Assembly: GCA_964622505.1 (NCBI GenBank)
Contig: CAZUQJ010000001.1
Span: forward strand, 116,957-180,956
Reading direction: 5' to 3'
Length of the DNA stretch: 64,000 nucleotides
Origin: an uncultured Candidatus Saccharibacteria bacterium
GTDB lineage: Bacteria > Patescibacteriota > Minisyncoccia > Phycocordibacterales > UBA9973
Part shown: in pieces, positions 1 to 64,000 of the stretch
Position numbering within the stretch: the first letter of the stretch is position 1
Layout: each line of letters starts with the position of its first letter
Position numbers and translations under genes: made by a program
The notes under the pieces: model-generated
The model's input: only the letters and a program-made list of their open reading frames with translations
What the model was told of the DNA's origin: nothing
The model's database searches: none

Positions 1-23
1 TACTTCAAACAGAAGCCAAGATT

Positions 24-737
24 TTGAATTTCCCCGACTTAGATCATAATAATGAGATTCCTAAAATTACACTACTTCCAACTGGAGCTCGAGGAAATGC
101 TTTCAAAATTAATTTTTCTGATTCTGCTCATGTGATCAAACCCCTTGAATCTATGCCTGAAAAAGAAATAGCAAATATTGCTTCAAATTTAGGTATTGGT
201 CCAAAACAATTTAAATCAAAAGAATATTTTTTACACGAAGAATTTATTGATGGAACACCACTTTTAAAATTGGAACAAGATAAATGTACCCCAGATTATA
301 TGGAGAAGCTTGGTTCAAAATTTGGAAAAGCTTTCAAAACATTGCATGAAAATAACATACTTATAAATGATCAAATTCTAACTGATGATCTTGGTAAATC
401 TCATATGATTATAGATAAAGCTGGAGAAGTACGGTTTGTTGACTTTGGCGCATCTATAGATATTAGCGATTACCCCAATATCTCTGATGAATCAGTAATT
501 TCTTTGATACGGACCGATCCATTTATGGCATTTAAAATGATGAACATTGATTTTTCATCAGAAGGACAAAAAAAAGAATTAATAAAAGGTTACAAAGAGA
601 ATATACTTTCTGAAATGAAAACCAAAGAGGATTTATTGAGAAAAGATATTCAACTTTTAAATGAAGGACTTTTTTTCCTAAGAGATAGATTACCAAATGT
701 TGATTATTTTATACAAGGGATTAATAGTATAAAATAG
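24..737 (+). CDS. Protein-kinase-like fold protein (APH/ChoK/Kdo-kinase-like). The ORF is open to the window edge, so the 5' end may be truncated; the TTG start is uncertain.
   Basis: Translation has an HENNILINDQIL catalytic-loop-like segment followed by a FVDFGAS (DFG) motif. No stop occurs upstream in frame to position 3. Confidence 0.4.
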   Translation: MNFPDLDHNNEIPKITLLPTGARGNAFKINFSDSAHVIKPLESMPEKEIANIASNLGIGPKQFKSKEYFLHEEFIDGTPLLKLEQDKCTPDYMEKLGSKFGKAFKTLHENNILINDQILTDDLGKSHMIIDKAGEVRFVDFGASIDISDYPNISDESVISLIRTDPFMAFKMMNIDFSSEGQKKELIKGYKENILSEMKTKEDLLRKDIQLLNEGLFFLRDRLPNVDYFIQGINSIK

Positions 738-739
738 CA

Positions 740-1414
740 ATGCTCCGCAGGCTCAAAACCCCACTAATTCTAATCGCGGTATTTGCGTCACTTATCTTGA
801 TTTGGCGGATTTTCGACTTGCCACCTGATGATGTACTAATACAAATGGTAAAAGGCTATTTTATTAAATACGGTATTATTACAGTATTCCTAGCATCATT
901 GATCGAAGGCATGCTATTGGTGGGTGTATATTTACCGGGTGGAATGGTTATATTCCTCGGGGTATTAACATCGCTTGGTGACCCCGAGCGCGCCACACTC
1001 TCTGTAATTATGACTATTTTAGGTCTTGGGTTGGCATACATATTTAATTACTTTTTAGGTAAACATGGCTGGTATAAAATATTGGTAAAATTTGGCATGA
1101 GGCAATCATTGCTCGATGCCGAGGCTAATTTGCAAAAGCATCACCAACGCGCTATTTATATGTCGTACTGGCAACCCAATCTTGCTTCGTTTGTTTCCAC
1201 AGCATCAGGGATTTTAAAAACAGATTTTAAAAAGTTTTTTATACATTCGACTATCGCCACAATTGTGTGGTGTACATTTTGGGGTACAACCGCGTATCTT
1301 TTGGGTGACAAAGTCCTGACATACTTGGGGCCAATATTTTTTGCAGTAATGCTGGGCTGGATTGGCTCAATAATATGGGGGCATTACAAAGGGCCCAATA
1401 ACATAAAAACATAA
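740..1414 (+). CDS. DedA/VTT-family membrane protein
   Basis: Multi-TM protein with an ...ASLIEGMLLVGVYLPGG... segment resembling the DedA E...LPG core. Start is 3 nt after the upstream gene. Confidence 0.45.
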   Translation: MLRRLKTPLILIAVFASLILIWRIFDLPPDDVLIQMVKGYFIKYGIITVFLASLIEGMLLVGVYLPGGMVIFLGVLTSLGDPERATLSVIMTILGLGLAYIFNYFLGKHGWYKILVKFGMRQSLLDAEANLQKHHQRAIYMSYWQPNLASFVSTASGILKTDFKKFFIHSTIATIVWCTFWGTTAYLLGDKVLTYLGPIFFAVMLGWIGSIIWGHYKGPNNIKT

Positions 1415-1464
1415 ATATTACCCATTTTAACCCAATATTTACGTTTTTATGATAAAATATTTAT

Positions 1465-1962
1465 ATGAGCAATAACTATGCTTTCATAGATAGTCAAAAT
1501 TTAAACCTCGGGATTCAAGGTCTTGGTTGGAAGTTGGACTTCAAAAGATTCCGTATATATTTAAAAGAAAAATATGGTGTTACAAAAGCCTTTTTATTCA
1601 TTGGCTACATCGAAGGAAATAATATTTTATATACATCTTTACAAGAAGCTGGATTTATTTGTATATTCAAGCCAACACTAAAACATAAAGACGGAACAAC
1701 AAAAGGCAACTGCGATGCAGAGCTTGTTTTGCAATCAATGATCGAATACTTAAATTTTGATAAAGCTATTATTGTCAGTGGTGATGGAGATTTTCATTGC
1801 CTAATAAACTACTTTATAGAAAAGGAAAAGCTTCAGGCCGTTTTAATACCAAACAAACTTAGATTCTCAGCACTTTTAAAGATGCATTATGTAAAGCCGT
1901 ATCTCAGATTTATGAACGATTTAGAGCATAAGTTAGCGTATAAAAAAGAAAAGGCCCCTTAA
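1465..1962 (+). CDS. NYN-domain (LabA-like, PIN-like nuclease fold) protein
   Basis: AFIDSQNL near the N-terminus, GNCDAELVL and VSGDGDF acidic motifs, about 165 aa. This is the typical NYN/LabA layout. Confidence 0.55.
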   Translation: MSNNYAFIDSQNLNLGIQGLGWKLDFKRFRIYLKEKYGVTKAFLFIGYIEGNNILYTSLQEAGFICIFKPTLKHKDGTTKGNCDAELVLQSMIEYLNFDKAIIVSGDGDFHCLINYFIEKEKLQAVLIPNKLRFSALLKMHYVKPYLRFMNDLEHKLAYKKEKAP

Positions 1963-2125
1963 GGACAAAACCTTAAAGGGTAATCTCTTCCATTCGTGAT
2001 ATGCATATTATAGCAGTTACGAGCGTTCGTAGTCAAGGTCTTGTGGAAAAGTCAAAAAGGCTATTTTAGGGCTTAATACTTGGGCGGGGCGCGGGGCCAG
2101 CCCCGCGCCCCAAGGCCACACTGGC

Positions 2126-2386
2126 ATGTACCATGTGGCATTCCTGTACCCATCACGATTAGAATTGGCCAAAGTCTTGAAGCATTTGATAGACAACAAT
2201 TACCCCATAGACGGCACCGCCGACCATGGCGTTTCCGAGGCCATATACCTGCGCGACCCCGACAATAACGGTGTCGAAATCTACGCCGACAGACCCAAAA
2301 AGGATTGGAAGGTAACCAACGACGGCATGGTAGAAATGCTAACCGAGCCCCTCGACATAAACGACTTTTTAAAAGAGCTTGAGTAA
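2126..2386 (+). pseudogene. Truncated C-terminal module of a VOC (glyoxalase/bleomycin-resistance/extradiol-dioxygenase) family gene. It lies in a GC-rich segment that is probably of foreign origin.
   Basis: The 86-aa ORF has HVAF...HGVSEAIYLRDPDNNGVEIY, typical of one beta-alpha-beta-beta-beta VOC module. The in-frame reading extends upstream (…GHTG-MYHVAF) to a stop at about 2075, exactly where GC content jumps. No N-terminal module is present. Confidence 0.45.
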
Positions 2387-2400
2387 CGAACTCTGTATTT

Positions 2401-5400
2401 TTGTGGTATTATGATTCTATAAATATGCATGAATATATAAAAAACATAGCTCAAAAATTTGCTCGCAATGATGTAGCAAATGGACGCGAAATGATATACC
2501 GTACTGATTTTGAGAATCTTTTGAAAGATATTTTTCAGGCTGACGGCAAGGTGACTCAAATTAATCACGACTCTACTAGTGATAATGGTAACAAGCCTGA
2601 TTTTGTAATTTCAAAAAACGGTGTACCAATTCTATATATTGAAGCAAAAGATATTGGGGTAGATCTTAATAAGATCGAAAATAGTAATCAAATGCATCGT
2701 TATTTTGGCTATGGTAACCTAATTTTGACGGATTATGTAGAATTTCGTTTTTACAGAAACGGTGAAAGATATGGAAATCCTATTAGTATTGCTAGTATTG
2801 ATAAATTAAATCGTACAATATCCGAACTTTCGCAAAACTTTTCATTACTTTCTAAAACTATTACCGACTTTGCTTCTTCTTACAAAGAGCCTATTAAAAA
2901 AGGTTCTCATTTGGCAAGAATAATGGGAGGTAAGGCAATGCGTATTCGAGATAATGTAAAAGATATGCTCCTTAGTGATAATGAAAAATTTAGTGACTTA
3001 CAAAAAATTTTGAATGTTGTGAAAGAAAATTTAGTAGCTAGTTTAGATAACGAAACATTTGCAGACATGTATGCTCAGACGTTGGTTTATGGATTGTTTG
3101 CGGCAAGATATAATGATAAATCTCCAAATGATTTTTCTCGATCAGAGGCAAGAGATCTGGTGCCTAAAACAAATCCATTTTTGAGAGAATTTTTTAATCA
3201 CATTGCTGGACCATCTTTTCCAGATAGGCTTCGTTATATTGTAGATGAACTTTGCGAAGTTTTTACACATGCAAATGTACATACACTTATGCATGAATAT
3301 TTTAAAAAAGAAAATTTATTTGGTGAAGTATATGAAAGTCCTGACCCAGTAATCCATTTTTACGAAGATTTTCTAAAAGAATATGATATAAAAAAGAAAA
3401 TGGAAATGGGAGTATTTTATACTCCACGACCTGTTGTGAGGTTTATTGTGCGAGCAGTTGATGACATTTTAAAAAATGAATTTGGTCTTGCCAGAGGTCT
3501 TGCTGATACTACAAAAATCCAAATAGAAAAAAAGGAAATTGATCAAAAAACTGGTAAAGAAAAGAAAGTCCAAAAAGAATATCATAAAGTTCAAGTTCTT
3601 GATATTGCCACAGGTACAGGTACATTCCTTAATGAGGTCATCCATAATATTTACGCAAATTTTTCTGGACAAGAAGGCCGTTGGGTATCGTATGTTGAAA
3701 ATGATTTATTGCCAAGATTACATGGTTTTGAGTTAATGATGGCATCGTATACTATTGCTCATTTGAAATTAGGTATGACCTTGTATGACACAAAGGCTGG
3801 TGATCTGAAAACTCGTCTCGGGGTTTACCTTACAAATACACTGGACGCTCCCGTAGACTACGCTAATCAAGGTAGTTTGTTTGGATTAATGGATAGTATT
3901 GCCCAGGAGAGTAAAAATGCATCTAGAATAAAATCTGAATACCCGATAATGTGTGTTATTGGCAATCCTCCATATTCAGGCATTTCAATGAATAAGCAGT
4001 ACACAGAAAATAATGATTACAAAGTTGAAATCGGTGGTAAACAAAAATTACAGGAAAAGAAAAATTGGCTCGATGATGACTATGTTAAATTTATTCGATT
4101 TGCAGAAAGCTTGATTGAGAAAAATGGTGAGGGTATAGTAGGAATGATCACCGCCCATGGCTATATAGATAACCCAACATTTCGTGGTATGCGTTGGCAT
4201 TTACGGAACACTTTTGACAAAATATATGTTTTAGACTTGCATGGTAATAGTAATAAAAAAGAAACAAGCCTTGATGGCAGCAAAGACGAAAATATTTTTG
4301 ATATTAAAACAGGTGTATCAATAATTTTGGGTATTAAAAAGCAAGGTAATATAAAAGATAAAAAATTAGCTCAAATCTACAAATCAGATTTTTATGGCCT
4401 TCGTAAAGATAAATTTAAAAATATTGAAAATGCAACTATCGATAATTTAAACTGGACAGAGCTCCCAGAAAACAGTGATTTGTGGGTATTAGAAGGAAAA
4501 GGTAAATTAGAATATAAAAAAGGTTTTTCGATGACAGAAATATTTCCCAAAAATACTACTGGTATAGTCACTATGGGGGATAGTTTTATTATCGATGAAA
4601 ATAGGGATGTTTTAACAAAAAGAATTGATGAATTTTTGCAAAATGATATATCTGAGAATGACCTAAAGCATAAATATGATTTAGGTAAAAATTACGCAAA
4701 GTGGATTATTGATAATAAAAAGAAAATCGAAAATAATCATTTAAAAATAGTACCGCTGTCGTATAGGCCTTTTGACATAAGGTATACTTATTTTGATAAA
4801 AATTTGGTATGGAGAACTAGAGGTGATGTAATGTACGGTTTAGTAAAAAAAGAAAACCTAGGCTTAGTTTTTGCTAGGTCACAAAGGAATCCTGAATTTA
4901 ATGCCGTTTTTATTTGTAACTCTATAATAGAGACCAAGTGCGGTGAAGCAAGTACTCAATCAGCTGTAGCCCCTATTTATTTATACACAGAAAACGGAGA
5001 AAAAATTTCCAACTTAAATAAAGAAATTTGGAATAAGATTAATGATGTGGTGGGTAATACTACACCCGAAGATATTTTGGATTATATTTATGCAAGTCTG
5101 CATTCGCCAAAATACCGCGAAACTTACAAAGAATTTTTAAAAATTGATTTTCCTAGAGTTCAATACCCAACTGACAAAAAAGAATTTGAAAGACTGGTAA
5201 AGCTTGGCTCAAAATTACGAGAACTTCATTTAATGACTGATCCAGAATGTGAAAATTTAATTACAACTTATTCACAATCGGGTAGTGATGTAGTAGAAAA
5301 GGTAAAATATGAAAATGGTAATGTTTATATAAACGACGCGCAGTATTTCGGCAATGTACCAGAAATTTCATGGAGTTTCTATATAGGTGGCTACCAACCT

Positions 5401-5523
5401 GCTCAAAAATACCTTAAAGACAGAAAGGGTAGAAAACTAACCAATGAAGAAATTGAGCATTATCAAAAAATCATTAAGGTATTGTTTGAAACTGATAAAT
5501 TAATGAAGGAAATAGATAAGTAG
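2401..5523 (+). CDS. Type IIG (MmeI-family) restriction-modification enzyme: an N-terminal PD-(D/E)xK nuclease fused to a gamma-class N6-adenine DNA methyltransferase and a C-terminal specificity domain. The likely true start is the Met at 2425.
   Basis: N-terminus KPDFVIS...ILYIEAKD (PD-ExK) aligns with the MmeI N-terminal layout. VLDIATGTGTFL matches MTase motif I and CVIGNPPYSG motif IV (NPPY). The protein is 1040 aa. Confidence 0.8.
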   Translation: MWYYDSINMHEYIKNIAQKFARNDVANGREMIYRTDFENLLKDIFQADGKVTQINHDSTSDNGNKPDFVISKNGVPILYIEAKDIGVDLNKIENSNQMHRYFGYGNLILTDYVEFRFYRNGERYGNPISIASIDKLNRTISELSQNFSLLSKTITDFASSYKEPIKKGSHLARIMGGKAMRIRDNVKDMLLSDNEKFSDLQKILNVVKENLVASLDNETFADMYAQTLVYGLFAARYNDKSPNDFSRSEARDLVPKTNPFLREFFNHIAGPSFPDRLRYIVDELCEVFTHANVHTLMHEYFKKENLFGEVYESPDPVIHFYEDFLKEYDIKKKMEMGVFYTPRPVVRFIVRAVDDILKNEFGLARGLADTTKIQIEKKEIDQKTGKEKKVQKEYHKVQVLDIATGTGTFLNEVIHNIYANFSGQEGRWVSYVENDLLPRLHGFELMMASYTIAHLKLGMTLYDTKAGDLKTRLGVYLTNTLDAPVDYANQGSLFGLMDSIAQESKNASRIKSEYPIMCVIGNPPYSGISMNKQYTENNDYKVEIGGKQKLQEKKNWLDDDYVKFIRFAESLIEKNGEGIVGMITAHGYIDNPTFRGMRWHLRNTFDKIYVLDLHGNSNKKETSLDGSKDENIFDIKTGVSIILGIKKQGNIKDKKLAQIYKSDFYGLRKDKFKNIENATIDNLNWTELPENSDLWVLEGKGKLEYKKGFSMTEIFPKNTTGIVTMGDSFIIDENRDVLTKRIDEFLQNDISENDLKHKYDLGKNYAKWIIDNKKKIENNHLKIVPLSYRPFDIRYTYFDKNLVWRTRGDVMYGLVKKENLGLVFARSQRNPEFNAVFICNSIIETKCGEASTQSAVAPIYLYTENGEKISNLNKEIWNKINDVVGNTTPEDILDYIYASLHSPKYRETYKEFLKIDFPRVQYPTDKKEFERLVKLGSKLRELHLMTDPECENLITTYSQSGSDVVEKVKYENGNVYINDAQYFGNVPEISWSFYIGGYQPAQKYLKDRKGRKLTNEEIEHYQKIIKVLFETDKLMKEIDK

Positions 5524-5554
5524 CTTTTCAATTTAATTATTGTAAAATATAGTA

Positions 5555-6256
5555 ATGAATTCTGAAGAGCTAAAAATTAAAGAAAATGCAGAAGAATTCG
5601 CAAGGTCGAATAAAAAGAAAATTGCGAAAGACATAATTTCTTTGTATGAATCAGAGCCGAATCCTGTTTCTGTTTTCATGGCAGGATCTCCTGGTGCAGG
5701 CAAAACAGAATCTTCGAGGTGGCTTATTAAAAAACTTACAGGGAACGACGATTCTATTTTAAGAATTGACCCTGATGAGTTGAGGAAATATTTTGAAGAA
5801 TACAACGGAAAAAATTCTAATTTATTTCAAGGTGCAACATCTATACTTGCAGAAAAAATACACGATTTTGCAATTGATGGTAGTAAGAGTTTTGTTTTTG
5901 ATACAACTTTTTCTAAATTAAATAAAGCTCAACAAAATATTAAAAGATCACTAGACCACAAAAGATCAGTCCAAATAATATATGTTTATCAAGACCCTTT
6001 GCAAGCTTGGGAATTTGTGAAGGCACGTGAATTAAAAGATGGAAGAAATGTTCCAAAAGATTCATTTATCGAAGAGTACTTTAATGCTAGAGTTGTAGTA
6101 AATCAGATAAAAAAAGATTTTCCAGATATTACATTATATATACTTATAAAGAATATTGACGGGACAACCGAGAAATATAAAGAAAATGTTGACAGTATTG
6201 ACAAATATGTTAAAGAGAACTATACTATCGATAGTTTAAATAATGTGTTACAATAA
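5555..6256 (+). CDS. Zeta-toxin-like P-loop kinase (zeta toxin / AAA_33 family)
   Basis: Walker A FMAGSPGAGKTES, followed by ILRIDPDELR and then FVFDTT. This spacing mirrors zeta/PezT. Length 233 aa; a TGtAAAAT -10-like element sits about 9 nt upstream. Confidence 0.6.
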   Translation: MNSEELKIKENAEEFARSNKKKIAKDIISLYESEPNPVSVFMAGSPGAGKTESSRWLIKKLTGNDDSILRIDPDELRKYFEEYNGKNSNLFQGATSILAEKIHDFAIDGSKSFVFDTTFSKLNKAQQNIKRSLDHKRSVQIIYVYQDPLQAWEFVKARELKDGRNVPKDSFIEEYFNARVVVNQIKKDFPDITLYILIKNIDGTTEKYKENVDSIDKYVKENYTIDSLNNVLQ

Positions 6257-6260
6257 TTAT

Positions 6261-6425
6261 ATGCTTAGCTTTTTAACTACAAATTCTAAAAAAGATACTG
6301 AATTCTCTAGGTTTTTTAGAGAGGCTTCTTCTGGTGAAAAAAAGAAAGTTTTTAAAGAAGTAATTCGTAAAGCTACTGAAGATCAAAGGAAAATATTAAA
6401 TAAATCAACTACAAAAACCGCTTAA
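6261..6425 (+). CDS. Small basic helical protein (54 aa from the second Met) immediately downstream of the zeta-like kinase. It is a possible cognate partner or antitoxin-like component.
   Basis: ORF overlaps the kinase stop. Lys/Arg-rich (…GEKKKVFKEVIRKATEDQRKIL…). A terminator follows. Confidence 0.3.
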   Translation: MLSFLTTNSKKDTEFSRFFREASSGEKKKVFKEVIRKATEDQRKILNKSTTKTA

Positions 6426-6441
6426 ATGCGGTTTTCGTTTT
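6414..6441 (+). terminator. Rho-independent terminator closing the RM / kinase / small-ORF operon
   Basis: aaaaccgc-ttaaat-gcggtttt hairpin followed by a T-run. Confidence 0.6.
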
Positions 6442-6544
6442 AATGGATATAATGTCCGAGATTTATAACGAATTAAAAAAGTACGCTAGTGCTACACGGC
6501 AAAAGTCTAGGGTGATAAATTTGTTTTCGTGGTAAGATGAATTT

Positions 6545-7180
6545 ATGAATAAAAATATAATCACCATACTAATCGTTCTTGCTGTCATTGTTGTGCTCTG
6601 GTCTATTTGGGGATTTTTTGGTTCTCGGGTTGAGCAGGCAGAATATACCGTAGTCAGAAAGAATAAAAATTACGAAGTTCGCACATACCCACGGCACATT
6701 GTGGCGCAAGCAACTCTTTCTGGAGATTACACGGGGGCGATGAATTCTGGGTTCTCGATTGTAGCTGGATATATTTTTGGTGGTAATACTAAAAAAGAAA
6801 AGATCGCCATGACTGCCCCTGTGGTAGAAAAGGCTGGTATATCAGAAAAGATCGCCATGACTGCGCCCGTGGTCGTAGCAGGCGATGAGGGTAGCCGTAC
6901 TATTTCATTTGGTATACCAAAAGGTTATACACTCGAAACCTTGCCTGTGCCAAATGATAAAAGAGTCCAAATAGTAGAAATTCCAGAGAAGAATTTTGCG
7001 GTGGCTCGATTTTATGGATACCGTAATTCAAGCATGATAGAAAAAGCTACCAAAGAATTAAAAGAAAAACTAGTAGAAGATAAAATAGAAATTGTTGGCT
7101 CCCCAAGCTACGCCGGCTACAACGCACCAGGGACTCCACCGTGGATGACTAGAAACGAGGTTTTGATAGAGATAAAATAA
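6545..7180 (+). CDS. SOUL/HBP heme-binding family protein with an N-terminal TM anchor
   Basis: KIAMTAPV signature (present twice through an internal 48-nt duplication) and a size typical of the SOUL family. Confidence 0.55.
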   Translation: MNKNIITILIVLAVIVVLWSIWGFFGSRVEQAEYTVVRKNKNYEVRTYPRHIVAQATLSGDYTGAMNSGFSIVAGYIFGGNTKKEKIAMTAPVVEKAGISEKIAMTAPVVVAGDEGSRTISFGIPKGYTLETLPVPNDKRVQIVEIPEKNFAVARFYGYRNSSMIEKATKELKEKLVEDKIEIVGSPSYAGYNAPGTPPWMTRNEVLIEIK

Positions 7181-7184
7181 TTAT

Positions 7185-7868
7185 ATGAAAATCGAAGTTA
7201 TAAAGTCATTAAATGATGCTAGTAGGGCTACAGATCTTGCTGTGGTGATCGATGTATTTCGTGCTTTTACTACCGAGGCGTATTTGTTTGCCAATGGTGC
7301 TGAAAAGATTATCCCAGTTTTGGGTTTAGAAGAAGCGTATAAATTAAAAAGTGAAAATCCAGATTATATATTGATTGGCGAAAGAGGCGGGTTGAAGCCT
7401 GAAGGCTTTGACTTTGGAAATAGTCCAACCGAAATTTTTGATGTTGATTTTTCTGGGAAAACTATCATACATACAACCTCTAATGGAACAAAAGGCTTAT
7501 TAAACACTTCGAATGCAAGTGATGTACTAATGGGGAGCTTTGTTATTGCAAATAGCATAATTGAATATATCAAAAAGCATAATCCTGAAAATGTGTATTT
7601 AATTTCTACCGCACCAGACGAAGAAAGTGACAACGAGGATGTATTGCTGGCTTACTACATACAAGATATTTTAAACGGTAAAGAGGTTGACGAGACGGCT
7701 ATCAAGGCAAAGTTGGCGACCACTTCTGCTCATGTCTTTTTATTAACCGAGGCTGGTGTCCCACAAAGTGATATTGATTTGTGCTTAGATTTCAATAGAT
7801 TTAATTTTGTTATTAAGAAGGTTATACAAAATAGCCAAATCTATTTAATGAAAGAAGAGAATTTATAA
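7185..7868 (+). CDS. 2-phosphosulfolactate phosphatase (ComB) family protein
   Basis: LAVVIDVFRAFTT N-terminal motif characteristic of ComB; about 227 aa. Confidence 0.55.
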   Translation: MKIEVIKSLNDASRATDLAVVIDVFRAFTTEAYLFANGAEKIIPVLGLEEAYKLKSENPDYILIGERGGLKPEGFDFGNSPTEIFDVDFSGKTIIHTTSNGTKGLLNTSNASDVLMGSFVIANSIIEYIKKHNPENVYLISTAPDEESDNEDVLLAYYIQDILNGKEVDETAIKAKLATTSAHVFLLTEAGVPQSDIDLCLDFNRFNFVIKKVIQNSQIYLMKEENL

Positions 7869-7899
7869 TTTATAATTGTTGTGATAAAATATATTTATT

Positions 7900-8151
7900 A
7901 TGGAACAAAATAAAAAATGTCCGGGGTGTCAAAGTTGTTTAATGCCTTTTAATAAAGATACAGGGGTAAGAGAGAGCGATATATATTGCAGTCTGTGCTA
8001 CAAGGACGGCAAGTTGTGTTACGAGGGTAGCTTAAAAGAATTTCAAAAAATTGTTTATCAAAACATGCGTAAAAATGGGCTAGGATGGTTCAAAGCAAAA
8101 ATGTATACATACATGATTCGCTTCGCCCCACGGTGGAAGAATAAAAAGTAA
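7900..8151 (+). CDS. Zinc-ribbon domain protein
   Basis: CPGCQSC...GVRESDIYCSLCYKDGKLCYEG resembles a Zn_ribbon_2-type C4 arrangement. Confidence 0.5.
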   Translation: MEQNKKCPGCQSCLMPFNKDTGVRESDIYCSLCYKDGKLCYEGSLKEFQKIVYQNMRKNGLGWFKAKMYTYMIRFAPRWKNKK

Positions 8152-8156
8152 CATAC

Positions 8157-8189
8157 AAAAAAGCCTAATCAATTGATTAGGCTTTTTTG
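8157..8189. terminator. Bidirectional intrinsic terminator between convergent genes
   Basis: Perfect palindrome gcctaatcaattgattaggc flanked by an A-run and a T-run. Confidence 0.7.
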
Positions 8190-8413
8190 ATAAATTCGGT
8201 TTTTAAAACTATGCCACGCATGCCGTCTATACTGCATTCTATCTCACCCTCTTCATCGGTTAGGCGAATGTTTTTGGCTTTGGCACCCTTTTTGATAACA
8301 GTGCTACTGCCTTTTAATTTTAAATCTTTGATTAATATAATACTGTCACCATTGGCCAGTATATTACCATTGGCGTCGCGTTGTATAACTACATCTTCGT
8401 CTTCATTTTCCAT
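8177..8413 (-). CDS. PhnA/YjdC C-terminal-domain-like small protein
   Basis: …NGNILANGDSIILIKDLKLKGSSTVIKKGAKAKNIRL…IECSIDG…LKTEFIKKA matches the PhnA domain pattern. Confidence 0.55.
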   Translation of the reverse strand: MENEDEDVVIQRDANGNILANGDSIILIKDLKLKGSSTVIKKGAKAKNIRLTDEEGEIECSIDGMRGIVLKTEFIKKA

Positions 8414-8565
8414 AAAGTCAGTATATACCCATGTGGTTAAAAACCCAAGTTGCGGTGTGCGTCAGGACTTTCGTGGTATAATTTATATATTAAAATTAAT
8501 CTTTAATTTATGTCACACTATTTAGACAGTTATTTAAAATAATTTGTTATGATATAATATTTTCT

Positions 8566-8925
8566 ATGAAAAAGTATAAAATAATGTTTTGGGTTACGAC
8601 TTTATTAATATTTGTTACGCAAGGTGTGATGGAGGTGATTGCTTATTTTAATGGTACAGCAGCTCCTGGTGTTACTGGATTAGGTTACCCATTGTATTTC
8701 GTAGGGTTTATTGTGGTTGCTAAGGTTCTTGGCTCGATTGCATTGGTAGTACCGCAAGTACCAAAAGGTGTGAAGGAATGGGCTTATGCAGGCTTTGCAT
8801 TTGATTTCATAGCAGCACTCGTAAGTATGTATTTTGTTATGGGAGTAAATAGCTTCCTTGCATTTCCAATTATTGCGTTAATCATTTTAAAGGTTTCTCA
8901 TTATTCATATCATAAATTAAATTAA
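8566..8925 (+). CDS. DoxX-like small membrane protein
   Basis: 119 aa with 4 predicted TM segments. Preceded by TGaTATAAT about 6 nt upstream of the ATG. Confidence 0.4.
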   Translation: MKKYKIMFWVTTLLIFVTQGVMEVIAYFNGTAAPGVTGLGYPLYFVGFIVVAKVLGSIALVVPQVPKGVKEWAYAGFAFDFIAALVSMYFVMGVNSFLAFPIIALIILKVSHYSYHKLN

Positions 8926-8929
8926 ATAT

Positions 8930-9346
8930 ATGTTACCAATAAATTTTTTGGCGATTATTGTGGCGGCAATTGCGGCTTTTGTTGTAGGATTTTTAATGCA
9001 TGGACCAGTCGGGGGTAAATTGTGGATGAAGTTGGCAAATATTGTGCCAACAGGCAAAGAGAAGTTTAGCGATATGGTGCCACAAATGTTGTGGAATTTA
9101 GTAGCAAATATTGTAATGGCTTCTGTAATATCTGTCATTTACTTATTTGCATCAACTTCAGATTATTTGGGTGTAGTTGGGGCAATGGGCGGTATTGTAT
9201 GTGCCTTTGTGATATGGGTCTTTGTTGTTGCAGGGTCTTCTATGGACGTAATCTGGATGGGAAAATCTAAAAAGTTGTGGATGTTTGAATGCTTATCGAC
9301 ACTATTGGTTATGGCCTCAATGGGAATTGTGATTGTAGCTTGGTAA
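8930..9346 (+). CDS. DUF1761-like membrane protein
   Basis: 138 aa with 4 TM segments and a Gly-rich N-terminal TM with HGPVGGKLW. Confidence 0.4.
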   Translation: MLPINFLAIIVAAIAAFVVGFLMHGPVGGKLWMKLANIVPTGKEKFSDMVPQMLWNLVANIVMASVISVIYLFASTSDYLGVVGAMGGIVCAFVIWVFVVAGSSMDVIWMGKSKKLWMFECLSTLLVMASMGIVIVAW

Positions 9347-9381
9347 CAAAATAAAAGTTGATTTCGTGGTATAATTTTTGG

Positions 9382-9780
9382 ATGAACAACTCATACAATT
9401 GGTATAGTACATTAATCAAGCCTACATGGTCGCCGCCTAGCTTCTTGTTTGGGCCAGTATGGACTTTCTTGTACATACTAATCACGATTTCATTCGGTAA
9501 AGTTTTTATGATGTTTTATCAGAAGCAAATTCCTTTTATTGTTGCGCTTCCTTTTGTGCTCAATTTAATTTTTAATTTTTCTTTCACTTATTTTCAGTTC
9601 GGGCTAAAGAATAATTTATTGGCATCTATTGATATTGTTCTAATACTAGCTACTCTCATTTGGCTAATGATAGCAATTTACCCATATGCTAAATGGGTTA
9701 CATATATTCAAATACCATATTTGTTGTGGGTAAGCTTCGCAACAATTTTGCAGCTAACAATTACTTATTTAAATAAATAG
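9382..9780 (+). CDS. tspO: TspO/MBR (tryptophan-rich sensory protein) family membrane protein. The start is placed at an internal Met; the ORF-track start is 9358 (TTG).
   Basis: KPTWSPPSFLFGPVWTFLY is the hallmark TspO motif. TGgTATAAT lies about 6 nt upstream of the ATG at 9382. Confidence 0.6.
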   Translation: MNNSYNWYSTLIKPTWSPPSFLFGPVWTFLYILITISFGKVFMMFYQKQIPFIVALPFVLNLIFNFSFTYFQFGLKNNLLASIDIVLILATLIWLMIAIYPYAKWVTYIQIPYLLWVSFATILQLTITYLNK

Positions 9781-9785
9781 TTCAG

Positions 9786-10241
9786 ATGCAGAAGAGGTTA
9801 AAAAATAAAAAAGATTTTGAAATAATCTTCAAACCTCAATTGACACCAAAAGAGATGCTAAAGCTCGGAGTCTTTGGTGGAGTCTATTTTAGTGATAAAC
9901 CAAACGAGTATCCAAAGAGCTGGTTTGCTGGAGTCAAATTTTCGCCAGATGGTAAACTACACAAAGAGTTAAATTATTTTGGAGTGAATGCTAGTCAGTC
10001 GCTCGCAGAGTGGAAACATAAAAATTGGATAAGCAAGGATGACCCTCGTGGATGGTTCCAGTGGTATTGTAGGTACTATATGGGCCGTCGCTTACCGAAA
10101 GAAGATACTCGTCAAATCAAAAGGTGGAAGGCAATTAGCCGGCACCTAGGCCAGATCAATGCCAATTGCAGAGCAGGTGATATAAACTGTCGTCCTCGCC
10201 AGCGCCAAGCATTGCTACATTGGGGATACAAGACCGTATAA
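9786..10241 (+). CDS. Conserved hypothetical protein (Trp/Arg-rich)
   Basis: Intact 151-aa ORF in gene-dense co-directional context. No motif recognised with confidence. Confidence 0.35.
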   Translation: MQKRLKNKKDFEIIFKPQLTPKEMLKLGVFGGVYFSDKPNEYPKSWFAGVKFSPDGKLHKELNYFGVNASQSLAEWKHKNWISKDDPRGWFQWYCRYYMGRRLPKEDTRQIKRWKAISRHLGQINANCRAGDINCRPRQRQALLHWGYKTV

Positions 10242-10292
10242 TGTGATATAATAATATTAGTTCTCTTATTAATTAGTGTAGATAATAAATAT

Positions 10293-10769
10293 ATGAAAAA
10301 ATTGCTAAAGGTTTCTGCTGTGCTTGCTATGGTTGCTGGTGTTGTTATGATTGTTGGTGGTTTGTGGGGTATTTCTTTTACTTATAAAAATATAGCTCAG
10401 GAGAAAATTGTCACTCCAGAAGATGCAAAGATTCCAAACGCTCAAGTGCGTGGACCTTTTACATTGATGGCTCAGTCAGATATTATCCGTGAGCATACTC
10501 TTCATACTACAGGTGGCAAGACATTTGCCGAGATGCCTCGCCAGATTGCAAAAGTTGATGCAAAAGGAGCACCAGTATTGGATGAAAAGGGCGAGCCTGT
10601 AATGGCACCAAATACAGTTCGTGATATGTGGGTTACTGCTACATCACTTACTACAGCATTACATCTAGCAGTATTCTCTTATGTATTCTCTAGCTTGATA
10701 ATTTTATTTGGATTGATATCTTTGTGGACAGGAGTCGTGTTCAACATGCTAGGTAAAAAGTCAGAATAA
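10293..10769 (+). CDS. Hypothetical membrane protein (N- and C-terminal TM segments)
   Basis: ORF with hydrophobic segments at both ends. Confidence 0.4.
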   Translation: MKKLLKVSAVLAMVAGVVMIVGGLWGISFTYKNIAQEKIVTPEDAKIPNAQVRGPFTLMAQSDIIREHTLHTTGGKTFAEMPRQIAKVDAKGAPVLDEKGEPVMAPNTVRDMWVTATSLTTALHLAVFSYVFSSLIILFGLISLWTGVVFNMLGKKSE

Positions 10770-10782
10770 TTATTTAATATAT

Positions 10783-10911
10783 ATGGCAAAAAAAGTAGTA
10801 AAAGTAAAAAAGGAGATTAAGCATGTGACCAATGACATGATGCACAACAAGAAGGAATTCGCTGTAAAGCACCCACCGAATTTAAAACCAAAAGGAAAGC
10901 GTGCAAAATAA
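10783..10911 (+). CDS. Small very basic protein (42 aa; MAKKVVKVKKEIKH…KPKGKRAK)
   Basis: Hand-translated ORF absent from the ORF track (under 60 aa). Lys-rich; starts 13 nt after the upstream stop. Confidence 0.3.
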   Translation: MAKKVVKVKKEIKHVTNDMMHNKKEFAVKHPPNLKPKGKRAK

Positions 10912-10982
10912 TTAGGACATATTGTGTAATTAGCGTATACTCATCCGAGTCGGTTTAGTACAACTAATTCACAAAAAAATAT

Positions 10983-11093
10983 ATGTCAGATGAAACAACA
11001 GAAGAAGTAACAACTCCTGAAGTAGAAATGCCAGTTGAAGCTCCAGCCGAAGAAGCTGAAGAAACTGCAACTACAGAAGAAGCTGCTGCATAG
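10983..11093 (+). CDS. Small very acidic protein (36 aa; MSDETTEEVTTPEVEMPVEAPAEEAEETATTEEAAA)
   Basis: Hand-translated ORF immediately followed by a strong intrinsic terminator. Confidence 0.3.
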   Translation: MSDETTEEVTTPEVEMPVEAPAEEAEETATTEEAAA

Positions 11094-11103
11094 TTTGTAA
11101 AAA

Positions 11104-11128
11104 ACACTCCGTGAGGAGTGTTTTTTTT
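11104..11128 (+). terminator. Rho-independent terminator
   Basis: acactcc-gtga-ggagtgt hairpin followed by T8. Confidence 0.7.
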
Positions 11129-11130
11129 GT

Positions 11131-11871
11131 ATGCTATACTACACTGATATGGAAAGAGCACGAGCCCCACTTACTCATCAACAGATGGATAATAATATAA
11201 AGAACTCTAAATTAAATTGGCTACGAGCGGCAGTGCTCGGTGCCAACGATGGAATAGTGTCTGTATCATCGGTGATTGTGGGTGTGGCAGGGGCATCAGA
11301 TTCACGAACTTTCATCCTCACAGCAGGATTTGCTGCATTGGTAGCTGGTGCATTGTCTATGGCTGTCGGTGAGTACGTTTCGGTGAGTACGCAACGGGAC
11401 ACAGAACGCGCATTGATTACAAAAGAGCAAATTGAGCTTGCACTATATCCAGACCAAGAACTCGAAGAGCTTGTAGTAATATACGAAAAAAAAGGCTTGT
11501 CTCGTGCTACAGCAGAAATTGTCGCAAAAGAATTTACAAACAAAGATGCCTTTGCCGCGCATTTGGATGCAGAGCTTGGTATTGACCCACATAATCTGAC
11601 CGATCCATTCCACGCTGCTTACGCCTCGGGCTTAGCTTTTTTGTCAGGAGCAATTATACCCATCATTGCTATTGTTGTGTCTCCGAAGTCAATTCAAATA
11701 CCTCTGACTTTTGCATCAGTAATTGTGGCATTAATTTTTACAGGGACATTAAGTGCACACGCAGGAGGTGCAAGCAAGATTAAGGCTACGATTCGTGTGG
11801 TTGTGGGTGGGTTGATGGCCATGATAATTACCTTTGGTATTGGTAAATTGTTTGGAGTATCTGGAATCTAA
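11131..11871 (+). CDS. VIT1/CCC1-family iron/manganese transporter
   Basis: LRAAVLGANDGIVS N-terminal motif and a multi-TM C-terminus. Confidence 0.7.
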   Translation: MLYYTDMERARAPLTHQQMDNNIKNSKLNWLRAAVLGANDGIVSVSSVIVGVAGASDSRTFILTAGFAALVAGALSMAVGEYVSVSTQRDTERALITKEQIELALYPDQELEELVVIYEKKGLSRATAEIVAKEFTNKDAFAAHLDAELGIDPHNLTDPFHAAYASGLAFLSGAIIPIIAIVVSPKSIQIPLTFASVIVALIFTGTLSAHAGGASKIKATIRVVVGGLMAMIITFGIGKLFGVSGI

Positions 11872-11893
11872 TTTTTATTTATTGAATCCTTTC

Positions 11894-12415
11894 ATGCTGT
11901 ATACTGTCAAAACAAATAGTGGATCAAAAAGTATACGTATTGCGGTGCATCAGGATGGATCGGTGATTGTGACGAAGCCTAAACGAGTTTCAAATCTTCA
12001 AGTCAAGTTTGTGGTTGCAAGACGAGCAGAGTGGATTAAACAGAAAATTGCAGAAATCAGCACAAGACCAAAAAGGTTACTGGCGCATTATTCAGCCAAA
12101 GATTTTAAAGAAAATAAACAGCAGGCCTATGTCGTAGCCCACAACAAGATCCTAGAGTTCAATCAATTTTATAAGTTCGCTATCGGGAAAGTTTTTATAA
12201 GAAATCAAAAGACAAGATGGGGAAGTTGTAGTGGTAAAAAGAATTTGAATTTTAATTACAAAATAGTATTTCTACCCGAAGAGCTTCAGGACTATCTCGT
12301 GGTCCATGAGCTCTGCCATTTAAAAGAGATGAACCATTCTCCTGGGTTTTGGGCACTCGTAGAACAACAAATATCAGATTACAAAATACGACGCAAAGAG
12401 CTTTTGAAATATTAA
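11894..12415 (+). CDS. YgjP-like (DUF45/M48-like) metal-dependent hydrolase. Start is placed at the internal Met; the ORF-track start is 11834.
   Basis: C-terminal HELCHLKEMNHSPGFW is an HExxH zinc motif typical of DUF45. Confidence 0.6.
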   Translation: MLYTVKTNSGSKSIRIAVHQDGSVIVTKPKRVSNLQVKFVVARRAEWIKQKIAEISTRPKRLLAHYSAKDFKENKQQAYVVAHNKILEFNQFYKFAIGKVFIRNQKTRWGSCSGKKNLNFNYKIVFLPEELQDYLVVHELCHLKEMNHSPGFWALVEQQISDYKIRRKELLKY

Positions 12416-12504
12416 TTTGCTTTTAAGCCTTGAAAATGCTAAGATGTCAATATATCGTAATAATTAACTAAATAAATATCCGCCTTGAGCGGAAGAAAAT
12501 ATAT

Positions 12505-13113
12505 ATGGGAAATTTTGATCGAGGAGGTAACAGAGGAGGAGGAGGCGGAGGCGGAGGATTTCGCGGTGGTAATAGTGGTGGCCGACCAAGCTTCAACAAA
12601 AAGCCTTGGGGTGGAAACGATCGTGGAGGCGACAAACGTGCAGAGATGCACAAAGCAACTTGCAGTGAATGTGGCAAGATGTGCGAAGTGCCTTTCCGTC
12701 CATCAAGCGACAAGCCAGTGTTTTGTAACGACTGTTTTAGTAGCAAGCGTGAAGGTGTAGATCGCAAGCCACGTGCAGATTTCAATGATCGTGCACCACG
12801 ACGTGAATTTGATCGTCCAGCACCAAGACCAGACATGGTTCGTGTTGCGCCAGCAAACGATGAAGTCAAAAATCAACTTCGTGATTTGAATTCTAAAATG
12901 GATCGTCTCGTAACTCTAATGGAAAAGATGACAAATTCATCAGCACCCAAGGTTGCACCAATGATTACAAAACCAGCTGAAGTGAAAAAGGTAGTAGTAG
13001 CTTCAAAGCCTGTTGCTAAAGTTAATCCGCCAGCTGGCGGAAAGAAAGTTGTAGCAAAAGCACCGGCAAAGAAGTTAGTAGCAAAGAAGCCTGTGGCAAA
13101 AAAGAAGAAATAA
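12505..13113 (+). CDS. Nucleic-acid-binding-like protein with a Gly/Arg-rich N-terminus, a C4 zinc ribbon resembling the YacG type, and a Lys/Ala/Pro-rich histone-H1-like tail
   Basis: GGNRGGGGGGGGFRGGNSGG; CSECGKMCEVPFRPSSDKPVFCNDCF (compare YacG CxxCGK…PFRPFCSxRC); C-terminal KKVVAKAPAKKLVAKKPVAKKKK. Confidence 0.5.
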   Translation: MGNFDRGGNRGGGGGGGGFRGGNSGGRPSFNKKPWGGNDRGGDKRAEMHKATCSECGKMCEVPFRPSSDKPVFCNDCFSSKREGVDRKPRADFNDRAPRREFDRPAPRPDMVRVAPANDEVKNQLRDLNSKMDRLVTLMEKMTNSSAPKVAPMITKPAEVKKVVVASKPVAKVNPPAGGKKVVAKAPAKKLVAKKPVAKKKK

Positions 13114-13121
13114 TAAAATCC

Positions 13122-13152
13122 AAAAAATACTTGTCCAAGACAAGTATTTTTT
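13122..13152 (+). terminator. Rho-independent terminator
   Basis: atacttgtc-caa-gacaagtat hairpin followed by T6. Confidence 0.7.
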
Positions 13153-13167
13153 GTTATAATTAAATTT

Positions 13168-15393
13168 ATGAGACTTACTTGGGTAAAATATATTTTTTTA
13201 TTGACTTTTGCTTTATTATTTGTGAATAATAAAACTTTTGCTGCAACAACTATTTTTTCGGATAGTTTTAATAATGATTATGGTGAATTATCGACCCATA
13301 CCCCTACAACAGTGGGTACTAGTTGGACGCGATTGGTAAACAACGGTGTCGACTTATATGTTCAAAGCTATAACAATCACGTAACCGTTCAGTCAAACTC
13401 AAGTAACCTTGGTTCAATTTATGTAGCCAACGGTACATATCCAGACGCTGATTACGAAATTTCGGCCGACGCTTTGTTTGCAGCAGGTGATTCTAACTAT
13501 CCTCGATCATTAATATTACGCGCTCAAGATTCTAGTAATATGTATTTGCTTCGTAGTACGAATACGACAATGACAATTTATAAAAGAGTTTCTGGTACGT
13601 GGACATCACTTGGTTCAGGCGGTAGTGTTGGATTATCTGATAATACAGTCTCACCGTACTATATTGCAACACTAACATTTAGTGCTGTAGGTACAACTTT
13701 GACAGGTAAAGTAAATGGAGTCACCAAAGTAACTGTAACTGATAGTAGTATTACAAGTGCTGGTAAGGCAGGTATTGGCTTGGGGTACACAGCAGTTTCA
13801 ACTGATGATGGAGGGACAGGGGTAGGGATAGACACTGTTTTGGTTCAGACCGCTACTTCAGATTCAACAGCACCAACAATTACATCTGTTTCCTCTGATA
13901 AAACGAACGGTTCGTATACTGTTGGCGAAGTAATTGATATTGATGTTACTTTTAGTGAAGCCGTCACATCAACAGGTGATGTAACAGTAACATTAGAGAC
14001 AGGCGCAACTGATCGGACATGTACATTTACTGTATCAAACAGTAGTACGGGAACTTGTAATTATACTGTTCAATCTGGAGACACAACAAGTGATTTAACT
14101 GTAAATACAATATCGGGCACAATTGCTGATCAATCAAGTAATGCAATGACTGATTTTGCATCTACAACCAATTTAGCAGCCAATAAGGCTTTAGTGATTG
14201 ATACTACCGACCCAACAGTGCAATCACTTGCACCAGCAGATAATGAAACAAATTTCTCGCCTACATCAGTTTTTTTGATGACATTCAACCAGGCAGTTGA
14301 TGTTGAAACAGGGAATATTACGATTAAAAAAACATCTGATAATTCTACAGTTGAAACAATTAGTGTAAGTGGTGGATTGGTTACAGGCACTGGGACAACT
14401 GTTATTACCATTGACCCGTCTACAAATCTTTCAGATCTTACAGAATACTACATTTTAGTAGATGCTACCGCCTTTGATGATGCCGCAGGTAATAGCTATG
14501 CTGGTATTAGTTCAACCACGGCATGGAGTTTTACAACAGGAGATATAACAGCACCAACAATTACATCTGTTTCCTCCGATAAAACGAACGGTTCGTATAC
14601 TGTTGGCGAAGTAATTGATATCGACGTAACTTTTAGTGAAGCTGTAACTTCTACTGGTAACGTAACTGTTACGCTTGAAACTGGTACAACTGATCAAACA
14701 TGTACATTTACTGTTTCAAACAGCAGTACAGGAACCTGTAATTATACTGTTCAAGCCGGAGACACGACCAGTGATTTAACGGTCAACACTATTTCAGGCA
14801 CCATTGCTGATCAATCTAGTAATGCTATGTCTAACTTCGTACCAACTACAAACCTGGCTGCGAATAAAAATATTGTTATTGATACAACCGTACACATAGT
14901 GTCATCCACTAGCACTTCAGCAAGTGCACGAGTTCAAAATTTAATTAATATGGGGAAAATACAAGAAGCTCAACAAGTGGCAAAAGAATTTCCTAATTCA
15001 GTTCCAAAAAATTTATTAAATAATAAATTAATTTTAATACCTGTAAAACCAATAGAAAATATACAAAAAATAACCCCCAAAATTACTGAAATTAAAAAAG
15101 AAAATAATTTAGCAAGAGTAGAGCCAATTGTAGAAAATATTTTGCCAGAAGTTAACACAAATACAGAATCAAAAAAGAAAAAAATAATAAATAAAACTTT
15201 AAAAAGTTCAATGATTGACCCAGAAGTTAAAGCCTTACAAGAGTTCTTGCAAATTGACCCGCCGACAGGAAAGTTTGGAGCATTAACTTATAAAGCAGTA
15301 ATTAATTTTCAGAGAAAAAATAATTTAATACCTGATGGTATTGTAGGCCCAAAAACAAGAGCAGTAATAAATAAATTACTTTACGAAGCATAA
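13168..15393 (+). CDS. Secreted cell-surface protein with a signal peptide, two near-identical Ig-like modules flanking an SbsA/Big_5-like Ig domain, and a C-terminal peptidoglycan-binding (PG_binding_1) domain
   Basis: N-terminal hydrophobic signal; the roughly 115-aa repeat APTITSVSSDKTNGSYTVGEVIDIDVTFSEAV… occurs twice; C-terminal …LIPDGIVGPKTRAVINKLL matches the PG-binding motif. Confidence 0.65.
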   Translation: MRLTWVKYIFLLTFALLFVNNKTFAATTIFSDSFNNDYGELSTHTPTTVGTSWTRLVNNGVDLYVQSYNNHVTVQSNSSNLGSIYVANGTYPDADYEISADALFAAGDSNYPRSLILRAQDSSNMYLLRSTNTTMTIYKRVSGTWTSLGSGGSVGLSDNTVSPYYIATLTFSAVGTTLTGKVNGVTKVTVTDSSITSAGKAGIGLGYTAVSTDDGGTGVGIDTVLVQTATSDSTAPTITSVSSDKTNGSYTVGEVIDIDVTFSEAVTSTGDVTVTLETGATDRTCTFTVSNSSTGTCNYTVQSGDTTSDLTVNTISGTIADQSSNAMTDFASTTNLAANKALVIDTTDPTVQSLAPADNETNFSPTSVFLMTFNQAVDVETGNITIKKTSDNSTVETISVSGGLVTGTGTTVITIDPSTNLSDLTEYYILVDATAFDDAAGNSYAGISSTTAWSFTTGDITAPTITSVSSDKTNGSYTVGEVIDIDVTFSEAVTSTGNVTVTLETGTTDQTCTFTVSNSSTGTCNYTVQAGDTTSDLTVNTISGTIADQSSNAMSNFVPTTNLAANKNIVIDTTVHIVSSTSTSASARVQNLINMGKIQEAQQVAKEFPNSVPKNLLNNKLILIPVKPIENIQKITPKITEIKKENNLARVEPIVENILPEVNTNTESKKKKIINKTLKSSMIDPEVKALQEFLQIDPPTGKFGALTYKAVINFQRKNNLIPDGIVGPKTRAVINKLLYEA
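13870..14217 (+). repeat. Intragenic direct repeat, copy 1 (about 340 nt, roughly 90% identical to copy 2)
   Basis: gcaccaacaattacatctgtttcctc… recurs at 14551. Confidence 0.7.
14551..14889 (+). repeat. Intragenic direct repeat, copy 2
   Basis: In-frame duplication 681 nt downstream of copy 1. Confidence 0.7.
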
Positions 15394-15429
15394 TTTTTGT
15401 GTTGTTTTGGTTATCCACAGCTTTAGGGC

Positions 15430-15458
15430 TTGCATGTGAACGAGCGTTCACGTATACT
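15430..15458 (+). promoter_or_regulatory. sigma70-type promoter (TTGCAT, 17 nt, TATACT) whose entire spacer is a LexA/SOS box GTGAACGAGCGTTCAC
   Basis: Perfect GAAC-N4-GTTC inverted repeat at 15438-15449 between the -35 and -10 elements, directly upstream of the lexA operon. Confidence 0.6.
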
Positions 15459-15464
15459 AGTTAC

Positions 15465-15674
15465 ATGAGCAAGGAACAATATATCAAAATTTTACAAAGA
15501 GAATTGATCAAGATCAACAAGGAGATCGACATGCGGATCATGGCTGGCGAGGCATATACCAAGCAAGCTCGCGACCACAAATTGCTCCTCCGCAAGATCC
15601 ACAACCATTACCACAAGAATTCCTTCAAGGGTCTCTTTGCCAAAATGTTCTCTGTGTCTCGTTTCCAATACTAA
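15465..15674 (+). CDS. Small coiled-coil protein (69 aa from the internal Met), first gene of the lexA operon. It is a candidate SOS-regulated factor.
   Basis: ORF lies between the SOS-box promoter and lexA and ends 5 nt before the lexA ATG. The ORF-track start 15399 (GTG) would place the SOS box inside the coding sequence. Confidence 0.4.
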   Translation: MSKEQYIKILQRELIKINKEIDMRIMAGEAYTKQARDHKLLLRKIHNHYHKNSFKGLFAKMFSVSRFQY

Positions 15675-15679
15675 TATAT

Positions 15680-16249
15680 ATGACACTCTCTGAATACAAA
15701 AATAAACTCGCAAATTTCCACTCATCTTCCAACAGGATGCCAACTTATACAGAGATGATGAAGCTCTTTGATTTCAAATCAAAGAACGCTGTCGCTCGAC
15801 TCGTAGAGAAGCTAGTAGATGCTGGTATTGTAGACAAGGACCCACTTGGCCGACTTGTACCTACCGATTCATTTTCAGATGTGCCACTCCTCGGACTTGT
15901 CAAAGCTGGATTTCCTTCGCCAAGCGAAGAGGTGCTCGAAACTACAATCAACCTCAACAACTTCCTTATTCAAAAGAAAGAAAAGACATATATACTGGAA
16001 GTTGATGGTGACTCAATGATCGACGCCCATATTGCTGATGGAGATATGGTGGTAGCAGAGCGCACAGAGAATGCTCGCGACGGGCAGATCGTGATAGCAG
16101 AAGTTGATGGGGAATATACCATGAAATATTTTCGCAAACTGGGCGCACGCATATGGCTTGAGCCAGCCAACAAAGATTTCAGTAATATTTACCCCGAGAA
16201 TGATCTTAAAATTTGCGCAGTCGTAAAAGGAGTGATTCGGAAATATTAA
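15680..16249 (+). CDS. lexA: LexA repressor (S24 peptidase)
   Basis: N-terminal winged-helix region; GDSM serine motif; AEVDGEYTMKYF with the catalytic Lys; 189 aa. Confidence 0.85.
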   Translation: MTLSEYKNKLANFHSSSNRMPTYTEMMKLFDFKSKNAVARLVEKLVDAGIVDKDPLGRLVPTDSFSDVPLLGLVKAGFPSPSEEVLETTINLNNFLIQKKEKTYILEVDGDSMIDAHIADGDMVVAERTENARDGQIVIAEVDGEYTMKYFRKLGARIWLEPANKDFSNIYPENDLKICAVVKGVIRKY

Positions 16250-16296
16250 TATTTTGGTGTATAATAAATATATTAGAAGTTTAAACATTTAATTTT

Positions 16297-16362
16297 ATGG
16301 GAAAAGGCGACAACAGACAAAGAAAAGAAGTAAAGAAACCAAAAAAGGTAGTAAAGAAATAG
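16297..16362 (+). CDS. Tiny Lys-rich ORF (21 aa, MGKGDNRQRKEVKKPKKVVKK) with its own -10 element and terminator
   Basis: TGTATAAT at 16258-16265, an ATG 31 nt downstream, and a terminator directly after the ORF. Confidence 0.2.
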   Translation: MGKGDNRQRKEVKKPKKVVKK

Positions 16363-16372
16363 TTTTTTAAAA

Positions 16373-16403
16373 AATCCTCAAGCAAAACTTGAGGATTTTT
16401 TGT
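16373..16403 (+). terminator. Rho-independent terminator
   Basis: aatcctcaag-caaaa-cttgaggatt followed by T6. Confidence 0.65.
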
Positions 16404-16458
16404 TGAAATAAAAAGCAACATTTTTGCTATTTAGTCAATATTTTGCTATAATACACAC

Positions 16459-17028
16459 ATGAAGATAACTAAAGCATTTTTTATAAAAGGTGTTGTTGGT
16501 ACAGACGAAATACTCGACGATGGTGTGCCACAGATAGCATTTATCGGGCGCTCCAATGTAGGCAAGTCGACAACTATAAATGCCATCACCTCACAAAACA
16601 AGCTCGCAATTACGAGCTCTTTTCCTGGCCGAACTCAACAGATAAATGTATTCTCTGTAAACAACTCAGTGTATTTTATGGATCTACCAGGCTACGGCTA
16701 TGCACGAGCCAGTGGCAAAGGGCGCGAGAAAATCCAAGAGCTGATCTACTGGTACTTTTTCAACTCACACTACGTCCAAAAGTATGTTGTGGTGATTATA
16801 GACGCTGAAGTTGGTCCGACAAAAGACGACCTTGAAATGCTCCACCATCTTGAAGTTGCAGGGAAGAGTGTTTTGATCATTGCCAACAAGATAGACAAGA
16901 TTAAAAAATCAGCATACCAAAAGCAAATGAATACTCTATCTAAACTTCTTCCCAAATACAAAATTATCCCTTTCTCGGCCCTGAAGAAGACCGGGGTTCA
17001 AGAGGTAATAGATACTATTCTTGCCTAG
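16459..17028 (+). CDS. engB: Ribosome-biogenesis GTPase EngB/YsxC
   Basis: GRSNVGKSTTINAI G1 motif and DLPGYGYA. TGcTATAAT lies 6 nt upstream of the ATG. Confidence 0.8.
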   Translation: MKITKAFFIKGVVGTDEILDDGVPQIAFIGRSNVGKSTTINAITSQNKLAITSSFPGRTQQINVFSVNNSVYFMDLPGYGYARASGKGREKIQELIYWYFFNSHYVQKYVVVIIDAEVGPTKDDLEMLHHLEVAGKSVLIIANKIDKIKKSAYQKQMNTLSKLLPKYKIIPFSALKKTGVQEVIDTILA

Positions 17029-17052
17029 TGTATTTCGTGTTATAATACTCAT

Positions 17053-18084
17053 ATGACAAATAAAAATATTCAATTGTATTTCTTTATTGCACTGTTGTGC
17101 GTTGTGTTCCTTTTAAATGTTGCACTATTTTTACCTTTTCTTACTTTGTTTGCCGTTATCGCTATTTTTGCCGTAGTGTTTTATCCACTGTTCAACAAGC
17201 TTAAAAAAAGATTGTATAACAATGGCAATGTAGCTGCATTTGTAACGATTATTATTGCAGCAATTATTGTGCTCTTGCCACTAACTTTCTTTACCATTCA
17301 AGTATTTCTCGAAGCTAAAAGCATTTATGCCAATTTAGATTCCTTCCAAAGTACATTATCTGGATTGTCTTCGACTCTCAACATGAAGCTTGGAACTTTG
17401 ATCCCAAATGCTTCGATTGACCTCTCTTCTTATTTAGCATCAATTTTTAGTGGGTTGACTACGAGTATTGGGAGTGTGTTTTCAAGCGTCCTACACTTTA
17501 CGACCGTCGTATTCATCAGCTTTGTTGCACTCTTTTTCTTTCTGCGTGACGGCAAAAAATTTATCAATAAACTCATAGCTACAAGTCCGCTTGACGATGT
17601 CCATGATCAGAAAATTCTCGCCAAGCTCAAACTAACTATTAGCGCAATCATCAAAGGGTCTCTTGTTATTGCGGCCATCCAAGGCTTGCTGACATGGATA
17701 GGATTTTTGATTTTTGGCATTCCAAATCCGGCGCTCTGGGGCGCATTGACAGTATTTGCATCACTTATCCCTGGTATTGGTACTGCGATTGTGATCACTC
17801 CTGCAATCATATATCTTTTCAATGTAGGTACGCTCTTTAATGCAGTAGGTCTTCTTGTGTGGGGCGTGGTCATTGTGGGGCTTATAGACAATGTGGTCCG
17901 TCCGGTACTTGTCGGTAAAGATGTTGATATTCATCCATTTATGGTACTGATGTCTATCTTTGGAGGATTGCTTATGTTTGGAGCTATCGGATTCTTGCTC
18001 GGACCACTCCTGCTCTCATTCTTTACCGTCTTAATAGAACTATACCCGACTATTACCAAAGGTGTACTTGATAAAAAAGAATAA
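17053..18084 (+). CDS. AI-2E family (UPF0118/PerM-like) membrane transporter
   Basis: 8-TM protein with …LIPGIGTAIVITPAIIYLF… typical of the AI-2E family. Confidence 0.55.
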   Translation: MTNKNIQLYFFIALLCVVFLLNVALFLPFLTLFAVIAIFAVVFYPLFNKLKKRLYNNGNVAAFVTIIIAAIIVLLPLTFFTIQVFLEAKSIYANLDSFQSTLSGLSSTLNMKLGTLIPNASIDLSSYLASIFSGLTTSIGSVFSSVLHFTTVVFISFVALFFFLRDGKKFINKLIATSPLDDVHDQKILAKLKLTISAIIKGSLVIAAIQGLLTWIGFLIFGIPNPALWGALTVFASLIPGIGTAIVITPAIIYLFNVGTLFNAVGLLVWGVVIVGLIDNVVRPVLVGKDVDIHPFMVLMSIFGGLLMFGAIGFLLGPLLLSFFTVLIELYPTITKGVLDKKE

Positions 18085-18830
18085 TGAGCATCAGCAAAAA
18101 TACAGCCAAATTGATACGATCTCTTCATTTGAAGAAATTTCGTAAAGAAGAGGGGTTATTCCTTGTGGAAGGCGAGAAGAGTATCATCGAGGTGGTGCAG
18201 TCTGATTTTGAAATTGTAAATATATACACTACTCGTGAAATTTTTGAGAAGTATAGAGATATCTTTAAGCCACTCGATGAGATTATAGAGATAGTACATG
18301 CAGATGAGCTTACAAAAGTAAGCTCACTTGAGTTTAACGATACAGGTATAGCAATAGTGAAGCAAAAAGAAAATACGCCGATTGAGATAGAGAGTGAGAT
18401 TATCGTCGTGCTCGACGACATACGTGATCCTGGCAATTTGGGTACTATTATCCGTACATGTGATTGGTATGGGGTCAAGAAGATCGTATGCTCCGATACT
18501 ACTGCAGAATTGTACAACAACAAAGTTATCGCTAGTAGTATGGGCTCTTTTACTCGAGTGCAAATTTTCTACACAGACCTCAATCATTTTTTGAAAGATC
18601 AAAACATTCCTATAATGGGCGCTCTACTCTCTGGTTTGGATGTCCACAATGTTATATACCCGAAAAGTGGAATTATTCTAATGGGCAATGAATCAAATGG
18701 CATACATAAAGAATTACAAAATTATATAACCGACAAAATCACGATTCCGCGCTATGGAGACGCTGAGTCACTCAATGTGTCTATGGCCACAGGCATTATT
18801 TTAGATAATTGGCGTCGGGGCATGATATAA
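18084..18830 (+). CDS. SpoU/TrmH-family RNA 2'-O-methyltransferase (RlmB-like, with an N-terminal substrate-binding domain)
   Basis: SPOUT motifs VVLDDIRDPGNLGTIIRT, LMGNESNGI and LNVSMATGIIL. Confidence 0.7.
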   Translation: MSISKNTAKLIRSLHLKKFRKEEGLFLVEGEKSIIEVVQSDFEIVNIYTTREIFEKYRDIFKPLDEIIEIVHADELTKVSSLEFNDTGIAIVKQKENTPIEIESEIIVVLDDIRDPGNLGTIIRTCDWYGVKKIVCSDTTAELYNNKVIASSMGSFTRVQIFYTDLNHFLKDQNIPIMGALLSGLDVHNVIYPKSGIILMGNESNGIHKELQNYITDKITIPRYGDAESLNVSMATGIILDNWRRGMI

Positions 18831-18839
18831 TGCTCGTAT

Positions 18840-21530
18840 ATGCAGTGGTATAGCAAAAATCAAGAAGAAATATTTAAACAACTAGAGAGCAACATTACAG
18901 GACTCTCTCAATCTCAAGTAGAGCTCGCTCGCCAAAAATATGGCGAGAATAAATTGCCGGAAGAGAAACTCGCGACGTATTTAGAGATATTCTTCAACCA
19001 ATTTAAAAGTCCGCTTATCTATATTCTTTTAATTGCAGTTCTGATAGTGCTCGCTATGGGCGACACAGAGAGCGCTCTTGTTATCGGAGTAGTCCTTGTG
19101 CTCAATGCAGCTATAGGTACTTTTCAAGAAGGCAAAGCTCAAAATACTCTCAACGCTTTAAAAAAGTTCATCACAACAAAGGCTACTGTTCTGCGGGAAA
19201 ATATGGAGATCATCATAGACGATTCGGAGCTTGTTCCTGGAGATATAATCTTGCTTACAGAAGGCGACAAGATACCCAGCGATGCGCGCTTACTATCCGT
19301 AGAACAACTCAAGATCGACGAGTCCGCTCTGACGGGTGAGTCGATGCCGGTCTACAAAACAGTAGAACCGATTGAAAAAAGTAATTTAACAAACCAAGAC
19401 CAGACTAACATGGTCTTTCGTGGTACATATGTTGTAGGTGGTAATGCAAAAGCGATTGTTGTTGCAACAGGTACCGAGACAATGATTGGTAAAATATCAC
19501 TCAAATTACAAACACTCAATACCGATGTTCCGCTCAAAGCCGAGATTAAGTCACTTTCAAAAGTTTTGATAGGGATTGTTCTTGTTATGGTGGTCTTGCT
19601 GTTCTTTGTGGGTATTTATTCAGGGTATTCTACGATAGACATGTTTAGTATTGCTGTGGCTGTGGCTGTGTCGGCTATACCCGAGGGCTTGCCAGTGGTT
19701 GTGACACTAATCCTAGCTACTGGGGTGAACAGAATGACCAAAAGAAATGCTCTGGTCAAAAATCTGCAAGCAGTCGAAGCATTGGGCCAAGCCGATGTGA
19801 TAGCAGTCGACAAGACAGGCACTATTACTCTCAATCAGATGCAGGTAAAGGAAGTGTATGTATCAAGCGGACTATATCAAGTGGAAGGTCAAGGCTATGA
19901 GCCAAAAGGTGTTGTGCAGCTCGAGGGCAATGTGGTCAATCATATAGAGCGACCAGATCTGATGCTCATAGGTAAGATATGCTCGCTGACCGCCCTCGCA
20001 CATATTTCATATTCAGAAGAAAAGAAATTCTGGCAAAGGATATCTGGCGACCCTACAGAAGTTGCATTGCTTGTTTTTTCACAAAAACTCAATTTCGATA
20101 AAAGTGCAGAAGAAAGAGATAATCCAAAAATACTCGAGATGCCATTTAGCTCCCACACTCGTTTCCACGCGACTATAAATACCGTAAAAGGTCAAAATGT
20201 TTTCTTTGTTGCTGGTGCTCCAGAGGCCATTTTGCATTCGTCTGTCGACATGTATACAAGCGACGGCAAGATTGAATTTTCTGATATACAAAAGAATATT
20301 ATTCTGACACAGATGAAGGAAATGTCGGCTCGCGGATTGAGAATAATAGCTTGTGCAACATCAGATCATCATGTAAAAGATATGGATCCAAGTGTGTTAC
20401 CTAAATTGACCTTTGTAGGTATTGTCGGTATTGAAGATGCCATAAGGACAGAAGTTTATGATGCTGTAGATCGGTCCAAAAAGGCTGGTATACGTGTGGT
20501 AATGATCACCGGTGACCATGTCGACACAGCTATCGCTATTGCGCGTAGTGTAGGGATATACAAAGATGGTGATAGTGTTTTAACAGACAAGGATCTGGCC
20601 GAGTTATCTCCAAGTGAGCTCCGGGCAAAGATAGTGAATACAACAGTGTTTGCTCGTGTTACTCCAGACCACAAGATGGCTATTGTGAATGCATACAAGA
20701 GTGCAGGTCTGATTATTGCCATGACAGGTGACGGGGTCAATGACGCACTCTCCCTTGCGTCTGCTGATCTGGGAGTTGCTATGGGTAAGATGGGCACAGA
20801 AGTTGCAAAGGAAGCTGCCGACATCATACTCCTCGATGACAATTTCGGCAGTATAGTACACGCAGTAGAAGAAGGGCGCAATATTTATCGGACAATTAAA
20901 AAAGTGTTAATGTACTTACTTTCTACAGGCCTTGGAGAAATTTTTGCAATTGCGGGTACGATGCTTCTCGGCCTCCAGATGCCATTTTCAGCATCGCAGA
21001 TCATATGGCTCAATTTTGTCACCGATGGATTCCTAGTTATTGCACTTGCTTTGGAGCCAAAAGATGAAAGTCTGCTTTCTCAAAAAATGAGCAAGGATGA
21101 TCAGAAACTGATCAATAAAGAAATGCTCATCCGTATGTTTATTATGGGTTTTGTAATGATGGTAGGGACTATTATCCTATTCAACAGCTATCTCGGCGAG
21201 GGATTCCTGAAAGCTTCGACCATAGCGCTGACAGTGCTTGCCGTGTATCAGTGGTTCAACGCATTTAACTGCCGATCAAGTAAAAAATCAGTTTTCAAAA
21301 TAGATTTATTTTCAAATAAATATTTGCTCTGGGCTTTTGGGGTAGTAGTCATTTTGCAGATTGTGGCTGTATACACTAAGCCTTTCAATAATTTTCTGAA
21401 TACAACAGCTATAACTGTTTCTGATTGGGTGATAGTGATTGCAGTTGCTCTCTCTGTTATTTTGGTAGATGAAATATATAAGCTTATAAAAAATGGGGTC
21501 AACAGATTTAAGTCTAGAAATGTGTTATAA
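18840..21530 (+). CDS. Cation-transporting P-type ATPase (type II, Ca2+/Mg2+-like)
   Basis: DKTGTIT phosphorylation motif, MITGDHVDTA, GDGVNDALSLASADLGVAMG, and 10 TM segments. Confidence 0.85.
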   Translation: MQWYSKNQEEIFKQLESNITGLSQSQVELARQKYGENKLPEEKLATYLEIFFNQFKSPLIYILLIAVLIVLAMGDTESALVIGVVLVLNAAIGTFQEGKAQNTLNALKKFITTKATVLRENMEIIIDDSELVPGDIILLTEGDKIPSDARLLSVEQLKIDESALTGESMPVYKTVEPIEKSNLTNQDQTNMVFRGTYVVGGNAKAIVVATGTETMIGKISLKLQTLNTDVPLKAEIKSLSKVLIGIVLVMVVLLFFVGIYSGYSTIDMFSIAVAVAVSAIPEGLPVVVTLILATGVNRMTKRNALVKNLQAVEALGQADVIAVDKTGTITLNQMQVKEVYVSSGLYQVEGQGYEPKGVVQLEGNVVNHIERPDLMLIGKICSLTALAHISYSEEKKFWQRISGDPTEVALLVFSQKLNFDKSAEERDNPKILEMPFSSHTRFHATINTVKGQNVFFVAGAPEAILHSSVDMYTSDGKIEFSDIQKNIILTQMKEMSARGLRIIACATSDHHVKDMDPSVLPKLTFVGIVGIEDAIRTEVYDAVDRSKKAGIRVVMITGDHVDTAIAIARSVGIYKDGDSVLTDKDLAELSPSELRAKIVNTTVFARVTPDHKMAIVNAYKSAGLIIAMTGDGVNDALSLASADLGVAMGKMGTEVAKEAADIILLDDNFGSIVHAVEEGRNIYRTIKKVLMYLLSTGLGEIFAIAGTMLLGLQMPFSASQIIWLNFVTDGFLVIALALEPKDESLLSQKMSKDDQKLINKEMLIRMFIMGFVMMVGTIILFNSYLGEGFLKASTIALTVLAVYQWFNAFNCRSSKKSVFKIDLFSNKYLLWAFGVVVILQIVAVYTKPFNNFLNTTAITVSDWVIVIAVALSVILVDEIYKLIKNGVNRFKSRNVL

Positions 21531-21539
21531 TATAAAGAT

Positions 21540-22547
21540 ATGATATTTATACTTGTTTCAATCTTGCTTTTACTCTCGGGGCTTTTTTCGGCACTGACTA
21601 TTTCTTATATGGGTTTTGATCTAGGTCTATTGCACCGTTTAGCCAAGCAGAAAAACAAACAGGCAATAGCAATACTCGATATACGCAAAAGAGGGATGAA
21701 ACTTTTGATCACTTTGATCCTCGGCACAACTCTGGCAAATGCATTTGCAACTATCCTCATCGGAGATCATTTTTCTGGACTCGTGGCTGGGCTTGTGAGT
21801 GCTTCGTTGATCTTTTTGCTTGCCGATGTTTTCCCCCAAGCATTTGGTAGTCAGCATGCTTTGGCTTTTGGCGGATTTTGTGTCCCGCTTACTCGAGTAT
21901 TTATGTTTATTTTTTATCCGATATCAGCACCTGTTGCGTATTTATTAAAAAAGATTTTAGGAGAGGAAAAGGTAAACAAAATATCCAAAGTAGATTTGTT
22001 GACTATTTTAGATGAACAGGACCAGAGTGGTGTGTCCGATGTAGACACTGACGAGCGTCGGATTGCACGTGGCTCTTTGTTATTTTCTGATCGAAAAGTG
22101 AGCAATGTCATGACTCCAAATACTGTTGTCAAAACGATTGATCACAATGAAGTTCTAGACTACGACCGACTCATTGAGCTACGTAACACAGGCTATTCTC
22201 GTATACCTGTCTATGAAAATGACCAGCACAATTTTACCGGTATACTGTACCTCAAAGACTTGATCGGTATAGCAACTCCATGCAAGGTAAGTGACTTGAT
22301 GGACAACACAATCCACTTTGTACATTCACATGACCCACTCGACAAGGTCCTTGGTGAATTTATTTCCACAAAGATGCACTTGTTCGTAGTACTCGATGAA
22401 TTTGGTGGATTTGAAGGTGTGATTACTGTTGAAGATATCCTCGAAGAGATTATTGGCCAAGAGATCATGGACGAAGATGACGATGTTCCTGACTTGCGAG
22501 AGTTTGCCCGAGGTCGCCAGAAACAAATAATCAATAAAATAAAATAA
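21540..22547 (+). CDS. CNNM/HlyC-CorC-family protein (DUF21 TM domain plus a CBS pair)
   Basis: N-terminal 4-TM DUF21-like region followed by two CBS-like segments. Confidence 0.65.
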   Translation: MIFILVSILLLLSGLFSALTISYMGFDLGLLHRLAKQKNKQAIAILDIRKRGMKLLITLILGTTLANAFATILIGDHFSGLVAGLVSASLIFLLADVFPQAFGSQHALAFGGFCVPLTRVFMFIFYPISAPVAYLLKKILGEEKVNKISKVDLLTILDEQDQSGVSDVDTDERRIARGSLLFSDRKVSNVMTPNTVVKTIDHNEVLDYDRLIELRNTGYSRIPVYENDQHNFTGILYLKDLIGIATPCKVSDLMDNTIHFVHSHDPLDKVLGEFISTKMHLFVVLDEFGGFEGVITVEDILEEIIGQEIMDEDDDVPDLREFARGRQKQIINKIK

Positions 22548-23044
22548 TGAAGAAAACTTTAAAAGAATTACTTGGTGAAATCAGTGATAAGGAGCACGCC
22601 TGCATAGTGGTACTAGACGAGCTGACCGATGTCCACAATGTGGGTGCTATTATCCGTACCGCTGTGGCAAGTGGTGCCGACGGAGTGGTGGTAGGCAAGC
22701 ACAACCAAGCCCCGATCAATGACACTGTAATGCGCACAAGCGCCTATACAGCTGATCTGATCCCGATCATCGAGATGAATATCAACGATAGTTTACGAAT
22801 ACTCAAAGACAATGGCTTCTGGGTCCACGGACTTTTTATGCAAGGGGATAGTACATTGTGGCAAAGCGATTTGAAAGGCAAAGTTGCCATCGTAGTGGGT
22901 AGCGAAGGCGACGGTATACATGACCTAACTCGCAAGCTCTGCGACTTTGCATTAGCTATCCCAATGGACGAAAAAGTAGAATCCCTCAACGCATCAGTCT
23001 CGGCAAGTATTGCTCTCTACGAGCGCTTGAGGCAGATATCGTAG
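22547..23044 (+). CDS. Small SpoU/TrmH-family RNA methyltransferase (TrmH/TrmL-like)
   Basis: VVLDELTDVHNVGAIIRTA, VVGSEGDGI and LNASVSASIAL SPOUT motifs; 165 aa. Confidence 0.65.
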   Translation: MKKTLKELLGEISDKEHACIVVLDELTDVHNVGAIIRTAVASGADGVVVGKHNQAPINDTVMRTSAYTADLIPIIEMNINDSLRILKDNGFWVHGLFMQGDSTLWQSDLKGKVAIVVGSEGDGIHDLTRKLCDFALAIPMDEKVESLNASVSASIALYERLRQIS

Positions 23045-23071
23045 TGTTAAATTTTATGATATTATTGTTGT

Positions 23072-25618
23072 ATGTTTAATTTTAGACCTAAAATGGAGAG
23101 TAAAGTCTCTAGTGCTTTACCCACAGAAGAAAAGCCAGATATTCAGGAAACTAAACAAAAAGAAGAAAAATCACTAACTCCTGAAATTATAAAAAAAATA
23201 TATGAAAAAGGTCGTTTATATATCATGACCACGATTATTTCCCTTGGTATGTTTCAAGTAGATAAATCAGGTTCAGAGCAAAATTTTGATTATTTTATAT
23301 CGAAGTTCAAAAATATTCCAAAAGAAAAAAGCCATGAAGTTTATGATGATTTAAATAAAATATTGTCACCAGAAGAATTTTCAATATATTGTGAAAACGA
23401 TAACGATAGTTTAATTTCAAATTCAGTACTTGATAATAAATTCCGTGAAATCTTGGTGAAATTAAGTTCAAAGTTTATTTTTAAATCAGATGATCTGTTT
23501 ATAGATTTTTCTGAAAAAAAAGAGGAGGAACAAAACCAAAAACAATTATATAAAATAGATACTGAGGATTCTTGGAAAAAAATTGATGAAATCCTAAAAG
23601 AATTTCCTTCAGGTTACAAACCAGAGATTTCTTCAATTCCATATTCTCATATTGAATATTTAAATGATCCAGTATATTTTAAGGCCCTAAAACGTCTTGC
23701 CAGCATAAAAATGACGAGAGATGTTGCATATTGTAACAACAATAACATTAAAAAAATTGCAACGGATGATGATTTATTTATCATATTAGAGAAATTTAAT
23801 AGCTTGGGCCCTGAATTTAGTGCAGGCATTATTGATCGTTTTTTTGAATCTGGAACTAAACCTGAATATTTAGATGAAGAACAATGGCAAAAAAAATTAA
23901 ATTTCCGTAATGACTTTGAACACTTCTTGCAATCTAATCCAAATGCAAAGATTTTTGAATATGGTAAAGGCTCTAAATTTGAATCAAATGGAATTATTAA
24001 TTTAATGGATGATTCATCTGGAAGATACATACAATTTTTTGAAGACAAGAATAATCAAAAAAGTATTGAATTCCTACGTAGTATTGGATATGATTTCCAA
24101 TCAATGTATTTTTTAATAAGGTCAAATTATGAAAATATGGTCAACGAACCAGAATTTTTAGATGCACTGAATGAACTATCTGTAATCAATAGGAGGGGTG
24201 ATTCCTATAGCGTTTGGTTTCATTTATTATCTAAATATGATTCTTATTACAACTTAGACACTAAAGATGGTTTTGAGGATTTGGCTCATGATTTAAAAAG
24301 GGCTAAGTACAAGCTAGGTAATTCTTCTGTGGATTTTTATAAAGTCAGAGATAAATTAGAAGAAATTACAGACAAACATACTAAAAACAGCAATGAAATA
24401 ATTAAAGAAAATGTTTTTGAGCCTTTAGTTGCAGATATGGATACATCATACCAGCATTGGGATGAATTTTTAAAAGATCCAGCATTAGAAATTATAACAA
24501 AGTTAAAATATCAGAATAATATACCTAAATATTTGGATACTTTAGATTATTTTTCCAAAATAGATTGGATGATGCGCGTTGCAAGAAATATGTATATTGC
24601 TAATACACCAATTACTCCTGAAGATTTTGAAAAAACATTCTACGAAACAGTCAGCATTAGAATGGATAAGGAATTAATAGAGAAGTCATTATTTAAAAAT
24701 AGAAATGTTGCGTTCTTTGCTCACAACGAACGATACGGTGATGATAAAAAAGATAAATTAACTAAATATAAATTACAGAACAAAGGGAAAAACTGCTTTG
24801 GTAAGGCTGAGGCAATGGATGCAATTTCAAAACAACAACCAGACAATCTGAACATATTTCGGGCAAACAATACTTCGGAGTCATTAATTAATACAAAGAA
24901 GCTTTTTTTAGAATATATTATAAATAATTCTAATCTTACTGTCGTTGTTGATGCGCATGGTAACGAAAATGCTATTTATCTTACTAATGGTCTACCAAAA
25001 AGTCAAGAATTAAAAAATTCAGTTCCTACCGAAGGATCAGATTGTGTCACTTTTGAAGAGATTGCTAATGCAATTGAGGAACGATATGATAAAAATATAA
25101 AAGACGTACCTATTTTTATTATGACTTCTTGTTATAATCAGAATTTTATACGGAATCTTTGCGAAAAAATTATCGAAATAAATTCACAGAAGAAAAAGGA
25201 CATACAACTGCCTATTATTTCTGGAGATGCGGAATATGGACAGTATGCTTATTCTACTGAAAGCGAGTTTGGTAATGATTTTTTTGATATGATTTTAAAG
25301 AATAAATCTAATTCAAGGATTAAAGATATCATTCAAATTGAAAATGGAACTCTAACAACTAATATTTCACTGTTTGTGCCATTTACTAAAGAAAGTAAGG
25401 ATATTAACAGCAAAAAAATAAAACAAAAAATCTTCTACCAAATTACACAACACGGAGGCACACCGTTAAACAAAACACTCGCATTACAATACGCAGAGGG
25501 ATTACTAAGTAATACCATAAATGATAAAACAGCATCTTACTGGGAATATACCAATAAAGACCTAGCTCATGAAATAAGGAAAACAATCGAAGATTATAAT
25601 ATTGAGCTCGTAAGCTGA
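23072..25618 (+). CDS. Large AT-rich orphan protein (848 aa) with a possible C-terminal caspase/CHAT-like protease core
   Basis: No recognisable N-terminal domain. The C-terminal region has LTVVVDAHGNENAIYLTNG, then about 60 aa later PIFIMTSCYNQ. This is the hydrophobic-strand-HG … hydrophobic-strand-C arrangement of the caspase-hemoglobinase fold. Confidence 0.5.
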   Translation: MFNFRPKMESKVSSALPTEEKPDIQETKQKEEKSLTPEIIKKIYEKGRLYIMTTIISLGMFQVDKSGSEQNFDYFISKFKNIPKEKSHEVYDDLNKILSPEEFSIYCENDNDSLISNSVLDNKFREILVKLSSKFIFKSDDLFIDFSEKKEEEQNQKQLYKIDTEDSWKKIDEILKEFPSGYKPEISSIPYSHIEYLNDPVYFKALKRLASIKMTRDVAYCNNNNIKKIATDDDLFIILEKFNSLGPEFSAGIIDRFFESGTKPEYLDEEQWQKKLNFRNDFEHFLQSNPNAKIFEYGKGSKFESNGIINLMDDSSGRYIQFFEDKNNQKSIEFLRSIGYDFQSMYFLIRSNYENMVNEPEFLDALNELSVINRRGDSYSVWFHLLSKYDSYYNLDTKDGFEDLAHDLKRAKYKLGNSSVDFYKVRDKLEEITDKHTKNSNEIIKENVFEPLVADMDTSYQHWDEFLKDPALEIITKLKYQNNIPKYLDTLDYFSKIDWMMRVARNMYIANTPITPEDFEKTFYETVSIRMDKELIEKSLFKNRNVAFFAHNERYGDDKKDKLTKYKLQNKGKNCFGKAEAMDAISKQQPDNLNIFRANNTSESLINTKKLFLEYIINNSNLTVVVDAHGNENAIYLTNGLPKSQELKNSVPTEGSDCVTFEEIANAIEERYDKNIKDVPIFIMTSCYNQNFIRNLCEKIIEINSQKKKDIQLPIISGDAEYGQYAYSTESEFGNDFFDMILKNKSNSRIKDIIQIENGTLTTNISLFVPFTKESKDINSKKIKQKIFYQITQHGGTPLNKTLALQYAEGLLSNTINDKTASYWEYTNKDLAHEIRKTIEDYNIELVS

Positions 25619-25660
25619 TTTGTGGTATACTAGCTATTATTATTTATTTTTATCTTCATT

Positions 25661-26026
25661 ATGACAACAATTGAAATTTTGACATTTCTTGGGCGGATAC
25701 TGTTTGGAGCTTACTTTGTTTATTCTGGATACAACCATTTTAAAAATCAAAAAGGCTACATTGCTTATGCAAAGCATAAAGGTGTACCAAATCCAAATCT
25801 AGCTGTACCACTAACAGGATTATTGCTTGTAGTTGGAGGATTTGGATTCTTTCTGAACTTACTGATTGTCGAGTCTGCATTTATCTTGCTTATCTTCATG
25901 ATCCCGACCACACTTATGATGCATGCTTTCTGGAAAGAAAAAGATCCTACTCTCAAAGCAAATGAACATATTGCTTTTATGAAAAATGTAGCAATTATTG
26001 GTGCCTTACTGACATTCTTGAAATAA
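25661..26026 (+). CDS. DoxX-family membrane protein
   Basis: LGRILFGAYFVYSGYNHF and 4 TM segments; 121 aa. Confidence 0.55.
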   Translation: MTTIEILTFLGRILFGAYFVYSGYNHFKNQKGYIAYAKHKGVPNPNLAVPLTGLLLVVGGFGFFLNLLIVESAFILLIFMIPTTLMMHAFWKEKDPTLKANEHIAFMKNVAIIGALLTFLK

Positions 26027-26043
26027 AGGGATTACCCTTTCTT

Positions 26044-26736
26044 ATGGTAAATGAAATAGGTACTTTATATATCGTAGCAACTCCCATCGGTAACATGGAG
26101 GATATTACTCTTCGCGCACTTCGTATACTCAAAGAGGTGGATATAATTTTGTGTGAAGACACTCGTACTACAGGCAAGCTTCTCTCGCGTTACGAGATCA
26201 AGAACAAGACCTCGAGCTATCATGCCCACAGTACAAAGGGTAAAGAGGGTGCTATTATCCGTATGTTACAAGAGGGTAAGAACATCGCCCTTGTAAGCGA
26301 CGCAGGTACACCATGTATTTCTGATCCAGGAATTCTGTTGGTAAAAGAGGTTTACAAAGAGTTTGGTAAGGATGCTAAAGTGGTGCCAATTCCTGGGGCA
26401 TCAGCATTGATTACAGCATTATCAGCATGTGGAGTTTCTGTTGCAGACTTTATTTTCTTGGGATTTTTGCCCCACAAGAAGGGCAGAGAGACACTTTTTA
26501 AAGAGATCGCTGAGAGCACTAAACCAGTAGTTTTCTATGAGTCTTCACACCGGATTTTAAAAGCATTGGAAGCTCTCCATACTCACTGCAAGGACAGAAG
26601 TATAGTCATTGCTCGTGAACTGACCAAGATATACGAAGAGTTTCAAAGAGGGACACCAGGCACTCTACTTGAGGTGCTCACTGAAGACAAAAATAAGCAA
26701 AAAGGCGAGTTTGTAGTGATTGTGGATACTAAATAA
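26044..26736 (+). CDS. rsmI: 16S rRNA (cytidine1402-2'-O)-methyltransferase RsmI
   Basis: LYIVATPIGNMEDITLRALRILKEVDIILCEDTR is the tetrapyrrole-methylase-fold RsmI signature. Confidence 0.85.
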   Translation: MVNEIGTLYIVATPIGNMEDITLRALRILKEVDIILCEDTRTTGKLLSRYEIKNKTSSYHAHSTKGKEGAIIRMLQEGKNIALVSDAGTPCISDPGILLVKEVYKEFGKDAKVVPIPGASALITALSACGVSVADFIFLGFLPHKKGRETLFKEIAESTKPVVFYESSHRILKALEALHTHCKDRSIVIARELTKIYEEFQRGTPGTLLEVLTEDKNKQKGEFVVIVDTK

Positions 26737-26754
26737 ATACGATATAATAGAACT

Positions 26755-27000
26755 ATGAGAAAAGAAAGAACTTTATTTTTTATTGGTATTTGGATCGCAT
26801 TGTTGCCATTTTTAGGATTTCCTAATGCATGGCGCAAAATTCTATTTATTGTTACTGGTGTAGGAGTTGTATATCTTGCATACCTATTCCGCCAAGAGCA
26901 CAATGCTCGCATGATGATACTCAAATCAAGCTCAGAGGACCAAACAATGGATTCTTTTATTGATAATATAAATGATATAAATGAGTCATCATTCAAATAA
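26755..27000 (+). CDS. Small membrane protein, hypothetical
   Basis: Two hydrophobic helices; 81 aa. Confidence 0.3.
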   Translation: MRKERTLFFIGIWIALLPFLGFPNAWRKILFIVTGVGVVYLAYLFRQEHNARMMILKSSSEDQTMDSFIDNINDINESSFK

Positions 27001-28180
27001 AAAAATAGCAATCATATCGGGTACTGTTGTGGTATCGGTTGCTGTTTTGTTGTTTGCACTATCTTATGCATTTAGTACATCTTTTGACAGTACAAAAAAG
27101 TATGAGGTCAATAAAGTAAAGGGGACAGAAAGTAGTAAAGATAACAAAGACACAGCAATTGAACCTGCTCCATTGCCGGCGACACATATTGAAACACCAG
27201 AATCTGTCAAAGCAATCTATATATCGGCTTGGGTTGCAGGCTCAGCAAAGCACATGAGTCGGATCAATAGTTTACTAGATACTACAGAGTTGAATGCTAT
27301 TGTAATCGACATCAAGGATTCTACTGGGCGTGTCTCTTTCCATACAGACAACGAGCTTATCAAGGAGTTGGGAGCTTCTGAGAAGCGTATTGCAGACATT
27401 AAGGGCTTGATTGACTCACTACATAAGAGAGATATCTATGTTATTGGTCGTATTTCAGTATTCCAAGATCCGTACATGACAAAAAGAAAACCTGAATGGG
27501 CAGTCAAAAAGAAGAGCGATGGTACTGTATGGACCGATCGCAAGAAACTATCATTCCTTGATCCAGCAAATAAAGACGTATGGAACTATACAAGCACTGT
27601 GGCCCATACAGCGTATGACGTAGGCTTTGATGAGATCAATTTCGACTACATCCGCTATCCGTCAGATGGTAACGTGAAAGATATAAACTATTCTTTGGCC
27701 GAGGGCAAGACTCGTGCAAGCAATATGGAAGATTTCTTTATTTATTTGCATGATGAGATGAAAAAGGATGTCGACATACCAACTTCTGCTGACCTATTTG
27801 GCCTTACAGCCACGGCTGTTGGCAATGACGATATGGGTATAGGTCAGGTCATGGAAAAAGTTTTGCCACACTTTGATTTTATTGCACCTATGGTTTATCC
27901 ATCACACTTTGCTACTGCGTGGAATGGCTACAAAAATCCAGCTGAGCATCCATATGAAGTAGTGAATATTACAATGAAGTCTGCTGTTGCCAAAGCAACA
28001 GCTATGGGTCTGTCACCGCTCAAGATTCGCCCGTGGCTCCAAGATTTCGACATGGGTGCCAATTATGGGAAAGATAAGGTCCAAGCTCAGATCAAAGGTA
28101 CTTACGATGCAGGTCTGAATTCATGGATGCTATGGGATCCTAAAAATATATACACAAAAGACGCTTTGGAATTGCAATAA
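26981..28180 (+). CDS. DUF4015-type putative glycoside-hydrolase-like TIM-barrel protein (membrane-anchored)
   Basis: IDIKDSTGRVSF and FDEINFDYIRYP motifs recall DUF4015/GHL family members. N-terminal TM segment. Confidence 0.4.
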   Translation: MSHHSNKKIAIISGTVVVSVAVLLFALSYAFSTSFDSTKKYEVNKVKGTESSKDNKDTAIEPAPLPATHIETPESVKAIYISAWVAGSAKHMSRINSLLDTTELNAIVIDIKDSTGRVSFHTDNELIKELGASEKRIADIKGLIDSLHKRDIYVIGRISVFQDPYMTKRKPEWAVKKKSDGTVWTDRKKLSFLDPANKDVWNYTSTVAHTAYDVGFDEINFDYIRYPSDGNVKDINYSLAEGKTRASNMEDFFIYLHDEMKKDVDIPTSADLFGLTATAVGNDDMGIGQVMEKVLPHFDFIAPMVYPSHFATAWNGYKNPAEHPYEVVNITMKSAVAKATAMGLSPLKIRPWLQDFDMGANYGKDKVQAQIKGTYDAGLNSWMLWDPKNIYTKDALELQ

Positions 28181-28186
28181 CCTTAT

Positions 28187-29401
28187 ATGATAAATTATAA
28201 ACAAAAAATACTGTATACTATCTGTAGCTTATGTGTCCTCACCGGTGTTTTTATGTTTGGTGTGTATGTTGGGTTCTCTCAAGGTCCGGAGATCGGCAAG
28301 GTGACTGGTGTCAAAAATATTTCTAATCCTACAACCCAAACAGATTTCAATCCTTTTTGGAAAGCATGGAATGTATTGAAAGAGAAGTCGATAAACTCTA
28401 AAGATATAACCGATCAAGAAAAAGTCTGGGGATCAATACAGGGACTTGCTGATTCATTCCGGGATCCATATACCGTATTTTTTCCTCCAGAAGAAAACAA
28501 ACTTTTCAACGATAGTATTCGTGGAACATTTAGTGGTATAGGGGCTGAGATGGGTATGAAGAATAAACTGCTGACGATTATCTCACCGCTCAAAGATAGT
28601 CCCGCAGATAAGGCTGGAATACAAACTGGAGATATTATAGTGAAGATCGATGGTGTGGATACAAAGAATATGAGCATTGATCGCGCGATCAGCTTGATAC
28701 GAGGCAAAAAGGGTACTACAGTAAACCTGACAATCTTTAGAAAGGGTCAGATAAAAACTCGCGATATTGCTGTTGTGCGCGATATTGTCGATATCCCGAC
28801 CATAGATACAGAGCTTCGAGCAGATGGAATATTTGTTATTAAATTCTACAGCTTCTCTGAAAATTCAGGCAATCTTTTTGACGCAGCACTTGATAAATTT
28901 GCTGATTCAAAATCTGACAAATTGATTCTCGACTTACGAGGCAACCCGGGAGGCTACTTGGATGTGGCAGTGCATATTGCAAGTAGATTTATTGACGAAG
29001 GCAAGATTATTGCCATAGAGGATTATGGTGATACAAGAGAAGATGAGACATATCGTAGCTTCGGCCCAAAAATGTTCGATACGAATCTAAAGTTTGTAGT
29101 ACTTGTCGATGGTGGTTCGGCTTCAGCTAGCGAAATATTGGCTGGTGCACTCAAAGAGCACAAGGTTGCGACAATAGTTGGAGATACTACCTTTGGCAAA
29201 GGCTCGGTGCAGGAACTGGTAAAGATCACAGACGACACCTCATTGAAGGTAACCATTGCTCGCTGGTTGACACCAAACGGTGTTTCTATATCGGATCATG
29301 GTTTGGAGCCAGATGTAAAAGTAAATTTTACAGAGAAGGATATAACAGACAAGAATGATGTTCAGTTGAATAAAGCGGTAGAAATATTAAAAGCAAAGTA
29401 G
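28187..29401 (+). CDS. ctpA: C-terminal processing peptidase, S41 family (PDZ-containing)
   Basis: A PDZ segment GDIIVKIDG, then LDLRGNPGGY, and a TFGKGSVQ catalytic region. Confidence 0.8.
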   Translation: MINYKQKILYTICSLCVLTGVFMFGVYVGFSQGPEIGKVTGVKNISNPTTQTDFNPFWKAWNVLKEKSINSKDITDQEKVWGSIQGLADSFRDPYTVFFPPEENKLFNDSIRGTFSGIGAEMGMKNKLLTIISPLKDSPADKAGIQTGDIIVKIDGVDTKNMSIDRAISLIRGKKGTTVNLTIFRKGQIKTRDIAVVRDIVDIPTIDTELRADGIFVIKFYSFSENSGNLFDAALDKFADSKSDKLILDLRGNPGGYLDVAVHIASRFIDEGKIIAIEDYGDTREDETYRSFGPKMFDTNLKFVVLVDGGSASASEILAGALKEHKVATIVGDTTFGKGSVQELVKITDDTSLKVTIARWLTPNGVSISDHGLEPDVKVNFTEKDITDKNDVQLNKAVEILKAK

Positions 29402-29409
29402 AAAAATAT

Positions 29410-29847
29410 ATGAAAGTTATCCTCCTAAAAGACGTGTTGAAAGTAGGCAACAAAGACAGTGTATTAGAATTTGCAGATGGTTATGCCCAAAATGTGCTCA
29501 TAGCCAAGGGCTTGGCAATACGCGCGACTCCTCATGAGCTTTCAAAGCTTGAGGAAAAATTAAAGAAGTTGCAAAGTATAAAAGAAGAAGAAAATAAAGT
29601 ATTCGACATCCTCGTTTCTTCTTTAAATAATAAAATACTCACGCTAAAAGCAAAGTCAAATGAAAAGGGGCACCTATTCAGTGCTGTCAAAAAGGCTGAA
29701 ATAGCAACGCTTATAAAAGAACACACAGGTACTGATATCGCCGAAGATGCTATTGAATTCGGCAAACCAATAAAGGAGATAGGTTCCCATTCTATAACAA
29801 TCAAAAAAGGGGAGCGTAGTGGTACTTTTATGATAAATGTAGAGTAA
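29410..29847 (+). CDS. rplI: 50S ribosomal protein L9
   Basis: MKVILLKDV…GYAQNVLIAKGLA N-terminal L9 signature; 145 aa. Confidence 0.85.
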   Translation: MKVILLKDVLKVGNKDSVLEFADGYAQNVLIAKGLAIRATPHELSKLEEKLKKLQSIKEEENKVFDILVSSLNNKILTLKAKSNEKGHLFSAVKKAEIATLIKEHTGTDIAEDAIEFGKPIKEIGSHSITIKKGERSGTFMINVE

Positions 29848-29880
29848 ACAAAACCCCTCAAATTTGAGGGGTTTTGTTTG
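29848..29880. terminator. Bidirectional intrinsic terminator between convergent rplI and rpmA
   Basis: 12-bp stem acaaaacccctc / gaggggttttgt with an aaattt loop. Confidence 0.75.
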
Positions 29881-29885
29881 TATAT

Positions 29886-30161
29886 TTAAGCTATTACGTG
29901 TACTACTTTCTTTACTGTTGTTTTGTTGTTGAATCCAATTTTACGCTTGCTTCCAAATTTGACAATACCTTCTTTGAGAGCAAAGAGTGTATGATCACGG
30001 CCCATACCTACATTGGTCCCAGCCATGATACGTGTGCCACGCTGACGGATAATAACTCCTCCAGCCTTTGCAGTTTGCCCAGCGTAAAGCTTAGTACCTA
30101 GATACTTTGGATTTGAGTCTTTTAAGTTTTTGGCCGAACCTCCGGCTTTCCTATGTGCCAT
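29886..30161 (-). CDS. rpmA: 50S ribosomal protein L27
   Basis: MAHRKAGGS…[25 protein letters not shown] matches the L27 consensus. Confidence 0.9.
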
Positions 30162-30205
30162 ATGATGCTATCTATAATGAATAATTTATAATATAATAGT
30201 ACGTA

Positions 30206-30610
30206 ATGAAGAGTATACAGCATTTAAAGGATAAAATCAAGGGTTTGGCGTACCCTGACAAAAGCCTTATTTTACAAGCTTTTATTGTGATTTTGGTCGC
30301 TGTGGGTTCATTTGGTCTTGGACGTCTAACATACTCGTCTCCGAAAAGTGAAAAAGTAGCTATAATCAATCTCGACTCTACAAAAGGGGATAAGGTCACT
30401 TATTACAAAAAGTCATCTCCAACCAAAGAAGTAGCACCGACCTCAAACACCACAACTGGTGTGTATGTTGCTTCAAAAAATGGTAAACTATATTACAGGG
30501 TAGGATGTGGTGCAAGTAGTAGGATCAAAGAAGAGAATAAAATTTTCTTCAACACAGAACAAGAGGCTAGAGATGCAGGGCTCCAAGGTTCCGATTCATG
30601 CACACCCTAA
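30206..30610 (+). CDS. Hypothetical membrane-anchored protein with a C-terminal Cys-containing (Ada-like/sunset-type) module
   Basis: N-terminal TM segment; C-terminal YRVGCGASSRI…FFNTEQEARDAGLQGSDSC. Confidence 0.3.
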   Translation: MKSIQHLKDKIKGLAYPDKSLILQAFIVILVAVGSFGLGRLTYSSPKSEKVAIINLDSTKGDKVTYYKKSSPTKEVAPTSNTTTGVYVASKNGKLYYRVGCGASSRIKEENKIFFNTEQEARDAGLQGSDSCTP

Positions 30611-30614
30611 ATGT

Positions 30615-31517
30615 ATGATTAAAATACTTTTTAAAACACTTTTTGTAATTTTTCTCGTTATGTCGCTGTATATTATGCGCGATGATATTTCTGATTTTGT
30701 TAACAAAAAAAAGGCTCAAATAATCAAATCAATAAAAAGTTCACAGACAGAAGGTTCAATCTCGTCCGACGGGCTTGTTGATGTAAAGAAATTGGTAGAC
30801 ACTCCGGGTGCATTGCGAGCTACCAGCTTCTTCAATATTAACCAGGCAAGCTTCCTTACTAATGCCGGTATTATTGTGGAAACAAATAGAGAACGTGCAA
30901 AAGAGAATCTGAGTCAACTAAAAGAAAATACAAAATTAAATCTATCTGCAGAGAAAAAGGTCAATGACATGTTTGCTCGCCAGTACTTCGAGCACGTTTC
31001 GCCATCAGGCGTTGGTGTGAGTGATCTTGGGCAAGCTGTCGGCTACGAATATATCATTATCGGTGAGAACTTGGCTCTAGGCAACTTTAAAGATGACAAG
31101 GCTGTCATTGCTGCATGGATGGCAAGTCCTGGCCACAGAGCCAACATGATGAATAAAAATTATACAGAAATGGGTGCCTACGCGCGTAAAGGGACTTTTG
31201 AAGGCAAAGAGACATGGCTTGCTGTCCAGCATTTCGGTACACCGCAGAATCTGTGCCCAAAGATAGATGTCTTGCTCAAGAGCTCAATACAAGCTGATCA
31301 GATTAAATTGAAAACAATGCAAGGGGACTTGGCTCAGAGATTGAAGGATGTAAATAGCAACAAAATGGTAAATGGCAAAACTCATGATGAGCAGGTAGAA
31401 GAATACAATACTTTGGTAAATAAATACAATATACTCGTGGCAAAGAGTAAAGCGAATATAAATATATACAACAAACAAGTTCGCGAATTTAACGCATGCG
31501 TAGAAGTTAGACAATAA
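30615..31517 (+). CDS. Secreted CAP/SCP (PR-1-like) domain protein with a C-terminal coiled coil. Start at an internal Met.
   Basis: FEHVSPSG…IIGENLALGNF…WMASPGHRANMMNKNYTEMG matches the CAP-domain motifs. An N-terminal TM/signal is present. Confidence 0.55.
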   Translation: MIKILFKTLFVIFLVMSLYIMRDDISDFVNKKKAQIIKSIKSSQTEGSISSDGLVDVKKLVDTPGALRATSFFNINQASFLTNAGIIVETNRERAKENLSQLKENTKLNLSAEKKVNDMFARQYFEHVSPSGVGVSDLGQAVGYEYIIIGENLALGNFKDDKAVIAAWMASPGHRANMMNKNYTEMGAYARKGTFEGKETWLAVQHFGTPQNLCPKIDVLLKSSIQADQIKLKTMQGDLAQRLKDVNSNKMVNGKTHDEQVEEYNTLVNKYNILVAKSKANINIYNKQVREFNACVEVRQ

Positions 31518-31647
31518 AGCCAGAGGTTTAGTAGGAGAGAGCCCTTTATAGGGCTTTTTCTATAGGGGGAAAATATATAGTAGTGTCGTACAATATATCT
31601 TTCGCGACTCTATATATCTTATATAAGGCTTAGAAAGGATTACTAGA

Positions 31648-31680
31648 TTGTGCGCACATTTTAAAAATGTCGCACAATTT
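31648..31680. promoter_or_regulatory. Operator-like imperfect palindrome ttgtgcgcacatttt-aaaaatgtcgcacaa immediately upstream of a TATAAT -10 element (31694-31699)
   Basis: Near-perfect inverted repeat seen directly. A third related half-site TGTCGTACAAT lies at 31584-31594. Confidence 0.4.
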
Positions 31681-31706
31681 TCACGACACATGCTATAATT
31701 AACTTC

Positions 31707-32051
31707 ATGTTTAAAGAATTCCCAGCTTCTCGTTTTTATATTCTCAAAATTCTATACTTTTTACCCATAGCTTCGTATGCATTAGGTTCTCTACTTTTGT
31801 CTATGGATGAACCATGTTATGGAAATTCTGATTGTTATTTCGACAGTTTTGGTGGCCAGTTAGGTCTTTTTGGTGTTTATGGATTTTTCCTATACTTTAG
31901 TCCCATAGTATCTATAATACTTTTTAATTTAATTTTGGAGAAAAAGAAAAAAAATAAAGTTTTGGGAATGAGTGATTCACTTTTCTTTTATGGTTTCTGC
32001 CCTCTAAATTTATTTCTCGCTGTACGATTTTTGTTGGGAACTTTCTTATAA
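31707..32051 (+). CDS. Hypothetical membrane protein
   Basis: 114 aa with several TM segments, downstream of the operator-like palindrome. Confidence 0.4.
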   Translation: MFKEFPASRFYILKILYFLPIASYALGSLLLSMDEPCYGNSDCYFDSFGGQLGLFGVYGFFLYFSPIVSIILFNLILEKKKKNKVLGMSDSLFFYGFCPLNLFLAVRFLLGTFL

Positions 32052-32417
32052 AGCAACTTGCGAAGAACTTCTTTTCCGTGCATCTTTTTCTAGGTTATTA
32101 TAAAGTCGGCCATGTTTGATCCAACCACCAAGGTATTCATAATAGAATTTTAAAAAACCGCGTTCTTGATATTGAAGCCAGTGGATTCGTTCATGGGCAA
32201 GGATACTGCCGGGCTTATCCCCTTCTGTTTGGTATTTTTGCTCAATATAGATCCCAAACGGCGGAATTGTCACCGCCATAATCTTTCCAGGCAAAGACGA
32301 AATATAGTTGGTTGGTGCTGGGTCATGAATAACAAATGTAGAATATATTGCACTAAAACTTATAACAATAACAATTATTAAAAATATAGCACAGAGGATT
32401 TTGATAAATTTTTTCAT
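32046..32417 (-). CDS. Small secreted or membrane-anchored putative zinc metallopeptidase (HExxHxxQ)
   Basis: N-terminal TM segment; AHERIHWLQYQ resembles the HExxHxxQ motif of DUF4157-like proteins. Confidence 0.35.
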   Translation of the reverse strand: MKKFIKILCAIFLIIVIVISFSAIYSTFVIHDPAPTNYISSLPGKIMAVTIPPFGIYIEQKYQTEGDKPGSILAHERIHWLQYQERGFLKFYYEYLGGWIKHGRLYNNLEKDARKRSSSQVAL

Positions 32418-32433
32418 AGCCTAATAACTTAGA

Positions 32434-32817
32434 TTATCGCACAGTGCGATACCCTGAAGTATCTGCTTCCAACTCCCCTTCTTTGGCGTCTATTTTTGTA
32501 TTTTCAGAATTTTGGAAAGTTGGAGCTTTTATATCCATGTTTTTTATTTGTGGTAGTGGTAAAAAACTGCTGAAATCAAAATGGGCAGTTTTGTTTGTGT
32601 CTGGGTTGCTCGGTGTCTGGAAGAACTTTTCACCTATTGTCACCTTGATCAGATTTTCTACGTATGCCTTGTTTTTCTTGAATTGCTCGGATTCAAAGGC
32701 TGTCTTGAGATCAACACGCAAGAATACAAATACGAGAGCTCCAAGGATAATTATAGGTAGTATGATACCACCACGATTATGTATTGACCCTAAATTTTTA
32801 GTATCTGTATTATGCAT
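32434..32817 (-). CDS. Hypothetical membrane-anchored protein
   Basis: 127 aa with one TM segment. Confidence 0.3.
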   Translation of the reverse strand: MHNTDTKNLGSIHNRGGIILPIIILGALVFVFLRVDLKTAFESEQFKKNKAYVENLIKVTIGEKFFQTPSNPDTNKTAHFDFSSFLPLPQIKNMDIKAPTFQNSENTKIDAKEGELEADTSGYRTVR

Positions 32818-32850
32818 GTTTATATTATATCAAATTTTATTTACTAGCTC

Positions 32851-34170
32851 CTAATTCTTTTTGAGCATAGCGGTAGATGTGAGCTTGGGTAAATATATCA
32901 TTGGGTCTAGATACGCGCTGATCGGCGCTACTGGCATAACAAAGTGTGCTCCTGGACAGGATTTGCTTGCGAATTCAGTAATCTCTGCACCTTGGCTTGC
33001 GTATACGCTCACATGCAAGTGTGGACCTGTAGAATGGCCTGTATTGCCCGATAGAGCCACTATATCTCCTGCTTTGACTTCCTGGCCGACAATAGCCTGA
33101 ATATTTGATAAGTGTCCATAGGTGCTCGAAAGACCATTGTTGTATTGGATAAATACCCACTTGCCAAAAGATGCTCCTTTACAGAAAGTGTCGGTATTGC
33201 CTGTACCCATAACAGTACCTGTACCCATAGCCACAACTGGCGTACCAATACTTGCTCGGAAGTCTACTCCGCTGTGAGATCCAGATGCATATAGTCGCCC
33301 TGAGGCAGCAGTTTTGCCAAAAAGCTGGGTAATCAATACTTTTTCTAGTGGCCAGGCTAGTGCTCCAGAGCCCGCACTCGGCAATAGATTCGGATTCAAT
33401 AGGAATTTTAGTTGCGCTTCATAGTCACGGAATTCTTTTTCAAAAGAGTCGCGTTTTTTTTGCTGTTCTGCTAGGATCTTTTTGTATTCAGATTCTTTAT
33501 TTTTGGTTTCTTTCAAAATTTTATCTTTTTCGGCTTTTGCAAGCTCGATTGCCTTTTTCTCCATATCCAATTTTTGTTTCAAAGTTCCAAGATTGGCATT
33601 TTCCTTCTCCTTCATCTCTTTGGATTCTTCTAGATTTTGCTTGATCTCTTGGGTGGTTTCTATAAAGGAATCAATTTTTTTATTCAGAGAAATTCTTTCT
33701 TGATATTCTTGGCTGATATTTCGGAGTCCATTCTCTGTTAGGATCAATTCCACAATAGATCTTTGATCGTTTTGATAAAGTTCGTTAAATGATTTTTTTA
33801 ATACAGCGCGGGTTAAGCTGATCTCTTTGTTTCTCTCGTCGATATTTGTTTCCAAGCCGACGATGACATTTTTGCCGAGTTCAATCTTTTTAGTGGTCTG
33901 AGTGGTTTCCTTTAAAAGTTTTTCCCGAGTCAGATTGAGCTCTTTTATCAATCGTGACAAAGTTTGGGCTTCTTGATTAGTGAGACTGATTTGATCTTGG
34001 TACTTTTGGATTTCTCGATCGAGCTCGGCAATCTGTTCTTTTGTAGTTAGAATTTTTGAATTAAGTGTTTCTTTTGTTTCTGTCGTTGCTCCGTAGATAA
34101 AAGATTGTGGAAATACAAAAGAAAATATAAGGATAAAAAAGACAACTTTTTTTGTTATATATTTACCCAT
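32851..34170 (-). CDS. M23-family peptidase with an N-terminal coiled coil (EnvC-like murein hydrolase or activator)
   Basis: Long coiled-coil N-terminus. C-terminal HSGVDFRASIGTPVVAMGTGTV … GHSTGPHLHVSV M23 motifs. Confidence 0.75.
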   Translation of the reverse strand: MGKYITKKVVFFILIFSFVFPQSFIYGATTETKETLNSKILTTKEQIAELDREIQKYQDQISLTNQEAQTLSRLIKELNLTREKLLKETTQTTKKIELGKNVIVGLETNIDERNKEISLTRAVLKKSFNELYQNDQRSIVELILTENGLRNISQEYQERISLNKKIDSFIETTQEIKQNLEESKEMKEKENANLGTLKQKLDMEKKAIELAKAEKDKILKETKNKESEYKKILAEQQKKRDSFEKEFRDYEAQLKFLLNPNLLPSAGSGALAWPLEKVLITQLFGKTAASGRLYASGSHSGVDFRASIGTPVVAMGTGTVMGTGNTDTFCKGASFGKWVFIQYNNGLSSTYGHLSNIQAIVGQEVKAGDIVALSGNTGHSTGPHLHVSVYASQGAEITEFASKSCPGAHFVMPVAPISAYLDPMIYLPKLTSTAMLKKN

Positions 34171-35641
34171 TATGTTTTACGTCTAATATTTCTAATGCAC
34201 CATTTAGGCGAAGCATGGTGCCAACTTTCCCAAACAATTCAGCAAGTACAAATGGGTCGGGTGACTTCTCTTGTCCGGAGAGGCTGTAGCGCATTGGCCA
34301 GAGGACTGATCCACGGCCTACTTCTGTTGCATATTCCCAAAGAGTGTCTTTAATCTTTTCTTTAGTCCAGCTTGCTTCGTCAATTTCTGAAAGGAGATCT
34401 ATAACTTTTTTTATATTTTCTTCTGTCGTCGTGTTTTCTTTTTGTTCCTTTTTTAAAATATCTAAATGTAATTTTGGATATTTGAAATAGTAATCCAAGT
34501 CTCCATTGACAGCCATCATTTCAATATCGAGTCCCGATGATACACGCTCAATAACGATCGGAGTGATGTTGTGTAGCATCTGTGTGGTAAAGTGTGGCAG
34601 TTCTTTAATATCATTTGGTATAAATTTCAAAATGTAAGCTTCTTGATCTTGATACGACATTTTCTTTATATATTCGCGATTGATCCATGCCAATTTTTCT
34701 TCGTTGAATTGCGCGCCAGAGTGCTGGATTTTTGTTACATCAAATGCTTCCAAGAGATCATCGAGAGTCATTACTTCCCTATCGTCTCCAGGGTTCCAAC
34801 CCAAAAATGCCAGGAAATTGATCATCGCTTCTGGTAGTATGCCTTCATTTCTATAGTCTAATACATCTTTTGCTCCATCACGTTTGCCAAGCTTCTTTTT
34901 GCCTCCAGGGGCCATTATGGGTGGCAGGGTCGCCATTTCTGGTCTGTCTACACCTAGAGCTTCATATAGAGCCAAGAATTTAGGCGTTGAAGAGATAAAT
35001 TCATCAGCACGCATTATGTGAGTTACTCCCATTTCCAAGTCGTCGATAATGTGGGCGAAATTGTATGTTGGGTAGCCATCGCTTTTGATCAATATAAAAT
35101 CATCAAGAGCTTCCGGACCAGCAGTCAGCTTGCCACGCACAAGATCATTCCATTCTGATGTTTTTATTTCTTGGATTTTTAAACGCAACGGCATCGATCC
35201 ATCCCACACTGGAGGATTCTCTGGTCGATGTTCGCGATACAAAAATGGTCTTTTTTCCGCGTCTGCTTTTGCACGAAATGCTTGGAGTTCTTCTTCTGTA
35301 TACGGGTCGGCATATGCCAAGCCCCTGTCTATCAGTATTTGTGCATACTTCTTATATGAATCAAGTCTTTGTGACTGTATGTATGGAGCATTGGCGCCAC
35401 CAATATCTGGACCCTCGTCCCAGTCGAGTCCCAGCCACTTCAAAGATTCTATTATGTGACCAATAGATCCCTCCACTTCGCGCTCTTTGTCTGTATCTTC
35501 GATACGAAGAATAAAAGTACCATTGTGTTTACGGGCCCACAGATATGCATACAATGCAGTACGAATACCTCCCACATGAACAAAGCCTGTTGGCGACGGA
35601 GCAAAACGTGTAACTACTTTTTTGTGGTTTTCTTTTGTCAT
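34163..35641 (-). CDS. gltX: Glutamate--tRNA ligase
   Basis: RFAPSPTGFVHVGGIRTALY (HIGH-type motif) and class I GluRS architecture. Confidence 0.9.
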   Translation of the reverse strand: MTKENHKKVVTRFAPSPTGFVHVGGIRTALYAYLWARKHNGTFILRIEDTDKEREVEGSIGHIIESLKWLGLDWDEGPDIGGANAPYIQSQRLDSYKKYAQILIDRGLAYADPYTEEELQAFRAKADAEKRPFLYREHRPENPPVWDGSMPLRLKIQEIKTSEWNDLVRGKLTAGPEALDDFILIKSDGYPTYNFAHIIDDLEMGVTHIMRADEFISSTPKFLALYEALGVDRPEMATLPPIMAPGGKKKLGKRDGAKDVLDYRNEGILPEAMINFLAFLGWNPGDDREVMTLDDLLEAFDVTKIQHSGAQFNEEKLAWINREYIKKMSYQDQEAYILKFIPNDIKELPHFTTQMLHNITPIVIERVSSGLDIEMMAVNGDLDYYFKYPKLHLDILKKEQKENTTTEENIKKVIDLLSEIDEASWTKEKIKDTLWEYATEVGRGSVLWPMRYSLSGQEKSPDPFVLAELFGKVGTMLRLNGALEILDVKHNG

Positions 35642-35642
35642 A

Positions 35643-36767
35643 TTATTCGTGTTCGAGAGCTATTTTAATGGCTTCTTGGGCGATCATTGAGCTTGCATTT
35701 GGGTTGGCAAATTTATGTGCAGAGTCTTTCATCTTAGCTAATAAATTTTTATCTTCAATCAATTTGTCGATCAGGGTAGAAATAACATGAGGTTTGAAAT
35801 TGACTTCCTCCACGACTTCACTTGCACCACTGCGTGCATAGTTAAATGCATTTTTTCTCTGGTGGTCACCATTGCTTTCTGTGATAGGAATAATAATTGA
35901 CGGTGTACCCCAAGATGCGATCTCGAAAATAGTTGACCCCGCACGTGAGAGCACTACGGTCGCAATACCGGCAGCCATTTTAGTAGTCACATCATTCATA
36001 AAGGCTATTGGCTTGTAATACTTCTTCAAAGGATTTTTATCTAAAATAAAATCGGACCTTTTGACCACATCGTCGAAATTTTTGACTCCGGTTTGGTGGA
36101 TAATCTGATATTTTTCGATTAGTATTGGCAAAGCTTCTAAGATTATTTTATTTATTATTTCTGCGCCCTGCGAACCACCAAGGATAAGTAGGGTCGATTT
36201 AGATGCATCAAAATTAAAGAATTCATACGCTCCGTCACTTGAGCCATGCATAATACTTTTGCGTATTGGCTGGCCGGTGAGAACTGTCTTTTCTTTTGGT
36301 AAATATTCTACAGATTCGCTCCATGATACGGCAATATGTTTTGCAAATTTTGCAGTCCACAGATTGAGCCTGCCTGGGTATGAATCAGATTCGTGGACTA
36401 TGACTGGTATACGGAGGAATTTGGCCCCAAAAACAGCCGGAAAGGCTCCATAACCACCTTTAGATATAACCACATCTGGATATATAGTAAAAAGCTTCAA
36501 TAGCCCAACAACAGCTCCGATGCCGGCAGCAATCATATCAAAGAAATTTTTGATCGAGGAGTAAGTACGCAATTTACCGGCTGGTACTTGGACAAAACTG
36601 ATCCGGTTGTTGAAAAGGGCCTGTTTGTCATATGGAGTATCCGACATGTAATACAGCTTCAAATCCAATATTTTTTCTTTTTGGGCGATAGTATTGAGCT
36701 CTTCGGCAATAGCGATCAAAGGATAAAAATGACCCCCAGTTCCACCCCCTGTAAGTAATATCTTCAT
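35643..36767 (-). CDS. murG: UDP-N-acetylglucosamine--N-acetylmuramyl-(pentapeptide)-PP-undecaprenol N-acetylglucosamine transferase
   Basis: MKILLTGGGTGGHFYPLIAIAEEL N-terminal motif. Located in an ftsW-mraY cluster. Confidence 0.85.
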   Translation of the reverse strand: MKILLTGGGTGGHFYPLIAIAEELNTIAQKEKILDLKLYYMSDTPYDKQALFNNRISFVQVPAGKLRTYSSIKNFFDMIAAGIGAVVGLLKLFTIYPDVVISKGGYGAFPAVFGAKFLRIPVIVHESDSYPGRLNLWTAKFAKHIAVSWSESVEYLPKEKTVLTGQPIRKSIMHGSSDGAYEFFNFDASKSTLLILGGSQGAEIINKIILEALPILIEKYQIIHQTGVKNFDDVVKRSDFILDKNPLKKYYKPIAFMNDVTTKMAAGIATVVLSRAGSTIFEIASWGTPSIIIPITESNGDHQRKNAFNYARSGASEVVEEVNFKPHVISTLIDKLIEDKNLLAKMKDSAHKFANPNASSMIAQEAIKIALEHE

Positions 36768-36851
36768 ACCCCATATTTTACCGCATTTTTGGATATTTTT
36801 CTAGTACACCAGTACTTCCTTTTACTTGAAAGGCTTAAATCTAAAAATAAT

Positions 36852-37139
36852 TTATTTCCTCTTGTCCAACCCCAACTCCTTCCCTTTTTTATTTCGCCGA
36901 TAAATTAAAATTGAAAGTACAACTAATAGCACAATCGGTATAGATACAAGAAGTATATTTTCAAGATAAGAAGGACTACCCTCTGATGAATTGTACCCAT
37001 TAAAATCTGATGGATAGTACCCACCTGTACAATCTTCTTCAATATTAGGATTAGGGACGCAAGGCAAAATTGCAAAAATAGGATTACTATTTGATAACAA
37101 AATCAATAAAATAATTACAAAAACTCTAAGTATTTTCAT
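36852..37139 (-). CDS. Small secreted or membrane-anchored protein, hypothetical
   Basis: Signal peptide, a C-terminal TM segment and a basic tail. Confidence 0.3.
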   Translation of the reverse strand: MKILRVFVIILLILLSNSNPIFAILPCVPNPNIEEDCTGGYYPSDFNGYNSSEGSPSYLENILLVSIPIVLLVVLSILIYRRNKKGKELGLDKRK

Positions 37140-37155
37140 AATAAAATTATACCAG

Positions 37156-38256
37156 TTAATTCTTTTTTTGGAAACGAGAAACGTTGAGGATTATGCCCAT
37201 GGCGCCGAGGGTTATTAGTAGAGAGGTGCCACCGTGGCTGATGAATGGTAGAGGTACACCCGTCAGTGGGAATACGCCAATAATCGAGGCGATGTTCATA
37301 AATGCTTGTGTGAGTGTGATTGTAATGAGTCCAATAGCTAGTAATTTGGAAAATGAGTCAGGTGCGTAATATCCAATTTTGAATCCACGAAATGCAAAAA
37401 TAATAAACAAGAGAATAATAGCAACTGTGCCGATAAAACCTGTTTCCTCTCCTATAACAGCAAAGATCGAGTCGCCTTGAGGTTCTGGTAAGTAACTGTA
37501 CTTCTGTATACTTTGGCCCAATCCCCTGCCAAAGATCCCTCCGGAGCCGATAGCGATCAGTGATTGCTGTAGTTGGTACGATGCCCCACTTTGGTTCTGG
37601 CTTGGGTGCAGGAATGTATTTACACGGCTCTTCAAATAAGGAGTCACTGAAACAAGTATTCCAAATCCAACGATACTAATAACAAAAATTCCTAAAATAT
37701 ATTTCCATGGCATACCAGAGATGAAGAGCATAACCATAGCAGTTGTTGCGATCAGAATGACACTCTTTGTGTCGGGTTGCTTGAGTAGTACAAGTGCAAT
37801 AACTCCAAGTAATAATAAGAGTGGGATAATACTGAACTTCATATCACGGACTTTTGTCTTGACCCAAGAAAGCCATGCAGCAAAATAAATAACAAAAGCG
37901 ATTTTTAGGAATTCTACCGGTTGAAATGATATACCAAAAATATTAATCCAGCGCTGTGCTCCTCCGTGACTAAATCCAATCTTTGGAACAAAAACTAAGC
38001 ATGTAATAAGTATAGAAATGATGAAGATCGTTAGTGAATATGTCCGCCAAAATTTGTATGGGATACGATATGCACAATACATAGCGATCCCCCCACCAAG
38101 TAGTCCAAAAAGGAATTGATTGAAGATTACGTCGTAGAATTTGGCAGGATTCTTTGCCAAGATTCCAAGCGATGCTGAAGTAAACATAACCACGCCGACT
38201 ACAACGAGCGTGACAATAAGACCAAAAAATATTTTATCAATGTTTTTTTCTTTCAT
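37156..38256 (-). CDS. ftsW: SEDS-family peptidoglycan glycosyltransferase FtsW/RodA
   Basis: 10-TM SEDS architecture; lies between murG and mraY. Confidence 0.8.
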   Translation of the reverse strand: MKEKNIDKIFFGLIVTLVVVGVVMFTSASLGILAKNPAKFYDVIFNQFLFGLLGGGIAMYCAYRIPYKFWRTYSLTIFIISILITCLVFVPKIGFSHGGAQRWINIFGISFQPVEFLKIAFVIYFAAWLSWVKTKVRDMKFSIIPLLLLLGVIALVLLKQPDTKSVILIATTAMVMLFISGMPWKYILGIFVISIVGFGILVSVTPYLKSRVNTFLHPSQNQSGASYQLQQSLIAIGSGGIFGRGLGQSIQKYSYLPEPQGDSIFAVIGEETGFIGTVAIILLFIIFAFRGFKIGYYAPDSFSKLLAIGLITITLTQAFMNIASIIGVFPLTGVPLPFISHGGTSLLITLGAMGIILNVSRFQKKN

Positions 38257-38268
38257 TTTTTAAATAAA

Positions 38269-39315
38269 TTACTGCAAGAACACTAAAACAACTCCTAGAA
38301 TGGAACTCATGATAGCTACGATCCAGTAGCGCATCGTGACTTTGTATTTGGGCCAGCCGAGAGCTTCGAAGTGGTGGTGGAGTGGTGCCACGAGGAATAC
38401 CTTTTTGCCATTAAAGAATTTACGCGAGACCATCTGGATGATAGTTGATACCGAGGTGATAAATAATGGGAATGCAATGATTGGTAAGATGAGCACTGTA
38501 TCGGTAAGGAATGCGATCACAGAGAGTGTAACCGTCAACCCGATCATACCTGTTTCCCCCATATAAAATCGAGCTGGAGGGATGTTGAACCACAAGAATG
38601 CCAAAATACCGCTTGTAATAACTGCGCAAAATGCCGCTAGGTTGAATTGCCCGTGGCCATATGCTATGACTGTGTAAGCCACAAATACGGGAGCTAATAC
38701 ACCACCCGATAGGCCGTCGATACCATCGATCACACTGGTTGACCATACTGCTAATGTTACAGCAATAAAAAAAGGAATAAATAAAAATCCAAGATACAAA
38801 GTACCATCAAATGGTATATGTACACTGTTCATACCCAATTTTGAATAGAACCACCAGCCAATAACCAATCCTAAAATAACGATGATACCTATTTTTATAT
38901 ATCGAAAGAGTATTGGGTCACCGGACAATTTTCCTTGAGCAAAAATCTGGATGAAGTCGTCGGCAAGACCAAGAAGTGACGCAAAGATAAGTACAATAAA
39001 AGGTAAAAGTGTTTCAGAACGATTTATAAAATAAATTCTATCTGCAAAATTTGTGTTTATAAAAAATGAAATAAAGAATATAACAAGCATAGTCGCGATA
39101 ACCGACATCCAGACGATCATCCCACCTGTACGTGGAGTACGGAGCTCAGTGTCCTCATAAATTTTCTTGAAATTTTCATTGGGTGCTACTTCTATTCGTG
39201 AAGTTCGGCGCCATAATTTGTATTTGTAAAAATAGTGTGTAAAAATTGGTGTCAACAAAATACCAGAAACGAAACTGATAACTGCAGGTATGAGCACTTT
39301 GATCGTATTACTCAT
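38269..39315 (-). CDS. mraY: Phospho-N-acetylmuramoyl-pentapeptide transferase
   Basis: Polytopic protein with a LGLADDF motif, in dcw-like context. Confidence 0.8.
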   Translation of the reverse strand: MSNTIKVLIPAVISFVSGILLTPIFTHYFYKYKLWRRTSRIEVAPNENFKKIYEDTELRTPRTGGMIVWMSVIATMLVIFFISFFINTNFADRIYFINRSETLLPFIVLIFASLLGLADDFIQIFAQGKLSGDPILFRYIKIGIIVILGLVIGWWFYSKLGMNSVHIPFDGTLYLGFLFIPFFIAVTLAVWSTSVIDGIDGLSGGVLAPVFVAYTVIAYGHGQFNLAAFCAVITSGILAFLWFNIPPARFYMGETGMIGLTVTLSVIAFLTDTVLILPIIAFPLFITSVSTIIQMVSRKFFNGKKVFLVAPLHHHFEALGWPKYKVTMRYWIVAIMSSILGVVLVFLQ

Positions 39316-39847
39316 TTTCTTTTTCGCCTTTTAAACTACCTTTTAAATTGTTCACTACATTTTGATAGTCGGGCAAGTCGGCAAGCGTTGTGACTCCCAT
39401 GTATTGGAGAGTCTCGGTCGTGGGACTATATGTATAACGTCTGGAATCATTTGGGTCAATATTTTTCTCTATCAATCCTCGGACCAGTAGGTTGCGTAGT
39501 ATAAAGCTTGAATTCACTCCACGGATATAGTCGATCTCGGCTCGCGTTGCGCCATTGTTGTAGAGGATTATAGAGAGTGTTTCGAGTGATGATTTCGTTA
39601 GGTCTCGAGAGAGTTCTTCTTTGCGCATTGCTTCGAGGAATACGCTCGCATCTTTATTGGTGCCGAGCATGATTTCGGTACCATTCTCGACAATAGTAAG
39701 CCCTGAATTGTTTTGGCGTTCTTTTAGTATAGATAGTCCCTCCCTGACAGCATCTTCGCTAACAGATAAAATTTCTGCTATCTTTTTAATAGCCACTGGT
39801 TCCCCTTTAAAGAAAAGTAATGATTCAATTTTTGCGTGTAGTTCCAT
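39308..39847 (-). CDS. scpB: Segregation and condensation protein B
   Basis: IESLLFFKGEPVAIKKIAEIL ScpB N-terminal winged helix. Confidence 0.8.
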   Translation of the reverse strand: MELHAKIESLLFFKGEPVAIKKIAEILSVSEDAVREGLSILKERQNNSGLTIVENGTEIMLGTNKDASVFLEAMRKEELSRDLTKSSLETLSIILYNNGATRAEIDYIRGVNSSFILRNLLVRGLIEKNIDPNDSRRYTYSPTTETLQYMGVTTLADLPDYQNVVNNLKGSLKGEKENE

Positions 39848-39849
39848 AA

Positions 39850-40638
39850 TTAAATTTGCTTTGGACGAATATCTTCTATTAATTGTTCTTTTGTTTCTTG
39901 CTTGGTAATAGTCATGTCTTCGAAAGTTGCATTTTGAATGACATCGATTATACCCTCTCTGACCAATTCTAACATAGCCAGAAAAGAAACGATAACATTA
40001 ACTTTTTGTTCTCTTACATCAGCACTTGGAAATTTCCCAGAAAATTCTTTAAAAGAAAAAGTTATTGACTGCTGAATTCTTTCTGTTAGATTATCGAGCA
40101 TTTCTTCCATACTGATAACCTTCTTTACCTCTACTTCTGGTAATGGAATGACTTTTTTGGGAATATTGTCGAGGACTGTTTGGATGCCAAGGAGCATGTT
40201 ATTTGTTGTAATATTTTTGTCGGGACTCCATACAGGGTCACTCCAATTGCGCTCAGGCGCAGAGAAAATAATTTGTGCACCAAATTGTGTTTTGATAGTT
40301 ACGCTTGCATTTTTGATAATCTGATATAAACGCAAACGATCCTCAAGATTTTGGATCTTCTCTGTCTCATCTGTGGTCAGAGTTAGATTGGGTAAAAGTG
40401 ATTTAGATTTGATAAGGATCAATGTTGCCGCCACGACGACAAAACTCGACACCGTACCGATATGTGACAGAGTGTTGTCTTTCGACATATTATTTACGTA
40501 GGCAATATACTCGTTGGTTACTTCGGCGAGCGACACATCGTTGACGAAGAATTTGCGCTCTTCTACAAGAGACAAAAGGAGCTCGAGTGGCCCTTCAAAA
40601 TTACCTGCTTTTACTTTGTATGTGGTGTCGGTATCCAT
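39850..40638 (-). CDS. scpA: Segregation and condensation protein A
   Basis: FEGPLELLLSLVEERKF motif, directly upstream of scpB. Confidence 0.75.
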   Translation of the reverse strand: MDTDTTYKVKAGNFEGPLELLLSLVEERKFFVNDVSLAEVTNEYIAYVNNMSKDNTLSHIGTVSSFVVVAATLILIKSKSLLPNLTLTTDETEKIQNLEDRLRLYQIIKNASVTIKTQFGAQIIFSAPERNWSDPVWSPDKNITTNNMLLGIQTVLDNIPKKVIPLPEVEVKKVISMEEMLDNLTERIQQSITFSFKEFSGKFPSADVREQKVNVIVSFLAMLELVREGIIDVIQNATFEDMTITKQETKEQLIEDIRPKQI

Positions 40639-41042
40639 TATCCTTTAATTTTATCGGCGTATTCTTCTATTTCATTTGGAGTGTCGTATGAGATAACTGG
40701 CCATCTTGGCAGTAAGTGGCCATTTTTCTGCGGTATTAGATGCACATGAAAATGTGGAACTTGTTCGCCCACGACACCTAGCTGTACATAATCACAGTCC
40801 AGATTTGTTTTCATTTTTTGCATCAAATTTCTGCAAACAATAAATGTTTTACTAACTGTATCGTCGTCGCAATCCTGCATCCATTCGGCATGTTTTTTTG
40901 GAATCAAAAGCGCATGGCCTTTTGCAACAGGATAAATATCCATAAAAGCTAAAAAGTCATTGTCCTCATATATTTTAATACATGGTATGTCCCCTTTTAC
41001 AATTTTACAAAATAGGCAGTCTGACATATTAAAATCCATCAC
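40638..41042 (-). CDS. HIT-family (histidine triad) hydrolase
   Basis: HFHVHLIP histidine triad; 134 aa. Confidence 0.75.
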   Translation of the reverse strand: MMDFNMSDCLFCKIVKGDIPCIKIYEDNDFLAFMDIYPVAKGHALLIPKKHAEWMQDCDDDTVSKTFIVCRNLMQKMKTNLDCDYVQLGVVGEQVPHFHVHLIPQKNGHLLPRWPVISYDTPNEIEEYADKIKG

Positions 41043-42375
41043 TATTTAACTTCTCATCGATTCTGTTCATGTCTCTTGGGAACATACAGGCTTCACGTAT
41101 ATTTTTCAATCCCAACAACTGCATAGTGATACGCTCGGCTCCAAAAGCAAAACCTCCTTCGGGTGGTACTCCATATTTGAAAGCTTCTAAGAACATATTT
41201 ATCTTACTAGGATCCATCCCCCAAATTTTTACATGTTCCATCAATTGATCATATTTATTAATTCTTCTACCTCCTGAAAGCCATTCTATGCCACGGCAGA
41301 TTAGGTCCATACCCTCGTTCACCTCTGGATTTTCAGCATTTGGATAAACATAGAAAGGTTTTTTGCGAGTTGGATAGCCGTAGATGAAGACGAAGTCTGA
41401 GCCGGTTTCTTCTTTGATTATTTCAGAAATTTGTCTTTCGTCTTCTGGGTTTGTATCCTTTTCTCCGCGAACGTCACGGCCAAACTTGGCAAAAATTTTA
41501 TCTTGGACTTCTTGGAGTGTTAGAGTCGGAGTCTTCTCTATCATCACAGGTAGTTCTGCGCCTACTGTTTCTAAATGTTCGGAATTTTTGGTTTTTACTT
41601 GATCCAATATATATCGAACAGTCTCCTCTGCCATATCACGAATTTCTTCCCATGAATCGATAAATCCCATCTCTGCATCAAGAGATACAATTTCTGTTAG
41701 GTGACGCGTAGTAGAAGATGGCTCTGCTCGAAAAACTTTGTTTACAGAGAAGCATCGTTCAAATGCGGACATGACAATTTGTTTATAAAGTTGTGGAGAT
41801 TGGGAAAGGTAGGCTTTTTTGTCAAAGTAATTCACTTGGAAAACTTCGGCTCCACCTTCTGCTGTTGCCGGTGCTATAGAGGGCGCTTGGAATTCAAAAA
41901 ACATGTTCTTTTTCATAAATTCTCGGAAAGAATCGATAACTGTTTCTTGTACTTTGAAAATTGCTTGAACTTTTGATTGTCTGAGCACAAGCGCTCTGTT
42001 ATCAAGCTCTGTTGTTAGCTCAAGATTGTAGCCATCTTTTGACATGTCAAAAGGTAGTGGCGCCGCTTCGGCTAAAACTTCGATAGTTAGAACCTCGAGT
42101 TCAATATCACCATTTAGTACTCCAACTTTTATATTTCTTTCCGGACGAGCATTTACTTTGCCTACAATTTTCAAGACCCATTCTGAGCGTGAGTTTTTTG
42201 CAATTTCAATATTTGTAGAATTTGGTAGCACAACACATTGGACTTTGCCTGTCATATCGCGCATGTCCATAAATACCATCTTGCCTTGGTCGCGGTGGAC
42301 GTCTACCCAACCAGCGATCACCACCTCTTTACCCACGTGGTCTTTCAAATTGTTTATATAAATTCTGTTTATCAT
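41029..42375 (-). CDS. aspS: Class IIb aspartate--tRNA ligase, archaeal/eukaryal-type (possibly non-discriminating). An AsnRS assignment is not excluded.
   Basis: N-terminal OB anticodon-binding domain; class II motifs; C-terminal PPEGGFAFGAERITMQLLGLKNIREACMFPRD. Confidence 0.7.
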   Translation of the reverse strand: MINRIYINNLKDHVGKEVVIAGWVDVHRDQGKMVFMDMRDMTGKVQCVVLPNSTNIEIAKNSRSEWVLKIVGKVNARPERNIKVGVLNGDIELEVLTIEVLAEAAPLPFDMSKDGYNLELTTELDNRALVLRQSKVQAIFKVQETVIDSFREFMKKNMFFEFQAPSIAPATAEGGAEVFQVNYFDKKAYLSQSPQLYKQIVMSAFERCFSVNKVFRAEPSSTTRHLTEIVSLDAEMGFIDSWEEIRDMAEETVRYILDQVKTKNSEHLETVGAELPVMIEKTPTLTLQEVQDKIFAKFGRDVRGEKDTNPEDERQISEIIKEETGSDFVFIYGYPTRKKPFYVYPNAENPEVNEGMDLICRGIEWLSGGRRINKYDQLMEHVKIWGMDPSKINMFLEAFKYGVPPEGGFAFGAERITMQLLGLKNIREACMFPRDMNRIDEKLNSDGF

Positions 42376-42397
42376 ATTTGTTTATAATATCACAAAA

Positions 42398-42428
42398 AAC
42401 CTCTATTGTGTATAGACAATAGAGGTTT
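42398..42428 (-). terminator. Intrinsic terminator or attenuator between the small membrane ORF and aspS
   Basis: 13-bp perfect stem aaacctctattgt / acaatagaggttt with a T-run on the minus strand. Confidence 0.55.
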
Positions 42429-42642
42429 AATGGATACTTTGGGAGATCATTTCGTACGGTACTCCAATGATCGAATTGATCAGTACAAAGAGCCAATAAA
42501 ATGGCGCAATTAGGAAAAATAGGACCTTATCTTTTGCATATAACGGCAGGTACCATTTCTGAAGCTTCATAAAGAACCAGTTAAATGGGATGTATATAGC
42601 ACCAAATATAACGGTGATGAAAATTTTAAGAATGGTAATCAT
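42427..42642 (-). CDS. Small membrane protein, hypothetical
   Basis: 71 aa with 2 TM segments; overlaps the trpS stop. Confidence 0.35.
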   Translation of the reverse strand: MITILKIFITVIFGAIYIPFNWFFMKLQKWYLPLYAKDKVLFFLIAPFYWLFVLINSIIGVPYEMISQSIH

Positions 42643-43598
42643 AGTTGTACTCCTACATTACTTCTAATCTCGAGCATCTTTTTCTCGACAATGGGCTTGA
42701 TTTTGTTTTTACCATTTTCGAGAATCTTAATAACTTCATTTTTATTTTCTGCTAATTTATTTCGAATTTCGCGCATTGGAGAAATATAATTAATTATATC
42801 TGTAATTAAGAGCTCTTTCAATTCTTTGTACTTACCTTCTTTTTCTTTGTATATAGTATCTAATTCTTCCTTTGATCTGAAAAGCATATGTATGTTGTAC
42901 ACATTTTCGGGCACAGAGCTTCCAGAGTCTGTCACAATACTCATCACAGCCTTTTTGATCTCTTCATCGGTACCAAAAAGCGGAATCGTGTTGCCATAAC
43001 TCTTGCTCATCTTGCGCCCATCTGTGCCAGGCACTATGGCTACCTCTTTTATGATCATTGGTTCTGGAAGCTTAAAAGTCTCACCATAAATATTGTTGAA
43101 TTTCTGCGCAGTATCGCGAGCATACTCTACATGTTGCTTCTGATCGGCGCCTACTGGCACGACATCGGCGTCTTGGATCAGTATGTCGGCAGACATAAGC
43201 ATGGGGTAATCAAAAAGCCCGACAGTTACCTCTTTTGCTTTTTGGTTAGCATCTTTGTAAGTCGTCGCACGCTCGAGGAATGCCATTGTAGTAATGCAAT
43301 TGAAATACCAAGTCATTTCTGCGACTTCTGGGATATCGGATTGCTTGAATAAAATTATTTTCTCTGGATCAAGTCCGCAAGCGATGTAGTCCATCGTTAC
43401 GTCTAAAATCATTTTTGATAATTTTTCTTTATCCTGCACGGTCGTAATTGCATGCAAATCAGCAATAAATATACGGGTATCATATTGACCTTGCATTTCT
43501 ACAAATTGCTTGATAGCGCCAAAATAGTTGCCAATATGCATAGTGCCCGATGGCTGTATCCCTGAAAGTAATATTTTTCTTGTCCCGTTAGAAGCCAT
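42639..43598 (-). CDS. trpS: Tryptophan--tRNA ligase
   Basis: GIQPSGTMHIGNYFGAI (HIGH-like) and KMSKS; 319 aa. Confidence 0.9.
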   Translation of the reverse strand: MASNGTRKILLSGIQPSGTMHIGNYFGAIKQFVEMQGQYDTRIFIADLHAITTVQDKEKLSKMILDVTMDYIACGLDPEKIILFKQSDIPEVAEMTWYFNCITTMAFLERATTYKDANQKAKEVTVGLFDYPMLMSADILIQDADVVPVGADQKQHVEYARDTAQKFNNIYGETFKLPEPMIIKEVAIVPGTDGRKMSKSYGNTIPLFGTDEEIKKAVMSIVTDSGSSVPENVYNIHMLFRSKEELDTIYKEKEGKYKELKELLITDIINYISPMREIRNKLAENKNEVIKILENGKNKIKPIVEKKMLEIRSNVGVQL

Positions 43599-43691
43599 AA
43601 TAGTTTTGTTTAATCTTTAAGTATATAAATTAGAATCCTCACAGGCCTGCTTCTTTCGGGATTCATGCATTTATTATACCAAATACCCCAT

Positions 43692-43706
43692 TTTTATGCA
43701 CATTTT
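43692..43706. repeat. 15-bp direct repeat TTTTATGCACATTTT, copy 1
   Basis: Exact match to 46291-46305. The two copies bracket the two-gene cassette. Confidence 0.6.
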
Positions 43707-43717
43707 CTTAATAATAA

Positions 43718-43748
43718 AACCCGGCCCAATGTAAAATTGGTCCGGGTT
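43718..43748 (-). terminator. Probable intrinsic terminator of the two-gene unknown cassette
   Basis: aacccggccc … gggtccgggtt imperfect hairpin with a U-run on the minus strand. Confidence 0.45.
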
Positions 43749-43759
43749 TATTTATCTTA

Positions 43760-45364
43760 TTAAGAGAATTTTTCTTTTCTCTTTAGAAATCTTTCCAAGG
43801 TAGTTTTTTCAAATATATCAAACCAAGGTTGTTTCTCTGCATGTTCTAGTACAAATTTTGGTAGTTTTTTCCCAATATTTGTAATGTACAAAAATGACGT
43901 CATGTCTTTATCCATAATCTTTTCCCCGCTTTGCGCTATAGACAAAAGGAATCTTGAGTAACCCTCTGCAGTAATACCTTTTTTGTTTCCTGCAAGTTTT
44001 ATTATGCTCAAAATTATACGGGAATTTCCATCTAACCTGAAGCTCTCTTGGTTAAGGGTTAAGGACCTACCTGTTTTATAATCTGTAGCAATCCTAGTGT
44101 AACTATTGATGTCTTTTAAGATGAGGTAATTTGAGGAGTCTGTCAATAATTTAGCAAAATCACTTGAAATAGTATTTTGATTTGCAAAAGCAAGAGCTTT
44201 TTTGTAATATTCAGATTTGCCGGCGGCTGAAAAAACTTTTTCCAGACCTATTTCGTCAAAAAATTGATGCAACTTGTTAGCGAATACCATTCTTTGTGTC
44301 TGAGCTTCATCTAAAAACAATAGTAAGCTTGGGTTTACAAAAAATATTTTTGCAAAGATATCACATTCTGATTTTGCTAAGAGCTTATTTACTGCAGTAA
44401 ACAATTTAACCGGCAGCTCCTCTTCAAGAATACTTTTGTTAATTGTTCTGTTGTAACTACCCAATAACTTATCAAGTGCAGATATTTTTGTTTTACTAAC
44501 AGGGTCTAATTCTAACCTACGACTTAAATAGATTGTAGGAAAGCTTTTACTTAAATCAGGAAGTATGGCTTTTACATAGGATATATTCGTAAATGAGATG
44601 TTGCTTAAATCAGTTTTGGAAAAAAGGTTCTGAAAATTTATCTCCAGTTCCTTTATCCATTTAGGATTGTTTTCAACCATAGACTCAAATTTTTTGATAT
44701 CCTCAAGACTAAACGTGTTTTTTAGTTCACCTAACATAGAACTTACAATCAAAGTGGTAAAAATTTTATCTTCCCTTAAAACTAATTTTTGGGAATCCTT
44801 TTTATCCTCGTCGGATCTTACTGACATAAACTTTTCTAACAGTTTTTTGTCTCCGGATTCGTAGAGTATCTTGGTAATTTTTATCCAACTTTGAATACCA
44901 TTTACTTCATCTTGCAAGGCTTTGAATTTAGAATCAGGCGTCTCCATTACCGCCTTAAAACCTTCAGGGTAATTCCATAGACTTTTTATCTTATTTTCAG
45001 TCCTGGAAATGTCTAAAATTTGTTGCAGTTTTGATGGCGGTGTAATTCCACTTAAAAATGTTTTAAGTTCCGGTAACCCAGAATGAGCACGCATTATTTC
45101 TTTGCAGGCCTTTTCATTTTTAATAGAAGTAAAATCAATGTTCTTTTCCAAGCAACATTCAAGTGTCATTTTTACCAAATAGAAAACTCTTTCTTTTGGG
45201 AAGGTAACTTTCGTTTGCATTTTCAGTGCCCTTTCTGAGGTAATTTTTTGAAACAGTTTGTTTGCATGTGCTGCATGTTTCAAATATAAATTATTTGAGC
45301 TAGGTTCATCTTGACCAAGAGTGGCAAGAGAAAAAGGGTTTGTTTCGTCAATAAATGTTCCCAT
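43760..45364 (-). CDS. Hypothetical protein (534 aa), AT-rich, predicted all-alpha, no recognisable domain
   Basis: Long intact ORF, second gene of a 2-gene operon. Confidence 0.55.
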   Translation of the reverse strand: MGTFIDETNPFSLATLGQDEPSSNNLYLKHAAHANKLFQKITSERALKMQTKVTFPKERVFYLVKMTLECCLEKNIDFTSIKNEKACKEIMRAHSGLPELKTFLSGITPPSKLQQILDISRTENKIKSLWNYPEGFKAVMETPDSKFKALQDEVNGIQSWIKITKILYESGDKKLLEKFMSVRSDEDKKDSQKLVLREDKIFTTLIVSSMLGELKNTFSLEDIKKFESMVENNPKWIKELEINFQNLFSKTDLSNISFTNISYVKAILPDLSKSFPTIYLSRRLELDPVSKTKISALDKLLGSYNRTINKSILEEELPVKLFTAVNKLLAKSECDIFAKIFFVNPSLLLFLDEAQTQRMVFANKLHQFFDEIGLEKVFSAAGKSEYYKKALAFANQNTISSDFAKLLTDSSNYLILKDINSYTRIATDYKTGRSLTLNQESFRLDGNSRIILSIIKLAGNKKGITAEGYSRFLLSIAQSGEKIMDKDMTSFLYITNIGKKLPKFVLEHAEKQPWFDIFEKTTLERFLKRKEKFS

Positions 45365-45372
45365 AATTTTGA

Positions 45373-46254
45373 CTAATTAAATAATTTTCCTAAAACATCC
45401 TCATTGTTAGTCAGATCATCGTCACTTTCCATGAATTCTTTGTGGGACTCATATTGTTTCCCTTGGAAAAGCATGTTCCTGTAAAATTCAAGATCTGGAT
45501 TTTGCAATTCATCTACCAGTTCTTTAAATTTAACTGGTGCATATTCTTGCAAAGTGTTCAAGAAGGGATATTCAATAGGCAGAGGGATATTTGATCTTAA
45601 AAGGTTAAAAAGTTTTAAATTTTCAACCTTCTCATCTTCAAATTCATAATAATTAGTATCTATTTCAAAAATACTAATTAAATACAAAGTTTTGATGCTG
45701 ATCTCAGTAAACATCTCTCTTTTAACATTTACCGGTATTGATTCAATAAATCCGGGTAAATGATTCAGAAACAAATATGCAGACTTTTCATGATCATCGG
45801 TATCATTAAAGTTGTTCATTTTTTTATAATGATACATATAGTACTTTAACAATTCTCCAGGGTTAACTGAGAGTAGATTGTACACACCGAGATTAAGAAC
45901 CTCACCGTTTGTTATCAACACTTCACTTTTAAACATGTGATCTAACTGGCCGAATATGATGTCGGCTGTCTCTTTGTCACTGTTTTCAATGGCAACACTA
46001 ATACTTTCGATAAGATCGGAAGAGTTAATATTTAAGTTGAGAGCCATCTCATAGTGGTTGATTGATCGCCTTCCATTAAACTTTTTAATTTTTGGTAAAA
46101 GTTCAATTAAGAATTGCGCAGATTCTAATTCCAATAACTTAATTCCTTTAAATGGGTTTATGGCAAGAGTGTTATTTCCAGTTGCCGCCCCGTTGTCTTT
46201 TTTGCTTGTCATGACGTTATTTTTTTTACAATGAATTTTGGTATATATTAACAT
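45373..46254 (-). CDS. Hypothetical protein (293 aa; alternative start at 46212), AT-rich, no recognisable domain
   Basis: Intact ORF 8 nt upstream of the 534-aa ORF. Confidence 0.5.
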   Translation of the reverse strand: MLIYTKIHCKKNNVMTSKKDNGAATGNNTLAINPFKGIKLLELESAQFLIELLPKIKKFNGRRSINHYEMALNLNINSSDLIESISVAIENSDKETADIIFGQLDHMFKSEVLITNGEVLNLGVYNLLSVNPGELLKYYMYHYKKMNNFNDTDDHEKSAYLFLNHLPGFIESIPVNVKREMFTEISIKTLYLISIFEIDTNYYEFEDEKVENLKLFNLLRSNIPLPIEYPFLNTLQEYAPVKFKELVDELQNPDLEFYRNMLFQGKQYESHKEFMESDDDLTNNEDVLGKLFN

Positions 46255-46290
46255 AATTAAATCAAAATGTCAATGATAAAATAAGCTATA

Positions 46291-46305
46291 TTTTATGCAC
46301 ATTTT
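46291..46305. repeat. 15-bp direct repeat TTTTATGCACATTTT, copy 2
   Basis: Exact match to 43692-43706. Lies in the divergent promoter region between the cassette and dnaB. Confidence 0.6.
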
Positions 46306-46366
46306 ACCCACAGAGTTGTTCGATAAATGGAATTTGGCAATTTGTAATCTGTGTTAGAATAGACCC

Positions 46367-47752
46367 ATGGCAGATAAAAAATCATTACGAATTCCTCCAC
46401 AAAGTTTGGATTCCGAGAAAGCTATTCTCGGCTCTATTATGCTCCGTCCTGGAGCATTGCACGAAATCAGTGACATGATCTCTGATCGCTCTTTTTACGC
46501 AGGCAAGCACTCTCAGATTTATAAGGTGATGGGCGAACTTTCCAATAAAGGCGAACCGATCGACTTGATCTCTGTATCACAAAAATTGTCTGAAAAAGGA
46601 ATGCTTGATTCTATTGGTGGTACAAGCTATCTGACTGATCTTGTGAATTCTGTCCCCTCTTCTACAAACGTAAAACACTATTCGGATATTGTCGACAAGA
46701 AGCATATCTTACGAAATATTATTGACGCTGGTAACGATGTCTCCGAACTTGGCTTCAAAGAAGACGTTGAGGATATATATGAAGTCCTCAACAGTGCCGA
46801 AAAAAGAATGATGGAAATCCGTGATCCACTTAAGGGCCATGAGTATTATGCTTTGAAGGATACCTTGCCAGAAGCTTGGGAGCGTTTGGAACGTTTGCAT
46901 GAAAGCAAGGGCGAGCTCCGCGGAGTGCCAACAGGATTTAAAGACTTGGACCAATATCTTTCAGGGCTTCAAAATTCAGACCTCATTATTCTCGCAGCGC
47001 GTCCATCTGTGGGAAAGACAACACTAGCACTCGATTTCGCGCGTAATGCTGCGACAAAAAATAATGTTTCAACTGTCATCTTCTCTCTCGAAATGAGTTC
47101 ACAGCAACTTGTAGACAGAATGCTCTCTGCGGAGTCCAAGGTGAATGCGTGGAATTTGCGTACTGGAAACTTGTCTGCCGAAAAAGAATTTACTAAAATT
47201 CGTGACTCGCTCGATCGCCTCGCAAAGGCACCAATATTTATCGATGACCAAGCCGGCAATTCTATTGCTCGTATGCGTTCAGTTTGTCGCCGTGTAAAGG
47301 CAAGTAATGGTATCGGCCTTGTTATTGTTGACTACTTACAGCTCATGTCGACTTCCAAAAATTATGACAGTATGGTCAACCAAGTTACCGATATATCTCG
47401 ATCGCTCAAAGCATTGGCAAAGGAATTCAATGTACCAGTAGTAGCACTTTCCCAGCTCTCTCGTGCTGTGGAGGCTCGTGGTGGACGCCCTCGCCTATCC
47501 GACTTGCGTGACTCTGGATCTATCGAACAAGACGCCGATGTTGTGATGTTTATTCACCGCGAGGATAAAGGCAAGGATGAAAGCGAGCGCACAAATATTG
47601 CAGAAATTTTAATCGAGAAGCACCGTAACGGACCTGTTGGAAAGGTTGATTTGTATTTCGATGACAAGACCACAAGCTTCCTTAATATTGAAAAGAGTAG
47701 TCTTGATAGCTTTGCACCATCTCAGGCTGATAGTGGTATGGATGCATTTTAA
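46367..47752 (+). CDS. dnaB: Replicative DNA helicase DnaB
   Basis: N-terminal DnaB domain; Walker A ARPSVGKTT; RecA-like C-terminus; 461 aa. Confidence 0.9.
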   Translation: MADKKSLRIPPQSLDSEKAILGSIMLRPGALHEISDMISDRSFYAGKHSQIYKVMGELSNKGEPIDLISVSQKLSEKGMLDSIGGTSYLTDLVNSVPSSTNVKHYSDIVDKKHILRNIIDAGNDVSELGFKEDVEDIYEVLNSAEKRMMEIRDPLKGHEYYALKDTLPEAWERLERLHESKGELRGVPTGFKDLDQYLSGLQNSDLIILAARPSVGKTTLALDFARNAATKNNVSTVIFSLEMSSQQLVDRMLSAESKVNAWNLRTGNLSAEKEFTKIRDSLDRLAKAPIFIDDQAGNSIARMRSVCRRVKASNGIGLVIVDYLQLMSTSKNYDSMVNQVTDISRSLKALAKEFNVPVVALSQLSRAVEARGGRPRLSDLRDSGSIEQDADVVMFIHREDKGKDESERTNIAEILIEKHRNGPVGKVDLYFDDKTTSFLNIEKSSLDSFAPSQADSGMDAF

Positions 47753-47760
47753 ATTAAAAC

Positions 47761-48375
47761 ATGGACCCAATAAATTTATTGTCTGAACAGTTTAAAGAAT
47801 TTCCTGGTATCGGTGAGCGCCAAGCCAAGCGTTTTGTGTATTTCCTGTTGCACAAGAATCCTCAATTTGTAAAAAGTCTTGGCGATGCCATTTTGTCTAT
47901 AAAGAATCAAATCAAGCAATGTAGCTTGTGTTACCTATTCTTTCAATCAAAGAGCGACACATTGTGCGAGACTTGCCGGAATATAGAAACTGACAAAACC
48001 ACACTTTTGGTGGTAGAAAAAGATGCCGATTTTGAAAGTATTAAAAGGAGCCGAACTTATAAAGGTATGTACTTTGTGCTGGGAGGACTTGTACCTGTAG
48101 TGACCAAAGAGACAGCCAGTTTTGTACGTACAAAAGAGCTTCTAAATTCAATAGAAAAACGGGCGCAAAATGATGGTTTAAAAGAAGTCATTCTTGGTCT
48201 CTCTATTAATCCTCAAGGTGAGCACACGGATATGTATTTAAGAGAACTCATCAATCCTTTAAAAGATAAATATAATTTAAAACTCTCGACTCTCGGCCGA
48301 GGTCTTTCGACCGGCACCGAGCTTGAATACTCTGATTCAGAAACTATCAAAAATGCGTTGAGGAATAGGAATTAA
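47761..48375 (+). CDS. recR: Recombination protein RecR
   Basis: HhH N-terminus, CxxC…CxxC zinc finger, and a Toprim segment. Confidence 0.85.
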   Translation: MDPINLLSEQFKEFPGIGERQAKRFVYFLLHKNPQFVKSLGDAILSIKNQIKQCSLCYLFFQSKSDTLCETCRNIETDKTTLLVVEKDADFESIKRSRTYKGMYFVLGGLVPVVTKETASFVRTKELLNSIEKRAQNDGLKEVILGLSINPQGEHTDMYLRELINPLKDKYNLKLSTLGRGLSTGTELEYSDSETIKNALRNRN

Positions 48376-48408
48376 AAAAAGCGGTCCCAAATATGGAACC
48401 GCCTTTTT
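48376..48408. terminator. Intrinsic terminator between convergent recR and the downstream minus-strand gene
   Basis: gcggtcc … gaaccgc hairpin followed by T5. Confidence 0.55.
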
Positions 48409-48417
48409 GTATAAGCT

Positions 48418-49212
48418 TCAAAGATCAATTTCTACACCAAAATAAACTTCATGTGGTGATTTTGTTAGAGCGGTATTGTTTTCCCACTCAAGTCCAACTG
48501 AAACAGTTGGATGACCTTTTTTAATAGTTTTAGGCACAAACTTAAACCAAGCACTTGCTTGGAGGACTCGTTGATAACTTGGAAGTAGTATTCTACCCAT
48601 ACCAGTTGAAGCAAGTTCAACGTGATGTTTTTTAGAATGCCATAATGGTAATCCATGAGTAGAATATTCATAGCCAACAACATAATGATTAAGATACTGA
48701 AACCCTTTATGATTTTTAGAATCCCCTAAGGTATCTATATGATCTTCAAGATTGTATCCCCTGCTGATTACAGAAAATCTTTCAAATACTGGCTTGTCTT
48801 TAATTTTACAGAAATCATACAGTGTTGTTTGTGGGCCAAAAGCAACGTACTCTTGCCCACTTAAACTACCAATTTCTAAGCCAAATTGGAAATGTTTCCA
48901 TCCCGTAAAAACCTCTGAGTAAGTTAAAAGATCTTCCATGTTGTGTTCCTTCCAGTGGGTGTTGCCATCATAGTAAAAGTGAACACCGTAGATCCCTCTA
49001 TGGAGGAAACTATTGTGATAATTTACAATTGTTTCGATTTTCACCGTTTTGTTGTTAAACGATGGAAAAAGTGGCAGAGGATAGAATTCAAATTTAACTT
49101 CCAAAGGACGTTCTTTTAAACATTCTTTTTCTTTTGTTGAATCTGTTTGTGCATAAATTGTCAAAGTGCTAATTAAAAGCACTACCATAGTTAAGTAATT
49201 CTTATTTTTCAT
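48418..49212 (-). CDS. Secreted His-rich hypothetical protein (signal peptide, beta-rich)
   Basis: N-terminal signal peptide; many His/Tyr/Trp residues; C-terminal …VYFGVEIDL. Confidence 0.45.
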   Translation of the reverse strand: MKNKNYLTMVVLLISTLTIYAQTDSTKEKECLKERPLEVKFEFYPLPLFPSFNNKTVKIETIVNYHNSFLHRGIYGVHFYYDGNTHWKEHNMEDLLTYSEVFTGWKHFQFGLEIGSLSGQEYVAFGPQTTLYDFCKIKDKPVFERFSVISRGYNLEDHIDTLGDSKNHKGFQYLNHYVVGYEYSTHGLPLWHSKKHHVELASTGMGRILLPSYQRVLQASAWFKFVPKTIKKGHPTVSVGLEWENNTALTKSPHEVYFGVEIDL

Positions 49213-49217
49213 TTTTT

Positions 49218-49278
49218 AGTCGTTGAGTTTTAGGAAACCTTATGATTATTTCATCAGATTAGGTAAAACTCAACGACT
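49218..49278. promoter_or_regulatory. Perfect 15-bp inverted repeat (AGTCGTTGAGTTTTA … TAAAACTCAACGACT) with a 31-nt spacer, in the 5' leader of gene 48418..49212
   Basis: Seen directly. It abuts the start codon and is not followed by a U-run, so it is not a canonical terminator. Confidence 0.45.
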
Positions 49279-49324
49279 CTTTACAGCACGCTTTTATTTG
49301 TGGTTATTATAGCACATATAAATA

Positions 49325-49353
49325 AAAAATCAAGCTTTTTTAGCTTGATTTTT
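49325..49353. terminator. Bidirectional intrinsic terminator downstream of rplU
   Basis: 12-bp perfect stem aaaaaatcaagct / agcttgattttt with a 5-nt loop. Confidence 0.7.
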
Positions 49354-49368
49354 ATGTGAGGGTATTGT

Positions 49369-49683
49369 CTATTTAATTGCTGAGATCTTTACTTCTACGA
49401 ATGGTTGGCGGTGGCCATTTTGCTTCAAATATCGGCTTTTTTGCTTGAATTTAACCACTTTGATTGTCTTGCCCTTGCCTGCTTTCTGAAATAGGGCTTC
49501 TACCTTTGCATTTACGATATATGGAGCACCAATAGTAGTGTCCTTGCCATTGTCTACTAATAGGACTTTGTCAAAAAGGATCTTGTCGCCTGCAGTAAAG
49601 TCCCCTGCTAGCTTTTCTACTTTTAAAACGTCGCCAACTGCGACTTTGTATTGCTTTCCACCTGTTTCTATTACTGCGAATTC
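49369..49683 (-). CDS. rplU: 50S ribosomal protein L21
   Basis: MEFAVIETGGKQYKVAVGDVLKVEKL L21 N-terminus. The ORF-track start 49722 is probably too far upstream. Confidence 0.85.
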   Translation of the reverse strand, partial: EFAVIETGGKQYKVAVGDVLKVEKLAGDFTAGDKILFDKVLLVDNGKDTTIGAPYIVNAKVEALFQKAGKGKTIKVVKFKQKSRYLKQNGHRQPFVEVKISAIK

Positions 49684-49745
49684 CATAAGGGTTATAATAC
49701 ACAAAAATTTGAAAAAAAGCAAGACCCACTGTATACTGGGTACAT

Positions 49746-50267
49746 ATGATATCCAAGTACAAATATAAGGGTCTTTTGTGGATCGACTTGCAGTCCCCTC
49801 GCCGTGAAGAGATCCAGAGTATTCTCGAAGAGTTCAATCTACCCGAAGATCTGGAACAGAAAATATACACAGAAAGCCCTGAACCAAGTACCGATATTGA
49901 TCCACACTTTACCTACTCTGTACTATATTTTCCAAGCATACTTTCTTCACAAGATTGTATAATCCAACAAGAAATAGATTTTATAATTGGTAAAAATTTC
50001 TTGATTACTGTGCACTATGAACCTATTAATGTCCTCGACAATTTTGCCAAGAAATTTGAAGCCGAAGAATTGCTCGGTGCAAATATCAAGCTCGAAAATT
50101 CTGCATCATTATTTTATTATCTTATTCAAACACTAAATGATGATACAAAAGCAACATTGGCAAGTCTGAGCTTCAAAAAAGGTAGCAACAGTAGCATCCT
50201 CGTACCTATTTTGTGTATAATCATCGTAATACTTGCGGTTTTTGGCATAATTCAGTATTTAAAATAA
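49746..50267 (+). CDS. CorA-N-terminal-domain-like protein with a single C-terminal TM segment (truncated or mini-CorA; lacks the GMN motif)
   Basis: GLLWIDLQSPRREEIQSILEEFNLPEDLEQ…YSVLYFPSI parallels the CorA cytoplasmic domain. Only one TM segment and no GMN. Confidence 0.45.
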   Translation: MISKYKYKGLLWIDLQSPRREEIQSILEEFNLPEDLEQKIYTESPEPSTDIDPHFTYSVLYFPSILSSQDCIIQQEIDFIIGKNFLITVHYEPINVLDNFAKKFEAEELLGANIKLENSASLFYYLIQTLNDDTKATLASLSFKKGSNSSILVPILCIIIVILAVFGIIQYLK

Positions 50268-50268
50268 T

Positions 50269-51627
50269 ATGGCACTCAAATTACACAACACATTTACAAA
50301 AAAGCTCGAAGAATTTGTTCCACTGAATAAAGATTTTGTCAGCCTATACACTTGTGGGCCTACTGTCTACGACTACCCTCACATAGGCAACTATCGAGCA
50401 TACATTTTCGGTGACACACTCAAGCGGTATCTCTCGTATTGTGGCTACCAAGTCAACCACGTGATGAATATTACGGACATAGATGACAAGACAATCCGTA
50501 ATTCTCAAAAAGTGGGTCAGGGTTTGCAAGAATTTACAGAATTCTATACCGACGAATTCTACAAAGACCGCGACATGCTCAATATAATTCCTGCCGATTC
50601 TTACCCAAAAGCGACTGGTTACATAGAAGAAATGGTCAAAATTATTGAGGTTTTGATTGAGAAAAAACATGCATATGTTTCCACAGATGGATCGGTTTAT
50701 TTCGATATTGCGAGCTTCCCAGCTTATGGCAAGCTCGCACACATTGACCTATCTGAACTGCGAGATAATGCAAAAGGTCGTATGAAGAGCGATGAATATG
50801 AAAAGGATTCTGTCCAAGATTTTGCATTATGGAAAGCGTATGACGAAACTGATGGTGATGTCTTTTGGGAGACGACTCTAGGCAAGGGTCGCCCTGGCTG
50901 GCATATAGAATGTAGTGCAATGTGTATCAAAAATCTTGGCGAGCAGATAGACATCCATACGGGCGGAGTCGACAACATATTTCCCCATCATGAGAACGAG
51001 ATCGCTCAATCAGAATGTTGTACCGGTAAGCAATTTGTAAAATACTGGATGCACAATGAGTGGCTACTAGTAGATGGCAAAAAGATGTCCAAGTCGCTTG
51101 GCAATTTCTATACCCTCCGTGACCTTATCGAAAAAGGCATCAATCCCCTTGGCTACCGGCTATGGCTTATGACCTCGCATTATCGTACATTGACCAATCT
51201 AAACATGGAAGCCCTACAAGGTGCAGAAACTGCCCTCAAGCGCCTCTACGAGGCATTTAAAGCTCTTGGGGAGGATACAAATGGCTCTGTGAATAGTGAT
51301 TACAAGGCTCGATTTATGGCATATGTAGACAACGATTTAGATACTCCACAAGGTCTTGCCTTGTTGTGGGAATTGGTAAAAGATCAGAATATTTCCCATG
51401 CCGACAAGCGCGCAACGATGCTCGATTTCGATCAAATATTTGGCTTTGGGTTGGTAGATATAAAAAATGAAGAAGTTCCGACAAATGTGCTCAATCTTGT
51501 AGCCGAGCGCGAAGAAGCAAGGAAAAATAAAGATTGGGCTGACAGCGATATATTGAGAGCCAAGATAAATACACTAAACTACGAAGTCAAAGATACATCC
51601 GACGGTCCAAAAATCAGTAAGATGTAG
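50269..51627 (+). CDS. cysS: Cysteine--tRNA ligase
   Basis: YTCGPTVYDYPHIGN (HIGH) and KMSKSLGN; 452 aa. Confidence 0.9.
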   Translation: MALKLHNTFTKKLEEFVPLNKDFVSLYTCGPTVYDYPHIGNYRAYIFGDTLKRYLSYCGYQVNHVMNITDIDDKTIRNSQKVGQGLQEFTEFYTDEFYKDRDMLNIIPADSYPKATGYIEEMVKIIEVLIEKKHAYVSTDGSVYFDIASFPAYGKLAHIDLSELRDNAKGRMKSDEYEKDSVQDFALWKAYDETDGDVFWETTLGKGRPGWHIECSAMCIKNLGEQIDIHTGGVDNIFPHHENEIAQSECCTGKQFVKYWMHNEWLLVDGKKMSKSLGNFYTLRDLIEKGINPLGYRLWLMTSHYRTLTNLNMEALQGAETALKRLYEAFKALGEDTNGSVNSDYKARFMAYVDNDLDTPQGLALLWELVKDQNISHADKRATMLDFDQIFGFGLVDIKNEEVPTNVLNLVAEREEARKNKDWADSDILRAKINTLNYEVKDTSDGPKISKM

Positions 51628-51678
51628 TATTTGACAATCTCTTGTTTCAGGGATAGGATAAAAGAAAAATTGAATATT

Positions 51679-51972
51679 ATGAAAGAGAAAAAATTTTTTC
51701 GCATCCCTCAGTCTGTCTTGTTCTGTATTGTCTTTCTTGAGTTTTGGTATGTAATAATACCAAATACACTACTCTTAAAGAAGTTTTCAAGCACTTGCTG
51801 GGTCCCTTCATTAATCAGCTGGAATAAGTTCTACGAAAAAAACGAGCTATTATTTGCCTCATGGCTTATTGTTGGCATTGTTTTATTCATCCTTCTAATC
51901 ATGTTATTTGTTTATTTATCTAAACAGTATCAAAAAAATCTGATCAAAGATCAAAGATACCATTGGTTGTAA
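51679..51972 (+). CDS. Hypothetical small membrane protein (start at the internal Met)
   Basis: Two TM segments; 97 aa. Confidence 0.3.
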   Translation: MKEKKFFRIPQSVLFCIVFLEFWYVIIPNTLLLKKFSSTCWVPSLISWNKFYEKNELLFASWLIVGIVLFILLIMLFVYLSKQYQKNLIKDQRYHWL

Positions 51973-52052
51973 ATCCAAAAAATATAAAAGCCCTAGACTT
52001 ACCAGTCTGGGGCCTTTATTATATTAGTGCAAGAACTGTTTTTGCGCCAATA

Positions 52053-53747
52053 CTATTTCACTGCTTCGAGCTCCATGTAGAATGTCGATCCAAGACCAAC
52101 ACCTTCGGAATCCACTCCCACATCGCCTCCATGAGCTTTGGCAATTTCTTTTGCAAGATAGAGTCCAAGTCCTGAGCCTGTCGTGTTCATCCGGGCACCA
52201 TCTCCACGAGCAAATTTATGGAACAATGTGTCTTTAATCTCTTGTGTCATCCCCATACCAGTATCTTTTACAGCAAAGCGTATTTTGTTATCCATTCTAG
52301 ATACTGATATGTGGATCTCCCCTGTCTTTGTGTATTTAATAGAGTTGTCGATAAAGTTGAGCACAACTTGGCGGAGCTTTTCTTGGTCGCCATTTACTGT
52401 GTACGGACCTGTTTTGTCATCTGAATAATCGATCTTCAAGCCCTTCTTCTCAGCATTTATAGCAATGCCTTTCATCATACTACTTGCCATTTCACCCATA
52501 TCAAAATTTACTTTCTCGTATTTCATACCGCCCGATTCAATTTTTGATACGTTTAGGAAATCTTCAATAGTAACAGCCAGATGAGTACTTGACTGCATAA
52601 TAATATCTACTGCCTCTTTTGCTTTTGGCCCCAATTCGCCAAAGCTACCATCAAGCACCATTGAGGCATAACCTTTGATAGCAGTCAGTGGGCTACGGAT
52701 CTGATGCGTCGCAAGTGAAATAAACTCGGTTTTGAGCTTGTCTAATTCCTTCAATTTATCATTAGCAACAAGAAGCTGCTCTGAAAGAATTTCTAATTGC
52801 TCGCGTTGTTTGACCTCTTTCTTTACAGATTTAACTAACTGATATCCAAGTATAATTACAAAACTAAGAGTAAAGAATATTATAAGTTTAATATTTTGAA
52901 TTTTTCTTACAAATGACATCGAAAGGACGAGGAAGCCAAGAGCAAATATAAGGACCTGGGCGCTCAGTATCTTTAGATTAAATGTTTTAAATTTTACACT
53001 TATATATGCTAAAAATCCAAAAAATATTGGCATACCTATAAGCCCCGCTTGAGCCAGAGTCCAATTGTCAGTAAAACTTCCTATGGTATTACCCCAAGAA
53101 AAAGCCAAGAGGAATAATATAATCCCAACTCCGAAATATTCAATTTCCTTCTTTCTATTTTGATCGATTGTTCTTCGGTGGTTATAAATTACAATTCCCA
53201 ATATTGTTACAATGCTCACAAATTCAAAAATATATGTATAAAACAAGGAAATTGGACCTTCGAAAGCATTACAGTCAGCAAGATCAACACCAATAAGTGT
53301 CAATTTAGATGATAGAAAGACAATGAATGGTAATAACAATGTCACCATTAACATCTTGCCCTTAAATGCAATATCTTTACCAGTAATAAATAAATATGCA
53401 AAATAAACAGATGCAGTATAAATAAGCGGTTCCAACAAAATTTGTAATGACCAGTAAAACATGACCATTTCTGGCCTATTTGTAGCCCAAAGAATCAGAT
53501 CAATAGTAGTCCATACTGAGAAAAGTAGTGTAATAATAAACAGAAATATGTTTGCAGGAGATTTGTTACCCTTGTAGAGTATGATTATTCCAAGTAAAAG
53601 TGCAATTAACACTGCAGGCAAATGCGAATAAAAGAATAGTGTAGGTATATTACTTGAAAAAATCAAATATTGTGCTTGTTCCCATGGGCAGAGTAAAGTA
53701 TTCATATTAATTAATTGATGATGCGTATAAGAAATAACTTCCAACAA
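52053..53747 (-). CDS. Sensor histidine kinase with an N-terminal polytopic (about 8 TM) sensor domain. No cognate response regulator is present in the window.
   Basis: H-box LATHQIRSPLTAIKGY; HATPase motifs including DTGMGM. Confidence 0.8.
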   Translation of the reverse strand: MLEVISYTHHQLINMNTLLCPWEQAQYLIFSSNIPTLFFYSHLPAVLIALLLGIIILYKGNKSPANIFLFIITLLFSVWTTIDLILWATNRPEMVMFYWSLQILLEPLIYTASVYFAYLFITGKDIAFKGKMLMVTLLLPFIVFLSSKLTLIGVDLADCNAFEGPISLFYTYIFEFVSIVTILGIVIYNHRRTIDQNRKKEIEYFGVGIILFLLAFSWGNTIGSFTDNWTLAQAGLIGMPIFFGFLAYISVKFKTFNLKILSAQVLIFALGFLVLSMSFVRKIQNIKLIIFFTLSFVIILGYQLVKSVKKEVKQREQLEILSEQLLVANDKLKELDKLKTEFISLATHQIRSPLTAIKGYASMVLDGSFGELGPKAKEAVDIIMQSSTHLAVTIEDFLNVSKIESGGMKYEKVNFDMGEMASSMMKGIAINAEKKGLKIDYSDDKTGPYTVNGDQEKLRQVVLNFIDNSIKYTKTGEIHISVSRMDNKIRFAVKDTGMGMTQEIKDTLFHKFARGDGARMNTTGSGLGLYLAKEIAKAHGGDVGVDSEGVGLGSTFYMELEAVK

Positions 53748-54645
53748 TAATGATTATAATAGATAAAACCTTTTGTATCAAATGTTTTAATGAAATTTTT
53801 TCTACACTAATACTTGGTATGACTAAAGTCAAGAAAACACCTATAATAAAAACAAATAATGGCTGGTAGCTACTTACAACCAATACCAAGGCAACTGGTG
53901 CAAGTAAAGTAGCAAAATTGTTGGCTAAGTTACCTAGGATATAAAGCACCTCACTTCCAACATTGATAGATAATGCTTTATAATTTTTTTGCCTGAATAC
54001 ATCGAGGAATTGTTTCCTGTATTCTGAATTTGTGATAAAAATAATTAGACCCAATGTTGATAGACCTGTATATTGCCAAAATGTAGATGTTAAAAAGCTC
54101 CCATCGTTGATTGCCACATATTTAAACAATACATCATGCAAAGCAAAGAAGAATGATGATATAGTTACTAATAATAAAATTTTCTTTTTTAATTTAATAT
54201 GATTATCTATGTCAAAATCAATAGAAAGTATAACAATACCAAGTATTACAAGTAATGATGCAAGTAATTGTTGAGTTGTGAGTATTTCACCAAGTATCGG
54301 TATACTAAGAAAGTACCCAAAAATCGGTATCATTTGCAACAATGGTATTACCACAGATGTTTCCTCGTGATTTAGTGCCTTTAAGTATAAATAGAAGGCA
54401 ACAGCATTCAACATCCCTATGAAGAATAAACAAAAAGCATTCACAAATGAAATATTGAATATATGTGTATGCCAGATGAGAACCAATATTGGCAGTAAGA
54501 TTACAGAAAATAGAGACGAAAATAAAAAAATTGATCCAATTCCCCTACCCTTAAAATGTTTTGTTAACAGAAATTTGTCAGCATGATTAACAATACTTAA
54601 TAATATTGGGGAAATTAGAGATATTAAAAACCAATTATAGTGCAT
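53707..54645 (-). CDS. DMT-superfamily (EamA-like) transporter
   Basis: 10-TM protein with an internally duplicated topology. Overlaps the histidine kinase by 41 nt. Confidence 0.5.
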   Translation of the reverse strand: MHYNWFLISLISPILLSIVNHADKFLLTKHFKGRGIGSIFLFSSLFSVILLPILVLIWHTHIFNISFVNAFCLFFIGMLNAVAFYLYLKALNHEETSVVIPLLQMIPIFGYFLSIPILGEILTTQQLLASLLVILGIVILSIDFDIDNHIKLKKKILLLVTISSFFFALHDVLFKYVAINDGSFLTSTFWQYTGLSTLGLIIFITNSEYRKQFLDVFRQKNYKALSINVGSEVLYILGNLANNFATLLAPVALVLVVSSYQPLFVFIIGVFLTLVIPSISVEKISLKHLIQKVLSIIIIIVGSYFLYASSIN

Positions 54646-55258
54646 AAACTATTCTATATTATCTGAATTTTCTAATTCTGTACTCGAATCCGTAATTTCA
54701 AAATTAGCATCAATAAAAGACCTTTTGTATAGTAAATAAATTGAGGCCAGTATTAAACATAAAAAAACCAAGACCAATACTTTTGACTTTTTATCCATAA
54801 AAATATTATACCATAGAAATATTATATATACGATAGCTTTACAACTCTAAACATTTATCCGTACTTAAAATTTGACTTTTGTATAATAATCTTTTATAGT
54901 TTAAATGTATGAGTTATATGTATACAAAAGTGAATACTAGTCCCGTACCAGCAACCGCTATGTGGGTGTTTCATTTTTGTATTCAATAAATTCTCAAATC
55001 TCTCTTGAATATAAACACGAACCGCTCACAAGCGGTTTTTTGTTCTTTAGGTAAAAGAAATATGGTAACAGAACTTCCATATCTAAGTTCTTTAAAAATT
55101 AAATAATTAAACAATGAAAAAAATTCAAAAAACCAAACATGTTAATCTTGGTAAAAAAGAGGCTAAAACACCTCCTGAGATCATTTATGCCCAACCCAAC
55201 ACAAGAACCCATCATTATGATGGTGTTGTCGGTTGGATTGAAAAAAGAAATTTAGAGC

Positions 55259-56269
55259 ATGATGTTCCTTAAATTTATTAGAATTTTATTTAAAACCCTG
55301 TTTATTACAAACAGGGTTTTATTTGCATTACTTTTATATTTTGCTACTATGGTCTTTATGATAGATTCAATAATTAATACAAAAAAAGTAGAGGATGCCG
55401 ATGTGGTTATACTCTCTGCAAGTTACGAGAAAACTGCTTCTAGTCGTAAAGGTACTGGTACTGGACCAAAAGCTATTATGAAGATGCTCGAAGGCAAGCT
55501 TGAGCTTTTCGACCGCTCGTACAAGAAAAATGTTGCTGAGTATGTAAAGATTATGCACAAAGATGCAGGTAATATTAGCCCTCTTACGCCAAAGAAAGCA
55601 CTGGATAAAATTATTGCCGAATCGACTAAAATTTTAGATAAAAATAAATTTGTTTTCTTGCTTGGTGGCGAGCACTCAGTCTCGCTCGGTCTTCTGACTG
55701 CCCTCTCGAAAAAAGTGAATCCAAAAGATGTTACAGTACTCCAGATCGATGCCCACTGCGATCTACGCAACGATGACTCTGACTATAGTGATGACCCATC
55801 CAACTTGGCTCACTCTTGCGTCCTCCGCCGAGTCAACGAGCTTGGCTACCCGCTTGTGCAAGTTGGTATCCGCACCTATTTCAAAGGTGAATATGAATAT
55901 TTCAGCAATCCTAAAAACAACATTACAGTCTTCGAATGGGGCCAAAATGGTAGGGACTTAGCCCCTACCTGGAAGCCACCGGCTATTGCGGACATAATTA
56001 AAGCGATCAAAACAAAATATGTATACATCACGATCGATGTTGACGGTTTCGATCCGGCTCATATGCCAGGCACTGGTACAGCAGTCCAAGGTGGCCTTGA
56101 ATGGTGGTATGGTGTAGAACTATTGGAAAAAGTTATCAAATCAAAAGAGCTTATAGGTGCCGACATCGTAGAAGTCGCCCCAATGCGCGACTCAATCCTC
56201 ACCGAATACGGCGCCGCCCAACTCCTCTACGGTATGGTTGCCCACAAATTTAGAAACAGATTGAAATAA
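55259..56269 (+). CDS. Arginase-family ureohydrolase, most likely agmatinase. The true start is probably the internal Met near 55352.
   Basis: GGEHS, DAHCDLRND and DVDGFDP manganese-ligand motifs. Its polyamine-gene neighbours favour speB. Confidence 0.75.
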   Translation: MMFLKFIRILFKTLFITNRVLFALLLYFATMVFMIDSIINTKKVEDADVVILSASYEKTASSRKGTGTGPKAIMKMLEGKLELFDRSYKKNVAEYVKIMHKDAGNISPLTPKKALDKIIAESTKILDKNKFVFLLGGEHSVSLGLLTALSKKVNPKDVTVLQIDAHCDLRNDDSDYSDDPSNLAHSCVLRRVNELGYPLVQVGIRTYFKGEYEYFSNPKNNITVFEWGQNGRDLAPTWKPPAIADIIKAIKTKYVYITIDVDGFDPAHMPGTGTAVQGGLEWWYGVELLEKVIKSKELIGADIVEVAPMRDSILTEYGAAQLLYGMVAHKFRNRLK

Positions 56270-56277
56270 ATAAGTAG

Positions 56278-56310
56278 TAAAAAGCCCTGATTAATCTCAG
56301 GGCTTTTTAA
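56278..56310. terminator. Bidirectional intrinsic terminator between convergent genes
   Basis: agccctga-ttaatc-tcagggct hairpin flanked by A and T runs. Confidence 0.7.
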
Positions 56311-56312
56311 AT

Positions 56313-57140
56313 TTAGATTATTTTACCAAGAAGGAATGCTTCGGAATCCTTTTTGCTGCAATCATGAGCAAACACTATTAGGCAATCCTCTGGTGCAAAG
56401 ATACTCTTGTCTCCGTCTACTCCGATCAGAGTATTTTTATAAATAGGCTCAAAATCATAAAATTTCCTTGCAAGAGTAAATTTATCTGTCTCTGACTTAT
56501 GCAGATAATCCATTTTTACATATTCGCGTATATTTTTACGACGAAATGAAATTGAACGATAATTTATATGACCTCTTGATTTAAGAAATACACAGATTGA
56601 TTTCCTCGCAATTTCAACCGACATGTGGTCGTTATGTTGTCCACACTCTATACAAATGCCGATTTTCCCCTTCGATAGCATGTATCCATCCGAAGCGCCC
56701 GGTTCGAGTGCGTCGAAACCATACACAATCCTCTCAAATACACCTGGGAAATTTTCAACAATACTTTGAGCATTGTCTTCACAAATAATAAATGGTTTGC
56801 TCGGGTTGAGAGTAGAATGAATATCCAGTAGTGCATCTCCTTCGTCAAAAATAGCTTTGATTTCCTGAGCTCTTTTGTATTCATATGTTTCCTTGATCTC
56901 ATTTGAATACAATGCTGTGTCAGAGAATAGTCGATTCAAGTTGTACTCGATAAATCTTTTGTTTTCTTGAATAGCTTTGACATTACCTAAAAGAAAGATA
57001 ACTGTACCTGATTGAATAGTAAGATGCGGTATCAATTGCTCGAAAGCATTAATACCACAAATTTCGTTGCCATGATTGCCTGCCATTACAATACTTGTTG
57101 GACCAGGTCTTTTTCCGATTAAAATGATTTTTTCTTTCAT
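56313..57140 (-). CDS. Succinylglutamate desuccinylase / aspartoacylase (AstE/AspA) family zinc hydrolase
   Basis: VMAGNHGNEICG and DIHSTLNP motifs; 275 aa. Confidence 0.6.
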   Translation of the reverse strand: MKEKIILIGKRPGPTSIVMAGNHGNEICGINAFEQLIPHLTIQSGTVIFLLGNVKAIQENKRFIEYNLNRLFSDTALYSNEIKETYEYKRAQEIKAIFDEGDALLDIHSTLNPSKPFIICEDNAQSIVENFPGVFERIVYGFDALEPGASDGYMLSKGKIGICIECGQHNDHMSVEIARKSICVFLKSRGHINYRSISFRRKNIREYVKMDYLHKSETDKFTLARKFYDFEPIYKNTLIGVDGDKSIFAPEDCLIVFAHDCSKKDSEAFLLGKII

Positions 57141-57374
57141 TTTGTTTGATATTTAATTATTAAAGAACAAAAAAAACGACCATTTGAGGTCGCTTTTGAA
57201 AATTCGTATTTGAATTTTAGGAGATTTAATTTATTACACAAATACTCTCAAGCGCCCTCAAATTGTGAGTCGCTCGTCGTCGATTACTTATTTGTATTTG
57301 TGCATGAATATGATTCATAATATGTTTATAACACTTGCCAAAATGCAAGTCAAATGGTCTATTGTGGATAACTT

Positions 57375-57623
57375 TTATTTCGCTAATTTTAGCTTTAGTT
57401 GTTTTTCAAATGCTGCATAGATTATAGCCAATTTATCTTCTACTTTATCGAGTCGGCGTTCGTGATTTACCTCTATTTTACTGAGTCTGAAATCAATTTT
57501 TTCTAATTTTTCATCCAACATTTTTATGTCATCTTTTGTAGCTGTATTTTCAAAACCGTTAGCTACCATTATAGCTAAGTCGTCTATTGTCATTTTCTTC
57601 GATTTTTCGGTCACTTTTTTCAT
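57375..57623 (-). CDS. Small coiled-coil hypothetical protein
   Basis: 82 aa, charged and helical. Followed on the minus strand by a cgacc-tcaaat-ggtcg hairpin and a U-run near 57170-57200. Confidence 0.35.
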   Translation of the reverse strand: MKKVTEKSKKMTIDDLAIMVANGFENTATKDDIKMLDEKLEKIDFRLSKIEVNHERRLDKVEDKLAIIYAAFEKQLKLKLAK

Positions 57624-57749
57624 AGATCTAATTATACTACAACCAAATTTCTATGCAAATTCCTAGCCCTAAGTCCGACTTAGGGCTACTCCCTGAAGTT
57701 AGAAATAAAAAAGACCGAAGCCTTTTTTACAAAACCTGCGGTCTTTAAA

Positions 57750-58118
57750 TCAATATCCTCGTACACGGAGGAATACTTTAATAGTTTCCTCTAGCGAAGT
57801 TTCAAAAATTTTTTCATAATAAGCCCAGTAATGTCCACCAACATACAGAAAAGTGAGTGGTTGCCTCCTGTCACAAACATAGCAGTATACCTGAACACGT
57901 TCTATTGAAAGATGAACACTCATTTTGTAAGAATCATCTTTCTTTAGTAAGTATAGGATTTCCTCACTTTGTCCAGTTTTACGCAGGCTATCGAGGCTCA
58001 TAGTTCCTAAAAATTTTTTTACTACTGTATCACAATTCATGGAATCAAGATCAGAATCTTGCGCGAAGCACAACGGGGTGGCAAAAGCCAAGGTCAGGAT
58101 AAACAATAATCTTTTCAT
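57750..58118 (-). CDS. Small secreted hypothetical protein
   Basis: Signal peptide MKRLLFILTLAFATPLCFA; 122 aa. Confidence 0.4.
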   Translation of the reverse strand: MKRLLFILTLAFATPLCFAQDSDLDSMNCDTVVKKFLGTMSLDSLRKTGQSEEILYLLKKDDSYKMSVHLSIERVQVYCYVCDRRQPLTFLYVGGHYWAYYEKIFETSLEETIKVFLRVRGY

Positions 58119-58212
58119 TTTTTATGTTATTTTAAATACATAATAACACATTTATATGTATCCTGTCAAACAACAAAAAAAATCCCCCACTCGAGGGCTT
58201 TTTTTGTTTCTT

Positions 58213-58962
58213 TTATTTAGTATTTTTTTGGTACTGTCTTTCTCTTAGGAATATATAGATCAACAGCATGAGGATGATTACGAAGAGTATCCAGATAATT
58301 GAAATATTTGAAATACTCATACCTGCAGATGCTACTTGGCTGTTTGCTTCTACCTCTTCGGTTGCAGTTTTCCCATCTAGAGTTGTCTTGCTACCATTTG
58401 ATCCTGTTTCTAACTTTGAACCAGCTGTGACAGTTGGTCCAGTTAGTATTTTGGATCCAACCAGATTCCTACCACCTGTATAGCTACCACTTGTTGCAGT
58501 ATAGTTATTGATCGTGTAAGTACCAGCTGTGGAATCATCTGAGATAGACTTCCCTTCGCCGATACTATCTACATTCGTAAAAGTAATAGTTGCATCTCCT
58601 GTCGCAATACCTTTTACTGTCATACTGAAAAGCACTGTGTCTTTATTTGTACCTGTTGGTATACCAATCAGGAAGTATGGCTTTGCACAAGTTGGAGTAG
58701 ATTGTGCCATCATTCCATCGGCAACGGTAATCTTTTCACAGGCGAGGTTTTTAAAATTAATCGTACCTTCTACTGCATAAACTTTGTTTTCAGAAGCACT
58801 AACAGAAGTATTTACCACAAAACTTTCATTAACATTTTTAGTCAATCCTGTTGGTGATACATATACTTGTGGCACAGTTGCAGCCAACACAGATGATGCA
58901 AATCCGATAAATACTAAAACTGCAAACACTTGGAATACTTTTTTTGTTATATTGTTTTTCAT
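58213..58962 (-). CDS. Membrane-anchored surface protein with a putative cohesin-like beta-sandwich module
   Basis: Signal peptide; a roughly 130-aa beta-rich module (…VYAVEGTINFKNLACEKITV…LFSMTVKGIATGDATITFTNV…); a Thr/Gly/Ser linker; C-terminal TM segment and basic tail. Confidence 0.4.
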   Translation of the reverse strand: MKNNITKKVFQVFAVLVFIGFASSVLAATVPQVYVSPTGLTKNVNESFVVNTSVSASENKVYAVEGTINFKNLACEKITVADGMMAQSTPTCAKPYFLIGIPTGTNKDTVLFSMTVKGIATGDATITFTNVDSIGEGKSISDDSTAGTYTINNYTATSGSYTGGRNLVGSKILTGPTVTAGSKLETGSNGSKTTLDGKTATEEVEANSQVASAGMSISNISIIWILFVIILMLLIYIFLRERQYQKNTK

Positions 58963-58972
58963 ATATTTTTAA

Positions 58973-61552
58973 TTATCTTTTAACTTCACCATAGCCCCAA
59001 TTCGACATTAATAAAGCGAAATCGTATTTATTTACTAATCCATCCACAGTCAAGTCGGCCTTTTCATTCGTTACTTTCAATCCCCAAGGCACCATCATCA
59101 AGGCAAAGTCGTATTTGTTTACTTTCCCATCACAGTTGATGTCACCAAGTATAGTACATTTTGGAGTTGGATCTCCTCCTCCTCCACCACCCCCGCCGCC
59201 TCCACCGGATGATTCTTGCTTTGAGATTGTAATGATGTTACTTACTGCACTCATGTTGCCAAATTTATCTATTTGCACCACACCAAATTTAAATGGAATG
59301 AAAGCTTCTCCTTCGGAAACGAGCGGGATTGTCGTAGTGAAAGTTCCTTCCAATCTACAAGGTGTATCTTGAGTAAAATTACTTCCTATTTTATTTAGAA
59401 TACTATCTGGTTCTGTGCCACCTAATATTTCATATGTGAAATTAAGGTGATCTGATTCTATATCACAAGTTCCAGAAACAGCTAATGTGGAACTACCGGT
59501 GTAAGGTCCCGATGTAGGACTTGTAATTATAGGTGCATCTGGAGCTATAGAGTCAATGACAAAAACAAAAGTTTTGTCTCCAAAAATAATCTCATTACCA
59601 GCTTTGTCTTTACTGATGATCATTACTCGATAACTACTATCTTTAAGATTAAGTTCAGATAAATCAAAGTGTATAGGCTCGTAAATATCAAATTTTTTAG
59701 AGTATCCTATTGTTCGGTAGTCAGTTATATTACTAGTATCTTGATGCATATCCCAAAAGATAATTTCTGATTCAAGAAGATTATCATCAATCGCATGACT
59801 AACAATAACGATATTTCCATCACTAGCTTTTTCATACGTCATGAACTCAAAGTTAACATCTGCTGTGGCTCCATTATGGAAGTAAGTATATTCTAGTTTT
59901 GGTGCTTGAGTGTCGATAATTACAGTAATATCAGGAGATTGGGAATAATTTTCATCAATATTTGCCTCAGCATAAATTTGATACACCCCATCAGGTAATG
60001 AATTAGTAGCATTCTCCACAGTCCAGTTTCCAAACTCATCTGAAGTTGTTGTGCCTATTAATGTTGAAGTTATTCCACAAGGTAATCCGGGTGTAGTAGT
60101 AATGCATGGAACCATCATTGGCACCACAAACACTTGAACTTCAGTATTGGGATAAGTTGTTCCAGAAAAAGAAGGAGTATTATCTTTTGTGATAAAATCA
60201 GTGTCTGAAATTCCTGTATCTTGTGACATTTCTGTAATAGATACTAATGGTTTAATAGAAACATAAATTTCTTTAGTTAAACTGATGCCTTTTTCATAAT
60301 CTCCACATTGCATAGCGATCATGAGAGTATCTGTATATGTGGGCGTTGTTGTCTCCCATAAGTATAGACCAGCAATAACTTTTTCAGACCCAGAAGTTAC
60401 TTTTTGTCCGGTAGTTAATTCAACACCATCCGTATTATGTACAAAATTACCATAAAAATTACAGAATTTTAAATTACTTTCCCAGGTTACATCCATAATA
60501 GATTTGTAATCAACAGGGCTTGGCATGGTTGAACCATTGATTTTAAAATTCATATAGTACTCATCTGTACTTTGAATTGTAAGCTTGAAATCTAGAGTAG
60601 GATTTACACACATGTCGTTTATTACTTCACAAGCAACAAACACATACTCTCCCGGAGTAAGAGCGCCTGTTGTTGTATTAAATGGAGCCTCTATCTGCCA
60701 TTTTCCATCTTCATCAGATGTAGTAGATCCGTAAATAGCTGTAAAAGTACTCACACCGTCTTTGATTACTTCATGATCAAACTTTTCATATATTTGCACT
60801 TTAGTATTTGGAGTAAAGGTACCGTAGAAACCTGGAGTAGTATCATTTGTTGATTGTGCGCCTGTAATTTGGTCTAGAGCACTAAAATTAGTTAATAGAG
60901 ATATATATTTTGGTTGAGAGCTTGGAAATACCCGAAAAACACTTGGAGTAAAAGCGGTAAAATCTTCGGTTTCGTCAGTACTCTTCCACGTTACTTTTAA
61001 ATAGTAATGTCCTGGAAGTACAAAATTTTCTGGAGAAATATTTGGATAAACTTGTATGATATTAATTTGTCCATTAGAAGAAGTAGGATCATTTAGACAT
61101 GACAGAGTACCATCCTCATTTAAGGATTCTGTTGTAGCTTCTTGTACTACAGAAATACACGCAGTACCGGTCTTTGTGGAGTTGATTGTTACCTGAGGGT
61201 TAAAGTTACTACCTAGAGTAAATGTTTCGCCTCCAGTAGGATATCTAATATCTATTGTCGGTGGTACAACGATTACTGGTGTAGCTGAAATCTGAATTTC
61301 ATTTGAAATTTCTATCTGAGGTTCGATTTCTATTTCTGTAACTATAGGTTCTTCTAGTGTAATTTCATTAGTAGAAAGTTCTACTTCCGGTTGAATTTCT
61401 TCTGGAACTAGCTCAACCTCTAATTGTGTCTCAGTTTGTATTTGAGTTTCTGTTTCGAGATTTAGAGTCACTTCCTCAGCCCATACGTTTATGGCCGGAG
61501 CAAACATGGTTGTCACTAGCATCACTATCAGTACTAGGTTAATTTTTTTCAT
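58973..61552 (-). CDS. Large secreted protein (859 aa) with an acidic N-terminal repeat region, a beta-rich body, a G13 linker and a C-terminal dockerin (two Ca-binding repeat segments)
   Basis: Signal peptide; C-terminal GGGGGGGGGGGGG, then GDINCDGKVNKYDFALMM and DLTVDGLVNKYDFALLMSNWG dockerin repeats. Confidence 0.7.
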   Translation of the reverse strand: MKKINLVLIVMLVTTMFAPAINVWAEEVTLNLETETQIQTETQLEVELVPEEIQPEVELSTNEITLEEPIVTEIEIEPQIEISNEIQISATPVIVVPPTIDIRYPTGGETFTLGSNFNPQVTINSTKTGTACISVVQEATTESLNEDGTLSCLNDPTSSNGQINIIQVYPNISPENFVLPGHYYLKVTWKSTDETEDFTAFTPSVFRVFPSSQPKYISLLTNFSALDQITGAQSTNDTTPGFYGTFTPNTKVQIYEKFDHEVIKDGVSTFTAIYGSTTSDEDGKWQIEAPFNTTTGALTPGEYVFVACEVINDMCVNPTLDFKLTIQSTDEYYMNFKINGSTMPSPVDYKSIMDVTWESNLKFCNFYGNFVHNTDGVELTTGQKVTSGSEKVIAGLYLWETTTPTYTDTLMIAMQCGDYEKGISLTKEIYVSIKPLVSITEMSQDTGISDTDFITKDNTPSFSGTTYPNTEVQVFVVPMMVPCITTTPGLPCGITSTLIGTTTSDEFGNWTVENATNSLPDGVYQIYAEANIDENYSQSPDITVIIDTQAPKLEYTYFHNGATADVNFEFMTYEKASDGNIVIVSHAIDDNLLESEIIFWDMHQDTSNITDYRTIGYSKKFDIYEPIHFDLSELNLKDSSYRVMIISKDKAGNEIIFGDKTFVFVIDSIAPDAPIITSPTSGPYTGSSTLAVSGTCDIESDHLNFTYEILGGTEPDSILNKIGSNFTQDTPCRLEGTFTTTIPLVSEGEAFIPFKFGVVQIDKFGNMSAVSNIITISKQESSGGGGGGGGGGGDPTPKCTILGDINCDGKVNKYDFALMMVPWGLKVTNEKADLTVDGLVNKYDFALLMSNWGYGEVKR

Positions 61553-61572
61553 ATAAAATAAGGTTATAAGTT

Positions 61573-61602
61573 AAAAAAGCCCTATATGAGCTTCATAGGG
61601 CT
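61573..61602 (-). terminator. Intrinsic terminator of the deoxyhypusine-synthase-like gene
   Basis: agccctat-(9 nt)-atagggct hairpin with a U-run on the minus strand. Confidence 0.6.
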
Positions 61603-61631
61603 ATCTTAGCATATTATTGACATATTGTCAA
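61603..61631 (-). promoter_or_regulatory. Candidate sigma70 promoter for the dockerin gene (TTGACA, 17 nt, TAAGAT, minus strand). The -35 element is part of the palindrome TTGACAtattGTCAA.
   Basis: Read directly from the sequence on the minus strand. Confidence 0.4.
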
Positions 61632-61658
61632 GTATATAGTTTTGTATTGAATTTTACT

Positions 61659-62678
61659 CTAGTTAGTATATTTAGCTATCAATTTATTGGCTTCTTCGGG
61701 ATTTGCTTTACATTCAAGAAGTGCGCTCATGATCAGTGGGGCTACAATGGTTGCGTCGGATTCGATGACAAACATTGGGGTGTCTTGAGTTAGCTTGTCC
61801 CATGTAATCTTCTCATTTGGTGTTGCTCCAGAGTATGAACCGTAGGAAGTGGTAGAGTCCGAGATCTGGCAGAAGTATGCCCAAGGTTTGGCAGGTAGTT
61901 CCATATCGTATTTGAGTGATGGCACCACACAGATTGGGAAATCTCCGGCAATACCTCCACCAATTTGGAAAAATCCAATCCCCTCTCCTTCGGAAAGTTT
62001 ACTGTATTGATCGTAGAGTTCGCCCATGTACTCTACACCGCTTTTTGCGATAGAGGCACTGGCATCGCCGTGCTTTACATGTGAAGCAAAGATATTACCA
62101 AAAGTGGAATCTTCGTATCCAGGTACAACTATTGGAATATTGTTTTGTGCTGCTGCAAGAAGCCAGCATTCGTCTGCGTTACCCTCATGTTTATCTTTCT
62201 CGATCATTTGGATCAAGTCATAGAAATATTCATGCCAAAAGCGACGTGTACCATTCTTGGTCGCCTCTTCCCACATTGGAACAATATGCTTCTCTACTGC
62301 ACGAAATGCTTCGTCTTCTGGAATACTTGTGTCTGTGACACGGCGCATACGATCCTCTAGGATCTTTGTGTCATCTTCTTTTGTAAAATATCGGTAATCT
62401 GGGAAATCTTTATAAGAATTGTGTGCTACAAGTCGAAAGAGCGACTCTTCCAAGTTGGCACCGGTCACTGACATGCCGTGGATGAGGCCTGCGCGAATAG
62501 CCGGTGTAAGTGTAATACCAAGCTGGGCGCTAGACATAGCTCCAGCTACTGCCCAGAACATCTTGCCACCCTTTTCTGTATGGCGCCAATAAGCAATCAA
62601 GGCATCACGAGTAGCTCGAGCGTTGAAGTTCTTGTAATTCTTAAGTATAAATTCTAATGTAGGTAAATTGTTTTGCAT
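61659..62678 (-). CDS. Deoxyhypusine synthase-like protein (probable homospermidine synthase)
   Basis: DHS-family segments …GGKMFWAVAGAMSSAQLG… and VTGANLEES (compare TAGGVEED); 339 aa. Confidence 0.7.
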   Translation of the reverse strand: MQNNLPTLEFILKNYKNFNARATRDALIAYWRHTEKGGKMFWAVAGAMSSAQLGITLTPAIRAGLIHGMSVTGANLEESLFRLVAHNSYKDFPDYRYFTKEDDTKILEDRMRRVTDTSIPEDEAFRAVEKHIVPMWEEATKNGTRRFWHEYFYDLIQMIEKDKHEGNADECWLLAAAQNNIPIVVPGYEDSTFGNIFASHVKHGDASASIAKSGVEYMGELYDQYSKLSEGEGIGFFQIGGGIAGDFPICVVPSLKYDMELPAKPWAYFCQISDSTTSYGSYSGATPNEKITWDKLTQDTPMFVIESDATIVAPLIMSALLECKANPEEANKLIAKYTN

Positions 62679-62701
62679 AATATTATTTTAACATTTATTA
62701 A

Positions 62702-63991
62702 TTACCAGCCAAAGTTCTTGCCCACTTCATCGGCGGTTTCTCTTTTCCGAGCCACCACAATATGTCCATTTTCCGCAACTATCTTTAATGGCGAGGACAG
62801 CATGCAGTGATGTGCAGCGAGCGGATCCTGGTACGCCCCTGTGTCCATAACTGCGATATACATTGGGTCAGTACTTCGATTCATGTCGTAGTCTGGCAAT
62901 GTGACGTATCCGTTTACTCCAGTATAGATATCGTCAGAGTCGCAAGACGATCCTGCTAGCCACACATCTTCGAGTTTGTCGTCATGCTTACTGTTTAGAG
63001 GTACCACAGACCATTTCTGGCCGATAGCCCAAGTATCGAGCAAGTCGTTCATAAAGCTACCGTCTATCACATACCATTTTTTTGCATCGGCTTTCTTGTT
63101 TGCAATCTTTTTTGTATCGATAATTTTAAATATAGTTATTTGTGCTGGTGCCACAATGTAGCGACCCCATTCGCAGATCAAGTTTGGGTGTGGCATGCCA
63201 CGCTTCTCACTCTCTTTCTTTACCAAGGTGAAAATTCTCTCCATCAACTTCTCTATTGGGTAGCTCTTGTTGCGAGTGTACGGGATTGGCATACCTCCCC
63301 CAATGTCGATAGTGTCGAGAGATGCATTTTTTTCTTTTACTTTGAAATAGACATCAAGTGCATACTTGATAGGCCCCAAAACATCGGACAATTTCTCAAT
63401 CTGTGAGCCTATATGGTAGTGCAAGATTTTCAAATTTTTAAAACTACCCATATCGATAATTTCTTTGGCCGAGAATCCAAAACGGTCAATCGGTTTGTTC
63501 CAATACGATGCTGCTTTTACTGGCATGTCTAGACGTATTCCCACATCATATTTGGAGTGTTGGAGGAATTTGAGTTCATTTGGCCCTTCGATCAATGGAA
63601 ATATCTTAACACCTTTGTGTTGCAAGTCGTCGATCAGGTTGATGTATTTGTCAGTCTTTGGACCAGAACACAGGATCCGGATATTTGGGTTAAAGGATTC
63701 CTGCTCGAGCATTCGTTTTACAAGCCAGAGGTCGTTGAAAGATGAAGTTTCCAAATGTGCACCCTCGCCTACAAGCGCCATAACAACTTCCTTGTTTTGA
63801 TTGACCTTCATTGGGTAGTGATACAGGAACTTGCCCTTGTAGCCCACCTTTTTAGATAGGTGCGTTGCAAGATCAAGGAAGTCCTCCAATCGTTCCTCAA
63901 TAATAAATGGGAAAAGAATTTCAAGCGAAGTACCCATCTTGTCAGCAAGATAGCGAATATTATAAATATTGTTCCCCTCCTTTACTACCAA
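62702..63991 (-). CDS. speA: PLP-dependent Orn/DAP/Arg decarboxylase-family enzyme, most likely biosynthetic arginine decarboxylase (SpeA-like). The N-terminus may lie beyond the window edge.
   Basis: HYPMKVN (YPxKxN PLP-lysine motif) and ICEWGRYIVAP (EPGR-like). The ORF runs to the window end. Confidence 0.65.
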   Translation of the reverse strand: MVVKEGNNIYNIRYLADKMGTSLEILFPFIIEERLEDFLDLATHLSKKVGYKGKFLYHYPMKVNQNKEVVMALVGEGAHLETSSFNDLWLVKRMLEQESFNPNIRILCSGPKTDKYINLIDDLQHKGVKIFPLIEGPNELKFLQHSKYDVGIRLDMPVKAASYWNKPIDRFGFSAKEIIDMGSFKNLKILHYHIGSQIEKLSDVLGPIKYALDVYFKVKEKNASLDTIDIGGGMPIPYTRNKSYPIEKLMERIFTLVKKESEKRGMPHPNLICEWGRYIVAPAQITIFKIIDTKKIANKKADAKKWYVIDGSFMNDLLDTWAIGQKWSVVPLNSKHDDKLEDVWLAGSSCDSDDIYTGVNGYVTLPDYDMNRSTDPMYIAVMDTGAYQDPLAAHHCMLSSPLKIVAENGHIVVARKRETADEVGKNFGW

Positions 63992-64000
63992 GTCACCGTC

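Follow-up and report, generated by a model that had tools for sequence, protein, structure and literature searches.

The interval 2067-2386 of the window (the whole 64-kb stretch of DNA analysed here) is, with a probability of about 0.9, a young pseudogene comprising the 3' two-thirds of a gene for a 159-aa single-domain VOC metalloprotein. A single 176-bp deletion stripped this gene of its promoter-like -10 box, its start codon, module 1 and the ligand His11. It is unremarkable as a pseudogene and forms the fixed border of a slot in which related bacteria have different restriction-modification (RM) systems; nothing in it would surprise a specialist. Judged by sequence comparison, the membership of the remnant in the VOC homology is beyond doubt.

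The deletion and the remnant protein

The remnant lies on the forward strand and extends from the second position of codon 54 to a TAA stop; it is GC-rich, and its own promoter and start codon are absent. Immediately upstream the NYN-VOC intergenic leader is retained (1963-2066, forward strand), ending in ...GTGGAAAAGTCAAAAAGGCTATTT and collinear with homologous loci L001 (9890-9984) and L027 (as far as position 1927). At this locus in relatives, the same GC-rich gene continues for another 160 nt in the 5' direction. The deletion junction at 2066/2067 marks the absence of 176 bp relative to the undeleted allele of L027 (positions 1928-2103), a near-identical strain with an identical NYN protein in which the 176 bp are still in place: by BLAST, window 1446-2066 corresponds to L027 1306-1927 (97% identity) and window 2067-2103 to L027 2104-2140 (100%). 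The lost segment begins with 16 nt of the leader, in which the promoter-like GTGGTAACAT lies, and continues through the ATG and codons 1-53 to the first base of codon 54. The junction was placed by BLAST coordinates and direct reading, a MAFFT alignment of six loci having misaligned the window leader against coding sequence. As expected of a deletion pseudogene, there is an intact orthologue at the same locus (L027, with the same architecture in L001 and L012) and a defined loss. The junction is also present in L025, a separate assembly that crosses it at 100% identity and is 100% identical to window 1-2101, and in L026 and L054, from other samples, in which it has one T fewer than in the window. 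The deletions in the window and in L026/L054 likely go back to one event, despite this one-T difference between junctions.

The translated remnant is 98% identical to residues 59-159 of the intact proteins P0001/P0002 over all 101 residues, the hairpin-encoded peptide included, and the intact 159-aa VOC protein of close Patescibacteria shows 96-98% identity with the remnant; at the DNA level identity is 92.9% to L001 10161-10514 and 92.7% to L002. The residual 86-codon ORF starts at Met74 (2126-2386, forward strand) and keeps His76 and Glu124, with His11 and module 1 absent. No start codon (ATG, GTG or TTG) precedes 2126 in this frame as far back as the upstream stop at 2030-2032. This stop had been placed exactly at the compositional boundary by the sequence-only reading, which is wrong, as the true junction follows it by 35 nt and the GC jump (2082) by approximately 50 nt. 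Against Pfam Glyoxalase (PF00903) the 86-aa ORF aligns to positions 69-121 of 121 only and scores 20.9 bits (gathering cut-off 20.6), a marginal pass for half a domain; in the 159-aa relatives its counterpart is module 2 (beta77-81, alpha84-96, beta101-128) together with the C-terminal tail. Both the Pfam span and the alignment of relatives bear out the earlier description of a decapitated VOC gene with only the C-terminal beta-alpha-beta-beta-beta module. The paired beta-alpha-beta-beta-beta modules that characterize the VOC superfamily are present in intact relatives and not in the window ORF; the AF2 model of P0001 contains two such modules, module 2 spanning residues 74-128, and the top Foldseek matches of this model are VOC proteins without exception.

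Full-length relatives, at 159 aa and two modules, resemble single-domain VOC proteins (PF00903) such as the 'VOC family protein' of Candidatus Nomurabacteria. When P0001 was aligned with the catalytic domain of homoprotocatechuate 2,3-dioxygenase (HPCD; PDB 1f1r, 1q0c), His11, His76 and Glu124 fell at the metal-ligand positions. In the remnant this 2-His-1-carboxylate site is incomplete, His76 and Glu124 remaining and His11 lying within the deleted 53 codons. Unlike single-domain VOC proteins and HPCD, the window copy lacks module 1, His11, a start codon and a promoter. Full-length P0001 scores 48.3 bits against HpaD (TIGR02295) and 42.4 against catechol 2,3-dioxygenase (TIGR03211), so far below the equivalog cut-offs of 321 and 320 that 'catechol 2,3-dioxygenase' is to be read as source annotation merely; the remnant, at 23.8 and 16.9 bits respectively, is also far under these cut-offs.

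With its promoter-like box and ATG gone, along with module 1 and His11, the remnant probably yields no functional enzyme and appears to be drifting. The motif GTGGTAnnAT occurs five times in the window (1.7 expected); two of these copies, at 2403 and 6529, were confirmed to sit shortly ahead of a start codon, and the VOC gene's own copy was the first thing removed by the deletion. Changes private to the window amount to 3 nt in two codons, both nonsynonymous. Alternatively, the 86-aa ORF could be a functional single-module VOC protein, oligomerising to the paired-module fold and expressed via read-through from the NYN gene or from a cryptic promoter. VOC folds are paired modules, which separate chains can supply, and a weak AAGG is found 10 nt ahead of the ATG; moreover, both truncated alleles (window and L054) have kept the ORF, and the remnant frame as far back as 2033, free of stops despite a difference of 16/318 nt between the lineages. 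However, these two alleles differ by seven synonymous and five nonsynonymous codons, compared with 21 and two for the intact pair L001/L002, so that the nonsynonymous share of changes is higher in the truncated copies. The promoter-like box and start codon of the gene to which the ORF belongs are deleted, and in an alignment of 35 homologues (74-98% identity) most positions of module 1, His11 among them, show conservation of 90% or more. The best 120 protein matches are nearly all 157-172 aa long, mostly 159, and the sole 86-aa entry among them (P0036) is a further copy of the same deletion allele; the intact VOC proteins of approximately 86 aa that would have spoken for an intact gene were thus looked for in relatives and not found, and an exact database look-up of the 86-aa product returned no record. 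Other lineages carry different inactivating deletions, L022 keeping codons 107-158 only and L033/L034 being without codons 74-103 (His76 lost), which shows the VOC gene to be dispensable. A functional 86-aa protein is accordingly considered very unlikely, and a drifting pseudogene is the preferred reading.

Composition and ancestry of the VOC allele

The GC jump noticed in an otherwise AT-rich locus was confirmed by a quantitative scan, and the difference is the strongest GC and GC3 anomaly of the window. At GC 0.539, positions 2082-2391 rank first among all 310-bp windows of the 64 kb (mean 0.371, sd 0.053); among GC-rich segments 2082-2356 (GC 0.567) scores best, and the sub-stretch 2082-2125 reaches 0.86. 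The GC3 of the VOC remnant frame (0.62-0.68) is the highest among window ORFs of at least 90 codons, the 52 window ORFs of at least 150 codons having a mean of 0.35 (sd 0.07). Within this clade the VOC gene has a GC3 of 0.48-0.68 versus 0.22-0.35 for flanking genes, while Roseobacter and more distant Patescibacteria show no difference between VOC GC3 and host GC3. High GC is a trait of the whole VOC allele throughout this AT-rich group of Patescibacteria and no mark of fresh insertion. Translational selection for C-ending codons may contribute to the high GC3 (C3 = 0.45, G3 = 0.20). The second-highest GC patch (12505-12854) was considered as a second foreign segment and rejected; it is the low-complexity N-terminus of a zinc-ribbon protein, in which Gly/Arg-rich amino-acid content drives the composition.

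The sequence-only reading had taken the GC-rich patch either for a piece of approximately 310 bp from a high-GC organism, inserted together with a gene fragment and a hairpin, or for an assembly chimera in which reads of a GC-rich organism were misjoined into an AT-rich contig. An insertion would account for the abrupt GC and the GC3 anomaly, strongest in the window, but L001, L012 and L027 have the same GC-rich gene in full at this locus, preceded by the same leader, L001, L002 and L003 have it there followed by the same spacer, and the 176-bp loss is the sole difference between the window and L027. The closest homologues lie in other Patescibacteria (70-98% identity); the nearest ones outside this group, and those of high-GC taxa, reach only 60-62%, so no high-GC donor taxon is indicated. 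Insertion of foreign DNA is already refuted by this synteny and was rated highly improbable: the GC jump near 2080 is no insertion junction, and the true junction is that of the deletion at 2066/2067. As regards a chimera, short-read contigs do break in the palindrome described below, with Logan contigs from four runs ending or beginning within it (L025, L026, L027 and L029; L025 ends at 2101 and L029 starts at 2077). Nevertheless, L025 matches the window exactly up to that point, deletion junction included, L029 and L030 match 2077-6553 at 100%, the same junction recurs in L026 and L054, and at least five independent assemblies carry a collinear intact gene; on both sides the edges line up with intact loci of independent assemblies. 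The probability of a chimera is next to nil. Continuity across the palindrome here rests, at the level of sequence, on the window assembly, the 25-nt overlap of L025 and L029 and the identical sequence in intact genes elsewhere.

Between genomes, VOC identity amounts to 87-98% where other shared genes, NYN (74%) included, reach 65-76%. Atypical codon-position composition and discordant identity, the marks of horizontal transfer, are thus both found, and they pertain to the allele of the whole clade and not to a 310-bp insert. Since its GC3 is atypical and its identity far above that of other shared genes, the whole VOC allele appears to have been horizontally exchanged along with the border of the RM/defence hotspot. 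The earlier proposal of horizontal acquisition is in this respect plausible if applied to the VOC allele as a whole, whether by transfer into an ancestor or through repeated exchange, its GC3 being atypical of the host, and fails for a 310-bp fragment.

The GC palindrome

A perfect all-G/C palindrome with 12-nt arms and a 2-nt centre is located at 2086-2111 and encodes the VOC linker residues G61-P69. The sequence GGGGCGCGGGG occurs only at 2086-2096 (+) and 2101-2111 (-), with 0.06 occurrences expected, and an inverted-repeat search gave arms at 2086-2097/2100-2111 that are 100% complementary and form the sole all-G/C inverted repeat in the window. Folding of 2040-2140 gave -49.8 kcal/mol (z = -3.6). 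The perfect GC-only hairpin noticed in the sequence is therefore real, although it proved not to be a separate element, being coding sequence (WAGRGASPAPQ) of the intact gene; the linker it encodes between the modules is disordered in the AF2 model (pLDDT <50). The palindrome is present in the VOC genes of L001 (with one outer pair lost), L002, L012, L027 and L033, which form one allele group, and is absent from L003/L031 and from every more distant homologue examined. In the truncated copy of L054 the arms carry a mismatch, and decay of the palindrome has begun there. A metagenome scan with P0001 recovered three further close loci only.

That the palindrome itself functions at the nucleic-acid level, for example as a recombination site, as a regulatory RNA hairpin or, before the RM operon, as a terminator or insulator, is unlikely. 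Given the peptide AGRGASPAPQ, the chance of perfect 12-nt arms arising by synonymous choice is approximately 4e-6 with the codon usage of the allele and 1e-8 with that of the host, and two independent deletions end within 20 nt of the palindrome, the window junction 19 nt upstream and the L033/L034 deletion starting 14 nt downstream; both observations could point to such an element. A Rho-independent terminator was nonetheless rejected for want of a T-run, as the stem is followed by AAGGCCACACTGGC with no U-tract and a scan gave no + strand terminator at 2086-2111. A conserved structure was likewise rejected, the palindrome being missing outside one allele group, from the intact L003/L031 genes and distant homologues, and already mismatched in L054. 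The palindrome region has no Rfam match: Rfam 15 gave none at E <=1 in 1800-2600 and none at gathering score in the whole window, and ARAGORN found no tRNA. Finally, complementarity extends to the 2-nt centre, more than a stable hairpin requires, and for this reason a templated mutational origin fits better than selection for structure.

The linkers of the two allele types are separated by 10 substitutions in 18 nt (11 over the 30-nt linker region), reading GCA ACT CCA CCA CCA ATG in the L003 type and GCC AGC CCC GCG CCC CAA in the window type, and the right arm of the window type is, three synonymous sites included, fully complementary to the left arm GGGGCGCGGGGC, which is unchanged. Such clustered changes with a perfect inverted repeat resemble the products of quasipalindrome-associated template switching (PMC7202029), for which effects on coding sequence have been described in yeast (PMC8604942), although the ancestral state in the present case is not polarised. 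The perfect palindrome may have arisen by templated (quasipalindrome) mutation. Recombination could have contributed to the linker, because CCn-GCG-CCC-CAA is also found in the distant L006 and L008 alleles. To our knowledge there is no experimental system for the host organisms, a difference from the template-switch studies. Once formed, the palindrome may have promoted the nearby deletions.

The defence hotspot

To the left of VOC lies an NYN-domain gene (1465-1962, forward strand; Pfam PF01936, E = 2.6e-11), and this NYN-VOC neighbourhood is shared by the window, L001, L012, L022 and L027, with an identical NYN protein in L025-L028. To the right, the VOC stop is followed by a conserved spacer (2387-2424, forward strand) with a promoter-like extended -10 motif, GTGGTATTAT (2403-2412). 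Homology with L001, L002, L003, L020, L044 and L050 stops at 2408-2420, just before the start codon at 2425, where the first cargo gene of the variable block begins. This gene (2425-5523, forward strand) encodes a single-polypeptide RM enzyme of 1032 aa with HSDR_N nuclease, N6 methyltransferase and Type_ISP_C specificity domains (Pfam), and the 1032-aa gene call in L029/L030 is 100% identical to the window. The remaining variable cargo, also on the forward strand, consists of a zeta-toxin gene (5555-6256; PF06414, E = 9e-40; gene call in L029) and, last, an overlapping 60-aa ORF (6243-6425) with no Pfam match. At the right edge of the block a DNA-alkylation-repair gene (PF08713) survives as its initial 19 codons (6452-6509, forward strand), a remnant joined at 6509/6510 to the promoter and leader, both conserved, of a SOUL-domain gene (6545-7180, forward strand; PF04832, E = 3e-45), which is the conserved right flank and has 89% nucleotide identity to L001 14864-15489. 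The full DNA-alkylation-repair gene is found at L002 18435-19169, and L001 homology resumes at window 6509. The 58-bp repeat at 6452-6509, shared with L002, L003 and L020, was considered as an att or cassette site and rejected; it corresponds to the 5' coding start of the alkylation-repair gene and truncated copies thereof.

In L001 the order is NYN, VOC (159 aa), RM island and SOUL. Eight distinct RM/defence sets lie directly 3' of the VOC stop (in the window, L001, L002, L003/L031, L020, L022, L044 and L050), and L054 provides a ninth, different first gene after VOC. The 3' end of VOC with its promoter-bearing spacer is the conserved left border of a slot with variable RM/defence cargo, and the position at the edge of a defence island noted from the sequence holds, the hotspot beginning past the VOC stop. 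No integrase, phage or plasmid signature was found at the hotspot; blastn of 2060-2420 against phage and plasmid collections gave no match, and an IMG/VR scan with P0001 gave no relative. The arrangement resembles the defence hotspots that lie between conserved core genes in the E. coli pan-genome (PMC10121019), with conserved flanks (the VOC 3' end and spacer on the left, alkylation-repair or SOUL on the right) and RM or toxin cargo that differs per related genome. Unlike in E. coli, the hosts are ultra-small AT-rich Patescibacteria, and the border gene is compositionally atypical, of mosaic ancestry and repeatedly eroded by deletions.

A tentative possibility is that VOC, even as a remnant, serves as a homology anchor for swaps of RM/defence cassettes among distant Patescibacteria, the palindrome being a template-switch product that is now a fragile site. 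Repeated co-transfer with islands would then give foreign codon usage and 87-98% identity despite approximately 70% elsewhere, and the palindrome would give recurrent adjacent deletions and contig breaks in short-read assemblies.

In annotation, 2067-2386 is best entered as a 5'-truncated VOC pseudogene, and neither as a gene for an 86-aa protein nor as inserted foreign DNA or a misassembly. As an example of an RM/defence hotspot from uncultivated AT-rich Patescibacteria the locus is clearly delimited, with its borders fixed and with a border gene that shows a deletion polymorphism at population level next to genes of discordant ancestry. We know of no classical mobile elements at such sites in these organisms, and the locus is of use for understanding how such hosts swap defence genes.

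Deletion of the 5' third of a VOC gene

The abrupt rise in GC noted in the sequence-only reading was confirmed, since positions 2082-2391 (GC 0.539) form the most GC-rich 310-bp window of the 64 kb (mean 0.371, sd 0.053); among GC-rich segments 2082-2356 scores best (GC 0.567), and the first 44 nt of the patch (2082-2125) reach 0.86. The anomaly lies mostly at third codon positions, and GC3 in the frame of the VOC (glyoxalase/extradiol-dioxygenase-type) remnant (2067-2386, + strand) is 0.62-0.68, the maximum among ORFs of at least 90 codons in the window (reference mean 0.35, sd 0.07, for 52 window ORFs of at least 150 codons). Of the Pfam Glyoxalase (VOC) profile, an 86-codon ORF at 2126-2386 covers just the second half (positions 69-121 of 121), and restriction-modification (RM) and other defence genes begin after its stop; the earlier description, a decapitated VOC gene bordering a defence island, is correct. 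The upstream in-frame stop (2030-2032) lies about 50 nt ahead of the GC jump rather than exactly on the compositional boundary as had been claimed.

The frame translated from the GC boundary on (WAGRGASPAPQGHTGMYHVAF...) retrieved over 1,300 homologues, led by 159-aa proteins with 96-98% identity over the complete query. These align through the hairpin-encoded peptide, indicating that the hairpin is coding sequence of a longer gene. In a related contig, L001, the gene order is NYN, VOC (159 aa), RM/defence genes and SOUL, and in a second, L002, DM13, VOC (159 aa) and a type III RM system. Side-by-side reading of the DNA showed that the NYN-VOC leader is retained in the window to ...GTCAAAAAGGCTATTT (2066) and that the next base belongs to VOC codon 54 (TAGGGCTTAATACTTGGG). 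The spacer 3' of the VOC stop, TGTATTTTTGTGGTATTAT, is kept in all loci compared.

Independent short-read assemblies were found by look-up of the exact NYN and zeta-toxin proteins of the window. Contigs L025 (SRR12762304), L029 (SRR12762303) and L030 (SRR12762304) are 100% identical to window positions 1-2101 (spanning the junction), 2077-6508 and 2309-6553, respectively. The NYN protein of L027 (SRR26425191) is identical to that of the window, with 97% identity over window 1446-2066, and this contig carries the undeleted form ...GGGCTATTT[GTGGTAACATAACCAT ATG AAA GTA ... CAC CAT A]TAGGGCTTAATACTTGGGCGGGG, of which the bracketed part is absent from the window. Exactly 176 bp (L027 1928-2103) are missing: 16 leader nt and, from the coding sequence, 160 nt (codons 1-53 and one further base). 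The same junction minus one T is present in L026 (SRR26424591) and in L054 (ENA ERZ28653976), the source of P0036, the sole 86-aa database entry. Two origins had been suggested for the patch. An assembly chimera is contradicted by the 100% matches and by recurrence of the junction in L026 and L054, and an inserted 310-bp foreign fragment by the 176-bp loss from a longer gene seen against L027, with the same neighbourhood in L001. As the junction recurs in L025, L026 and L054 and the intact form is present in L027, the deletion is a genuine allele circulating in several samples beside the intact one.

The intact 159-aa protein P0001 aligns to the catalytic domain of homoprotocatechuate 2,3-dioxygenase, with His11, His76 and Glu124 at its three metal-ligand positions. 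AlphaFold2 modelling of P0001 from 36 aligned sequences (mean pLDDT 71) gave a structure whose Foldseek matches were exclusively VOC proteins. It comprises a first module (beta12-15, alpha19-29, beta33-38, beta42-46), a linker modelled at low confidence (residues 48-72) and a second module (beta77-81, alpha84-96, beta101-106, beta110-116, beta122-128) followed by a C-terminal helix. From this layout and the ligand alignment, the window remnant consists of linker, module 2 and tail, without module 1 and His11. Downstream of the stop at 2030-2032, the first in-frame start codon is Met74 at 2126.

The motif GTGGTAnnAT is found five times in the window (1.7 expected), at 2403-2412, 6529-6538, 8473-8482 and 9366-9375 (+) and 32762-32771 (-); it is extended -10-like (TGnTAnnAT). 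The copies at 2403 and 6529, the two checked, lie 6-12 nt ahead of a start codon, suggesting that transcripts in this organism are leaderless or carry a very short leader. In L001, L012 and L027 the VOC gene has a copy of its own, GTGGTAACAT, placed 6 nt ahead of the ATG. The deletion takes out this sequence first, so that the putative, motif-based VOC promoter is probably gone from the window copy. The deletion removed promoter-like motif, start codon, module 1 and His11 to leave the remnant.

Composition and probable exchange of the VOC allele

GC3 of VOC exceeds that of the flanking genes in L001 (0.54 vs 0.27), L002 (0.55 vs 0.23), L003 (0.48 vs 0.22), L012 (0.49 vs 0.30), L017 (0.56 vs 0.29) and L008 (0.59 vs 0.35). 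The entire allele, and not a 310-bp piece, is therefore compositionally atypical wherever present in this clade; the label "foreign" fails for a 310-bp insert and is partly right for the whole allele (0.48-0.59 vs 0.22-0.35 in the flanks of these six loci). GC3 of VOC is the same as that of the host in more distant Patescibacteria (L004-L007, L009-L011, L023), Roseobacter and Sulfitobacter. The second-highest GC patch of the window (12505-12854, 0.53) encodes the Gly/Arg-rich low-complexity N-terminus (GGNRGGGGGGGGFRGGNSGG) of a 202-aa, Lys-rich CxxC zinc-ribbon protein; a foreign origin was rejected here, as GC is set by amino-acid content. No tRNA or tmRNA genes and no Rfam families at gathering score were detected across the entire 64-kb window.

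Identities between the window and its relatives are mosaic. Against L012, NYN is 74% and VOC 98.5% identical; against L022, NYN is 91%, the VOC remnant 78% and other shared genes 68-70%; and the L017/L020 genome matches the window at 65-75% in other shared genes and at 87-96% in VOC. The adjacent genes are thus discordant, NYN being 91% identical to L022 (window 1446-2015) and 74-76% to L001/L012 (1407-1793), with VOC 93-98% identical to L001 and L012, which indicates recombination breakpoints within the NYN-VOC spacer. The closest homologues outside Patescibacteria reach only 60-62% identity. From these data we infer that the allele was probably exchanged among Patescibacteria with the adjacent hotspot rather than recently imported from a high-GC phylum. 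Phage, plasmid and IMG/VR searches gave no mobile-element link, and no donor was identified.

A GC palindrome in the VOC linker

The GC-only hairpin, described as 11 bp, is real and unique in the window: GGGGCGCGGGG occurs only at 2086-2096 and, on the opposite strand, 2101-2111 (0.06 expected). Its arms are in fact 12 nt with a 2-nt centre, forming the sole all-G/C inverted repeat of the window, and it encodes G61-P69 within the low-confidence linker. Only alleles coding for the peptide AGRGASPAPQ have it (window, L001, L002, L012, L027, L033); it is missing from intact L003/L031 (TGRGATPPPM) and all more distant homologues. A conserved functional structure was rejected, given this single peptide group, an arm mismatch already present in L054, and absence of both a following T-tract and an Rfam match. 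Neither is the palindrome a trivial by-product of the peptide, because the chance of perfect 12-nt arms from synonymous choice given AGRGASPAPQ is about 4e-6 (allele codon usage) or 1e-8 (host usage). Relative to L003 the left arm is unchanged and 10 substitutions fall within 18 nt (11 over the 30-nt linker region), three of them synonymous; these clustered differences render the right arm the exact complement of the left, to within 2 nt of the centre. In this unpolarised comparison the cluster carries an apparent signature of quasipalindrome template-switch mutation, as described elsewhere (PMC7202029, PMC8604942). As CCn-GCG-CCC-CAA is also present in the distant L006 and L008 alleles, the change between L003-type and window-type may have run in either direction.

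Two deletions end less than 20 nt from the palindrome, that of the window 19 nt upstream and that of L033/L034 14 nt downstream. Logan contigs (n=4) end inside it, L025, L026 and L027 ending at window 2101, 2094 and 2103 and L029 starting at 2077, and contigs L012, L017, L020, L044 and L050 also break within VOC. Spread over many samples, these breaks fit coverage loss at a GC hairpin, and also graph branching where one shared gene precedes different islands in co-occurring strains. Together with the nearby deletion ends they suggest a fragile or hard-to-sequence site. In L017 (about 10170-10225, near a contig end of MAG SRP285395_co1_239) VOC reads G17 then C24 at the exact palindrome position, in frame and 15 nt longer (peptide AGGGGGAPPPPPPPRGH), either a sequencing/assembly artefact at the hairpin or a real expansion. 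The next contig of this MAG, L020, begins inside VOC.

The defence hotspot and possible decay of the remnant

Homology of the window to its relatives ends at 2408-2420, a few bases before the first cargo start codon, and with L001 picks up again at 6509. The cargo immediately following the VOC stop is a single-chain HSDR_N/N6-methyltransferase/Type_ISP_C enzyme (2425-5523, +) and a zeta toxin (5555-6256, +) in the window; EcoRI-type methylase, Ymh, GmrSD and HNH in L001; type III RM and Fic in L002; C5 and N4/N6 methylases with HNH in L003/L031; type III-like RM and DpnI-like in L020; Dam and N6_N4 methylases in L022; two different ResIII-Eco57I giants in L044 and L050; and an HsdR-like N-terminus in L054. 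Because L054 joins the same truncated VOC allele to a first cargo gene unlike that of the window, the remnant has outlived at least one island swap.

The antitoxin gene leads in classical epsilon/zeta modules, whereas here no small ORF precedes the zeta-toxin gene. Within the toxin block (5555-6425) a 60-aa ORF without a family match (6243-6425) overlaps the 3' side of the toxin gene; as it trails that gene, it could be a candidate unconventional antitoxin. Beyond the SOUL gene (6545-7180, +), a perfect 17+17-nt palindrome at 8156-8189 (CAAAAAAGCCTAATCAA/TTGATTAGGCTTTTTTG) resembles a bidirectional terminator and is kept in L001, L020 and L022, with BLAST matches in both orientations.

The right border in the window is a second relic, in which the opening 19 codons of a DNA-alkylation-repair gene (PF08713; 6452-6509) are joined to the SOUL-gene promoter. 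Truncated PF08713 5' copies of about 19 codons border the defence block on its right side in the window, L003 (15113-15173) and L020 (6588-6645). In L002, copies at 16509-16562, 17896-17953 and 18456-18513 lie behind each of three successive modules (type III RM, Fic, an 89-aa gene), only the last being part of a full gene. The repeated copies look like the footprint of successive cassette acquisitions. With core genes flanking the cargo, this architecture is like that of defence hotspots reported for E. coli, which likewise lie between core genes (PMC10121019).

The private substitutions of the window remnant (3 nt in 2 codons) are both nonsynonymous (V145L, L154F), and those of L001 VOC are 7 synonymous and 0 nonsynonymous. 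Between the truncated alleles of window and L054, 7 codons differ synonymously and 5 nonsynonymously; for the intact alleles of L001 and L002 the counts are 21 and 2. This evidence, modest in extent, is consistent with a remnant that may be decaying. VOC has been inactivated independently in other lineages: L022 (10004-10156) retains codons 107-158 only (78% identity), and L033 (6001-6390) and L034 (644-1030) have lost codons 74-103 in frame, removing His76.

The window copy is best read as a young pseudogene, produced by deletion from a gene of a known and annotated family (VOC), its unusual composition inherited from a horizontally exchanged parent allele (probability about 0.9). A joint reading, with the border gene as an exchange anchor and the palindrome as a fragile site born of template switching, is speculative and rather unlikely. 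The locus joins already known kinds, a VOC pseudogene and a core-flanked defence hotspot, and the VOC gene itself is evidently dispensable and repeatedly eroded.

Follow-up and report, generated by a model that had tools for sequence, protein, structure and literature searches.

CNBP/ZNF9, the plant zinc-knuckle glycine-rich cold-shock proteins, FUS/EWS/TAF15 and retroviral nucleocapsid all carry their zinc fingers within disordered regions of RGG or basic character. Proteins of the CNBP type contain small, often tandem fingers with Arg/Gly-rich spacers and are multivalent binders or chaperones of single-stranded nucleic acids, and the combination of RGG arms, a zinc finger and a coiled coil is a usual design of eukaryotic RNA-binding proteins. 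The CxxC-x17-CxxC family (TIGR04272/PF23477), whose Pfam entry zf_Tbcl_2 is described as a 'probable treble clef zinc finger', includes the proteins A00184 and A01980 of Methanosarcina mazei. In Archaea and in other bacteria the family consists mostly of single domains of 45-80 aa or pure tandem arrays. Two M. mazei members of the family were found to bind zinc by ICP-MS (PMC12704099). Our literature search returned no mention of TIGR04272, PF23477 or zf_Tbcl_2, and no text that linked Patescibacteria, zinc finger and RGG.

The protein studied here is encoded in a window of 64,000 nucleotides, which is the whole stretch of DNA that was analyzed. It has the same four cysteines as the TIGR04272/PF23477 family, including the two M. 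mazei proteins, the same VPF[RK]P...[KR]PV.C..CF signature and the same G/R-rich basic flanks. The fingers of the CNBP-type proteins are of the CCHC knuckle or RanBP2 type and are unrelated to the Cys4 finger of the target with its x17 spacing; these systems are eukaryotic or viral, have no sequence homology to the target and serve as an analogy.

The gene and its local signals

[quoted passage not shown] The pI computed from the protein sequence is 10.3. The databases already contain an identical protein (P0001), and a protein database search returned 977 homologues at E ≤ 1e-3, all of ∼175-220 aa. In an alignment of 120 relatives M1, G2, the four zinc-ligand cysteines, V62, P63, F64, P66, K70, F78 and L135 were invariant or nearly so. 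Given the identical record, the 977 homologues, the invariant residues and the promoter-like and terminator-like sites described below, the open reading frame is a genuine gene and no chance reading frame.

A consensus scan located a promoter-like site (TTGAAA, 17 nt, TATCGT) at 12430..12458 on the + strand, which is a consensus match only, with an alternative -10 element, TATATC, immediately upstream of TATCGT. The block TTGAAAATGCTA..TGTCAATATAT of this promoter-like region is common to the locus of the closest relative (L002). From this site a leader of roughly 40 nt would be predicted. RNA folding identified a small 5'-leader hairpin, TCCGC-CTTGA-GCGGA (12479..12493, + strand), with an MFE of -7.1 kcal/mol and a z of -2.2 when folded in the window. 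The hairpin ends 12 nt upstream of the start codon and is followed by an A/T-rich stretch, in which no Shine-Dalgarno sequence was present. When the sequences of close relatives were folded one by one, hairpins of differing sequence were found at the same leader position; the feature was seen in close relatives only and was not family-wide (median z = -0.53 over 75 loci). No conserved leader structure was obtained by RNAalifold, because the hairpins are out of register in the alignment. Downstream of the gene, a sequence scan detected a strong intrinsic-terminator-like hairpin of 15 pairs followed by a T-run (13121..13153, + strand), which is symmetric and could therefore work on both strands. 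As judged from these predicted signals, a promoter-like site, a leader and a terminator-like hairpin of its own, the gene is a stand-alone transcription unit. Searches of the window for Rfam families and tRNAs gave no matches, and neither PHROGs nor PADLOC gave a match that would indicate a phage or defence origin.

A Cys4 finger of the CxxC-x17-CxxC family

The Cys4 zinc finger was delimited by the PF23477/TIGR04272 matches, alignments and AF2 to aa 47-82 (12643..12750, + strand), and contains the signature E61-V-P-F-R-P66. The cysteine segment CSECGKMCEVPFRPSSDKPVFCNDCF at aa 53-78 arranges the ligands as C53-x2-C56-x17-C74-x2-C77, with residues 57-73 separating both pairs. In profile HMM searches PF23477 (zf_Tbcl_2) was matched with 62.1 bits against a cut-off of 27 (E = 3.8e-17), the alignment spanning aa 47-82 and profile positions 2-37 of 37, and TIGR04272 ("CxxC-x17-CxxC") with 61 bits against a cut-off of 36 (E = 6.3e-17). 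All of the 120 close relatives (120/120) matched PF23477 as well. These profile matches placed the encoded protein in the CxxC-x17-CxxC / zf_Tbcl_2 zinc-finger family.

The four ligand cysteines, F64 and P66 were invariant in two alignments of diverse domains that included archaeal-type repeats. Across 38 diverse domains the F and the second P of VPF[RK]P were invariant, and the V, the first P and the final F of VPF[RK]P...[KR]P[VI].C..CF were kept at ≥90%. [quoted passage not shown] AF2 placed beta strands at 49-52 and 59-62 and a helix at 75-83, and the model of the domain by itself had a pLDDT of 84. The finger is thus predicted to fold as a beta-hairpin followed by a helix, in a treble-clef-like arrangement. 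From the invariant Cys4 and this predicted fold we infer that the target protein would bind zinc. No solved structure was matched by sequence or by profile search. The only sub-threshold match, to PRDM9, was rejected, as it comes from the repeated C2H2 linker TGEKPY.C, which resembles TGDKPVYC.

Modular plan and distribution

The finger is preceded by a disordered Gly/Arg/Phe-rich N-terminal arm at aa 1-46 (12505..12642, + strand; sequence, AF2 and alignment), which begins with MGNFDRGGNRGGGGGGGGFRGGNSGGRP. The poly-Gly/Arg N-terminus noted earlier was borne out by the composition of this arm, in which 19 Gly and 6 Arg account for about half of the residues and four RGG triplets begin at aa 6, 10, 20 and 40. 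The N-terminal MGNF is conserved in the alignment of relatives, and the pLDDT of the head is ∼50 (AF2). A di-RGG motif is RGG-x0-4-RGG and a tri-RGG motif consists of three such triplets; in the target protein the pair at aa 6 and 10 is a di-RGG and there is no tri-RGG. Strict motifs of either kind were present in 98 of the 120 close relatives (di-RGG in 66, tri-RGG in 32).

On its C-terminal side, the finger is followed by an Arg/Phe/Pro-rich linker with two DRxPRxxF units (aa 83-115; 12751..12849, + strand; alignment and AF2), which is predicted to be disordered (AF2) and in which R87, R90, F93, R96, P98 and F102 were near-invariant in the 120 relatives. Next comes a conserved amphipathic helix at aa 118-144 (12856..12936, + strand), identified from AF2 (pLDDT above 90), its heptad pattern and a sequence motif. 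The heptad a/d positions are filled by V121, L125, L128, M132, L135, M139 and M142 in a perfect 4-3-4-3 hydrophobic spacing, and the motif Q-L-x-x-L-N-x-K-L-D-R-L was retained in 72 of 81 diverse loci. A local HMM search of ∼0.86 Mb of related DNA found no further ORF that carries this helix module. The conserved linker repeats and the amphipathic helix were absent from the preliminary description.

The protein ends in a disordered Lys/Ala/Val/Pro-rich tail (aa 145-202; 12937..13110, + strand; composition and AF2) that closes with AKKPVAKKKK. The final 60 residues contain 17 Lys, 11 Ala, 11 Val and 8 Pro and have a net charge of +16. Lys/Ala/Pro-rich cationic repeats of this kind are shared with chlamydial Hc1/Hc2, Pseudomonas AlgP and the C-terminus of mycobacterial HupB, a likeness that is compositional only, the remainder of the target having no counterpart in those proteins. 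The earlier view of the tail as H1/Hc1-like accordingly held for its Lys/Ala/Pro composition and not for its family, as no HC2, Hc1 or linker-histone profile was matched at E ≤ 10. Across 81 diverse relatives the tail was strongly basic in 58 and neutral or acidic in 7, and the latter still keep the head, the finger and the helix. Among the modules, conservation is lowest in the H1-like lysine tail.

A relative was present in at least 579 species-level genomes, almost all of them Patescibacteria, and the architecture was shared by the ORFs from the best 80 loci. These sequence comparisons showed a Patescibacteria (CPR)-wide subfamily with a fixed modular plan, namely a disordered RG/RGG/FG-rich head, a Cys4 finger, a basic linker, a heptad helix and usually a lysine-rich tail. 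Subfamily proteins have one finger, sometimes two or three, and there are relatives with tandem fingers, 2-5 per protein, separated by R/G-rich spacers. Versions of the domain of 45-80 aa are widespread in Archaea. The short stand-alone archaeal and bacterial forms have G/R/F-rich heads and basic ends, which marks the RGG-plus-finger core as old and shared. To this core the Patescibacteria subfamily adds a long RGG head, the conserved heptad helix and usually the lysine-rich tail. The protein had been called chimeric and unusual; neither term suits an architecture that recurs in hundreds of Patescibacteria genomes and a plan found in those 579 or more species-level genomes. The family is already catalogued, and the target adds one member to it, an annotation refinement for this window and no discovery.

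Among the top 120-150 matches listed, none was fused to a known domain for handling RNA or DNA. The gene neighborhood was compared over 81 loci by BLAST clustering and Pfam labels, and no neighbor family was conserved in more than 10 of them. Within three genes of the target were ABC-F-like ATPases (10 loci), BipA (5), SWIB (5), an EngB-like GTPase (4) and PIF1 (4). Over the same 81 loci the neighborhood offered no functional partner for a model in which the protein binds RNA. In the Southlakia Tn-seq supplement no entry was recognizable as a member of the CxxC-x17-CxxC family.

Candidate function and alternative readings

The protein most likely binds RNA or DNA, and the nucleic-acid-binding role put forward in the preliminary description is a reasonable idea. 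With moderate confidence, we interpret the target as a zinc-dependent, probably coiled-coil-dimerized, multivalent nucleic-acid binder, with RNA as the favored ligand. In this model the four invariant cysteines would hold one Zn ion, and its binding would fold the beta-hairpin together with a short helix made basic by K81 and R82. Pairing of two or more chains would fall to the heptad helix; we infer such dimerization from the heptad pattern only. The paired chains would form a particle with several fingers and flexible cationic arms, which may bind nucleic acid multivalently. RNA or single-stranded nucleic acid would be bound in preference, in the role of a chaperone, an annealer or a ribosome- or RNA-coating factor. 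RNA is favored because the core found in all forms combines RGG with a zinc finger, by the same logic as in CNBP-type proteins, and because the lysine tail is the least conserved module. Against this preference, Lys/Ala/Pro tails in bacteria are best documented as DNA condensers, and RGG regions also bind DNA and proteins. An abundant, eukaryote-style, Patescibacteria-wide RNA chaperone or ribosome/RNA-coating factor, possibly forming condensates through its coiled coil and arms, is a more specific version that we consider tentative.

Two alternatives assign the finger to a different family. The preliminary description had taken it for a YacG-like, gyrase-interacting ribbon, and a local CxxCGK...PFRP resemblance does exist, which hhalign aligned over 22 columns (P = 4.4e-4 for this single comparison, probability 33%); both fingers are also small Cys4 units, plausibly built from knuckle, hairpin and helix. 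However, the hhalign match covered the first knuckle and PFRP only, with a 4-residue gap, and left the second cysteine pair unaligned, and BLASTP of the target against YacG gave E = 0.96. PF03884 was not matched at E ≤ 10 by the full protein or the isolated finger, nor by the 120 relatives in a scan at E ≤ 0.01; the positive control, an E. coli YacG sequence validated by its Pfam score, gave 1.6e-24 on this profile. The ligand spacing is CxxC-x17-CxxC in the target and CxxC-x15-CxxxC in YacG, and PFRP is separated from the first knuckle by 6 residues and from the third cysteine by 7 in the target, as opposed to 10 and 1 in YacG. The C-terminal Trp/acidic segment of YacG, which is its gyrase-contacting part, has no counterpart in the target, where the residues past the finger are Arg/Phe/Pro-rich and nothing was aligned by BLASTP or hhalign. 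YacG itself lacks an RGG head, a coiled coil and a lysine tail, and gave no clear structural-neighbor signal for the target finger. The HMM results, the ligand spacing and the PFRP register refute YacG identity at the family level, and we give almost no credence to a DNA gyrase inhibitor of the YacG kind with chromatin-like tails attached; the surprise proposed in that fusion is not present. The three modules named earlier hold: the head is rich in RG/RGG, the finger is of the Cys4 type and the tail is lysine-rich and H1/Hc-like. The ribbon belongs to a different family, in which the four cysteines and PFRP (as VPF[RK]P) are nevertheless conserved across homologues. Highly improbable, too, is a transcription factor that acts on RNA polymerase through a DksA/TraR- or TFIIB-type Cys4 finger. 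The x2-x17-x2 ligand spacing is identical to the DksA/TraR finger pattern, and DksA/TraR, like the target, combines its finger with a coiled-coil element; the order of these modules is reversed, though, and the target has no acidic coiled-coil tip motif. Several small archaeal homologues are named 'DNA-directed RNA polymerase' in the database, a name for which no test found support, and transcription was proposed as a starting hypothesis for the M. mazei members (PMC12704099). Against this reading, hhalign with E. coli DksA gave a probability of 3.6%, there was no match to Pfam zf-dskA_traR, TFIIB or an RNAP subunit, and the domain profile matched no solved RNAP subunit (RpoP, E = 0.59). DksA/TraR identity was ruled out by hhalign and Pfam despite the equal ligand spacing.

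The other two alternatives keep the nucleic-acid binding and differ in its target. A nucleoid-associated protein that binds and compacts DNA, with the lysine tail and RGG head neutralizing and bridging duplex DNA and the finger and coiled coil supplying specificity and cross-linking, would be in keeping with the K/A/V/P tail, its charge of +16 and its strongly basic character in 58 of 81 diverse relatives, and with the SWIB-domain, PIF1 helicase and methyltransferase-type DNA-binding neighbors at some loci. HC2 (PF07382) was also weakly matched by 5 of the 120 relatives (best E 5.6e-5), but these are low-complexity matches, and the target itself matched neither HC2 nor any histone family at E ≤ 10. 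The 7 of 81 lineages that keep head, finger and helix with a neutral or acidic tail, the ancient stand-alone homologues without lysine-rich tails, and the absence of conserved linkage to replication or topology genes over the 81 loci make this reading rather unlikely. A factor that associates with the ribosome, or a ribosomal or assembly protein peculiar to the Patescibacteria lineage, would be a special case of RNA binding, with rRNA as the docking site of the finger and basic arms, in the manner of zinc-finger ribosomal proteins. Such a role would suit a small basic zinc-finger family spread phylum-wide, and the weak structural neighbors include eS26 and uS14. In 19 of 81 loci an ABC-F-like, BipA or EngB-like gene is found no more than three genes away from the target, but neither position nor orientation is constant, and genes for translation are frequent in any reduced genome. 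The M. mazei relatives are reported as very confidently detected small proteins (PMC12704099), which also speaks for it. Among the loci examined, on the other hand, the gene was never inside a ribosomal-protein operon, and the highly variable head and tail lengths and the two or three fingers of some members are unusual for a fixed ribosomal component; we regard this role as improbable.

If the RNA-chaperone reading is true, the protein would replace RNA-folding or ribosome-assembly functions that were lost from reduced genomes, and autoregulation through a structured leader would be possible. Patescibacteria make up a large share of bacterial diversity. Knowledge of the ligand would fill in one of their recurrent 'hypothetical' genes, and would bear as well on the small zinc-binding homologues that feature prominently in the small-protein proteomes of archaea.

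The gene and its leader

The open reading frame at 12505-13113 (+) begins with ATG and encodes 202 residues. The N-terminus of the protein is MGNFDRGGNRGGGGGGGGFRGGNSGGRP, residues 53-78 are CSECGKMCEVPFRPSSDKPVFCNDCF and the C-terminal end is ...GGKKVVAKAPAKKLVAKKPVAKKKK. Composition analysis gave 19 Gly and 6 Arg in the head (residues 1-46), and 17 Lys, 11 Ala, 11 Val and 8 Pro in residues 143-202, where the net charge is +16. RGG triplets begin at residues 6, 10, 20 and 40, and the pI of the whole protein is 10.3. The sequence features named in the preliminary description were all recovered, at the coordinates it had assigned. The reading frame is a real gene, since an identical protein is already in the public record, 977 homologues were found at E≤1e-3, all of 175-220 aa, and the frame is bracketed by a promoter-like site (12430-12458) on its 5' side and a 15-pair hairpin with a T-run (13121-13153) on its 3' side. 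An antisense frame of 133 aa (12468-12869, -) and other shadow frames overlap the gene; they are explained by its low-complexity, GGN/CCN-rich + strand coding sequence, and conservation in relatives backs only the + frame at this locus.

Shine-Dalgarno sequences look almost absent from the genome, in which leaderless genes look common. In 19 of 58 long reading frames a TATAAT-like hexamer ends 4-11 nt ahead of the ATG, compared with 3.8% of all ATGs (examples lie at 13153-13170, 16440-16461 and 17035-17055), and a Shine-Dalgarno-like core is present in only 2 of 58, compared with a background of 5.8%. The gene studied here is an exception to the leaderless pattern, with a leader of ∼40 nt that contains a small hairpin at 12479-12493, ∼12-25 nt upstream of the start codon, with an A-rich tract after it. 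Hairpins of different sequence occupy the same place in the close relatives at loci L002, L008, L011, L012, L013, L019 and L022, where they follow a conserved AATAAC element. These hairpins could not be aligned with RNAalifold and the element is not family-wide; it could be mRNA-stabilising or autoregulatory.

Identity of the finger and organization of the protein

Residues 47-82 matched Pfam zf_Tbcl_2 (PF23477; 3.8e-17, 62 bits, cut-off 27), and the same finger matched NCBIfam TIGR04272, "CxxC-x17-CxxC domain-containing protein" (6.3e-17, 61 bits, cut-off 36). The preliminary description had taken it for a ribbon like that of the gyrase inhibitor YacG (PF03884). No match to PF03884 was obtained at E≤10 with either the whole protein or the isolated finger, and in the same run as the latter E. 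coli YacG gave 1.6e-24. A BLASTP comparison of the protein with YacG gave E=0.96, and hhalign, queried with a profile of 29 diverse fingers, aligned only 22 columns (the first knuckle, CxxCGK, together with PFRP and a gap of four residues) at a probability of 33%, leaving the second cysteine pair unaligned. Among 120 close relatives, all matched PF23477 and none YacG. The sequences also differ in spacing: the ligand pattern is CxxC-x15-CxxxC in YacG and CxxC-x17-CxxC here, and PFRP lies 6 residues past the first knuckle and 7 before Cys3, compared with 10 and 1 in YacG. The alternative foreseen in the preliminary description, a different zinc-ribbon family with an unconserved PFRP, held in its first part only: PFRP is conserved as VPF[RK]P, with F and the second P invariant across 38 diverse domains, and is the signature of the CxxC-x17-CxxC family, which is distinct from YacG. 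The public record of the protein and the annotation of its relatives as "CxxC-x17-CxxC domain-containing protein" place it in an already known family. Its x2-x17-x2 spacing is shared with the DksA/TraR finger, which was unrelated by profile (probability 3.6%). Residues 67-77 (12703-12735), [TS]G[DE]KPVYCxxC, resemble the Krueppel-type C2H2 linker TGEKPYxCxxC, and this likeness caused repeated, spurious, sub-threshold matches to PRDM9 in the PDB profile search. No solved structure was matched by sequence or by profile, and a Foldseek search of the PDB returned nothing below E=1.

Alignments of 24 and 120 relatives resolved five modules, each conserved, so that the three-module picture stood as a modular description and fell short in number; the YacG/gyrase reading was wrong by family assignment. 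The modules are a disordered head, rich in Gly, Arg and Phe, whose MGNF start is almost invariant; the finger, M48-H-K-A-x-C53-x-x-C56-x-x-x-C60-E-V-P-F-R-P66-x-x-x-K70-P-V-[YF]-C74-x-x-C77-F78-x-x-K-R; a linker of Arg, Phe and Pro that contains two DRxPRxxF units; a helix bearing the motif Q124-L-x-x-x-N-x-K131-[LM]-D-R-L135; and the lysine-rich C-terminal tail. An AlphaFold2 model of the full protein, using the 120-sequence alignment, predicted a beta-hairpin (residues 49-52 and 59-62), a helix at 75-83 beginning at the second Cys pair and, with pLDDT above 90, a long helix spanning 118-144; the remainder was of low confidence, which fits disorder. A domain-only model (pLDDT 84) again had the hairpin-plus-helix topology. 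The modelled knuckle, hairpin and helix would form a treble-clef arrangement, as the Pfam family name suggests. In the long helix, V121, L125, L128, M132, L135, M139 and M142 follow an unbroken 4-3-4-3 (a/d) pattern over ∼3.5 heptads, which points to a coiled-coil oligomerization element.

Distribution and genomic context

When one genome per GTDB species was scanned, at least 599 pattern matches were obtained and at least 579 relatives confirmed. The best 80 loci of these relatives are almost all titled Patescibacteria or have names of the kind Candidatus Nomura-, Paceibacterota, Kaiser-, Adler-, Taylor-, Vogel-, Davies-, Shapiro-, Magasanik-, Falkow- or Peribacteria. Automated TPA MAG records titled "uncultured Gammaproteobacteria" or "Saccharibacteria" carry a Patescibacteria-type relative (L031, L039, L041, L045, L046, L049, L053, L059, L060 and others); judged from the gene itself and the contig sizes (e.g., one 785-kb contig), these labels may be unreliable. 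The term "chimeric" used in the preliminary description does not apply, as the reading frames extracted from the best 80 loci of the at least 579 relatives share one plan without exception; the head-finger-linker-helix-tail architecture is therefore standard for a subfamily found across the phylum and no rare fusion. Across 81 loci, the G/R/F-rich head had a median length of 47 aa, G and R making up a median fraction of 0.42, and the helix motif was kept in 72. One finger was present in 72 loci and two in 9. Tandem arrays of two to five fingers, with Arg/Gly/Asp-rich spacers between them, occur in some relatives (L025, L045, L055, L071, L072, L073, L078, L082, L084; P0121-P0129); in the two-finger Patescibacteria forms the second finger takes the place of the Arg/Phe linker seen in the protein studied here. 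The median net charge over the last 40 residues was +11; the tail was strongly basic in 58 loci and neutral or acidic in 7 (L049, L053, L046, L064, L035, L041 and L059; for example EEGEEMEDGEEVEEGEEEE), which retain head, finger and helix. The H1-like tail is thus the most dispensable module.

The neighbours of the gene are unrelated: a VIT1 transporter and a YgjP-like metallopeptidase upstream, common only to the closest relatives, and downstream (13168-15393, +) a 741-aa surface protein with an Ig-like domain (Big_5) and, at its C-terminus, a peptidoglycan-binding domain. The latter contains a long internal direct repeat, in which the segment APTITSVSSDKTNGSYTVGEVIDIDVTFSEAVTSTG...TISGTIADQSSNAM occurs twice, nearly identically. 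When three genes on each side of the 81 loci were clustered, no family occurred in more than 10 (ABC-F-like ATPase 10, YgjP-like 9, SWIB 5, BipA 5, EngB-like GTPase 4, PIF1 4), and positions and orientations varied. Translation GTPases and ATPases are mildly over-represented, but too weakly to be used because of shared ancestry and reduced-genome gene content, and the neighbourhoods yield no operon logic. The window also encodes a Type ISP restriction enzyme, a zeta toxin, a PhnA/YjdM protein and an S24 peptidase. The single-polypeptide restriction-modification enzyme (Type ISP, N6-methylase domains; 2401-5523) adjoins the zeta-toxin family kinase (5555-6256), and the two make a pair of the defence/addiction type that lies a few kb upstream of the gene. 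A 42-aa lysine-rich frame, MAKKVVKVKKEIKH...KPKGKRAK (10783-10911, +), is annotated as a gene in the corresponding public contig (L001); no family was assigned to it. The only other CxxC...CxxC frame of the window (7900-8151, +; 83 aa, CPGC-x19-CSLC) is an unrelated PF12674 Zn_ribbon_2 protein, convergent with the PhnA/YjdM-domain gene (8177-8413, -). Neither Rfam families nor tRNAs were found in the window, and PHROGs and PADLOC searches for a phage or defence link gave no matches.

Other carriers of the domain and the putative ligand

A phmmer search of the full library with the finger alone gave 5163 cluster representatives at E≤1e-3. The highest-ranking of these are 110-340 aa long and have 2-5 fingers in tandem, with R/G/D-rich spacers in between. 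A profile search found many stand-alone versions of 45-80 aa in Archaea (Thermoplasmatota, Nanoarchaeota, Aenigmarchaeota, Thaumarchaeota, Methanoperedens) and in some bacteria (Omnitrophica and Gemmatimonadales), likewise with short G/R/F-rich heads and basic ends. A Methanosarcina mazei group with the domain is counted among the small proteins detected with most confidence, and two of its members bind zinc by ICP-MS (PMC12704099). No other experimental literature on the domain, and none naming TIGR04272 or PF23477, was found.

The protein is a member of a zinc-binding Cys4 family with invariant ligands, a predicted hairpin-helix finger and a conserved heptad helix, and it bears two disordered cationic arms in an arrangement conserved phylum-wide. 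Each finger would hold one Zn, the helix would pair chains into a dimer or oligomer, and nucleic acid would be bound multivalently. We give about an even chance that the ligand is RNA or single-stranded nucleic acid, the ribosome-associated sub-case included. This ligand is favoured because the part retained by all members combines an RG/RGG/FG-rich region with a zinc finger, because this combination often recurs in tandem, with R/G spacers in between, and because the lysine tail of the DNA-condensing type varies by lineage. A tandem RG/zinc-finger design is found in CNBP, zinc-knuckle glycine-rich cold-shock proteins, FUS-type proteins and retroviral nucleocapsid, and the present family may follow a similar principle. 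In bacteria, Lys/Ala/Pro tails classically condense DNA and such a tail persists in most members, which makes a nucleoid DNA-binding role a serious rival, if an unlikely one. A role as an RNA polymerase factor would agree with the source name "DNA-directed RNA polymerase" borne by several stand-alone versions; that name is unsupported, and the role is very improbable. Gyrase inhibition is also poorly supported and can be given almost no weight. The interest of the family lies in a eukaryote-style RGG and zinc-finger protein with a predicted coiled coil that is conserved across Patescibacteria.

Follow-up and report, generated by a model that had tools for sequence, protein, structure and literature searches.

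The locus described here is best explained, as read from its sequence, as the autoregulated lexA operon of a member of the Patescibacteria (Paceibacteria, or 'Parcubacteria'-type), in which a promoter with a LexA-type operator set inside its spacer appears to drive a conserved gene for a 69-residue protein together with lexA. We hold this regulatory architecture, an operator-in-spacer promoter driving the small open reading frame (ORF) and lexA, with high confidence; the same arrangement was found in 17 loci located through the small ORF and in 66 of 67 located through lexA, bearing out the central proposal of an earlier, sequence-only reading of this DNA. The fuller account that we favor, an operon regulated by both LexA and DnaA, transcribed as a leaderless message, translationally coupled, and encoding a small protein that acts as a checkpoint effector, is offered more tentatively, and as a whole stands somewhat short of an even chance of being right. 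The window, by which we mean the entire 64-kb stretch of DNA analysed, has an ordinary chromosomal gene content that includes ftsW (37156-38256), murG, mraY, scpAB, dnaB (46367-47752), recR, and several aminoacyl-tRNA synthetase genes. Coordinates of the features discussed are collected in Table 1.

Table 1. Features of the small ORF-lexA operon (positions are those of the window)
Feature	Position	Strand	Description
Putative DnaA operator TTATCCACA	15411-15419	+	Identical to the DnaA-box consensus; 10 nt separate it from the −35 downstream
−35 hexamer TTGCAT	15430-15435	+	TTG conserved across 77 promoters
17-nt spacer GTGAACGAGCGTTCACG	15436-15452		Between −35 and −10
SOS box (putative LexA operator) GTGAACGAGCGTTCAC	15436-15451	.	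7+2+7 palindrome, 16 of the 17 spacer bases
−10 hexamer TATACT	15453-15458	+	TATA[AC]T nearly invariant in 77 promoters
Small ORF, 69 aa, first cistron	15465-15674 (ATG 15465, TAA 15672-15674)	+	Predicted basic helical hairpin with hydrophobic/basic C-terminal tail
lexA, 189 aa	15680-16249	+	Predicted winged-helix N-domain and S24 autoprotease; TIGR00498, Peptidase_S24
Hairpin followed by T-run	16370-16400	+	RNAfold −15.2 kcal/mol, 13-bp stem; first terminator-like structure after lexA

All of the elements that the earlier reading had assigned to this region (TTGCAT, a 17-nt spacer carrying a palindrome, and TATACT, followed by the ORF, a 5-nt gap, and lexA) were found at the positions it had given them. 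The operator lies between the −35 and −10 hexamers and is conserved in 77 distinct related promoters. The description of the promoter as a textbook case is overstated for the −35 element. TTGCAT agrees with the consensus TTGACA at only three of six positions, which is why the promoter was not listed by a consensus promoter scan, and this weakness counts against the best explanation as a whole. Relatives carry TTGACT, TTGCAA, TTGACA, or TTGTAT as the −35.

The GAAC-N4-GTTC core of the palindrome (15438-15449, within the 16 bp) conforms to the Gram-positive-type (Cheo) SOS box. Its frequency in the window is by itself no evidence of function, one match being present against 0.64 expected and at least one match occurring in 46 of 100 shuffles, so the case for an SOS box rests on comparison with relatives. 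Among the 77 promoters, 12 of the 14 specified positions of GTGAACG-N2-CGTTCAC are invariant and the other two are retained in at least 72, and the box is always flanked by a −35 of TTG type and a TATA[AC]T −10. Several database entries for the small ORF have mis-called, long N-termini in which the SOS box has been translated as '..ERSFTYT..'; the operator therefore accompanies the small ORF across the family. We infer from these sequences that LexA would bind the box, as DnaA would a site farther upstream. A wider SOS regulon was considered and set aside: with up to three mismatches allowed, no further box was found in the window apart from one chance-level match, and GTGAACG-N2-CGTTCAC was not found elsewhere in the flanks of 97 loci.

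An excess of third-position substitutions and conservation across its family show that the small ORF is a real gene. Differences from the copy at locus L001 number 8, 6, and 29 at codon positions 1, 2, and 3, respectively, and the corresponding totals over all pairs are 2783, 1709, and 4355. A word-indexed search returned six relatives at 65-72% identity, and an exhaustive HMM search gave a family of 168 representative clusters (50% identity), nearly all of them 60-70 aa long and aligned from residue 1. Residues M1, N18, I21, D22, I25, Y31, and H38 are invariant in 88 sequences ranging down to 23% identity. The closest copies belong to 'Candidatus Nomurabacteria', Parcubacteria, Paceibacterota, and Taylorbacteria assemblies, and every copy is named 'hypothetical protein' in the database. 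A phage origin is unsupported, no relative having been found in 2.9 million viral contigs.

The sequence-only reading had allowed that the small ORF might prove to lack conservation or a coding signal in relatives, and that a GTG at 15399 might be its true start, which would have placed the SOS box inside the gene. The codon-position pattern relative to L001 and the 168 clusters settle the first point in favor of a gene. On the second, the GTG is not conserved and most relatives have an in-frame stop after the SOS box and before the conserved ATG; we therefore reject this start, and the box is not intragenic.

The second cistron encodes LexA. Its product exceeds the 110.95-bit cut-off of the NCBIfam lexA equivalog TIGR00498, scoring 128.9 bits in an alignment spanning residues 16-188, and matches Peptidase_S24 at 1.9e-27; the LexA N-terminal DNA-binding domain PF01726 was scored at 15.1 bits against a cut-off of 23.7. 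The cleavage site Ala76-Gly77 (VKA76-G77) and the Ser/Lys dyad of Ser112 (GDS112M) and Lys149 (TMK149) are present and are invariant in nine orthologues. Orthologues across the loci are 53-80% identical to the window LexA (alignment A4).

Linkage between the two genes is close and recurrent. The small ORF ends at 15674 and lexA begins at 15680, leaving the 5-nt gap (tatat) that had been noted earlier. At the 17 loci found through the small ORF, lexA is complete in 15, L001 showing only the start of lexA and the L012 contig stopping before it; all 13 loci from species-representative genomes share the promoter, with lexA complete in 11. All four distant family members that were checked, which are 27-31% identical to the window protein (alignment A3), have an S24/LexA gene as their immediate downstream neighbor, the other surrounding genes being unrelated. 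The 67 loci approached from the lexA side, all metagenomic and chosen as those with at least 300 nt upstream, have a family member immediately upstream of lexA with the sole exception of L026, which carries a degraded copy of the small ORF. Like the genes of the YneA/ChiZ/SosA type, the small ORF is thus a putatively LexA-controlled gene adjoining lexA. We propose that, in this Patescibacteria lineage, its product serves the lexA module as a dedicated partner.

The −10 hexamer ends 6 nt before the ATG at 15465, a distance found in 9 of the 77 promoters, distant ones included (seen in L001-3, L014, L016, and L017). Transcription is predicted to start at or beside the A of this ATG, and the spacing implies a leaderless mRNA. 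Leaderless initiation appears to be normal in this genome, since about half of the large ORFs in the window have a −10-like TANNNT ending 3-9 nt (most often 6-8 nt) before the start and only one of 49 window genes has a Shine-Dalgarno-like motif. The small ORF is probably translated from such a message, and lexA, which has no Shine-Dalgarno sequence before it, is probably translationally coupled to the small ORF. Across the loci, the intergenic gaps are mostly −11 to +12 nt, A/T-rich, and without Shine-Dalgarno sequences, and they are 12 nt or shorter in about two-thirds of relatives. The leaderless geometry, like the DnaA-box 9-mer described below, did not figure in the sequence-only reading.

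A leaderless first cistron, a lexA gene without a Shine-Dalgarno sequence, and very short gaps would also be expected if the small ORF served mainly as a translational leader, bringing ribosomes to lexA and yielding a functionless peptide. We regard this as highly improbable given the strong purifying selection on the amino acids, including the seven residues invariant down to 23% identity, the conserved length and C-terminal character of the protein, and the retention of the ORF at loci where 129-215 nt separate it from lexA.

No terminator-like site was found on the plus strand between the promoter and the lexA stop codon, and the hairpin downstream of lexA is the probable 3′ end of the transcription unit. 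A conserved 21-aa ORF is present at 16297-16362, between lexA and the hairpin. Rfam searches of the window and of the inserts at L011 and L012 found nothing.

The 9-mer TTATCCACA was recognised by comparison with the published DnaA-box consensus (PMC8203912). Only two exact copies occur in the window, and in 377 kb comprising the window and related loci, 69 of its 72 distinct occurrences are at a lexA-operon promoter, in the same orientation. Of 18 loci, 17 have it immediately before the −35, and the remaining locus has one mismatch at that place. Its distance from the SOS box falls into three classes, 17-18 nt (8 promoters), 25-28 nt (57), and 36 nt (3), with none between. These steps approximate one helical turn, as would be expected if a protein bound on one face of the DNA touched RNA polymerase or LexA, and the classes may partly reflect common ancestry of the loci. 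Taking 15465 as the start site, the 9-mer is centered near −41, −50, or −60, which would be typical positions for an activator.

A point against DnaA input is that the promoter has a single box, whereas DnaA usually acts through several; a consistent second DnaA-like box was not found upstream of TTATCCACA. Proximity to oriC was rejected as an account of the locus, as neighboring genes vary between loci and neither dnaA nor oriC was found in the 64-kb window. Coregulation by DnaA and LexA has precedent in Escherichia coli uvrB and recN (PMC6015884). If the box is functional, expression of lexA itself would respond to replication status. To our knowledge, no lexA promoter has been described as wired to DnaA.

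An AlphaFold2 model built from 88 sequences predicts two helices for the small protein, at residues 3-27 and 32-51; pLDDT exceeds 90 from residue 3 to residue 51, and a further helix at 55-65 has low confidence. In the antiparallel hairpin so modeled, D22 would face H38. The earlier reading had called the protein a coiled coil; antiparallel helical hairpin is the better description. Family members, roughly 66 residues in length, have a net charge near +8, and of 200 members, 90% end in F, L, A, Y, I, or V. None of these 200 has a transmembrane segment (taken as a 19-residue window with a Kyte-Doolittle mean above 1.6). An amphipathic-helix test on the tail gave a modest signal (mean z 0.8), and we therefore make no claim for a membrane-targeting helix.

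Searches of Pfam with the window protein and 111 family members returned only sub-threshold coiled-coil noise, the one recurrent sub-threshold match being DegS (8 of 111 members, best E-value 0.004). The 111 members gave no match to a SulA domain at E ≤0.05, to LysM, or to the DinI, RecX, and Sda family domains, and no relation to Sda, YabA, SirA, or nucleoid proteins was found among them. A search of NCBIfam and a profile search against PDB sequences both returned nothing for the small protein. In PHROGs, two of 88 members matched an unnamed family (E 0.0045), which provides no identification, and fold searches gave generic helical matches only.

Under the account that we favor, a LexA dimer bound to GTGAACG-N2-CGTTCAC in the −35/−10 spacer would exclude RNA polymerase, and DNA damage would free the promoter through RecA-stimulated self-cleavage of LexA. 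Transcription from about the A of ATG 15465 would then yield a leaderless mRNA with the 69-aa protein as its first product, and lexA, lying 5 nt downstream, would be translated by coupling to the small ORF. The single DnaA box, which precedes the −35 and keeps to one face of the helix, would add an input from the replication initiator, allowing the operon to integrate replication status with damage. The small protein would be an SOS checkpoint effector, imposing a transient block on division or on the cell cycle, and its non-polar C-terminal tail could provide membrane or partner contact, rapid proteolytic removal, or both.

The function of the small protein is the most conjectural of these steps. 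That it is a checkpoint or division inhibitor is argued by analogy, and we consider this plausible but insecure. The analogy is with the lineage-specific SOS division inhibitors encoded beside lexA in Bacillus, Listeria, Staphylococcus, Mycobacterium, and Corynebacterium (PMC6851548), and the nature of the final residue in most members indicates a tail suited to proteolytic control. However, the protein is like no known division inhibitor in that it has neither a transmembrane segment nor a LysM, SulA, or other domain, and its strong positive charge suggests nucleic-acid binding. Moreover, because its gene leads lexA's own operon, unstressed cells would produce it at the basal level of LexA at least. 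This sits uneasily with a toxic inhibitor, unless degradation is rapid, and would suit a constitutive partner of LexA at least equally well.

Such a partner would be a modulator of the LexA/RecA switch, either a LexA-binding co-repressor or cleavage modulator or a regulator of the RecA filament, in place of a downstream effector. We think this possible, though somewhat doubtful; in our view a LexA/RecA partner is about as plausible as a checkpoint or division inhibitor. The near-obligate linkage to lexA on the same strand, with gaps mostly of 12 nt or less, is the pattern of stoichiometric partners, and the small protein would be co-produced with LexA even without stress as the first cistron of an autoregulated operon. 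The invariant polar residues N18, D22, Y31, and H38 imply a conserved partner, and LexA is itself conserved across the loci; the positive charge would be in keeping with a protein that contacts DNA next to the operator. Against this, no similarity was found in Pfam, NCBIfam, PDB, or PHROGs to DinI or RecX, which regulate RecA filaments, to gp7, or to other known families, and the non-polar C-terminal tail would have no obvious role.

Alternatively, the charge and the conserved DnaA box in the gene's own promoter could point to a damage-induced factor that binds nucleic acids or controls replication, such as an inhibitor of DnaA-dependent initiation with feedback through the DnaA box or a protein that protects DNA or RNA. 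Sda of Bacillus subtilis, a small helical-hairpin checkpoint protein under DnaA control, is a precedent (PMC8203912). We judge this reading unlikely: the Pfam searches did not relate the sequence to Sda, YabA, SirA, or nucleoid proteins, the helical hairpin is not a recognised DNA-binding fold, and its structural matches are generic. A broader proposal would place the family in a new, Patescibacteria-specific class of cell-cycle or SOS regulators that are translated from leaderless messages, gated jointly by LexA and DnaA, and bind the divisome, the replisome, or LexA/RecA; we hold this as a doubtful but possible generalization.

Patescibacteria account for a large share of bacterial diversity, and their cell-cycle control is almost undescribed. 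The small protein offers a concrete candidate in this respect, with at least 168 unannotated clusters (50% identity), co-inheritance with lexA, and operators apparently responsive to damage and to the replication initiator. Should the broader proposal of a new regulator class be true, no checkpoint effector would have been described earlier in the Candidate Phyla Radiation (CPR), and the promoter would be the first of any lexA gene shown to be wired to DnaA. With a promoter of 90 bp and a product of 69 aa, the system is compact enough to be tested in a heterologous host. The locus is also an example of how operons in this lineage may be organised by leaderless first cistrons and coupling without Shine-Dalgarno sequences.

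A full-text literature search found no relevant account of LexA in the CPR or Parcubacteria. Sanchez-Osuna, Barbe, and Erill (2017, Environ Microbiol 19:3465) reportedly described a Gram-positive-type LexA motif and lexA autoregulation in Patescibacteria; their paper is among those cited by PMC8565304. What appears to be new here is a small-protein family as the obligatory first cistron of the operon, a DnaA box at the lexA promoter, and the combined leaderless and coupled layout.

In Pseudomonas aeruginosa, sulA lies downstream of lexA and is co-transcribed with it from an autoregulated promoter. The present operon resembles lexA-sulA in that a putative checkpoint gene shares the autoregulated promoter of lexA, but the gene order is reversed and the small protein has no SulA match in Pfam. 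Modulators offer another parallel. Phage GIL01 gp7, which acts with LexA, and Acinetobacter DdrR, which acts with UmuDAb, are proteins of approximately 50-80 aa that are linked to a LexA-like repressor and modulate it. The small protein shares with them genetic linkage to a LexA-family repressor, but has no homology to either.

The B. subtilis yneA, Staphylococcus aureus sosA, Mycobacterium tuberculosis chiZ, and Corynebacterium glutamicum divS genes encode SOS division inhibitors adjacent to lexA (PMC6851548). Their loci have in common with ours a small lineage-specific gene beside lexA, a GAAC-N4-GTTC-type box, and the lack of sequence similarity between lineages (PMC6851548). In contrast to the small ORF, which is the upstream cistron of lexA's own operon, these genes are divergent from lexA, and their products are single-pass membrane proteins, often with LysM, whereas the small protein has no transmembrane segment or LysM domain.

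Sda resembles the small protein in being a very small helical hairpin expressed from a promoter with a DnaA box, and it is produced under replication or damage stress and exerts its checkpoint through protein-protein binding (PMC8203912). It differs in being neither LexA-controlled nor linked to lexA, in having as its target the sporulation kinases, which are irrelevant here, and in showing no sequence similarity by Pfam. At the level of the promoter, the nearest likeness is to E. coli uvrB, recN, and dinJ, which are coregulated by DnaA and LexA (PMC6015884; PMC8203912) and likewise bring sites for both proteins together at a single promoter, tying the SOS response to replication status. In those promoters several DnaA boxes overlap the LexA sites and DnaA represses, whereas the putative DnaA box described here is at the promoter of lexA itself and is single, upstream of the −35, and phased, in a position like that of an activator.

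Gene starts in the window point to leaderless gene expression genome-wide. This reading draws on two features of the 49 ORFs that encode 150 aa or more: in about half, a TANNNT -10-like hexamer ends 3-9 nt ahead of the start codon, most commonly at a distance of 6-8 nt, and only one of the 49 has a Shine-Dalgarno-like motif. Many of these start-proximal hexamers are TATAAT-like with TG in front.

The DnaA-box consensus 9-mer found upstream of the -35 element of the lexA-operon promoter, TTATCCACA, has only one other exact copy in the window, on the opposite strand, where the surrounding promoter geometry is the same as at lexA (table). This promoter would drive either a leaderless ORF of 30 aa that stops at 57226 (MNHIHAQIQISNRRRATHNLRALESICVIN) or an RNA of ~150 nt terminated by a hairpin and T-run. 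The region from 57371 to 57169 on this strand contains no SOS box and gave no matches in Rfam. Two adjoining DnaA-box-like 9-mers, TTATGCACA and TTACCCACA, lie upstream of dnaB-recR, 5' of TAGAAT and an ATG, and dnaB is a possible second gene under DnaA control. The window also encodes a Type ISP restriction-modification enzyme and, next after it, a kinase of the zeta-toxin family; the pair may represent a defence or addiction island.

Features of the window, with strand and associated elements
Feature	Position	Strand	Associated elements
Type ISP restriction-modification enzyme (1040 aa), then zeta-toxin-family kinase (233 aa)	2401-6256	+	
Micro-ORF MGKGDNRQRKEVKKPKKVVKK (21 aa, very basic)	16297-16362	+	between lexA and its terminator hairpin; TATAAT nearby at 16260-65
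DnaA-box-like 9-mer TTATGCACA	46293-301	+	upstream of dnaB-recR
DnaA-box-like 9-mer TTACCCACA	46304-312	+	adjoins TTATGCACA, upstream of dnaB-recR
TAGAAT	46355-60	+	6 nt, then ATG 46367
TTATCCACA, second copy	57363-57371	-	9 nt, TTGACT 57353-48, 17 nt, TATAAA 57330-25, 6 nt, ATG 57318
Hairpin and T-run	about 57194-57169	-	end of candidate ~150-nt RNA

Among the related loci from other genomes and metagenomes that carry the small ORF and lexA, L015 has one of three non-lexA copies of TTATCCACA (about 1262-1320, minus strand), 5 nt upstream of TTGCAT in a promoter that precedes a PadR-family gene; the spacer of this promoter contains a different palindrome, CACATAGTACTATGTG.

Operon composition varies between these relatives. 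In L011 (2148-4456), the operon extends past the small ORF and lexA to genes for a 110-aa umuD-like S24 protein and a 416-aa Y-family polymerase, and a 129-nt GC-rich insert with no Rfam matches separates the first two genes; the insert in L002 and L003 is a different one, ~137 nt long. The corresponding spacer in L014 (3207-3246) is a tandem hexamer repeat, ~5 copies of CATTTC abutting the lexA ATG, possibly a slippage-prone tract. An extra small ORF of ~63 aa (for example MRTTPFQQLVSSEIERIRTVV...KGFLARVLGN) is inserted between the homologue of the 69-aa protein and lexA in L023, L030, and L046; its C-terminal tail resembles that of the homologue, of which it may be a diverged duplicate.

Relatives with leaders of 40-90 nt (L004, L005, L010, L011, L012, and L094) have a conserved GGTCGCTTTA ~8-10 nt past the -10 element. 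L011 and L012 keep the ancestral leaderless ATG position, which opens a 7-codon mini-ORF (MVALVIV).

Peptides near-identical to MGKGDNRQRKEVKKPKKVVKK, encoded just downstream of lexA in the window, occur in L002, L003, L004, L012, and L013 at differing positions relative to lexA, which marks the ORF as a conserved, independent micro-gene.
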